31,578 bases of DNA, taken from a virus (taxonomy: Duplodnaviria; Caudoviricetes). The stretch spans positions 1 through 31,578 of IMG/VR virus record IMGVR_UViG_3300020042_009391. One strand, written 5' to 3'. Shown here piece by piece: positions 1-31,578 of the stretch (within the stretch, counting starts at the first letter, position 1; every line of letters starts with the position of its first letter). The notes under the pieces were generated by a model. That model saw only the letters and a list, made by a program, of their open reading frames with translations, searched no databases and was not told the DNA's origin. The position numbers and the translations under genes are program-made.

Positions 1-2
1 TC

Positions 3-74
3 GATTCAATGATGTACATAGTGATTGCAGGATTAGGTTTCACAGCATCAGAAAAATTTACTAAAAAGGAATAA
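3..74 (+). CDS. 3' end of a small membrane protein (partial, possibly holin-like)
   Basis: Open frame from the window edge, DSMMYIVIAGLGFTASEKFTKKE*: hydrophobic stretch plus basic tail, stop 2 nt before the next gene. Confidence 0.55.
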   Translation, partial: DSMMYIVIAGLGFTASEKFTKKE

Positions 75-76
75 AT

Positions 77-283
77 ATGAAATCAATAGTACTATCTATA
101 GCCTTACTATTTGGTATGTCAGCTGCAGTTTACGCCGAAGCAGAAAAGACTAAGGTATGCGTCGATGTCAAAGACAAAGAAGGCAAGCCTGTTAAAGATG
201 CTAAAGGTAAAGTCAAGCAAAATTGCAAAGAAATGAAAGTTCATAAGAAGCTCGATGGAACCGCAGTACCAGAGAAGAAATGA
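77..283 (+). CDS. small secreted protein with signal peptide and two Cys
   Basis: RBS AAGGA upstream; N-terminal signal peptide ending AVYA; Lys-rich mature part. Confidence 0.75.
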   Translation: MKSIVLSIALLFGMSAAVYAEAEKTKVCVDVKDKEGKPVKDAKGKVKQNCKEMKVHKKLDGTAVPEKK

Positions 284-293
284 GTTAAAGAAA

Positions 294-527
294 ATGGAAC
301 TTTTCGATACAACCTCGAGGATTGCTGTCTTGGAAAATCAACTTAATAATTTAGGATCTGAATTGAAAGAATTCAGGCACGACTCGAAAGAGCAACACAA
401 ACAAATGATGGAAAAAATTGACGACATTGATAGGCGTTTAAACACGATTGAAAAATGGCGTTGGATGATCATTGGTGGTGCGGCTGTATTAGGGTTCTTA
501 TTCTCTCACTTCATTAAGTACAATTAA
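294..527 (+). CDS. coiled-coil protein with C-terminal transmembrane helix (XhlA-like architecture)
   Basis: Heptad-rich N-terminus, then KWRWMIIGGAAVLGFLF; ATG 294 preferred over 255 because it avoids overlap. Confidence 0.7.
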   Translation: MELFDTTSRIAVLENQLNNLGSELKEFRHDSKEQHKQMMEKIDDIDRRLNTIEKWRWMIIGGAAVLGFLFSHFIKYN

Positions 528-534
528 GCAATAG

Positions 535-563
535 TAGATAATAAATGTAGGTTAATATACAAT
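535..563 (+). promoter_or_regulatory. sigma70-like promoter upstream of primase
   Basis: TAGATA-17 nt-TACAAT. Confidence 0.45.
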
Positions 564-591
564 CACTATGTGATGACTGAAAACCTATAAT

Positions 592-1614
592 ATGATCTAC
601 ATTGATAACAAGTACATCGGGCTGATATCAGCCCGTCTCCCCCTACTTAAACGCCGCAACGACTCCTATAACTTTAGGTGTGTGCTATGTGGCGACTCCC
701 AAACACATAAGCATAAGACCAGGGGCTACATTTACAAGAAAGACACTAGTATGCTGTACTACTGTCACAATTGTAATGCATCGATGTCATTTGGTAACTT
801 TCTAAAAATAATTGATTCAGAGCTACACAAAGAGTATGTTCAGGAAAAATTTGTTGAAAAGAATTCCACATCTAACGTAGTATCAAAGCCTGATATTACC
901 CAGATCGTAAGGCCTAAGTACATCACCAACTCCCCATTGAAGAAACTTAAGAAGGTATCCCAGCTGGATTGGGATCACCCAGTAAAGAAATATGTTAATA
1001 AACGTTTAATTCCAACAAAGTTTCACGCAAAGTTATTTTACGCGCCGAAATTTAAAAACTGGATAAACGAAATAATACCAGATAAGTTCGAAGGGGTGGT
1101 GCATGATGAGCCGCGGTTAATCATTCCACTAATAGATCAAGAGGAAAATTGTTTTGGAGTACAGGGTAGAGGGTTTAAGGCAGATGGCATACGATACATT
1201 ACAATTATATTTGATGATACCAGGCCAAAGATTTACGGATTAGATGCAGTTAATTTTAACGAGAGAGTATATGTTACTGAAGGTCCAATTGACTCCATGT
1301 TTCTTCCAAACGCCATTGCTATGGCAGGGTCAGATGGGGTAAGAGTTATCGAAGGATTGGCTGGTGTAAATAAAAGCAATGTAGTTTTTGTTTACGATAA
1401 TGAGCCACGTAATAAAGATATTTGTAGGATAATGGATAAAGTGATTGAGATGGGCTATAATGTAGCATTCTGGCCAGAACATATTGAGTATAAAGATATT
1501 AATGATATGGTGATTGGTGGACTAAAACCAGCCGATATTAAACTAATTATAGACAATAACACGTACGTAGACTTACAAGCAAAAATGAAAATGGTTACAT
1601 GGAGAAAGTCATGA
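592..1614 (+). CDS. gp61: T4-like DNA primase
   Basis: N-terminal Zn finger (FRCVLCGDS...YYCHNC); TOPRIM motifs VTEGPIDSMF, YDNEPRN, KDINDM; 340 aa. Confidence 0.95.
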   Translation: MIYIDNKYIGLISARLPLLKRRNDSYNFRCVLCGDSQTHKHKTRGYIYKKDTSMLYYCHNCNASMSFGNFLKIIDSELHKEYVQEKFVEKNSTSNVVSKPDITQIVRPKYITNSPLKKLKKVSQLDWDHPVKKYVNKRLIPTKFHAKLFYAPKFKNWINEIIPDKFEGVVHDEPRLIIPLIDQEENCFGVQGRGFKADGIRYITIIFDDTRPKIYGLDAVNFNERVYVTEGPIDSMFLPNAIAMAGSDGVRVIEGLAGVNKSNVVFVYDNEPRNKDICRIMDKVIEMGYNVAFWPEHIEYKDINDMVIGGLKPADIKLIIDNNTYVDLQAKMKMVTWRKS

Positions 1615-1799
1615 GAATATTAAGCGAATTTATTAGTGAGGATGGGGAAAGAACAGCCACTGTTCTATATGTTAATGAGACATCATTCTGTATAGAAATG
1701 TATGAACATAAAGATATAATTGAACGGAGATTTATAGATAATCATACCCTTCAATACTGTGAAGATTGTGCAGAGAATTGGGTCAATGGGATTATCTAA
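1611..1799 (+). CDS. hypothetical protein
   Basis: ATGA overlap with the primase stop and TAATG overlap with thyX. Confidence 0.7.
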   Translation: MRILSEFISEDGERTATVLYVNETSFCIEMYEHKDIIERRFIDNHTLQYCEDCAENWVNGII

Positions 1800-2488
1800 T
1801 GAAGGTAAGAGTAATAAGCTTTTCAAAGCCCTCCAAGGAGTTAATAAATGAAGGTCTCTACGACGTACAAGAGCTCATCGCATTCTGTGCTAGAGTCTCG
1901 AACCCTGCAAACCAATTTAACCTCCAAACCTCAGAAAAACTCATCAAATACCTCATCAAGCACCAGCACTGGAGCCCCCTTGAGATGTGCAGCGTCTGCC
2001 TTGAAATCGAAACCACAAGAGATATCGCGCGGCAAATCCTCAGACATCGAAGTTTCAGTTTCCAAGAGTTTAGTCAGCGCTACGCAGACCCAACAAAGGA
2101 TTTACAATTTGTACATCGAGACATACGATTACAAGACCACGACAATAGACAGAACAGCGTAGAGGTAGACCTTAGGAATGATGAGCATAGATTTATGGCT
2201 TATCAATGGGAGAACATGCAGAAACGGGTGATCGAGGCGGCGTTAGATGCCTACAACTGGGCAATAGACAACGGGGTAGCCAAGGAGCAAGCGCGGGCTG
2301 TACTACCAGAGGGACTCACCATGTCACGCATGTACATGAACGGAACCCTACGTTCATGGATTCACTATATACAACTACGATCATCCAACGGCACCCAAAA
2401 AGAACATATTGAAGTAGCTAAAGCATGCGCCGAGGTGATATCAGAAGTGTTTCCACTAACACAACAACTAATACAAAACGGAGAATAA
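1799..2488 (+). CDS. thyX: flavin-dependent thymidylate synthase
   Basis: ThyX motif RQILRHRSFSFQEFSQRY, plus HWSPLE and EQARAVLP. Confidence 0.95.
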   Translation: MKVRVISFSKPSKELINEGLYDVQELIAFCARVSNPANQFNLQTSEKLIKYLIKHQHWSPLEMCSVCLEIETTRDIARQILRHRSFSFQEFSQRYADPTKDLQFVHRDIRLQDHDNRQNSVEVDLRNDEHRFMAYQWENMQKRVIEAALDAYNWAIDNGVAKEQARAVLPEGLTMSRMYMNGTLRSWIHYIQLRSSNGTQKEHIEVAKACAEVISEVFPLTQQLIQNGE

Positions 2489-4303
2489 ATGGAACAGACA
2501 GTTCACGGTATCAGGGTAGACTATTCTCGCGATGCTTTGTTTGATGAATTAGGTATCAAACGTTTACGCGAGTCATATATGAAGGATGACGAGCAATCAC
2601 CACAAGAAAGGTTTGCTTATGTTTCTAAGGCGTTTGGCACCAATGATGCGCATGCCCAAAGGCTTTACGAATACTCTAGTAAACATTGGCTGTCGTATTC
2701 TACCCCCATTCTTTCTTTTGGTCGCAGCGCCCGTGGTCTTCCTATTTCTTGTTTTCTTCCATATCTACATGACAGTAGCGCAGGGTTGGTCGATTGTCTA
2801 TCGGAAGTTAACTGGCTGAGTATGCTAGGTGGAGGAGTAGGAATTGGTATTGGGATTCGTTCTGCTGATGACAAATCTGTTGGTGTTATGCCTCATTTGC
2901 GCACTTATGATGCATCCTCACTCGCCTACCGCCAAGGGAGGACTCGCCGCGGTAGTTATGCTGCTTACTTGGATATCTCTCACCCCGACATTCTTATATT
3001 TCTTGAGATGAGAAAACCAACTGGCGATCCCAATATGAGGACCCAGAACTTACACCACGGCATTAACATTACCGATGACTTTATGTTCAAGGTTGAGAAG
3101 AGTATGTTAGATCCTCTTGCCGATGATACCTGGGAGTTAAAAGACCCACATAACGGTGAGGTAAGGGAGGTAGTATCGGTCAGAGACTTATGGCAGCGCA
3201 TCCTAGAGACCAGGATGCTTACTGGGGAACCATACATTCATTTTATTGATACAAGCAATAAAGCAATGCACCAATTTCAGAAGGACTTAGGTCTTAGTAT
3301 CAAACAATCCAACCTATGTTCTGAAATCATTTTACCAACAGATAAAGATAGAACAGCTGTATGCTGTCTATCGTCAGTTAACTTGGAGTACTATGATGAG
3401 TGGAAAAACGATCCTACTTTTCTTCATGATGTCGCTGAAATGCTTGACAATGTTCTTCAGTATTTTATTGATCATGCACCTTCCGCCGTTGAGCGTGCAA
3501 GGTACTCTGCCACTCGCGAGCGCAGCATTGGTGTCGGTGCTTTGGGTTGGCATGCTTATTTACAGCGTAATAACATACCGTGGGAATCAGCCCTGGCGGT
3601 TGGAAGAAACCATCAAATCTTCAAACACATAAAAAGTAAACTAGATGAAGCTAACCTATCACTCGGCAGTACTAGGGGCGAGGCTCCTGATTGCCATAAT
3701 ACTGGTCGTAGATTCGCTCATACTATGGCTATTGCCCCTAATGCTAGCTCTTCCATCCTTATGGGCAATACAAGTCCTTCTATTGAACCTTACCGCGCTA
3801 ATGCATATAGACAAGACACATTAAGCGGTTCATCGTTGAATAAGAACAAGTGGTTTGATAAGGTTATTGTTAAATACTTACAGCAAGGCAATCCAGAGCA
3901 GGCTTGGGATCAAGCAGAAGCGGATAAAATTTGGTCTTCCATTATTGCCAATGATGGTAGTGTTCAGCATCTGGATTGGGTGGATGATTGGACAAAGGAT
4001 GTATTTAAAACGGCAATGGAAATTGACCAGCGTTGGGTAATACAACACGCCTCAGATAGACAACAATACATTGATCAAGCACAGTCACTTAACATATTCT
4101 TCCGCCCAGATGTTAACATCATGTACCTACACGCCGTTCACTTCCAGGCATGGAAGCAAGGATTGAAGACATTATATTATTGCCGGAGTGAGAAGCTTGC
4201 AAAGGCTGATAAAGTATCTAAGAGAATCGAGCGTCAGGTTATACAAGAATTAGATCTTAAAGCGCTTGCCGAGGGTGATGTCTGTCTTGCATGTGAGGGT
4301 TAA
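2489..4303 (+). CDS. nrdA: class I ribonucleotide reductase alpha subunit (no N-terminal ATP cone)
   Basis: PISCF, SNLCSEI, VCCLSSVN, AIAPNASSS, GLKTLYYCR, C-terminal CLACEG. Confidence 0.96.
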   Translation: MEQTVHGIRVDYSRDALFDELGIKRLRESYMKDDEQSPQERFAYVSKAFGTNDAHAQRLYEYSSKHWLSYSTPILSFGRSARGLPISCFLPYLHDSSAGLVDCLSEVNWLSMLGGGVGIGIGIRSADDKSVGVMPHLRTYDASSLAYRQGRTRRGSYAAYLDISHPDILIFLEMRKPTGDPNMRTQNLHHGINITDDFMFKVEKSMLDPLADDTWELKDPHNGEVREVVSVRDLWQRILETRMLTGEPYIHFIDTSNKAMHQFQKDLGLSIKQSNLCSEIILPTDKDRTAVCCLSSVNLEYYDEWKNDPTFLHDVAEMLDNVLQYFIDHAPSAVERARYSATRERSIGVGALGWHAYLQRNNIPWESALAVGRNHQIFKHIKSKLDEANLSLGSTRGEAPDCHNTGRRFAHTMAIAPNASSSILMGNTSPSIEPYRANAYRQDTLSGSSLNKNKWFDKVIVKYLQQGNPEQAWDQAEADKIWSSIIANDGSVQHLDWVDDWTKDVFKTAMEIDQRWVIQHASDRQQYIDQAQSLNIFFRPDVNIMYLHAVHFQAWKQGLKTLYYCRSEKLAKADKVSKRIERQVIQELDLKALAEGDVCLACEG

Positions 4304-4305
4304 TC

Positions 4306-4932
4306 ATGTCATTTCTAGTAGCAAATCTACCTACCGTTAGATGTTATGTACGTAAAGAGTTTTTGTACGACTTTACAAAAGGATTTGGCGAGTTGGTACC
4401 ATGTTGGTGGATCAGTATAAAATCTATGCGAGGTCAAGCCTTCCGCATAGAGGCATACTTAAACGAATATGGTGCACTCTACGACAAGTTACCGCTACAC
4501 GCCTTCTGTTGGAAACAAATTGAAGACGATCCTCTCCCACTAGACTATCTACAGTTATGGGACTGCATATCATATGATATAACAGTTATAAAAAAAGCAC
4601 AGTTACAATCCATGAAATGTAAGTTTAAGCTTAAATCAGGAGGATGGATGTATGGTGAGTATCTATTTACAGTGGACTCTTGTCATCCAGATTTCAACGT
4701 TTTGGACACTGGATTATCTGAAGACATTGAAGATCACAAATCGTTTAACATCATTAAGTGTGATAACGGCCAGTTTGCTGCTCAACCTAATAACCGTCTT
4801 ATTGTTCTTGAACCAAGTAGTAATCCTAAAGAATTAAAGATGCCTGACTTCAGGGTAGCTACAAAACGCTGGTCAGTAGAAACGGATTCAAAATGGGCAT
4901 TAGGAAGTACGAATACGGTTATGTATGAGTAG
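4306..4932 (+). CDS. conserved phage hypothetical protein
   Basis: 208-aa ORF tightly packed between nrdA and the next gene; function not recognised. Confidence 0.8.
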   Translation: MSFLVANLPTVRCYVRKEFLYDFTKGFGELVPCWWISIKSMRGQAFRIEAYLNEYGALYDKLPLHAFCWKQIEDDPLPLDYLQLWDCISYDITVIKKAQLQSMKCKFKLKSGGWMYGEYLFTVDSCHPDFNVLDTGLSEDIEDHKSFNIIKCDNGQFAAQPNNRLIVLEPSSNPKELKMPDFRVATKRWSVETDSKWALGSTNTVMYE

Positions 4933-5566
4933 ACCTGTTATAGCACTATTCTTACACCAACCCAAATGCTCAGTACAATGCGGTAACGGTATAATGAAAG
5001 CGCTAGATGATAGTTACAGGTTTAAAATTTTTGCCAAGCAGGAAATAGAAGACGACTTTTTTAATGATGTGGATATGGTTGCATTTCCAGGAGGTGTAGG
5101 AGATTCAGATAGCTGGGACTCCTTACTTAAAGGTAACTTAAAACTAGTTCATAATTACATTAAAGGTGGAGGTAGGTATCTTGGTATTTGTATGGGTGCT
5201 TATTGGGCGGGGAAGGAATATTTTAATATTTTAAAAGACGTTAAGGTAGAGCAGTATATTAAAAGACCAAACACTGATACGAGAAGGCCGCATGCAAAGG
5301 CAATGAATGTGAAGTGGCTTGGTAAGGAAGAAAAAATGTTCTTCTTTGATGGTTGCGCCTTTGAGGGAAATAATTATGATACTATTGCTACCTACCCTAA
5401 CGGGGATGCAATGGCTATCATGCAAGGAAGAATTGGATTGATCGGGTGTCATCCAGAGAGTGAGTCAGGCTGGTATACATACCACTCATGGATGAAGAAT
5501 CATTATCATAATGGAGAACATCATAAACTGCTATTAGATTTTGCAAACAAATTAATAAAACAATAA
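4925..5566 (+). CDS. class I glutamine amidotransferase-like (BPL_N-type) protein
   Basis: FPGGVG, YLGICMGAY nucleophile elbow, GCHPE. Confidence 0.8.
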   Translation: MSRPVIALFLHQPKCSVQCGNGIMKALDDSYRFKIFAKQEIEDDFFNDVDMVAFPGGVGDSDSWDSLLKGNLKLVHNYIKGGGRYLGICMGAYWAGKEYFNILKDVKVEQYIKRPNTDTRRPHAKAMNVKWLGKEEKMFFFDGCAFEGNNYDTIATYPNGDAMAIMQGRIGLIGCHPESESGWYTYHSWMKNHYHNGEHHKLLLDFANKLIKQ

Positions 5567-5574
5567 AGGAAAAA

Positions 5575-6015
5575 ATGAAAAGAATAATTACTATCCTTAT
5601 AGCTGCATGCATGGTATTACCTGCACTAGCACAGAAGCAAAAAATAGGTGTTACGTATGATGCTAATATTACAAGAGTAATAGATGGTGATACGGTTGCG
5701 TTTGAAGCTAATTGGTTACCTGAACCCTTAAAGAAAGAATTGTCTATCAGAGTATACGGAGTAGATACACCTGAGAAAAGTTTTAGAGCAAAATGTGCAA
5801 GTGAAGAAGCAAGGGGCCAGGCCGCTTCAGCATTCACCAAGCAAATGATCAGTCAAGCCCAAAAACGTCAAGTTGTGTTAATGGACTGGGACAAGTACGG
5901 TGGTCGGGTTTTAGGTGATGTGTTGCTTAATGGGCAGAGTTTGCGTATAATGCTAATACAAAATGGATATGCTCGTGAATACTACGGAGAAGCTAAAACT
6001 AGCTGGTGCGAATAA
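5575..6015 (+). CDS. staphylococcal nuclease-like (thermonuclease) protein with signal peptide
   Basis: RVIDGDTV, IRVYGVDTPE, DKYGGRVLG; hydrophobic N-terminus ending ALA. Confidence 0.9.
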   Translation: MKRIITILIAACMVLPALAQKQKIGVTYDANITRVIDGDTVAFEANWLPEPLKKELSIRVYGVDTPEKSFRAKCASEEARGQAASAFTKQMISQAQKRQVVLMDWDKYGGRVLGDVLLNGQSLRIMLIQNGYAREYYGEAKTSWCE

Positions 6016-7004
6016 TGATTACTAAGAAAAAAACTAGACTAACAGACGAAAGAACGTACTTTAAGCCCTTTAACTACCCATGGGCTTATGATGCGTGGTT
6101 AAAGCATGAGCAAAGTCACTGGCTTCATACCGAGGTGCCGATGCTTGAGGATGTTCAGGATTGGAAGAAGAAGTTAACACAGGAAGAAAAACAATTCCTA
6201 ACCCACATCTTTAGATTCTTTACCCAGGGTGATATTGATGTAGCTGGTGGTTACGTTAATAACTATCTACCCCACTTCCCTCAACCAGAAGTACGAATGA
6301 TGCTGGCAGGTTTTGCCGCACGAGAGGCACTACACATTGCTGCATACAGTCACTTAATTGAGACCCTAGGACTACCGGAATCAATGTACAATCAGTTTCT
6401 TGAATATCAAGAGATGAAGGATAAGCACGACTATGTGTTAGAGATTTCAAGTAAGAACGGTACCATAGAATCAACAGCAACCCACATTGCAGTATTCAGT
6501 GCATTCACTGAAGGCATGCAGCTATTCTCATCATTCATCATGCTATTGAACTTCCCACGTAATGGTAAGATGAGGGGCATGGGTCAAATTGTTACATGGT
6601 CAATTGTTGACGAAACTATGCATGCAGAGTCAATGATTAAATTATTCAGAACATACATAGAAGAAAATAAAGAAATCTGGAATGATGAACTCAAAGGTAA
6701 GATCTACACCATCGCAGAAAAAATGGTGGAGTTGGAAGATAGGTTCATTGATCTGGCTTTTGCTTTGGGGCCTATGGATGGTCTGGACGCTAATGACGTT
6801 AAACAATATATACGTTACATTGCCGATCGTCGTCTTATTAGCTTGGGCCTTAAGGGGATAATGAAGGTAAAAAGGAATCCTCTACCCTGGGTAGAGAATA
6901 TGATTAACGCACCGACCCACACCAATTTCTTTGAGAATCGTGCAACTGATTATGCAAAGGGCGCATTGAATGGTAGTTGGTCAGAAGTATGGGCTAAACA
7001 ATGA
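6015..7004 (+). CDS. nrdB: class I ribonucleotide reductase beta subunit
   Basis: FFTQGD, REALHIAAY, FTEGMQLFSSF, VDETMH di-iron ligands; C-terminal NFFENRATDY. Confidence 0.96.
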   Translation: MITKKKTRLTDERTYFKPFNYPWAYDAWLKHEQSHWLHTEVPMLEDVQDWKKKLTQEEKQFLTHIFRFFTQGDIDVAGGYVNNYLPHFPQPEVRMMLAGFAAREALHIAAYSHLIETLGLPESMYNQFLEYQEMKDKHDYVLEISSKNGTIESTATHIAVFSAFTEGMQLFSSFIMLLNFPRNGKMRGMGQIVTWSIVDETMHAESMIKLFRTYIEENKEIWNDELKGKIYTIAEKMVELEDRFIDLAFALGPMDGLDANDVKQYIRYIADRRLISLGLKGIMKVKRNPLPWVENMINAPTHTNFFENRATDYAKGALNGSWSEVWAKQ

Positions 7005-7186
7005 CAGAAAAGATCCCCCACATATGTTACGAATGTGATAGTGAGTTTTACGTATTTCCAATTTATGAGGAAAGTGAGATGGCAGACATTTCATTTTGCC
7101 CCTATTGCGGATCAGAATTAGAGTCTGTAGAAGATGATGAGCCTGAGATAGAAGAGGAATATTTCGAAGATCCTGACGAGGAGTGA
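7001..7186 (+). CDS. small zinc-ribbon protein with acidic tail
   Basis: CYEC...CPYCG followed by an E/D-rich C-terminus. Confidence 0.75.
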   Translation: MTEKIPHICYECDSEFYVFPIYEESEMADISFCPYCGSELESVEDDEPEIEEEYFEDPDEE

Positions 7187-7204
7187 TACATAGTCATCTA
7201 AAGG

Positions 7205-7768
7205 ATGACTATGAGTACATTAGGAATTGATTTATCATTAACCTCTCCATCACTATGCATATTTGATAACAAAGGTACATTTGACATTAGTCGGTGTACC
7301 TTTTATTACTATACAAGTGTAAAGAAAACTATTACCAGCAACACCACGTTTAAGGGTGAGTTGTATCCTGAGTTTACGTACCCAGAAGAACGCTACAACA
7401 ACATTTCAAACTGGATACTAGATAAGGTAGTTAAACATAAAGTGGAGTGCGTATACATTGAGGGATACGCGTTTAATGCTGTTGGTAGGGTGTTCCAAAT
7501 AGCCGAAAATACCGGAGTACTCAAATACAGACTTTGGGCTAACAATCTCAATTGCATTACTGTCCCGCCTACTGTAATAAAGAAGTTTGCAACCGGCAAA
7601 GGTAACGCAAACAAAGAAGCAATGCAGGACAGCTTTATTTCTGAGACTGGCATTAATTTAAAAGATATCCTACAATTGACTGATAAGCAATGGAATCCAT
7701 CTTCGGATATCATTGATAGTTATTATGTCTGTAAGTACGGGGTATCAGAAAATGGCAAAGAAAAGTAG
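7205..7768 (+). CDS. RuvC-like Holliday junction resolvase
   Basis: LGIDLSLT, VYIEGY, PTVIKKFATGKGNANK, SDIIDS acidic catalytic motifs. Confidence 0.85.
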   Translation: MTMSTLGIDLSLTSPSLCIFDNKGTFDISRCTFYYYTSVKKTITSNTTFKGELYPEFTYPEERYNNISNWILDKVVKHKVECVYIEGYAFNAVGRVFQIAENTGVLKYRLWANNLNCITVPPTVIKKFATGKGNANKEAMQDSFISETGINLKDILQLTDKQWNPSSDIIDSYYVCKYGVSENGKEK

Positions 7769-7982
7769 TAGTGGTGTTCCTTACGTTATGCCGTCAGGCA
7801 AGCCTACATATAATTTCGTAAAAGATGCAATAAATATCAAGGTATACTACAATAGCAAACTAGTAGAGATATTTCAGACTGCATCAGGTCATACCCAGCG
7901 TATGACTATGAATCATAACGATTACGAAAATTTTGAGAATAGACTTAAGAATAACGGATTTAAAGTTCTGGCGTTAGTATAA
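7752..7982 (+). CDS. hypothetical protein
   Basis: ORF starting MAKKSS; its 3' end overlaps tRNA-Arg. Confidence 0.6.
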   Translation: MAKKSSSGVPYVMPSGKPTYNFVKDAINIKVYYNSKLVEIFQTASGHTQRMTMNHNDYENFENRLKNNGFKVLALV

Positions 7983-8042
7983 TGGACAATACAGTAGGCT
8001 TCTACCCTTCTAATGGGAGTTCGATTCTCTCACGCCGGACCA
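7968..8042 (+). tRNA. tRNA-Arg(TCT)
   Basis: Acceptor CTGGCGT/ACGCCGG, loop CT-TCT-AC, T-loop TTCGATT, encoded CCA. Confidence 0.88.
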
Positions 8043-8048
8043 TTTATT

Positions 8049-8258
8049 ATGCAAGCATATCGTAAACAACCCACCTTTAATGTTAAGCAAAACGTTTCAC
8101 TTTTTAACAAGATTACTAATGATACCTTCATTGGCGATATTGTGAACGAAGATGAGATCGAAGGCCGTCAATACTGGGTATTTTATTCTTACAGTCGTCC
8201 TAATAGCCGCCTACTAATGGCTAAGGACTCATATACAATAACTAAAGCTAAGAAATAG
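8049..8258 (+). CDS. hypothetical protein
   Basis: ATG just after the tRNA CCA; the longer start at 8013 lies inside the tRNA. Confidence 0.65.
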   Translation: MQAYRKQPTFNVKQNVSLFNKITNDTFIGDIVNEDEIEGRQYWVFYSYSRPNSRLLMAKDSYTITKAKK

Positions 8259-8287
8259 TTGATTTTAACTACGAACTAAGCTATTAT
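8259..8287 (+). promoter_or_regulatory. sigma70-like promoter
   Basis: TTGATT-17 nt-TATTAT. Confidence 0.6.
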
Positions 8288-8329
8288 CGAGACTGCCTAT
8301 CGGCAAACATTTATTATGAAAGGTAAATT

Positions 8330-8584
8330 ATGAACCAAAAATCTAAACTACGTAAGGCTTTCTTCGAAGGCCGTTCTTTGACTGCCAAGCAAATTACCGC
8401 CCAGTTCGGTATTGCTTCTCCTGGTAAGATTGTCAGCCAACTTCGTTTGGAAGACGGCTTGCCAATTTACAACGACCGTAACGTTGATACCAAGGGTCGT
8501 GTAACTAACAAGTACCACATGGGCACTCCAAGCCGCAAGATCATTGCTGCTGGCTACCGTGCACAAGCAATGGGACTTGTTTAA
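8330..8584 (+). CDS. small basic HTH-like DNA-binding protein
   Basis: RBS AAAGG; LTAKQITAQFGIASPGKIVSQLR helix-turn-helix pattern; own promoter and terminator. Confidence 0.75.
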   Translation: MNQKSKLRKAFFEGRSLTAKQITAQFGIASPGKIVSQLRLEDGLPIYNDRNVDTKGRVTNKYHMGTPSRKIIAAGYRAQAMGLV

Positions 8585-8606
8585 TTTAGCGTAAGCTAGT
8601 ATAATC

Positions 8607-8630
8607 AGGGGACTTCGGTCCCCTTTTTTT
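8607..8630 (+). terminator. rho-independent terminator with cUUCGg loop
   Basis: AGGGGAC-TTCG-GTCCCCT followed by a T run. Confidence 0.9.
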
Positions 8631-8641
8631 ATAGGATGTGT

Positions 8642-8935
8642 ATGGATGATAATGTTAGACTTAAAGAGGCAGCCCCCCTGGATACTCCTGAGGGTCGTCA
8701 GTGGTTAATTGATATGCTTAAGGCTAAACCTGCTAGTATCTCGTTTATCAAATCCGATGGTACAAAGCGGGTCATGCTTTGTACGCTACAGGAAGATGTA
8801 GTGCCGGTGATTGAAAAGAAAACAGATAAGGTTAAAACAGTTAGCACCGAGGTGTTACCAGTATATGATCTCGAAGCAAAGGGGTGGAGATCTTTCCGCC
8901 TAGATAGTATTTTAACGGTTACTTTTGATTTGTGA
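8642..8935 (+). CDS. WYL_2/Sm-like SH3-fold phage protein
   Basis: FIKSDGTKRVMLCTL...VYDLEAKGWRSFRLDSI. Confidence 0.8.
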   Translation: MDDNVRLKEAAPLDTPEGRQWLIDMLKAKPASISFIKSDGTKRVMLCTLQEDVVPVIEKKTDKVKTVSTEVLPVYDLEAKGWRSFRLDSILTVTFDL

Positions 8936-9354
8936 TGAAAACAGGTATTACCTTTGGTGCTTTTGATCTATGTCACACCGGTCACGTTCTTATGTTTGCA
9001 GAATGCAAGCAGCTTTGTGACTATCTAATAGTAGGATTACAGGTTGATCCTAGTCTAGAACGTAAAGAAAAAAACACCCCAGTCCAATCATTATACGAAC
9101 GATATGTACAGCTTAACGCAATTAAATATATTGATGAAATCATTCCTTACGCTTATGAGCACGAAATTATTCAAATACTGCAATCACGCAGTCTTAATGT
9201 CCGCTTTGTGGGTACTGATTACATTGATCGCGATTTTACTGGTAAAGACTGTTGCGTCAGCAGATCCATCGATCTATTCTTTAACAATAGAGATCATGGG
9301 TTCAGCACAACTGAATTGAGGAAGAGAATTGAAAGTTCTAATAACCGGAAGTAG
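8932..9354 (+). CDS. cytidylyltransferase-like nucleotidyltransferase (TagD/HldC fold)
   Basis: TFGAFDLCHTGH (HxGH), LIVGLQ, STTELRKRI. Confidence 0.88.
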   Translation: MMKTGITFGAFDLCHTGHVLMFAECKQLCDYLIVGLQVDPSLERKEKNTPVQSLYERYVQLNAIKYIDEIIPYAYEHEIIQILQSRSLNVRFVGTDYIDRDFTGKDCCVSRSIDLFFNNRDHGFSTTELRKRIESSNNRK

Positions 9355-10303
9355 AGGTTATATTGGCTCAGTACTAGCCAAGACCTTGCATGAACAGAAT
9401 ATAATTCCCTTTGGAATAGACCATGACGGTAGACCAAGCGGATCTGCCATCTACGGTATGTTCTCCATTGGATGTATTACCGACGACTTGATCATAGAAT
9501 GTATAATGGATCAAGGTATCGATACTATTTTCCATCTAGCTGCATATGCAGATGTTGGAGATAGCGTTAGGTATCCCGCCATGTACTATGAGAATAACAT
9601 TGGCAAAACCTCTTTGATGCTGTTAAAGCTTCTCGAGAAAGGGTGGAGGGGTAAAATAATATTTTCTTCTACTGCTGCCGTATACAAAGAACAATCTATG
9701 CCAGTATACGAGGGTTGCGAGATAGGCTCTCCTAACCCATACGGTAAGAGTAAATATGCATGCGAACAATTACTTCATGACATTAGTGCTGCCTACGACA
9801 TACCGGTAGCTATTTTTAGATACTTTAACGTAGCAGGTGCATGGGATGATGTTGGCGATCATATTGACGCCAGCCATATTATCTCAAGACTGTGTGATAG
9901 TACGTATAATAAAAAACCATTTATGTTATATGGTACTGATAAGAACACCCCTGACGGTACGTGTATAAGAGACTATGTACATGTGAGGGACGTTTGCGAT
10001 GCACACATACATGTAGCTAAATTCTTAGATCATGTGATTCCTAATGTGTGGACTTTTAACCTTGGTACTGGTGCCGGTCATTCAAACCTAGAAATTATTA
10101 AGGCGTTTGAAAGGTTTAGCGGTCATAAACCAATTATTATTAATGGTCCAGGGCGCGCCGGCGATCCAGATCATTTAGTAGCCGGTACCATTAAATTTGT
10201 TAATCAAACGAAGTATAGATATAATCATAGTAGTTTAGAGCAAATCATAACTACAGCATGGAATTATTATTGCAATAAAATGGAGTCACAAAATGGCATT
10301 TGA
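9329..10303 (+). CDS. galE: NAD-dependent sugar epimerase, GalE-like
   Basis: GSRGYIGS, FHLAAY, FSSTAAVY, PYGKSK (YxxxK), FRYFNVAG, DGTCIRDYVHV. Confidence 0.85.
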   Translation: MKVLITGSRGYIGSVLAKTLHEQNIIPFGIDHDGRPSGSAIYGMFSIGCITDDLIIECIMDQGIDTIFHLAAYADVGDSVRYPAMYYENNIGKTSLMLLKLLEKGWRGKIIFSSTAAVYKEQSMPVYEGCEIGSPNPYGKSKYACEQLLHDISAAYDIPVAIFRYFNVAGAWDDVGDHIDASHIISRLCDSTYNKKPFMLYGTDKNTPDGTCIRDYVHVRDVCDAHIHVAKFLDHVIPNVWTFNLGTGAGHSNLEIIKAFERFSGHKPIIINGPGRAGDPDHLVAGTIKFVNQTKYRYNHSSLEQIITTAWNYYCNKMESQNGI

Positions 10304-11297
10304 TGAGAATGAGATTTCCGCTAAATCACAAGGCGGTACAGAGATGATGAAGCGTGGATTGGCCGAACGCCTTCCTAAAGAACTAACAGATGACTTTCAG
10401 ATTATCTGTTCACGGGTTCGGGAAATAGAGGAAGAAAAGATTCGAGTATACTGGTTACATGATCTACCAGAAGATCCTGAAACCAATCACCTGACTGATG
10501 CAACAAGTCGGGATAGATTTCATAAGCACGTATTCTGCGGTCAATGGCAGTACTATCGTTACCAGCATATCTTAGGGATGCCGTATGATGAGAACAGTAC
10601 AGTTATTGAGACTGCCATTGAGCCAATGCCAAGTGTGGTTAAGTCAAAGGATGAGATTAGACTAATCTATACATCAACTCCCCAGCGTGGCCTGGCCCTA
10701 TTGGTTCCTGTATTTGAAAAGCTAGCAGAAAAGTATGATAACATTTACCTAGATGTTTTCTCAAGCTTTAAGATCTATGGATGGGATCATGCCGACAAGC
10801 AGTTTGAACCTATCTTCGAACGCTGTCGTAACCATCCGCGTATTAACTATCATGCATTTGCAACTAATGATGTGGTGAGAGAGTCCTTACTCAAAGCCCA
10901 CATTCATGCATACCCATCTATCTGGTTGGAGTGTAACAGTCGTAGTGTTATTGAGGCTATGTCAGCTGGTGCGTTGTGTGTTCACCCCAACTACGGTGGA
11001 CTGATTGATACTTCAGGCGGTATGAACTTTATGTACCAAGGTAATAGTGACCCACAAAAGCACGTCAATACGTTCTACCAGGTTATGGAGAATGCTATTG
11101 AAGCAGTCAATACCGAGCAGCTACAAACTTACTTACAGCTGGTTAAAATGTACGCAGACAACAGATACAACTGGGGTAAAGTAACACAGCAATGGGAAGA
11201 CTTATTGGTAGGGCTTAAGAAGCAGTATAGCACCGTTGATAGCCGTAAGTTAAAGGCATCTGGTCCTATCTTCTCCTACGATACAAACCGTCGATGA
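10293..11297 (+). CDS. GT-B fold glycosyltransferase (GT4-like)
   Basis: GGTE, YTSTPQRGL, AYPSIWLECNSRSVIEAMSAG (Ex7E). Confidence 0.85.
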   Translation: MAFDENEISAKSQGGTEMMKRGLAERLPKELTDDFQIICSRVREIEEEKIRVYWLHDLPEDPETNHLTDATSRDRFHKHVFCGQWQYYRYQHILGMPYDENSTVIETAIEPMPSVVKSKDEIRLIYTSTPQRGLALLVPVFEKLAEKYDNIYLDVFSSFKIYGWDHADKQFEPIFERCRNHPRINYHAFATNDVVRESLLKAHIHAYPSIWLECNSRSVIEAMSAGALCVHPNYGGLIDTSGGMNFMYQGNSDPQKHVNTFYQVMENAIEAVNTEQLQTYLQLVKMYADNRYNWGKVTQQWEDLLVGLKKQYSTVDSRKLKASGPIFSYDTNRR

Positions 11298-12274
11298 TTC
11301 TAACTAGAACACCCCTACGGATCAGTCTCTTTGGTGGGGGTAGTGACATACCATCTTACTACGAGAGGGAGCCTGGTAGGGTACTGTCATTTACTATTGA
11401 CAAGTACATGTACATAGCCCTGTGCCGTACTGCCTTCAAGGGTGTGAAGGTGGTATACAATGAGATTGAACTTACCGAATCAGTTAGCAGTATAAAGCAT
11501 TCAAGAGTAAGGGAGTGCTTACAGGAATTTGGCATATCATCGCATGTTGAAATTAGTTCGTTTTGCGAGATACCAACCAAGGGTACAGGGCTAGGTTCAT
11601 CATCAACTTTTACGGTAGGTTTAATAAATGCTCTATCTAACTTATTAGGTCTACCTTTAGGCAAGTATGATATTGCCAATCTTGCATGTCTTATAGAGAT
11701 AGAATCTTGTAAGGAGCCAATTGGTAAACAAGACCAGTTTGCTGCCGCATACGGTGGGTTAAATGTATTTGGGTTTCGTAAAGACGGGGTAACGATTCTT
11801 AAACCTGCAGTATCAAATATTATTATAGAACGTCTTAATAACAATCTCATGATGTTTTACACTGGGTTAACAAGAAATACATCTGATATTCTAAGTGTGC
11901 AGGGTAAGAGTAAGACCAATGATTCATTGCTAAAGAGAATGGTCGGTATGACTATAGATGCAGAGATTGCACTCGAGGCAGGTAATCTAGATGATGTCGG
12001 TAGAATGTTAGATGAGGGGTGGCAATTAAAGCGTCAACTAGCGTATAATGTATCTAATGACTTTATTGACATGCATTATAAGAGAGCAATGCAGGCAGGC
12101 GCCCTTGGTGGTAAAATACTAGGGGCTGGTGGAGGGGGTTATTTACTGTTCTATGTTCCATTAGATAAACAAGAAACAGTAAGACAGGCATTAAGCAGTT
12201 TAGAAGAGTTTAAATTTAAATTTGAGGATACTGGTACAACAGTAGTATACAATGAAAGCAAGCGAGCACTTTAA
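11294..12274 (+). CDS. hddA: GHMP kinase, D-glycero-D-manno-heptose 7-phosphate kinase (HddA-like)
   Basis: TPLRISLFGGGSD, GTGLGSSS, GKQDQFAAAYGG, GGKILGAGGGG; adjacent to gmhA. Confidence 0.85.
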   Translation: MILTRTPLRISLFGGGSDIPSYYEREPGRVLSFTIDKYMYIALCRTAFKGVKVVYNEIELTESVSSIKHSRVRECLQEFGISSHVEISSFCEIPTKGTGLGSSSTFTVGLINALSNLLGLPLGKYDIANLACLIEIESCKEPIGKQDQFAAAYGGLNVFGFRKDGVTILKPAVSNIIIERLNNNLMMFYTGLTRNTSDILSVQGKSKTNDSLLKRMVGMTIDAEIALEAGNLDDVGRMLDEGWQLKRQLAYNVSNDFIDMHYKRAMQAGALGGKILGAGGGGYLLFYVPLDKQETVRQALSSLEEFKFKFEDTGTTVVYNESKRAL

Positions 12275-12839
12275 AGATTATGTTACTCAACTTATCGATG
12301 GGTTGGTTGAGTTAGATAAGAAGAATTTAGACCAAGCAGTAGATGAGTTAGTGGCAGCATATGCTAACGGTAAGAATGTATTTGTATGTGGTAATGGAGG
12401 ATCAGCTGCCATAAGTGAGCACTTTACCTGCGACCATTCCAAAGGGGTATGCTTTGATACAGGTATGCTCCCCCAGGTACAGTCTCTTTCATCAAACATG
12501 TCGCTGCTAACTGCTATAGCAAATGATATTGGATACGAAAAAGTATTCTCATATCAGCTTAACATGAAGGCAAACGAGGGTGATGTGTTGGTGGTGGTAT
12601 CGAGTAGTGGTAATTCTCTCAATATTATAGATGCATTAAGATGTGCTAAGTTAAAGAAACTATCTACTATTGCACTTGTTGGATTTGATGGTGGACAGGC
12701 TTTGAATCTAGCTGACATAGGCCTGCATGTTAAGAACAATAACTACGGCGTAGTAGAAGATGCACATCAGGCAATCATGCACATCATGGCCCAGGCAATC
12801 AGATTATCGTACCTAAATAGTAACACAATTAAACTATAA
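12252..12839 (+). CDS. gmhA: phosphoheptose (sedoheptulose-7-P) isomerase
   Basis: CGNGGSAA, TAIANDIGYEKVF, SSSGNS, VEDAH SIS-domain motifs. Confidence 0.9.
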   Translation: MKASEHFKDYVTQLIDGLVELDKKNLDQAVDELVAAYANGKNVFVCGNGGSAAISEHFTCDHSKGVCFDTGMLPQVQSLSSNMSLLTAIANDIGYEKVFSYQLNMKANEGDVLVVVSSSGNSLNIIDALRCAKLKKLSTIALVGFDGGQALNLADIGLHVKNNNYGVVEDAHQAIMHIMAQAIRLSYLNSNTIKL

Positions 12840-12845
12840 CTTGCT

Positions 12846-13700
12846 ATGATATTACTTGATTTTAACCAGGTTTGTATTGCTAACCTAATGGCACAATTAG
12901 GTAATCATACAAATACAGAAATAGAAGAAAATCTTCTAAGACATATGGTTCTTAATACCATTAGGTCTTTAAGATCAAAATTCTGTGAGGAATTTGGCGA
13001 ACTTATCATCTGCTGTGATGATAAGAAGGTGTGGCGTAAAGAGGTATTCAAGTACTACAAGGCCAATAGGAAGAAGGCTCGTGAGGAGTCTGAACTCGAC
13101 TGGAATGCAGTATTTAATGCGCTTAATCATATTAAAGCTGAGTTAAAAGAATTCTTCCCGTATAGAGTAGTACAGGTAGAGGGCGCAGAGGCAGATGACG
13201 TTATTGGTGCCATTACTATTGCTAACGGCAATATGCTAAATACTGGTGAGAAGATACTTATTCTTTCTGGGGATAAGGACTTTGGGCAGCTACAAGTTTT
13301 TGGTAACGTAAAACAATATGATCCTGTCAGAAAAAAAGATATTAAGCATGCAGACCCTGTTAAGTTCACAAGAGAGCTTATCCTAAAGGGCGATATAGGG
13401 GATGGTATTCCTAACATACTTTCACCAGACGACTGCCTTGTTAATAAGGTCAGGCAAAAGCCTATGCGGCTTGAAAAATACTCCCACATTAGAAACCCCC
13501 GTCAAGAGCTCCATGAGGAGCAGCTCCGTAACTGGATCCGTAACGAACAACTTATTGATCTTACATTTATTCCAGAAGAGATTCAAAATAAAATTTTTGA
13601 AGTGTACGAGAGTGAAGCAGGCAAGGGCCGCTCCAAGCTCTTTAACTATTTCGTGTCCCATAAGCTTAAATTATTAATTGAAAGTATTAATGAGTTTTAA
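12846..13700 (+). CDS. rnh: T4-like RNase H / 5'-3' exonuclease
   Basis: ILLDFNQ, WRK..F.YYKANRKK, EADDVIG, SGDKDF, GDIGDGIPN. Confidence 0.93.
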   Translation: MILLDFNQVCIANLMAQLGNHTNTEIEENLLRHMVLNTIRSLRSKFCEEFGELIICCDDKKVWRKEVFKYYKANRKKAREESELDWNAVFNALNHIKAELKEFFPYRVVQVEGAEADDVIGAITIANGNMLNTGEKILILSGDKDFGQLQVFGNVKQYDPVRKKDIKHADPVKFTRELILKGDIGDGIPNILSPDDCLVNKVRQKPMRLEKYSHIRNPRQELHEEQLRNWIRNEQLIDLTFIPEEIQNKIFEVYESEAGKGRSKLFNYFVSHKLKLLIESINEF

Positions 13701-14129
13701 ATGAAAAAATCTTTATATGAAGTTCTGGAGGAATGCTCCAAAGGTAAGACGGTAGAAGATAGGGTTAAACTTTTACAAAAAAACGGATCCGCACCCATAC
13801 AAACTATTCTTAAGTATGCTCTTGATCCAAGTATTAAATTTTTACTACCCGATACTGACCCTCCCTACAAACCTACAGATTTCTTAGATCAAGAAAATAT
13901 GCTGTACATGGAACTCAGAAGGTTATACCTTTTTGTAGAAGGTGGTAATCCTAATCTCACAAAGCTGAAAAGAGAAAACCTATTCATTCAGCTGTTAGAA
14001 TCAATTGATAAAAATGATGCAGTTCTCATGTGTCATGTCAAGAACAAGACCCTACCCTTTAAAGAACTTACTGCTAAGGTGGTAAGAAAAGCATTTCCTG
14101 AATTATTGCCAGAGGAGATTAAGCAGTAA
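13701..14129 (+). CDS. conserved T4-like phage hypothetical protein
   Basis: 142 aa, abuts rnh; KRENLFIQLLE motif; function unknown. Confidence 0.8.
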   Translation: MKKSLYEVLEECSKGKTVEDRVKLLQKNGSAPIQTILKYALDPSIKFLLPDTDPPYKPTDFLDQENMLYMELRRLYLFVEGGNPNLTKLKRENLFIQLLESIDKNDAVLMCHVKNKTLPFKELTAKVVRKAFPELLPEEIKQ

Positions 14130-14133
14130 GAAG

Positions 14134-14310
14134 ATGAGTAAGACTTTAAAAAAGAACGTCAAGCGTTCTTCAAATAACGTTTTTGAAGACGGATATCATA
14201 CTAAACAAAAAACACGAGCTGTTGAGAATAGAAAGCAGCTTAAACAATTTGAGAACGCGCTTAGGTCTCGCGATCTTAAAAAAATCTTAATTTATGAGGA
14301 CCAGCTGTAA
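14134..14310 (+). CDS. small basic hypothetical protein (58 aa, absent from the ORF track)
   Basis: MSKTLKKNVKRSS...IYEDQL*; fills the gap and has a TAATG overlap with the next gene. Confidence 0.65.
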   Translation: MSKTLKKNVKRSSNNVFEDGYHTKQKTRAVENRKQLKQFENALRSRDLKKILIYEDQL

Positions 14311-14546
14311 TGCCATATTACGTTTTTAGAGATATTAATACAGAAGAAACTTTTGAGAAGCTGATGAAGATCTCTGAGCTGGATCAATATAAGTTAGATA
14401 ACCCGCACCTACAAACTGTTCCACAAGCCCCCGGTTTTAGTGATCCAGTCAGACTTGGTCGCATGAAACCTTCAGACGGGTTTAGGGATGTTTTACAGAA
14501 AATTAAACAAGGCAGTCCTAGGAGTAGAATTAACACTTACAAGTAA
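14310..14546 (+). CDS. FmdB-like small protein
   Basis: MPYYVFRDINTEETFEK start, and KPSDGFRDVLQKIK as seen before phoH in T4-like phages. Confidence 0.75.
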   Translation: MPYYVFRDINTEETFEKLMKISELDQYKLDNPHLQTVPQAPGFSDPVRLGRMKPSDGFRDVLQKIKQGSPRSRINTYK

Positions 14547-14555
14547 AGGGTCTTA

Positions 14556-15338
14556 ATGAGCAAAGCAGCAAGAAGAAATATAAGAGCGCTCAAAGAAACG
14601 GGAGTAGTTTTAGAGTTTGAACCTAAGCAAACAAAAACTAACCTATCATTAAAAGAGATTGAACCTTTAACGGAGAACCAAAACTTAACTTTCAAAGCTT
14701 TCGATAAGAACAAGAACATTTTGCTGCATGGACTTGCAGGTACAGGAAAGACATTTATTTCCATGTACCTAGGTTTGAAAGAAGTATTAGAGAGGGGTAG
14801 CAGATATAAGAAAGTATTAATCATACGATCAGTCGTTCCTACCAGGGACATGGGTTTTTTGCCTGGTAATACAAAAGAGAAGACAAAAGTATATGAGGCA
14901 CCATACTATGCCATATGCTCTGAACTCTTTGGTAGAGGGGACTCCTATGAGATACTTAAGTCAAGAAATGTAGTAGACTTTATATCAACCTCTTTCATTC
15001 GTGGATTAACCATCAACAATACAATTATAATTGTAGATGAGATTAATAACATGACCTTCCACGAATTGGACAGTGTTATAACTAGGATGGGTCACAACTG
15101 CAAACTCATGCTATGTGGTGACTTCAGACAAAGCGACTTAACCAAGTCAAGTGATAGAAGTGGACTTTCCCACTTCATGAGAATTTTAGATAAGATGGGT
15201 AATTTTGAACATGTCGAATTTAAAGAAGATGACATCGTCAGGTCCGGTCTTGTCAAGGAGTATATAATTGCTAAAAACAGACTTGGCTATTCGTCAGGTA
15301 CCTTTCAAATATCAGCCTTTGCAGGAGCACGATCTTAG
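14556..15338 (+). CDS. phoH: PhoH-like ATPase
   Basis: GLAGTGKT, MGFLPG, FIRGLT, IIVDE, GDFRQSDL, DIVRSGLVKEYI. Confidence 0.93.
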   Translation: MSKAARRNIRALKETGVVLEFEPKQTKTNLSLKEIEPLTENQNLTFKAFDKNKNILLHGLAGTGKTFISMYLGLKEVLERGSRYKKVLIIRSVVPTRDMGFLPGNTKEKTKVYEAPYYAICSELFGRGDSYEILKSRNVVDFISTSFIRGLTINNTIIIVDEINNMTFHELDSVITRMGHNCKLMLCGDFRQSDLTKSSDRSGLSHFMRILDKMGNFEHVEFKEDDIVRSGLVKEYIIAKNRLGYSSGTFQISAFAGARS

Positions 15339-15954
15339 GACTGTAACTAAGAACGGAAAGAGGTATTATGACGTAGACGGTGATTACTTACCTTCAGTAA
15401 CCACCGTTCTTTCCTCCCTACCTAAACCCGGCCTTGATGCATGGAGGGAGAGGGTGGGGGCGGCTGAGGCTACTCGCATTATGACTGAGGCTGCCACCAG
15501 AGGCACCAAAGCTCACAAAATGTGGGAGGAGTATCTCCGGAATGATGTTGACTTTGCCAAAGGTATGATGCCTACATCCATCATGCTTTTTAAACAACTT
15601 CAGCCCTGGCTTGACCGGAACATTGATTTCCTGTATGGCAATGAGATCGCTTTGTTCTCCAAGTCTCTCCATACTGCTGGTAGGTGTGATGCCATTGCAT
15701 CCGTTAACGGACGTCCGGCAATCGTAGACTTCAAGACCTCTACCAATCCAAAGAAAGAGGAATGGATTGAGACATACTTTTACCAAGTTACGGCTTATGC
15801 TATGATGGTGGAGGAGATGTACGGTATAGTAGTAGAAGATGCATACATCCTGATTGCCGTCGCCGATGGGTCACCGCAGAGTTTCCCCATCAGAACCAGA
15901 CACTACAAAGAAACCGTAAAAGGCATATTTAATAGTTACATTACTAACAGTTGA
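15268..15954 (+). CDS. PD-(D/E)XK exonuclease
   Basis: PSVTTVL, RGTKAH, AGRCD...IVDFKTS, YQVTAYA; start codon uncertain. Confidence 0.88.
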   Translation: MLKTDLAIRQVPFKYQPLQEHDLRTVTKNGKRYYDVDGDYLPSVTTVLSSLPKPGLDAWRERVGAAEATRIMTEAATRGTKAHKMWEEYLRNDVDFAKGMMPTSIMLFKQLQPWLDRNIDFLYGNEIALFSKSLHTAGRCDAIASVNGRPAIVDFKTSTNPKKEEWIETYFYQVTAYAMMVEEMYGIVVEDAYILIAVADGSPQSFPIRTRHYKETVKGIFNSYITNS

Positions 15955-15979
15955 CTTAATTGCCGCATCCTTGTATAAT
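15951..15979 (+). promoter_or_regulatory. sigma70-like promoter
   Basis: TTGACT-17 nt-TATAAT. Confidence 0.8.
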
Positions 15980-16002
15980 TGAAAAACAATGAGAAGGATG
16001 CT

Positions 16003-16488
16003 ATGATAGCAACTGATAAATTAATGACCAAGCTCGATTTGAGTAAGGGAATGTCTGTTAATCGTGCCATCGTTCAGACTAGTGAGTATATTGATAGTCA
16101 ATCTGATCCCCTAAAGGTATCAAATTCTATCCTTAAGACTCTTGGTATGGTCGGGTATAGTTATACGGAACCATCGCAGGCAAAAATCATGGCCTTGGCC
16201 TCGATTGAGCAGGTTTTGGTTATGGATGTGTTTGATCCGAGTAAGGCTGAAGAGATAGCTATTACAAAGTTTGAGCGTATTCTAAAGAGAATGCCTTATG
16301 CAGTTAAAGGTACAGCAGTATCTAAGGCGCGTAAGGGATCGAAGAGAGATGTTGCTCGTCAGATCTACCTTGAAAATAGGGGTAAGGACGAGAAGGAAGT
16401 AATCGCAATAGTTGCCAAAGAAATGGAAGTAACTCTGCAAAACGCGTATACATACATATATTTGGTTAAAAAAGACTTAAAGTCGTAA
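16003..16488 (+). CDS. hypothetical protein with C-terminal HTH-like segment
   Basis: RBS AAGGA then ATG 16003; the TTG at 15979 overlaps the -10 box. Confidence 0.75.
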   Translation: MIATDKLMTKLDLSKGMSVNRAIVQTSEYIDSQSDPLKVSNSILKTLGMVGYSYTEPSQAKIMALASIEQVLVMDVFDPSKAEEIAITKFERILKRMPYAVKGTAVSKARKGSKRDVARQIYLENRGKDEKEVIAIVAKEMEVTLQNAYTYIYLVKKDLKS

Positions 16489-16493
16489 GATAA

Positions 16494-16522
16494 TTGACTT
16501 TTTTAGCTACATACAGTATAAT
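16494..16522 (+). promoter_or_regulatory. sigma70-like promoter of the tRNA array
   Basis: TTGACT-17 nt-TATAAT. Confidence 0.85.
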
Positions 16523-16550
16523 ACAAACATGTTAACGGTAAAAGGTATAA

Positions 16551-16646
16551 ATGCTCAGTTGTAATCAACGATCAAAATTAATTAGTTGGAATCATCTATC
16601 CGATGAGGCCGGCTATCCTTTTATCTCGGGGTCTTGTAAGTTGTAA
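16551..16646 (+). CDS. putative attenuator leader peptide MLSCNQRSKLISWNHLSDEAGYPFISGSCKL
   Basis: RBS AAAGGT 4 nt upstream; 31 codons; the last codons overlap the 5' strand of the antiterminator. Confidence 0.7.
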   Translation: MLSCNQRSKLISWNHLSDEAGYPFISGSCKL

Positions 16647-16673
16647 TCATACATCTTATCCCTACAAGACCCC
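16628..16673 (+). promoter_or_regulatory. putative antiterminator hairpin
   Basis: GGGGTCTTGTA (16628-16638) is the exact reverse complement of TACAAGACCCC (16663-16673), which overlaps the left arm of the terminator. Confidence 0.75.
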
Positions 16674-16701
16674 AGGACTAAACACCCTGGGGTTCTTTTT
16701 T
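16669..16701 (+). terminator. rho-independent terminator/attenuator upstream of the first tRNA
   Basis: ACCCCAGG-9 nt-CCTGGGGT followed by TCTTTTTT. Confidence 0.85.
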
Positions 16702-16728
16702 GCTCTTTAAAAATTTAAGCAGGTATAT

Positions 16729-16803
16729 GCACCTATCGTCTATCGGTTAGGACGCTGCCCTTTCAAGGCGGAAAGAGGAGTTCGATTCTCCTTAGGTGTA
16801 CCA
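16729..16803 (+). tRNA. tRNA-Glu(TTC)
   Basis: Cloverleaf, loop CT-TTC-AA, CCA. Confidence 0.93.
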
Positions 16804-16912
16804 TATTAAAGCATATTTCAGGTTGGGTTAGATTCGCGGTCTAACTATTTGGGTATTATGGACTAGATAATTACTAGCCCCGGTACTAAGATACGGAGTA
16901 TGTTTTAATATG
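16802..16912 (+). ncRNA. putative structured RNA following tRNA-Glu
   Basis: 18-bp closing stem CATATTAAAGCATATTTC/GGAGTATGTTTTAATATG with G-U pairs; internal hairpins GTTAGA/TCTAAC and CTAG/CTAG. Confidence 0.6.
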
Positions 16913-16918
16913 CTAGAT

Positions 16919-16994
16919 GTTGGTGTGACCCGAAAGGCTAGGGAGCAGATTGCAAATCTGTTTTATGCAGGTTCGAGTCCTGTCACCAACTCCA
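16919..16994 (+). tRNA. tRNA-Cys(GCA)
   Basis: Loop TT-GCA-AA, U73 discriminator, CCA. Confidence 0.92.
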
Positions 16995-17003
16995 CAAAGT
17001 TTC

Positions 17004-17096
17004 GGAGCAATTGATGCTATGGCGTGTGCATCCTCAGACTGTAAATCTGATCCCACCGGGTAAACATTCTTGGTTCGACTCCAAGTTGCTCCACCA
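17004..17096 (+). tRNA. tRNA-Tyr(GTA)
   Basis: Loop CT-GTA-AA, long variable region, CCA. Confidence 0.9.
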
Positions 17097-17099
17097 ATT

Positions 17100-17151
17100 T
17101 TTAAGGAGGGGCGTTACGAAAGTAACGTGCTGTGACTACAGCATCCTTAAA
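17100..17151 (+). ncRNA. putative small three-way-junction RNA
   Basis: TTTAAGGA/TCCTTAAA closing GCGTTAC-GAAA-GTAACGT and GCTGT-GACT-ACAGC. Confidence 0.5.
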
Positions 17152-17159
17152 TTTAATAT

Positions 17160-17235
17160 GGTCCTAAAGTGTTCATGGACGCACGACGGCTTGTCACGCC
17201 GTAAGAGTGGGGATCGTTACCCCCTAGGACCGCCA
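17160..17235 (+). tRNA. tRNA-Asp(GTC)
   Basis: Loop TT-GTC-AC, G73, CCA; atypical T-loop ATCGTTA. Confidence 0.88.
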
Positions 17236-17241
17236 AGTTAT

Positions 17242-17315
17242 ACCCCGTTAGCTCAAAGGTAGAGCACCCGGCTGATAACCGGGAGACAGAGGATCGTTAC
17301 CTCTACAGGGTACCA
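17242..17315 (+). tRNA. tRNA-Ile(GAT)
   Basis: Loop CT-GAT-AA, CCA; atypical T-loop ATCGTTA. Confidence 0.88.
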
Positions 17316-17323
17316 TAGTTTTT

Positions 17324-17400
17324 GCCCCGGTGACGGAATTGGTATACGTGTTGGTCTTAGAAGCCAAATTTTGAGAGTTCGAGTCTCTCCTGGGGCACCA
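17324..17400 (+). tRNA. tRNA-Leu(TAG)
   Basis: Loop CT-TAG-AA, A73, CCA; short variable loop. Confidence 0.88.
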
Positions 17401-17450
17401 AAACTCGCCTTGACTTATGGCGTATAATAGGAAAAGTAGTAAGTCAATCT

Positions 17451-17525
17451 GGGCTGTTAGTGATAATGGGAGCACGGGGGCTTTGCACGTCTCAGGTAAG
17501 AGTTCGATTCTCTTACGGTCCACCA
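17451..17525 (+). tRNA. tRNA-Ala(TGC)
   Basis: G3-U70 pair in GGGCTGT/ACGGTCC, loop TT-TGC-AC, CCA. Confidence 0.92.
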
Positions 17526-17532
17526 GAATTTT

Positions 17533-17607
17533 GGGTCCTTAGTAAAATGAATATTACACAACGCTACGAACGTTGAGGTGGGAGTTTGATTCTCTCAGGA
17601 CCCTCCA
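17533..17607 (+). tRNA. tRNA-Arg(ACG)
   Basis: Loop CT-ACG-AA, T-loop TTTGATT, CCA. Confidence 0.88.
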
Positions 17608-17615
17608 ATTTTTAT

Positions 17616-17689
17616 GCAGGTAAGCCCGAGGTGGGACGCCAGCCTTCCAAGCTGTGCTGAGTGGAGTTCGATTCTCCCTACCTGCTCCA
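17616..17689 (+). tRNA. tRNA-Gly(TCC)
   Basis: GCAGGTA/TACCTGC, loop CT-TCC-AA, U73, CCA; shrunken D-arm. Confidence 0.82.
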
Positions 17690-17690
17690 T

Positions 17691-17876
17691 TTATGAAGAC
17701 TTAGGTGAATCTTTGTCGATTTGTTTAAACTGTTCTGTTAGTATGAAGCAAGGTTTTACTGAATTGTAATCTTGTACGAATGTACGAGAGTTGGTCCAGT
17801 ACTCTTTCATCTCATTAGGCTTATCGCTCAATGCATACAGCAGCCGTAAATTTTCGTCGTCTTTATGAGTAAACAT
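17691..17876 (-). CDS. small hypothetical protein, antisense within the tRNA array
   Basis: MFTHKDDENLRLL... 61 aa exactly filling the Gly-Pro spacer; GATAAATA late-promoter-like motif just upstream on the - strand. Confidence 0.55.
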   Translation of the reverse strand: MFTHKDDENLRLLYALSDKPNEMKEYWTNSRTFVQDYNSVKPCFILTEQFKQIDKDSPKSS

Positions 17877-17888
17877 TTTTGTATTTAT

Positions 17889-17962
17889 CTCCGATTGGTG
17901 AAATGGTATCATCCGTGCTTTGGGAGCATGTGGCGCAAGTTCGATTCTTGCATCGGAGACCA
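17889..17962 (+). tRNA. tRNA-Pro(TGG)
   Basis: C1-G72, loop TT-TGG-GA, CCA. Confidence 0.92.
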
Positions 17963-17965
17963 GGT

Positions 17966-18182
17966 TTTGTAAGTGTCAGCAAGAGAACAACTCGCTATTC
18001 AGTATTCTTCGAAGGTACTGAATAGTAGAAGGTTAATGGGTTCAACTCCCACCTGCGGGAAACTGCAGAGGTCTGTAACGGAGACTATACTGGTTAAGTA
18101 TCCTAAGTGACGTACCTCATGCCGTCCGGACTAGTATAATCGGATAAATGGTTGCTATAATTGAGGGGCAGCAACTTACAAA
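17966..18182 (+). ncRNA. putative ~215-nt multi-stem structured RNA
   Basis: Closing stem TTTGTAAGT/ACTTACAAA; long TTCG-capped hairpin GCTATTCAGTAT/GTACTGAATAGT; TGGG-TTCAACT-CCCA; CTGCGG-GAAA-CTGCAG; no ORF in the track. Confidence 0.7.
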
Positions 18183-18191
18183 TTCAATTGT

Positions 18192-18265
18192 TGGGGGTTA
18201 GTGTAGCGGTAACACTACAGACTTTGACTCTGTCATCACTGGTTCGAACCCAGTACCCTCTGCCA
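18192..18265 (+). tRNA. tRNA-Gln(TTG)
   Basis: Loop CT-TTG-AC, G73, CCA. Confidence 0.92.
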
Positions 18266-18289
18266 GTTTTTTTATAAGGAGAGCCTGAT

Positions 18290-18421
18290 ATGGCTAGTGT
18301 CAAGAAGGGGACGTTAACTCGTTCACCACAATGGTGGAAACACCTAAAAGAGTATAAGAGGTTTTTCTGGAAATCGGAAAGACAGGCTTATAAGAAAGAA
18401 ATTAGCGGGGGTATAACTTAA
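18290..18421 (+). CDS. small basic Trp-rich protein (43 aa, absent from the ORF track)
   Basis: RBS TAAGGAG; MASVKKGTLTRSPQWWKHLKEYKRFFWKSERQAYKKEISGGIT*. Confidence 0.7.
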   Translation: MASVKKGTLTRSPQWWKHLKEYKRFFWKSERQAYKKEISGGIT

Positions 18422-18481
18422 CGGCTAAAGTAGTAGGCTTTTAACCTATTAATCAGAGTTCGATTCTCTGTACCCCTACCA
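18407..18481 (+). tRNA. tRNA-Lys(TTT)
   Basis: Loop CT-TTT-AA, CCA. Confidence 0.92.
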
Positions 18482-18575
18482 TATAAAAGCACATTATTAG
18501 TAACGCATGAGCAGGTTACTAACTTCCGCTGGTTACGTCAATCGTAAGTGGGTGAAGGATAGTGTGTTTCTATAT
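18481..18575 (+). ncRNA. putative structured RNA following tRNA-Lys
   Basis: Closing stem ATATAAAAGCACATTAT/ATAGTGTGTTTCTATAT; internal TTAGTAAC/GTTACTAA and TTACG/CGTAA. Confidence 0.6.
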
Positions 18576-18582
18576 AGTTTAT

Positions 18583-18657
18583 GTGGTTGTTAGTTTAGTG
18601 GTAAAACCGCGGGTTGTGATTCCGCTATCACGGGTTCGATTCCCGTACATCCACCCA
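18583..18657 (+). tRNA. tRNA-His(GTG)
   Basis: G-1:C73 pair, loop TT-GTG-AT, CCA. Confidence 0.92.
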
Positions 18658-18662
18658 AATTA

Positions 18663-18737
18663 GGATGATTAGCTCAGTGGTAGAGCACCGCCTTGACATG
18701 GCGAAGGTCAGTGGCTCGAATCCACTATCATCCACCA
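18663..18737 (+). tRNA. tRNA-Val(GAC)
   Basis: Loop TT-GAC-AT, T-loop CTCGAAT, CCA. Confidence 0.9.
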
Positions 18738-18741
18738 TTAT

Positions 18742-18817
18742 GCTGCTTTAGCTGATGTGGTCATAGCGCTGGTCTGAAGAACCAGTGAAAGAGGTTCGAT
18801 TCCTCTAGGCAGCACCA
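18742..18817 (+). tRNA. tRNA-Phe(GAA)
   Basis: Loop CT-GAA-GA, CCA. Confidence 0.92.
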
Positions 18818-18822
18818 AACTT

Positions 18823-18896
18823 GTCTCGATGGTGTAATGGCAGCATAGCAGTCTCCAAAACTGTTGGTTGGGGTTCGAGTCCCTATCGGGATGCCA
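18823..18896 (+). tRNA. tRNA-Trp(CCA)
   Basis: Loop CT-CCA-AA, G73, CCA. Confidence 0.92.
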
Positions 18897-18903
18897 AGTT
18901 TAT

Positions 18904-18979
18904 CTCTCTAAAGCGTTATCAGGTTGCGTACACGATTTGGGGTCGTGTGGTCCAGGTTCGAATCCTGGTAGGGAGACCA
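18904..18979 (+). tRNA. tRNA-Pro(TGG), second divergent copy
   Basis: CACGA-TT-TGG-GG-TCGTG, C1-G72, CCA. Confidence 0.9.
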
Positions 18980-18986
18980 AGTTAAT

Positions 18987-19078
18987 GGAAAGTAATGCAG
19001 CGGGGATGGTCCTGCGACTGGCCTTGAAAACCAGGTTCTCAGAAATGGGATGGGGTTCGACTCCTCTGCTTTCCGCCA
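18987..19078 (+). tRNA. tRNA-Ser(TGA)
   Basis: Loop CT-TGA-AA, long variable arm, G73, CCA. Confidence 0.9.
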
Positions 19079-19085
19079 ATTTTAG

Positions 19086-19114
19086 TTGCATTTGTTTTTG
19101 TATTAGTATATAAT
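19086..19114 (+). promoter_or_regulatory. internal sigma70-like promoter in the tRNA array
   Basis: TTGCAT-17 nt-TATAAT, 8 nt before tRNA-Ser(GCT). Confidence 0.65.
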
Positions 19115-19122
19115 TAGAAAAA

Positions 19123-19212
19123 GGAAGACGGGCAGGATGGTAATGCAGCAGATTGCTAATCTGTAGATTCTAGTAATAGGGTCATAGGGTTCGACTCCCT
19201 AGTCTTCCACCA
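19123..19212 (+). tRNA. tRNA-Ser(GCT)
   Basis: Loop TT-GCT-AA, long variable arm, CCA. Confidence 0.9.
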
Positions 19213-19228
19213 TATAAGTAAAAAATAT

Positions 19229-19304
19229 TCCCTAGTAGCACAGCGGTAGTTGCACTTGACTGTTAATCAAGTTGTCCGTGGTTCGATCCCACGCTGGGGA
19301 GCCA
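19229..19304 (+). tRNA. tRNA-Asn(GTT)
   Basis: U1-A72, loop CT-GTT-AA, G73, CCA. Confidence 0.93.
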
Positions 19305-19310
19305 AATTTC

Positions 19311-19384
19311 GCCCTCATAGTATATTGGTATTACAGTTGCCTTGTAAGCATCAAAACGGAGTTCGATTCTCTGTGGGGGCACCA
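19311..19384 (+). tRNA. tRNA-Thr(TGT)
   Basis: Loop CT-TGT-AA, CCA. Confidence 0.9.
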
Positions 19385-19388
19385 GAAT

Positions 19389-19465
19389 CGCAGAGTATGG
19401 AAGTGGTCTATCCGTCCGGTCTCATAAGCCGGGAATCGCAGGTTCGAATCCTGCCTCTGCAACCA
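19389..19465 (+). tRNA. initiator-type tRNA-Met(CAT)
   Basis: C1:A72 mismatch, loop CT-CAT-AA, CCA. Confidence 0.88.
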
Positions 19466-19469
19466 TAAC

Positions 19470-19544
19470 GGATGTATAGCACAGTGGTAGTGCATCTCCT
19501 TCATACGGAGCAGGTCAGTAGTTCGAATCTACTTACATCCACCA
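19470..19544 (+). tRNA. tRNA with CAT anticodon (probably elongator Met)
   Basis: Loop TT-CAT-AC, G1-C72, CCA. Confidence 0.85.
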
Positions 19545-19553
19545 AGGAGTTAT

Positions 19554-20087
19554 ATGAGTAACTTTAGATTCATTGATAGAAACGTCGACGTCAGTAAAAT
19601 ATTAAAACAGGTCCTGGATAATCCTGAAGATTGGCAAGCTGTTACAACATTTAAAAATACCGCTGGTGATAAAAATCCGTACGGGTTTCTACCTATGGTG
19701 ATGGCTGTAGTCAGGGATGCAAATGATGATCCTAAGAATACAGAGCTGCAAATGAATACCCCTTTGTATAAGAAGTATACAGAGATTAGGAAATGGCTTC
19801 GTAATCAAGGTATTTACAATACATCAAGGGCGGCCTTCTTTAGGCTTAAGCCTGGTGATGGTGTTGGTAGACATATAGATGATGGCACTTATTATCTTAC
19901 AAGAGACAGGTATCACCTTGCAATTCAGGGTACATACCTCTATACAGTAGATGGGGAAGAGCACCAAATTGCACCAGGTACTTTTTTCTGGTTCAACAAT
20001 AAAAAATATCATTCAGCTTACAACAATGGGGATATTGATCGTTTGACGTTTGTATTCGATGTTCCCCATTCACCTAAGAATCCTTAA
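19554..20087 (+). CDS. 2OG-Fe(II) oxygenase, Asp/Asn beta-hydroxylase-like cupin
   Basis: HxD (RHIDDG), RYHLAI, FWFNNKKYH, DRLTFVFD. Confidence 0.85.
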   Translation: MSNFRFIDRNVDVSKILKQVLDNPEDWQAVTTFKNTAGDKNPYGFLPMVMAVVRDANDDPKNTELQMNTPLYKKYTEIRKWLRNQGIYNTSRAAFFRLKPGDGVGRHIDDGTYYLTRDRYHLAIQGTYLYTVDGEEHQIAPGTFFWFNNKKYHSAYNNGDIDRLTFVFDVPHSPKNP

Positions 20088-20088
20088 T

Positions 20089-20163
20089 GCCTGGTTAGCT
20101 CAGGGGTAGAGCGTCTCCTTTACACGGAGAGGGTCGGCGGTTCGAAACCGTCACCAGGTACCA
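20089..20163 (+). tRNA. tRNA-Val(TAC)
   Basis: Loop TT-TAC-AC, CCA. Confidence 0.93.
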
Positions 20164-20170
20164 TACTTAC

Positions 20171-20199
20171 TTGACTTAATTTTCGTAATATTGTATAAT
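20171..20199 (+). promoter_or_regulatory. sigma70-like promoter
   Basis: TTGACT-17 nt-TATAAT. Confidence 0.8.
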
Positions 20200-20218
20200 C
20201 ACTATACATTAATTTACT

Positions 20219-20749
20219 ATGAGGTGTATTGTGAAGGGTACTACTAAGATGTTCTTAATAGGCATGGTTGTGACTATCTTGGTCATGAAACCATCGGTGG
20301 GTGTAGCATTTGTATCTGCTATCTCAAATGGTATATCTACTGTGGCTAGTGCAATGCACGAACCTGCCGTACGTCCTGAGCCGCCAGTGGTTGTTCAGAA
20401 TAACGATGATGAATTCAAGGTTAAAATTTTATCTTTGTTTGATAAGTTGTTTGAACGTCTAGATAAGAAAGAGGAACCTAGAGAGGAATTTATTACCTCC
20501 GGACCTCTAGCCCCTGTTGATACTCCTGTTGTAGTTACTCTTAGTTCTAAAGAGGTTGCATATAACCAGGCATTAGCCGAGCAAGCTATTCTAGAACGTC
20601 ATGAACGGTATACCGGTGAGGATCCTATCGTACGTAAACGTCTTAACTTACCTCCTAAACTTAAGTCTATCGACCAGTTCGAATATAAGGATGAGGTGAG
20701 TGCTGCAACCTTTGATAAAGAGTTTGCCGAGAAGGTTGGTAAGAAATAA
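20219..20749 (+). CDS. hypothetical membrane-anchored protein
   Basis: Hydrophobic N-terminus; start may instead be GTG 20231 after GAGG. Confidence 0.75.
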   Translation: MRCIVKGTTKMFLIGMVVTILVMKPSVGVAFVSAISNGISTVASAMHEPAVRPEPPVVVQNNDDEFKVKILSLFDKLFERLDKKEEPREEFITSGPLAPVDTPVVVTLSSKEVAYNQALAEQAILERHERYTGEDPIVRKRLNLPPKLKSIDQFEYKDEVSAATFDKEFAEKVGKK

Positions 20750-21081
20750 TGGATCCATCTCTAGCAGTATCATTAGCCGGGCTTGCGTTTACTTTATTTG
20801 CAGGTCCGAGCTACGCATATAAATATCAGGAGTTAGAGGGTAGCAAGTTATGTGATTTCTCTAACATCCAGGTCCTACAAAAGAACGAGCAAAAGATCTA
20901 TCTTAAGTATGACCGGGTAGTCTTTGTAATGTATCAGAAGCCTACTAATAAGGGCGTTAAGAACGTTAAGAGATTTGAAACCACAAATGGTGGGGTAGTG
21001 TTTTTACAACTACCTGAGAAAGCCATGCTATTAGATAATATTAAGATGAAGCCCATCTTAAATGAATGCAAGAATATATGA
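20749..21081 (+). CDS. hypothetical secreted protein
   Basis: Signal-peptide-like N-terminus, two Cys; TAATG coupling. Confidence 0.75.
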   Translation: MDPSLAVSLAGLAFTLFAGPSYAYKYQELEGSKLCDFSNIQVLQKNEQKIYLKYDRVVFVMYQKPTNKGVKNVKRFETTNGGVVFLQLPEKAMLLDNIKMKPILNECKNI

Positions 21082-21088
21082 GGTGCTT

Positions 21089-21301
21089 ATGTCAAATGGT
21101 GGCAAAGGTTCAAGACCTAGACCTAAGAGCGTATCCCAACAAGAGTATGATACCAGGTGGGATGCTATATTTGGACGTGATCTGAACGAGGATAACACGG
21201 GTACAAATAAAAATGAATATCAGGACGTACTATCTACTGAAGACTGTATTGTCGACATGCCTGGTACAATGGGTAGCGCAAAATTAATTTTTAAAGAATA
21301 G
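21089..21301 (+). CDS. small hypothetical phage protein (GGKGSxPRP motif)
   Basis: RBS GAGG then MSNGGKGSRPRPKSVSQQEYDTRWDAIFG. Confidence 0.7.
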   Translation: MSNGGKGSRPRPKSVSQQEYDTRWDAIFGRDLNEDNTGTNKNEYQDVLSTEDCIVDMPGTMGSAKLIFKE

Positions 21302-21303
21302 TT

Positions 21304-21987
21304 ATGGAATTTATTGATCGGTTTGACTTATTTCCAACCCCTGTACTAAGGTACGGATTTAAAGATATAGAACTACATCATGAAAATCTAGTTAAGTACT
21401 TGGCTAATGATGAGTTGTACTTTAAGGACAAAGAACGTAATGGTGTTCAAACTACCGATGGTGATCTCTTTAATCACAAAGAGCTGGAACCGGTACATAA
21501 ACTCTTTACTGAATGTTTTGAAGATGCCTTAGATAAGTTCGGTTACGAAAAAGATCATGGTATCATCTCCATGTGGGCTACTAGACAAAGAGACGGCGGC
21601 TTTCATCATCAGCACATTCATAGAAATACGTTTCTAGCCGCCGTACTTTATTTGTTTGATATCGATGGTACTGCTAGAGGCACTACATTCCATAACCTTA
21701 ATAGCAACCTGTATCAAATTGACCCACGACATAAAAAAGATGCACCTCAGTTTTTTAAGAACAGTGAAGAAGTTCCGTTCATTAACGGTACCGTTCTAGT
21801 CTTTCCTGGATGGGCATCCCATTCAACCATACCTTCCCCAAGTAGGTACAGAATAATGATCGCCGCTAATATGATGCCAGTTGGTCGTACTAATTCCGAT
21901 CACTATGATCAATATTACTATCATGATCCAAAAGAAAAAGGTTACTTAAATTTAGCCGACCATATCAAAGAAGGGTATGGTAAGTAA
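21304..21987 (+). CDS. putative 2OG-Fe(II) oxygenase (TIGR02466-like)
   Basis: LFPTPV start, SMWA, HQHIH, AVLYL, LVFPGWASH, RIMIAAN. Confidence 0.82.
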   Translation: MEFIDRFDLFPTPVLRYGFKDIELHHENLVKYLANDELYFKDKERNGVQTTDGDLFNHKELEPVHKLFTECFEDALDKFGYEKDHGIISMWATRQRDGGFHHQHIHRNTFLAAVLYLFDIDGTARGTTFHNLNSNLYQIDPRHKKDAPQFFKNSEEVPFINGTVLVFPGWASHSTIPSPSRYRIMIAANMMPVGRTNSDHYDQYYYHDPKEKGYLNLADHIKEGYGK

Positions 21988-21988
21988 C

Positions 21989-22064
21989 GCAGGAGTAGCT
22001 CAGTTGGTAGAGCATTACCTTGCCAAGGTAAATGTCGCGAGTTCGAACCTCGTCTCCTGCTCCA
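21989..22064 (+). tRNA. tRNA-Gly(GCC)
   Basis: Canonical cloverleaf, loop TT-GCC-AA, U73, CCA. Confidence 0.95.
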
Positions 22065-22090
22065 TTTTTTAATACCTGCTTAATTTTAAC

Positions 22091-22164
22091 GCTCCTATAG
22101 TTAAGTGGTATAACACGTCCTTGGTAAGGACGAATCCTGAGTTCAATTCTCGGTGGGAGCACCA
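22091..22164 (+). tRNA. tRNA-Thr(GGT)
   Basis: Loop TT-GGT-AA, CCA. Confidence 0.92.
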
Positions 22165-22165
22165 C

Positions 22166-22194
22166 TTGCATTTAATTACAATTTAAGTTATAAT
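22166..22194 (+). promoter_or_regulatory. sigma70-like promoter
   Basis: TTGCAT-17 nt-TATAAT. Confidence 0.65.
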
Positions 22195-22200
22195 ATCAAT

Positions 22201-22416
22201 ATGAAACAGGCCGGTAGCTTAATGGTAAAGCAGGGAACTCATAATTCCTTGAGTGGGGGTTCAATTCCCTCCCGGCCTACCATTGATGAGCTTAGGAAAC
22301 TAGGTAAGTGGCCTTTTCCTCAATGGGAGAATGGTCAAATAGTCCAGTTTAAGGTTAAGACACCACGAGTGCCGAAACCGGATTGGTTTAAAGAAGCAGG
22401 TGAAGCGCCTTTTTGA
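22201..22416 (+). CDS. possible leaderless small protein reading through a tRNA gene
   Basis: ATG at the predicted +1; open frame across the tRNA into IDELRKLGKWPFPQWENG...EAGEAPF*. Confidence 0.4.
   Translation: MKQAGSLMVKQGTHNSLSGGSIPSRPTIDELRKLGKWPFPQWENGQIVQFKVKTPRVPKPDWFKEAGEAPF
22208..22282 (+). tRNA. tRNA with CAT anticodon (probably Ile2/lysidine type)
   Basis: AGGCCGG/CCGGCCT, loop CT-CAT-AA, CCA; identity inferred because two other CAT tRNAs are present. Confidence 0.82.
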
Positions 22417-22423
22417 GGTCAAT

Positions 22424-22903
22424 ATGAAACAGTTAAACTTAGATGAAGTGAAAAACTTTATCCAATTACAAAGTCCTGAAACCAAAATTTACATTGGTGC
22501 TGACTCCGAACGTTATCAAAAGATAATTAATGGCCGTAATGAATGGTTTGCTGATTACATTCTAGTAGTAGTTGTTCATATTGACGGATGCCATGGATGC
22601 AAGATCTTTGGTGAAGTTCAGACCGAACGTGACTACGATAAGAGGGCAAGCCGCCCATCAACACGTCTTATGACTGAGGTATACAAGGTTGCTGAACTGT
22701 ACCTCAAAATGGAAGAAGTCCTTGAAGGTAGAGATGTGGAGGTGCATCTGGACATCAATCCTAATGAGCTGTATAACAGTAGTATAGTGGTGCAGCAGGC
22801 AATAGGATACATTAAGGGTGTATGCAGCGTTACCCCAAAAGTTAAACCTCAGGCTTTTGCCGCATCGTATGCTGCTGATAGGTTTAAATCGTTTATAGGA
22901 TAA
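22424..22903 (+). CDS. RNase H-like protein (YkuK/DUF458-like)
   Basis: IYIGADS, RLMTEV, EVHLDIN, KVKPQAFAASYAAD. Confidence 0.85.
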   Translation: MKQLNLDEVKNFIQLQSPETKIYIGADSERYQKIINGRNEWFADYILVVVVHIDGCHGCKIFGEVQTERDYDKRASRPSTRLMTEVYKVAELYLKMEEVLEGRDVEVHLDINPNELYNSSIVVQQAIGYIKGVCSVTPKVKPQAFAASYAADRFKSFIG

Positions 22904-22910
22904 TTTATCC

Positions 22911-22993
22911 GCGGGTGTGGTGGAAGGGTAGACACAGGAGACTTAAAATCTCCCGCCTAGAGCGTGCCGGTTCGAATCCGGCCACCCGTACCA
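22911..22993 (+). tRNA. tRNA-Leu(TAA)
   Basis: Loop CT-TAA-AA, variable arm, CCA. Confidence 0.93.
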
Positions 22994-23032
22994 CTAAATA
23001 ATGGTATACTTTGACCCTTCAAAGGAGATACC

Positions 23033-23272
23033 ATGAAGCTTACAGCAGTCGAACGCAATCATCTGAATGAAATGATTGAGACACAAACGTTCTATGGAAT
23101 TCCACTGGAACAGGTTACCCAGGAAGTCCTAGAGGAAATTGATCATGAAGAGGCTCGTACTCTTTACATAGTTGCCTGCATGCTCGGATGGGACATGAGG
23201 GATAAACAATCCCTGGACCACTTTCCCTATGAGGCAGAAGAGTACCTCAAAAAATTCCAACTAATTCAGTAA
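23033..23272 (+). CDS. hypothetical protein
   Basis: Strong RBS AAGGAG; acidic 79-aa ORF. Confidence 0.75.
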   Translation: MKLTAVERNHLNEMIETQTFYGIPLEQVTQEVLEEIDHEEARTLYIVACMLGWDMRDKQSLDHFPYEAEEYLKKFQLIQ

Positions 23273-23296
23273 TAAATTATAGTTACTTTTCGTAAG

Positions 23297-23325
23297 TTGC
23301 CTTAATTTCGTAATGTCGTTATAAT
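23297..23325 (+). promoter_or_regulatory. sigma70-like promoter
   Basis: TTGCCT-17 nt-TATAAT. Confidence 0.7.
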
Positions 23326-23370
23326 CATAGTGTGGACTCTTAAACCCACTAACTTTAGAAAGACTATATT

Positions 23371-23709
23371 ATGAATAAACTTGAAACTGCAATTGAGATC
23401 GTTAAGGCTGGTAATGGTGATAAGAAACTGTTGCTGGCTGATATTCAGAACGCTTTGGGTGTGACTCGTGCTAACGCATCTGTCTATCTCTTCAAAGCTA
23501 ATAAGGTAATTGAGACTGGTGAGCCTGTAGAGGTGAAAGAAACTAAGGTGAAGGCTGTTAAGGTCGAGCCTACTGTTGAGTTCGAGGTATCTGAAGAAGA
23601 TCAGCTTGCCTATCATGAATCTATGGCCGAACGCTCTGCCTCTGGCCTCTCCGTTATGTCTATCCAGGAATGGAAAGAGATGACTGAGAATCTTAAGGCC
23701 TTTGCATGA
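23371..23709 (+). CDS. hypothetical protein with N-terminal HTH-like segment
   Basis: Follows the promoter; DIQNALGVTRANASVY. Confidence 0.75.
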   Translation: MNKLETAIEIVKAGNGDKKLLLADIQNALGVTRANASVYLFKANKVIETGEPVEVKETKVKAVKVEPTVEFEVSEEDQLAYHESMAERSASGLSVMSIQEWKEMTENLKAFA

Positions 23710-23897
23710 GATTCCGCTCCAAGAAAATGATGGAGTATGAGCATCACTTTATGGAAGAAGAGATGCTCAAATTTGCCAGTAACCTGATCTATGAATCTAA
23801 TATGGATCGGGACCAGGTTACTGCCCGCTTTGCCGAAGCATACGGTGAAGAAAATATGCATATCATTGAAGAAATTCTAGATGAAGAATTCAGTTGA
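23706..23897 (+). CDS. small acidic hypothetical protein
   Basis: ATGA overlap with the upstream gene. Confidence 0.6.
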   Translation: MRFRSKKMMEYEHHFMEEEMLKFASNLIYESNMDRDQVTARFAEAYGEENMHIIEEILDEEFS

Positions 23898-23922
23898 TTT
23901 ATTTTCGTGACTAATCTATAAT
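23894..23922 (+). promoter_or_regulatory. sigma70-like promoter
   Basis: TTGATT-17 nt-TATAAT. Confidence 0.7.
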
Positions 23923-23953
23923 AGATATATCTTAACTTAAATTGGAGTAACAA

Positions 23954-24898
23954 ATGTCTCATTTAGTAGAAACTATGGCATATGCTGGTGAAGTTCCATG
24001 GCATGGACTTGGTAAGTCTGTACCTGCAGATCTTTCGCCTGAGCAGATGTTGAAGGCAGCCGATCTTGACTGGACGGTCAGCAAGGTTCCTGCATTTGCA
24101 AAGATTGGTAATGAAAATAAACCTGTGGGTTGGTCAGCCCTGGTTCGTTCCTCTGACGATCGTATTCTTGATGTTGTATCTGATGAATGGAATCCTATTC
24201 AGAATTCAGAAGCATTTGAGTTCTTTCACGAGTATTGCCAGAACGGTGATATGGAGATGCATACTGCTGGTTCCCTTAAGAACGGTCAAGTAGTTTGGGC
24301 TCTTGCTAAGGTGAAGGAATCATTCGAATTGTTTAAAGGTGATCAAGTTGACTCTTACCTCCTATTTACTAATCCTCACCGCTTTGGCCAGTGTATTGAT
24401 ATTCGCTTCACTCCTATTCGTGTGGTATGTAATAATACGCTTACCCTTAGCCTGTCTGAGAATTCTGATCGTATGGTCAAGAAAAATCACCGTAGCCTCT
24501 TCGATGCCTCAAAGGTAAAGGAAGAACTGGGTATTGCTACGAATAAACTTGCCAAGTATAAGGAGATGGCTGAATTCCTAGGAAGCAAGCGCTATACCGA
24601 TGAGACCATCAAGAATTACTTTCGTGAGGTGTTTCCTACTCTCTCTAAGAATAAGGCGAACGATTCGGAGACTATCTCACGTGGTGCTAAGTCAGCCCTG
24701 GCCGTCCTCGAGACCCAGCCTGGTGCTAATTTTGCCGAAGGTAGCTGGTGGCAGGCATTTAATGCGGTTACTTTTTTGACCGATCATAAGATTGGACGTT
24801 CGGCTGATACCCGTCTTCAATCGGCATGGTTCGGTCCGAATAAGAATCTTAAGATCAAGGCTCTTGAGACCGCAATCGAATACGCCGAAGCAGCATAA
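23954..24898 (+). CDS. DUF932 (TIGR03299 phage/plasmid-like) protein
   Basis: MSHLVETMAYAGEVPWHGLG, HTAGSLKNG, TPIRVVCNNTL, GSWWQAFNAVT. Confidence 0.9.
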   Translation: MSHLVETMAYAGEVPWHGLGKSVPADLSPEQMLKAADLDWTVSKVPAFAKIGNENKPVGWSALVRSSDDRILDVVSDEWNPIQNSEAFEFFHEYCQNGDMEMHTAGSLKNGQVVWALAKVKESFELFKGDQVDSYLLFTNPHRFGQCIDIRFTPIRVVCNNTLTLSLSENSDRMVKKNHRSLFDASKVKEELGIATNKLAKYKEMAEFLGSKRYTDETIKNYFREVFPTLSKNKANDSETISRGAKSALAVLETQPGANFAEGSWWQAFNAVTFLTDHKIGRSADTRLQSAWFGPNKNLKIKALETAIEYAEAA

Positions 24899-24901
24899 TA
24901 G

Positions 24902-24920
24902 ATGGGGACTGTGTCCCCAT
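24902..24920 (+). terminator. hairpin after the DUF932 gene, overlapping a late-promoter-like motif
   Basis: ATGGGGAC-TGT-GTCCCCAT; no U-tract on the + strand; CATAAATA at 24918-24925. Confidence 0.45.
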
Positions 24921-24945
24921 AAATATGGTATCTTTTGGAGATACC

Positions 24946-25362
24946 ATGCAACAGTTCAGAGATTTTTTAACAGAAGCAATGAAGCAAACTAAACTGCCTG
25001 AGCCAAAGAAGGAGGCGTCAGGCAAGCCTAAAGTAATGAGCGGTAAAGAAACAATGGAGCATTTTCCGCGTCCGACGATGGATGCAGTGATGAAACATCC
25101 ACTATATCAACGTCACATTGCAGGAGCTGAACATAGAGGGTTTGCACATTCTGTTAATAAATCTTCTGTAGATAATAAATATGATACACATATTGTACAT
25201 GCTGTAACAGGTGGTACTGGTATCCGTCACAGGATTGACTTTCATATTGGGTTAAGTGGTCGCAAGGTAACTCATACCGAGCATTTAATTAACAAAGATA
25301 ATGAAAAGTATCCCGAAGGTCATCCAGCGGCTGGCCAAGTGAAGTGGAAACATATATCATAA
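24946..25362 (+). CDS. hypothetical protein with capsid-targeting-like N-terminus
   Basis: RBS GGAG, MQQFRDFLTEA; upstream CATAAATA. Confidence 0.75.
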   Translation: MQQFRDFLTEAMKQTKLPEPKKEASGKPKVMSGKETMEHFPRPTMDAVMKHPLYQRHIAGAEHRGFAHSVNKSSVDNKYDTHIVHAVTGGTGIRHRIDFHIGLSGRKVTHTEHLINKDNEKYPEGHPAAGQVKWKHIS

Positions 25363-25364
25363 GA

Positions 25365-25676
25365 GTTATTGCTGTATGAAGCAAAGAGAAAAGTGTTCTG
25401 GACGGGGGTGCGAATCCCCCCAGGTCCACCAAAAGCATGAGGTTCAATCACGGCGCCATCTGTTGTAGCAGAAGTGTAACGGACCAATCATCTACAATGC
25501 TTTTGATGGGCCTGACCTAGATTCGACAGGGCAACAAGTAACAGAGTGGACAGCACGGTAGGCGATGACCGTAAATCAAGCAAAAAACGTAAACGCAAAC
25601 GACGAACAGTTCGCATTAGCAGCCTAAACGCTGCTTAGGGTTTCGGTAGGTTTCCTCGTAACAGAATAACCTACCA
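25365..25676 (+). ncRNA. ssrA: circularly permuted (two-piece) tmRNA
   Basis: T-arm plus CAGGTCC-A-CCA (ends 25431) precedes GGGCCTG (starts 25508), forming an acceptor stem with G3-U70; GATTCGAC motif; tag ORF ANDEQFALAA* at 25595-25627; outer limits approximate. Confidence 0.92.
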
Positions 25677-25698
25677 CTTAACTTAAAGGAGTTTTATT

Positions 25699-26241
25699 TT
25701 GAAGAAGATCATTGGTGCAACCTTGGTTGCTTTGTCATGTGCAGCATCTGCTGCTGATTATTTTAGCGTAGACATTGATTCAGTAAATGATCAAGTCACA
25801 GGTGTACGTAGTACTGCCCAGTACATTCGGGCAGGTAAGGAGGTTGTTGGCATTCAAATGGGTGTACAAGGACGTAATGCAGTATCCCATAATGGCGGAA
25901 TGCAGAATAGCCTGGAAGTAACTGGTGGTAAGAACATCGGAGCTTTCACACCTTTCGTCGGGGTCGGCTTTGATAGCGGTGCAAACGGCGCACGGAATGC
26001 TGACTACAAATACGGGTTGGTTGGTGCTACCGCAGGAATGAAATTCGGACCTGGGTTTGCCTTGGCAGGAGTTAAGACCCGTCTTGGTACAACTGCAGCT
26101 GTTGAGACCAAGCAGACGGTTGTATTCGGTACATACAGCATTCCAGTTGTCAAGAACGTTGCATTAAACCTTAATGCAAGCAAGAGCTATCAAGACATTC
26201 AAGAGAATGCCTTTGGCCTTGGAGTTGGAATTAGTTTCTAA
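25699..26241 (+). CDS. small outer-membrane beta-barrel protein
   Basis: RBS AAGGAG with TTG start, signal peptide ending ASA, alternating amphipathic strands, C-terminal GLGVGISF. Confidence 0.8.
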   Translation: MKKIIGATLVALSCAASAADYFSVDIDSVNDQVTGVRSTAQYIRAGKEVVGIQMGVQGRNAVSHNGGMQNSLEVTGGKNIGAFTPFVGVGFDSGANGARNADYKYGLVGATAGMKFGPGFALAGVKTRLGTTAAVETKQTVVFGTYSIPVVKNVALNLNASKSYQDIQENAFGLGVGISF

Positions 26242-26249
26242 CATAAATA
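26242..26249 (+). promoter_or_regulatory. T4 late-promoter-like motif
   Basis: CATAAATA (consensus TATAAATA) at the start of an intergenic region. Confidence 0.5.
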
Positions 26250-26418
26250 TAGAAGGGTTGATGGATCCTAATAAAACCATCACACATTTAAACTATACAA
26301 ATACCTCTACTGGGTTTGTAGTCATTCACCTCAAGCAATCGTAGCCATAAAAGGTTAGTCGGTTGGTGGATCTTTTCTACAAGATCTACTATAATAGGGT
26401 ACTAAAGAAAGGACAACT

Positions 26419-26988
26419 ATGTACGAACAATACATGGAGAATGCAACATTTATATGTATTGCATTTATTAAAGCTTTATTCATTTTACTATTAGGATATA
26501 TCATCTACTCATGCATGTCGTGGGCTGTTGATAGAAGTATTCACCAATACAACGTTACGTATTCTACACCTACACAGGTGACATTAAAGGAACGTGAGAG
26601 ACAATTACAATGTCTTACTCAAAATATTTACTGGGAGGCGGCCAATGAGCCGTTCGAAGGTAAGGTTGCAGTAGCCCAGGTAACCCTTAACAGAGCCAAC
26701 CATATTAAATTCCCTAATGATGTATGTAAGGTAGTTTATCAAAAGAATATATTTTATGAGAAAGTGATCTGTCAGTTCTCTTGGTACTGTGAAAATAACT
26801 ACAAGATCAAACCTGTATACAAGCCGTTGTATGAGGAATCAGAAGCAGTAGCCAAGAAAGTCTTACTAGAAGGTTTTAGACTGGATGGGCTAAAGGAAGC
26901 ACTTTTTTATCACGCCGACTATGTTAATCCAAAATGGCGCAAAGAGAAGATTACAACAATTGGTCGCCATATTTTTTACAAGGAATAA
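26419..26988 (+). CDS. SleB-like cell wall hydrolase (Hydrolase_2)
   Basis: CLTQNIYWEA, GKVAVAQVTLNR, CQFSWYC, ALFYHADYVNPKW, IGRHIFY; N-terminal TM helix. Confidence 0.92.
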   Translation: MYEQYMENATFICIAFIKALFILLLGYIIYSCMSWAVDRSIHQYNVTYSTPTQVTLKERERQLQCLTQNIYWEAANEPFEGKVAVAQVTLNRANHIKFPNDVCKVVYQKNIFYEKVICQFSWYCENNYKIKPVYKPLYEESEAVAKKVLLEGFRLDGLKEALFYHADYVNPKWRKEKITTIGRHIFYKE

Positions 26989-26990
26989 AC

Positions 26991-27290
26991 ATGCTTAATA
27001 TTGCAGCATACTATCAAAAGGTATTAGAACATTTAAAAAACATCAGCTCCCAGACCCTGGGGTGGATAGCAATACTGCTCATGCATTGTGCATTTATTCC
27101 TAATATCCTAGCTGTATTACTTGGAGTATCCGATAGACTACCTTCAGTAGATGTTGTGATATTTGTATGGACAGGTCTATTGCTTATGTTCCTTAGATCA
27201 GTTTTTAATAAGGACAACATAGGTATTATTACCGGAGGGTTGGGATTCTTCATTCAAGCCTTATTACTTGCGTTAGTGGTATTTAAATAA
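26991..27290 (+). CDS. small three-helix membrane protein
   Basis: RBS AAGGA then MLNIAAY; three hydrophobic segments. Confidence 0.75.
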   Translation: MLNIAAYYQKVLEHLKNISSQTLGWIAILLMHCAFIPNILAVLLGVSDRLPSVDVVIFVWTGLLLMFLRSVFNKDNIGIITGGLGFFIQALLLALVVFK

Positions 27291-27532
27291 TGGATGATAT
27301 AGAATTAACTCTCACAAAAACACCATCAGACTTTATGATGGAGATTGATAAGATAGCTGAAGATAAAAGACTCAGCTACATAGATGCTGTTATATACTTT
27401 TGTGAGAGGAATGGGATAGAGATTGAAACTGCTGCATCATTGATCAAAGGTAGCGCAAAAATGAAAGCAAAGGTTCAGCTTGATGCTGAAGAACAAAACT
27501 ACTTACCAAAGACAAGGAAACTTCCGTTATGA
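27290..27532 (+). CDS. gp33: late transcription coactivator
   Basis: FMMEIDKI...SYIDAVIYFCERNGIEIETAASLI...KAKVQLDA...KLPL; synteny with gp59 and gp32. Confidence 0.9.
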   Translation: MDDIELTLTKTPSDFMMEIDKIAEDKRLSYIDAVIYFCERNGIEIETAASLIKGSAKMKAKVQLDAEEQNYLPKTRKLPL

Positions 27533-28095
27533 CTACATTACCACAACATCTGGGCGGGCATGAGAATGAAACACATATTGACGATGGCGCACTTACTTAC
27601 TTTATTGAAAATCTCGGCGTTAAGTCTATGGTCGATATTGGCTGTGGTCCTGGTGGTATGGTTGATCTTGCTAGGCGAAAGGGTCTCGATATTATTGGAC
27701 TTGATGGAGATTATTCTATTGAACGTCCAGCCGAGATTAACGACCTAATCAAAGTACATGACTTTGTTTCTGGTCCCTACCAGCTAGACAAGACATACGA
27801 CTTGGCCTGGACGGTTGAGTTTGTTGAGCACGTAGAAGAAAAATACATGGATAACTTTATCGATGTAATGAAGCAATGCAAGTACGTTATTATGACACAT
27901 GCATTTCCCGGTCAACCTGGCCACCATCATGTCAACTGCCAACATGCATCCTACTGGTTGCGTGAAATGGAGAAACGTGGATTTCAATATGATAGTTTCA
28001 CTACAATGTCCGTACGCAATGCTTCAACAATGCGTGAACGTTACATTAGACAACAGAGTTTATTCTTCGTAAATGGAAGCCTTTCAAGCGTATAA
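27529..28095 (+). CDS. class I SAM-dependent methyltransferase
   Basis: VDIGCGPG motif I, GLDG, YDLAWTVEFVEHV. Confidence 0.88.
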   Translation: MTTLPQHLGGHENETHIDDGALTYFIENLGVKSMVDIGCGPGGMVDLARRKGLDIIGLDGDYSIERPAEINDLIKVHDFVSGPYQLDKTYDLAWTVEFVEHVEEKYMDNFIDVMKQCKYVIMTHAFPGQPGHHHVNCQHASYWLREMEKRGFQYDSFTTMSVRNASTMRERYIRQQSLFFVNGSLSSV

Positions 28096-28657
28096 AACAT
28101 ATGTCGCGATCAAAAATCACTTCACTTCTAAGTCGTATGACTTCTTTAAGTACGGCGGCAGAACAAAAGCTTCGAGAACCACGTTTGAAAAAAGGAATGA
28201 CAAATATTTCTTTCACAAACTCTCCAAGCGTAGAGATGTGGTCGACTATCTTGTCGCCAATTTCATATACAATGACAGTACCACCTGGGTCGGTGACTTT
28301 ATCAATAACGAACAATCAGATAAACACTACCTCAGATTGGTCAAAGTTAGGGAGTCACTATCGTATATCTTCAGTCAAGATCTCGATAGGCTCGATGCCG
28401 ACTTCGACGCTAATTTTCAAGTCGAAGAAGGACAACACCCGCTAGTATTACGCAAGTACTTACAGCAGGAAATTAATCTAGAAACATTAATCATCTTGGA
28501 CGATCTTGTATCTTTTATGAGGAAGTGGAATAGAAGAATACAAGATCCGATTGTATGGCCGCAGGTCTATATGAGGTGTAAGAAGTACAAACCGTTCTTC
28601 GAATACGACAAGGAAAAGATGAGAAAAATAGTGCTGGATAAATTTAGTGAAAGCTAA
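28073..28657 (+). CDS. gp59: helicase loader
   Basis: YKTYVAIKNHF...YDFFKYGG...FEKRNDKYFFHKL, INLETLIILD, KKYKPF. Confidence 0.92.
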   Translation: MEAFQAYKTYVAIKNHFTSKSYDFFKYGGRTKASRTTFEKRNDKYFFHKLSKRRDVVDYLVANFIYNDSTTWVGDFINNEQSDKHYLRLVKVRESLSYIFSQDLDRLDADFDANFQVEEGQHPLVLRKYLQQEINLETLIILDDLVSFMRKWNRRIQDPIVWPQVYMRCKKYKPFFEYDKEKMRKIVLDKFSES

Positions 28658-28662
28658 TAGAA

Positions 28663-28670
28663 TATAAATA
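28663..28670 (+). promoter_or_regulatory. T4 late promoter upstream of gene 32
   Basis: Perfect TATAAATA in the intergenic region. Confidence 0.75.
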
Positions 28671-28736
28671 GTTGTATATCATGATAATGTGACATATAAC
28701 GCATACACTTAATACATCGCATACAAGGAGCATACT

Positions 28737-29636
28737 ATGGATTTCTCTCAACTCAAAAAGTCACGTCAATCTAATTTTGATAAGCTGACGCAAGAAGTTT
28801 CAAAACTTAACACCCCCCAAAGTTCATCAGACGATAATCGCTTTTGGTATCCAGAAGTAGATAAGGCTGGTAATGGATATGCTGTTATTCGCTTTCTACC
28901 TGCACCAGATGGTGAGGATATTCCATTCGTCCGGGTCTGGGATCACGGCTTCCAAGGCGCAGGTGGTTGGTATATTGAAAAGTCTTTGACCACCCTAGGT
29001 CAAAAAGATCCAGTATCAGAGTACAACAGTCAGTTGTGGAACAATGGTACGGAGGCTGGTAAGGAGCAGGTGCGCAAGCAAAAGCGTCGTCTGACCTATT
29101 ACAGCAACATCTACGTTATTAAGGATACTGCACATCCTGAAAACGAAGGTAAGGTAGTTCTGTTTAAATACGGAAAGAAAATCTGGGACAAACTCAACCT
29201 GGCAATGAATCCAGAGTTCGAAGATGAGCGTCCAATCAACCCATTCGATCTATGGGAAGGTGCTAACTTCAAGGTTAAGATTCGTAACGTTGAAGGCTAT
29301 CGTAACTACGATAAGTCTGAGTTTGATACCGCCGGTCCTCTATTCGAGGATGACGAGAAGTTGGAATCAATTTGGAAGCAAGAACACAAGCTAGGCGAAT
29401 TCATTGACCCAGCTAACTTTAAGTCATACGATGAACTGAAGGGCAAGTTGTATCGTGTCTTGGGTCTTGCAGGTAATGTTAATCCAGTATCACATGCTGA
29501 AGATAACACCCCACCTTGGAATGATACGCCTAAGACTCAGGCAGCAGCTCCTTTGAAAGAGACAGCAGCTCCTAAGATTCAAGAGGACGATGATGACAGT
29601 ATGGAGTTCTTTAAGAAGCTTGCTGCTGAGGAATAA
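28737..29636 (+). CDS. gp32: single-stranded DNA-binding protein
   Basis: DKAGNGYAVIRFLP, KYGKKIWDK, PFDLWEGANF, NYDKSEF, acidic C-terminal tail. Confidence 0.96.
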   Translation: MDFSQLKKSRQSNFDKLTQEVSKLNTPQSSSDDNRFWYPEVDKAGNGYAVIRFLPAPDGEDIPFVRVWDHGFQGAGGWYIEKSLTTLGQKDPVSEYNSQLWNNGTEAGKEQVRKQKRRLTYYSNIYVIKDTAHPENEGKVVLFKYGKKIWDKLNLAMNPEFEDERPINPFDLWEGANFKVKIRNVEGYRNYDKSEFDTAGPLFEDDEKLESIWKQEHKLGEFIDPANFKSYDELKGKLYRVLGLAGNVNPVSHAEDNTPPWNDTPKTQAAAPLKETAAPKIQEDDDDSMEFFKKLAAEE

Positions 29637-31529
29637 TCAAGCGTAAGCAGTATTATGTCGGATGGAGATTCCTAGAGAACCTCGTCCGGCAATAGGACTT
29701 GGCATCGATGGCGGCGGCTTAACACCCCCGCCATTTTCTTTGGCTGCATTATTATTACTTACTGATGCAACTTGGAAAGATGGAGTGGATGCTACCTTCA
29801 CACCTTGAGATGCTGATGCTATTGTGGCACCAGTTGTGGGTGCAGCAGGCGCAGGGGTAGCACTGGTTAAAGAGTAGGAAGAGCCGAGGTTGCTCTCATA
29901 AGCTGCAGCAAGCGTCTTACGTTCTTCTCTAGATTTCTCACTAGCTGATCCAACCATTTTATTAACGAGATCAATGTTCTCAAGATCAGGAGGTTTAGGT
30001 CTACCTGAGGTAAAGAATACTGGAACCAATCTAGCTGCAATGGCTGGGTCATTAGCAAGGTCAGGATTACTAACTAAATCTACACCTATGGCTTTGCCAA
30101 GACGGGCATAATTATCCTTACCAGTAATCTGTAAGAATCCTCTACCACGATACTTGTACCCATCACCAGGCTTATCGTTACCCATTCTACCGCCGTAGAT
30201 TACATCACCAACAGCCTCAGGACCTTTGGCGACTAAGTCCTGTGCCTCTTGCATAGACTTAAATCTTACTTTATTATTCTTCTGTTCAGGGCCATACAAA
30301 TTGTATAGTGTCTTTGCAGAATATTTTTCTAGCTCTTCACTTCTAGGTCTGAATCCACTCTCCTTGGCAACCTGGGCCATAACGTTGGCTTGTGCCTTCT
30401 TACTAAAGCCGGCATTCTGTAATTCAGAAAGAACCAATCCTTCGTTGCCTGATGGCTTAAGTCCTAATCCCCCACCAGGTTTTAATCCTTCACCGCCACC
30501 TGGTTTCAATCCAGTACCAGTAGGGGCGGGAGGAGGGTAGGCAGGAGCTGCAGCAGGAGGTGGTGTAGCAGGGGCTGCTGCTGGAGGAGGTGGAGGAGTA
30601 GCAGGTGCAGCTGCCGGCGCCTGGGTTGCAGGCGTCTCTGTAGCAGCTGTTGTTGGTTTTGATTCTGGTTCAGCGGCAGGAGCCTCCCCATCGGTATCTT
30701 CGCCCTCCATAGACTTTACTACTGCGTACCCGGCTGCAGCTCCTGCACCCAGGGCAAGCATCTTCTTACCGCTTAATTTTCTTAACGACTTAAAGATCTG
30801 AATGGTAGTAGTAATTGCACTTGCAATACTACCAATTAACTTAGCACTGAATACGGTTGCAATTACTGCAGCAGCAATCTTGAGTGCAGTACCTAGTCCT
30901 TTAATACCACTATTCTCGTCTTCACCTGCAGTACCTTTAAGTCCATCGGCAAACCCACCCAGGAAGGCTTTAAGCTTATCCTGAATGTCTTTAGGTAGGA
31001 TAGTGTATACAATGCCGGCTAAGGCTGCAACTACTGCAGGATTGGTAAACAGGGTCTTTAGCATACCAAAGATGCTTTCGCCTTCCCTTGGCTCTCCACT
31101 CCTACCTTTACTACCAGTAGTAGATACTGTTGGTTTTGTTTCCTGTAATTGTTCTGTCTTATATGCAGATGCAGCATCTACTGCATTTAATTTTTCAAGT
31201 GACTTATTCACTGAAGCAAAAGAGCTAGCAATCGACTCCATTGCCCCCACTATAGCCAGACCTGGCTTATCTTCAACCTGGGGCTCTTCTTTCTCCTTGT
31301 ATACTTCGTCCTCTAGATCGCTTACTCTATTCTCAACAGTCTTGACCTTGGAGGCATTTCTGGCTAATACGCCAACCACCATTGATACCTTTTTACTTAC
31401 TACTGCAACCGTCTCCTGAATGGTATCGTATTTCTCACCTTCAGATACTTGTAAGTCTTTTACTTCCGTTAACTCTTTGGTTACCTGCTTTAACTTACTC
31501 TTGGTGGTTTTAGTTGTTCTTTTTGCCAT
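29637..31529 (-). CDS. probable virion tail/baseplate protein with GH19 lysozyme/chitinase-like domain
   Basis: MAQVAKESG, YGGRMGN...DGYKYRGRGFLQITGKDNY GH19 motifs; N-terminal coiled coil, hydrophobic helices, Pro/Ala linker. Confidence 0.85.
   Translation of the reverse strand: MAKRTTKTTKSKLKQVTKELTEVKDLQVSEGEKYDTIQETVAVVSKKVSMVVGVLARNASKVKTVENRVSDLEDEVYKEKEEPQVEDKPGLAIVGAMESIASSFASVNKSLEKLNAVDAASAYKTEQLQETKPTVSTTGSKGRSGEPREGESIFGMLKTLFTNPAVVAALAGIVYTILPKDIQDKLKAFLGGFADGLKGTAGEDENSGIKGLGTALKIAAAVIATVFSAKLIGSIASAITTTIQIFKSLRKLSGKKMLALGAGAAAGYAVVKSMEGEDTDGEAPAAEPESKPTTAATETPATQAPAAAPATPPPPPAAAPATPPPAAAPAYPPPAPTGTGLKPGGGEGLKPGGGLGLKPSGNEGLVLSELQNAGFSKKAQANVMAQVAKESGFRPRSEELEKYSAKTLYNLYGPEQKNNKVRFKSMQEAQDLVAKGPEAVGDVIYGGRMGNDKPGDGYKYRGRGFLQITGKDNYARLGKAIGVDLVSNPDLANDPAIAARLVPVFFTSGRPKPPDLENIDLVNKMVGSASEKSREERKTLAAAYESNLGSSYSLTSATPAPAAPTTGATIASASQGVKVASTPSFQVASVSNNNAAKENGGGVKPPPSMPSPIAGRGSLGISIRHNTAYA
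30441..30690 (-). repeat. low-complexity Pro/Ala linker and GLKP(G/S)G repeats within the GH19 protein
   Basis: AAAPATPPPP-type units and GLKPGGGEGLKPGGGLGLKPSG; limits approximate. Confidence 0.7.
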
Positions 31530-31530
31530 T

Positions 31531-31578
31531 TTATGCGCCTACTGATACAGAGTAAAAGGAATGAGATGCTGATTGCGC
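31531..31578 (-). CDS. 3' end of the upstream gene (partial)
   Basis: AQSASHSFYSVSVGA* ending 1 nt before the ATG at 31529. Confidence 0.5.
   Translation of the reverse strand, partial: AQSASHSFYSVSVGA

Follow-up and report, generated by a model that had tools for sequence, protein, structure and literature searches.

Why phages carry tRNA genes has been debated for decades, with codon compensation on one side and replacement of depleted host tRNA on the other. The DNA considered here, the whole stretch of 31,578 nucleotides hereafter called the window, raises the related question of what decides when such genes are transcribed, as its tRNA array is preceded by a short ORF, a terminator and a helix that would compete with that terminator. 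From sequence and folding models these parts probably make up an attenuator of transcription that is coupled to the ribosome, with a leader that contains almost all amino acids and gates the tRNA array.

The element and its phage

The 31.6-kb window is a contig of a T4-like phage, with PHROGs matches to primase, ssDNA-binding protein and PhoH, and its gp32 is most similar, at 56-58%, to those of cyanophages and Methylophilales phages. The tRNA genes of the contig number about 29 and, because its permuted tmRNA fits the betaproteobacterial Rfam model, we infer a betaproteobacterial host. The features relevant to what follows are:

15979..16488, plus strand: upstream gene for a 169-aa protein, outside the switch; anchor for an unbiased collection of relatives
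16494..16522, plus strand: sigma-70-type promoter-like site TTGACT-17-TATAAT (promoter scan, 11/12)
16541..16546, plus strand: putative Shine-Dalgarno-like AAAGGT (sequence reading)
16546-16553: presumed T4 late-promoter-like TATAAATG; overlaps the leader start codon
16551..16646, plus strand: leader ORF, 31 codons, 18 amino acids, 28 distinct codons; frame and stop kept in relatives
16551..16622, plus strand: predicted sensing zone, codons 1-24 (ribosome-mask walk), with all 18 amino acids inside
16628..16638, plus strand: 5' strand of the predicted antiterminator helix, within codons 26-30
16663..16673, plus strand: 3' strand of the antiterminator, its final 5 nt (ACCCC) common to the terminator stem
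16669..16701, plus strand: intrinsic terminator-like hairpin (8 bp, 9-nt loop) with U-rich tail (sequence, folding)
16702..16713, plus strand: boxA-like element, the single match in the window with both strands searched
16729..19074, plus strand: first tRNA block, 18 tRNA genes for 17 amino acids
19086..19114, plus strand: possible internal promoter TTGCAT-17-TATAAT, before tRNA-Ser(GCT), Asn, Thr, Met and Met
25331-25696: permuted tmRNA (Rfam match to the betaproteobacterial model)

A preliminary description of this DNA had reported the promoter, ribosome-binding site, ORF, 11-bp helix, shared ACCCC and terminator, and each is present at the coordinates it gave. The first tRNA does begin 28 nt after the terminator, and the counts of 18 of the 20 amino acids and 28 distinct codons in 31 are correct. 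The leader is without Val and without Thr; it has four Leu codons and six Ser residues spread over five distinct codons.

Hexamers identical to those of the leader promoter-like site recur at 15951 and 20171, the site aligns in four relatives with variant hexamers, and the promoter scan of the window returned 23 sites overall, with 24.0 expected by chance. The terminator, with stem strands at 16669-76 and 16686-93 and a tail ending at 16701, is not listed by a consensus terminator scan of the window, the loop limit of which is 8 nt where the loop here has 9. The stability of the antiterminator hairpin has a z of -6.0, no shuffled sequence among 200 being equally stable. A generic scan for a short ORF followed by a hairpin and a T-tract has the leader as its sole plus-strand match in the 31.6 kb. 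The site at 16702, which we take to be boxA-like, is shared by 8 of 38 representatives, the window among them, where shuffling gives 0.03. Searches with Rfam cis-regulatory families (T-box, leader families, riboswitches) gave no match on the leader, either in the window (E up to 1) or in five relatives.

A helix sequestering the Shine-Dalgarno sequence, seen in the window fold, was dropped as a feature of the family: it reaches significance in one relative of 40, and in the window its P is 0.06. The 169-aa upstream protein is conserved and often encoded immediately 5' of the leader; it has no PHROG family and no GenBank phage match.

Predicted folding of the leader transcript

When a ribosome mask is walked along nascent RNA that is free to 16685, the antiterminator forms with the A-site at codons 2-24 and is lost from codon 25 on, where termination is predicted. 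All 18 amino acids have been used by codon 24, the last new one being Phe at codon 24 itself, and the final seven codons add none; in a post hoc test, with the cut-off taken from the folding, 18 amino acids within the first 24 codons has a P of 0.00025. A ribosome that passes codon 24 would thus melt the antiterminator and allow the terminator to form, and one stalled earlier, or no ribosome at all, would leave the antiterminator intact.

At equilibrium and with no ribosome the terminator is favoured once 16692 is free (P 0.74-0.99), aided by a local hairpin, 16628-16663, and the path barrier is only about 5.7 kcal/mol. Since the terminator wins at equilibrium, read-through rests on kinetics: the antiterminator would form first and occupy the lowest five pairs of the terminator stem for as long as polymerase takes to cross the U-tract. 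Among 40 representatives the antiterminator is predicted in untranslated nascent RNA in 39 (P>0.9), and with a ribosome at the stop it is predicted to be lost in 39. No protector (1:2) hairpin that would terminate an untranslated leader is predicted, and the untranslated default is predicted to be ON, by kinetics only. Of the trp/his/thr geometry originally proposed, the overlapping antiterminator and terminator at the ORF end are thus retained, the protector hairpin is not.

Compensatory changes in the antiterminator helix, which the preliminary description had suggested looking for, occur in relatives at helix positions 6 and 7, where C-G alternates with U-A (26/9 and 24/8 of 40). A duplex test of own versus swapped partners with a pattern-free spacer gave a weak result, the own partner being best in 1 of 40 with a mean z of -0.5.

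Occurrence in relatives

Relatives were gathered in two ways. With the upstream 169-aa protein as query, 36 rows were obtained, duplicates included and one of them truncated; leader and terminator are present in all 16 rows with a tRNA array just downstream, and within the first 420 nt the element is absent from all 16 rows without tRNAs and from all three with three tRNAs directly after the gene. With the terminator hairpin alone as the pattern, at least 120 stretches were matched, of which 80 with wide flanks were analysed. Leader and predicted antiterminator are present in 76 of these 80 viral loci, the ORF ending 23-31 nt upstream, and tRNAs follow in 70 of the 76, with the other six ending within 329 nt; of the four exceptions among the 80, three are without tRNAs and one is cut by a contig end. 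Terminator matches L116 and L119 have neither antiterminator nor tRNAs. Those two, together with L079 (200-aa ORF), L086 (contig edge) and exact duplicates, were left out before counts were made, and 40 viral loci with short flanks, which resemble the rest on inspection, stand outside the statistics. Both collections bear out the conserved order of ORF stop, antiterminator and terminator upstream of arrays, with the caveat that the relatives are not independent and that the terminator pattern selects one clade.

In bacterial genomes the terminator hairpin occurs in 16 loci, a short leader with all 20 amino acids in none, and searches for the leader in cultured phages gave matches to fragments of tRNAs or hairpins alone. 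In PHB09, vB_EcoM_Shy, phiWae14, DU_PP_V and one small spring phage, a generic scan along the tRNA strand of the stretches fetched around the tRNAs revealed no such leader, and the design is therefore not universal. Assembled RNA contigs (small shares) span the leader of relatives in three of four runs, but they extend upstream of the promoter too and, because of this, starts, ends and read-through are not readable from them.

Among the bacterial hairpins, that of L168, a 1957-nt contig of a Bacteroidota MAG, follows a 47-codon ORF with 14 amino acids and a G-run among its last codons, and has tRNAs directly downstream; it may be phage sequence that was misbinned, or else a narrower form of the design. 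In L165, L171, L173, L176 and L177 the same hairpin lies after a conserved motif and before similar ORFs of about 212 aa.

Selection on the amino-acid set

Taken alone, the window leader is only mildly exceptional, 18 of 20 amino acids in 31 codons having a P of 0.03-0.05 and 28 distinct codons one of 0.003-0.012. It stands at the reduced end of its cluster, whose members have 18-20 amino acids, L011 fitting all 20 into 31 codons; Lys or Cys is lost from the zone in close relatives of the window. Across the family the excess diversity anticipated against shuffled controls is pronounced. Of 75 distinct leaders, 59 have all 20 amino acids, where protein windows matched in length would give 2.3, and so have 28 of 40 representatives under 60% identity (1.3 expected); the two other reading frames have all 20 in 3 and 2 of 75. 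The full set has appeared ahead of the antiterminator in 59 of 75, with 14.6 expected on order shuffling, and by the ribosome walk it is complete before the switch point in 30 of 40 representatives.

The set persists although the residues move. Complete zones number 35 of 47 in the largest cluster, whereas column chimeras give 3.8 and two-parent crossovers 40%, and that persistence points to selection on the set. Sole copies of an amino acid change less often there (odds ratio 0.41), and among 65 changes of a sole copy there are 51 in which the residue is found at another place in the partner, though some of these may be alignment slippage. Trp occurs exactly once in 95% of leaders; in the large cluster its position is conserved, as is that of an Asp-Arg motif. 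The design is common to 17 clusters at 45% identity, which are mutually unalignable.

Codon choice seems to extend the same pattern to isoacceptors, a larger number of distinct groups being covered than in synonymous shuffles (z 7.5-9.9), with NNA and NNC preferred over NNT in four-codon boxes. For the window leader alone synonymous diversity is not above chance (P 0.26-0.79) and the codon preference is not significant.

The tRNA array and its match to the leader

The preliminary count of 17 amino acids with tRNAs before 19086 holds once tRNA-Gly (17616) and a Ser-type tRNA (18987), both resting on weak Rfam matches and relaxed ARAGORN settings, the Ser-type one with the anticodon TGA read by eye, are added to the 15 others. 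The promoter said to lie at 19086 is readable as TTGCAT-17-TATAAT, but it has a weak -35 match and was missed by the promoter scan. The absence of Thr from the leader had been tied to this promoter; that link is weak, with a P of about 0.2 in the window and with Asn contradicting it, as the leader has two Asn codons although tRNA-Asn is encoded beyond 19086. Conversely tRNA-Val is within the first block, yet Val is missing from the window leader. The tRNAs of that block read 13 of the 23 zone codons in the window.

A match between leader and array is suggested across relatives, whose arrays were viewed over 1-7 kb: of 30 instances of an amino acid missing from a leader, 21 go with the absence of a visible tRNA for it (9.5-11.3 expected), or 7 of 13 (p 0.02-0.07) when the three most reduced leaders are taken out. 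The reduced leaders of L059, L068 and L012 have 13-18 amino acids, and the missing residues mostly correspond to tRNAs unseen in the array; Asp, Glu and Tyr are absent from both leader and visible array of L059. The first block of the window contains two different tRNA-Pro(TGG) genes, at 17889 and 18904.

What the leader would sense

On the attenuator reading, slow decoding at almost any leader codon would let polymerase continue past the terminator and transcribe the tRNA array, the input presumably being the loss of any type of charged tRNA, by cleavage or decay of host tRNA in infection or by starvation. With one codon per amino acid the response would be mainly to severe loss. Beyond the terminator the boxA-like site is predicted to load Nus factors, which would carry transcription through the array and protect the untranslated tRNA transcript.

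The low sensitivity to be expected of single codons, the predicted ON state of the untranslated leader and the two amino acids missing in the window also fit a device that gauges translation of the leader as a whole, its occurrence or its rate (ribosome supply, antibiotics, shut-off), and not which tRNA is lacking; the Anabaena trn operon answers general translational stress (PMC8421152). Such a device leaves unexplained the selection for a full set, its completion before the switch point and the disappearance of amino acids that have no tRNA, and we consider it unlikely. Stalling by a nascent peptide together with a ligand or a phage or host factor, as in TnaC and SpeFL, is very unlikely: the sole Trp is unchanged in 50 of 50 pair comparisons and in the large cluster the distance of Asp and of Pro to the switch point varies little, but the distance from Trp to the boundary varies, at about 9-18 codons, Cys, His, Tyr and Phe move freely, and one design recurs over the 17 clusters.

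That the ORF is simply a small protein gene with an ordinary terminator, the tRNAs being transcribed from other promoters or by leak, would suit the equilibrium folding and the promoter-like site at 19086. It is highly improbable given an overlapping antiterminator in 76 of 80 loci (of at least 120 matches) that is missing in the tRNA-less L116 and L119, the lack of a leader where the array is absent, and the lack of peptide-level conservation between clusters. A developmental timer, in which TATAAATG would direct from over the start codon (16546) a late transcript that cannot be translated and so is read through, would suit the presence of the box in the window, L001, L026 and L027 and of late-promoter-like AT boxes close to many relatives' leaders. 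It is scarcely credible and an add-on at most, as the box is shared by those three relatives only and is absent from L009 and L011, and the amino-acid set is left unexplained.

The preferred reading, a general translation-sensing attenuator as first proposed, is supported as a prediction by the geometry, its conservation, the compensatory helix changes and the excess diversity. About as likely as not is a larger proposal, that such 'pangram' attenuators are widespread in uncultured T4-like and other large phages, where they would audit the host tRNA pool at the level of isoacceptors and turn on the phage array when any member is destroyed. They would then be inducible, generic sensors of anti-phage defences that target tRNA, and their codon content would evolve along with the array.

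Relation to known attenuators and tRNA operons

The element would work like leader-peptide attenuation in kind. As in the his, trp and phe leaders, a short ORF extends into an antiterminator, which is in competition with an intrinsic terminator, and a stall would lead to read-through: the leader ORF lies between promoter and first gene, the predicted helices overlap and exclude one another, and there are codons at which a stall frees the antiterminator. It differs in its tRNA-gene target, in having no codon run and in having no protector hairpin. Classical attenuators control amino-acid synthesis, whereas this one adjoins tRNA genes, and where his and trp leaders have a codon run for one to three amino acids, the phage leader has nearly all 20 with near one codon for each rare amino acid. 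The thr and ilv leaders are multivalent attenuators. In his, an untranslated leader terminates and single codon changes alter attenuation (PMC4046918); the untranslated phage leader, by contrast, is predicted to be ON. The uORF attenuators tnaC, speFL and mgtL/mgtC, in which ribosome position decides termination (PMC12360218), mostly involve Rho and specific ligands, whereas the phage element has an intrinsic terminator and conservation at the level of composition.

With the Anabaena trn operon the phage element would share a spare tRNA array that is on under translational stress. The Anabaena array is induced via a proposed repressor (PMC8421152), and TrcR has been tied to the control of this or long tRNA arrays (PMC10272220); repression there is at initiation, in contrast to the attenuation predicted here, and the words 'attenuat' and 'leader' are absent from PMC8421152. 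Phage tRNAs offset tRNA-cleaving defences, as T5 tRNA-Lys does against PARIS, in the accessible parts of PMC11464382 and PMC10264068, which describe no sensor or conditional expression of phage tRNAs. Such counter-defence supplies a likely reason for making tRNAs on demand. A literature search by titles and the openings of abstracts, in a collection that largely leaves out subscription journals, found no attenuation of tRNA genes and, in keeping with what was at first supposed, no description of such a switch.

If the proposal is true, a switch that restricts tRNA production to failures of decoding would favour the depletion view of phage tRNAs, in a form directly testable with a 230-nt reporter. 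Attenuation would then reach tRNA genes and viruses as well, translation capacity would have a general sensor that needs no protein, and the output of the switch could serve for discovering tRNA-cleaving defence systems.

Structured RNA within the array

Between tRNA-Glu and tRNA-Cys, 16804-16910 is a structured RNA with a 16-bp closing stem (z -2.7) and no Rfam match, and similar closing stems are seen in L001 and L002. Two further intergenic stretches of the array, 17975-18185 and 18482-18580, have apparent long closing stems and are also without an Rfam match. RNA contigs of relatives pile up at 17932-18185 in three of four RNA runs, and the two stretches may be conserved phage small RNAs.
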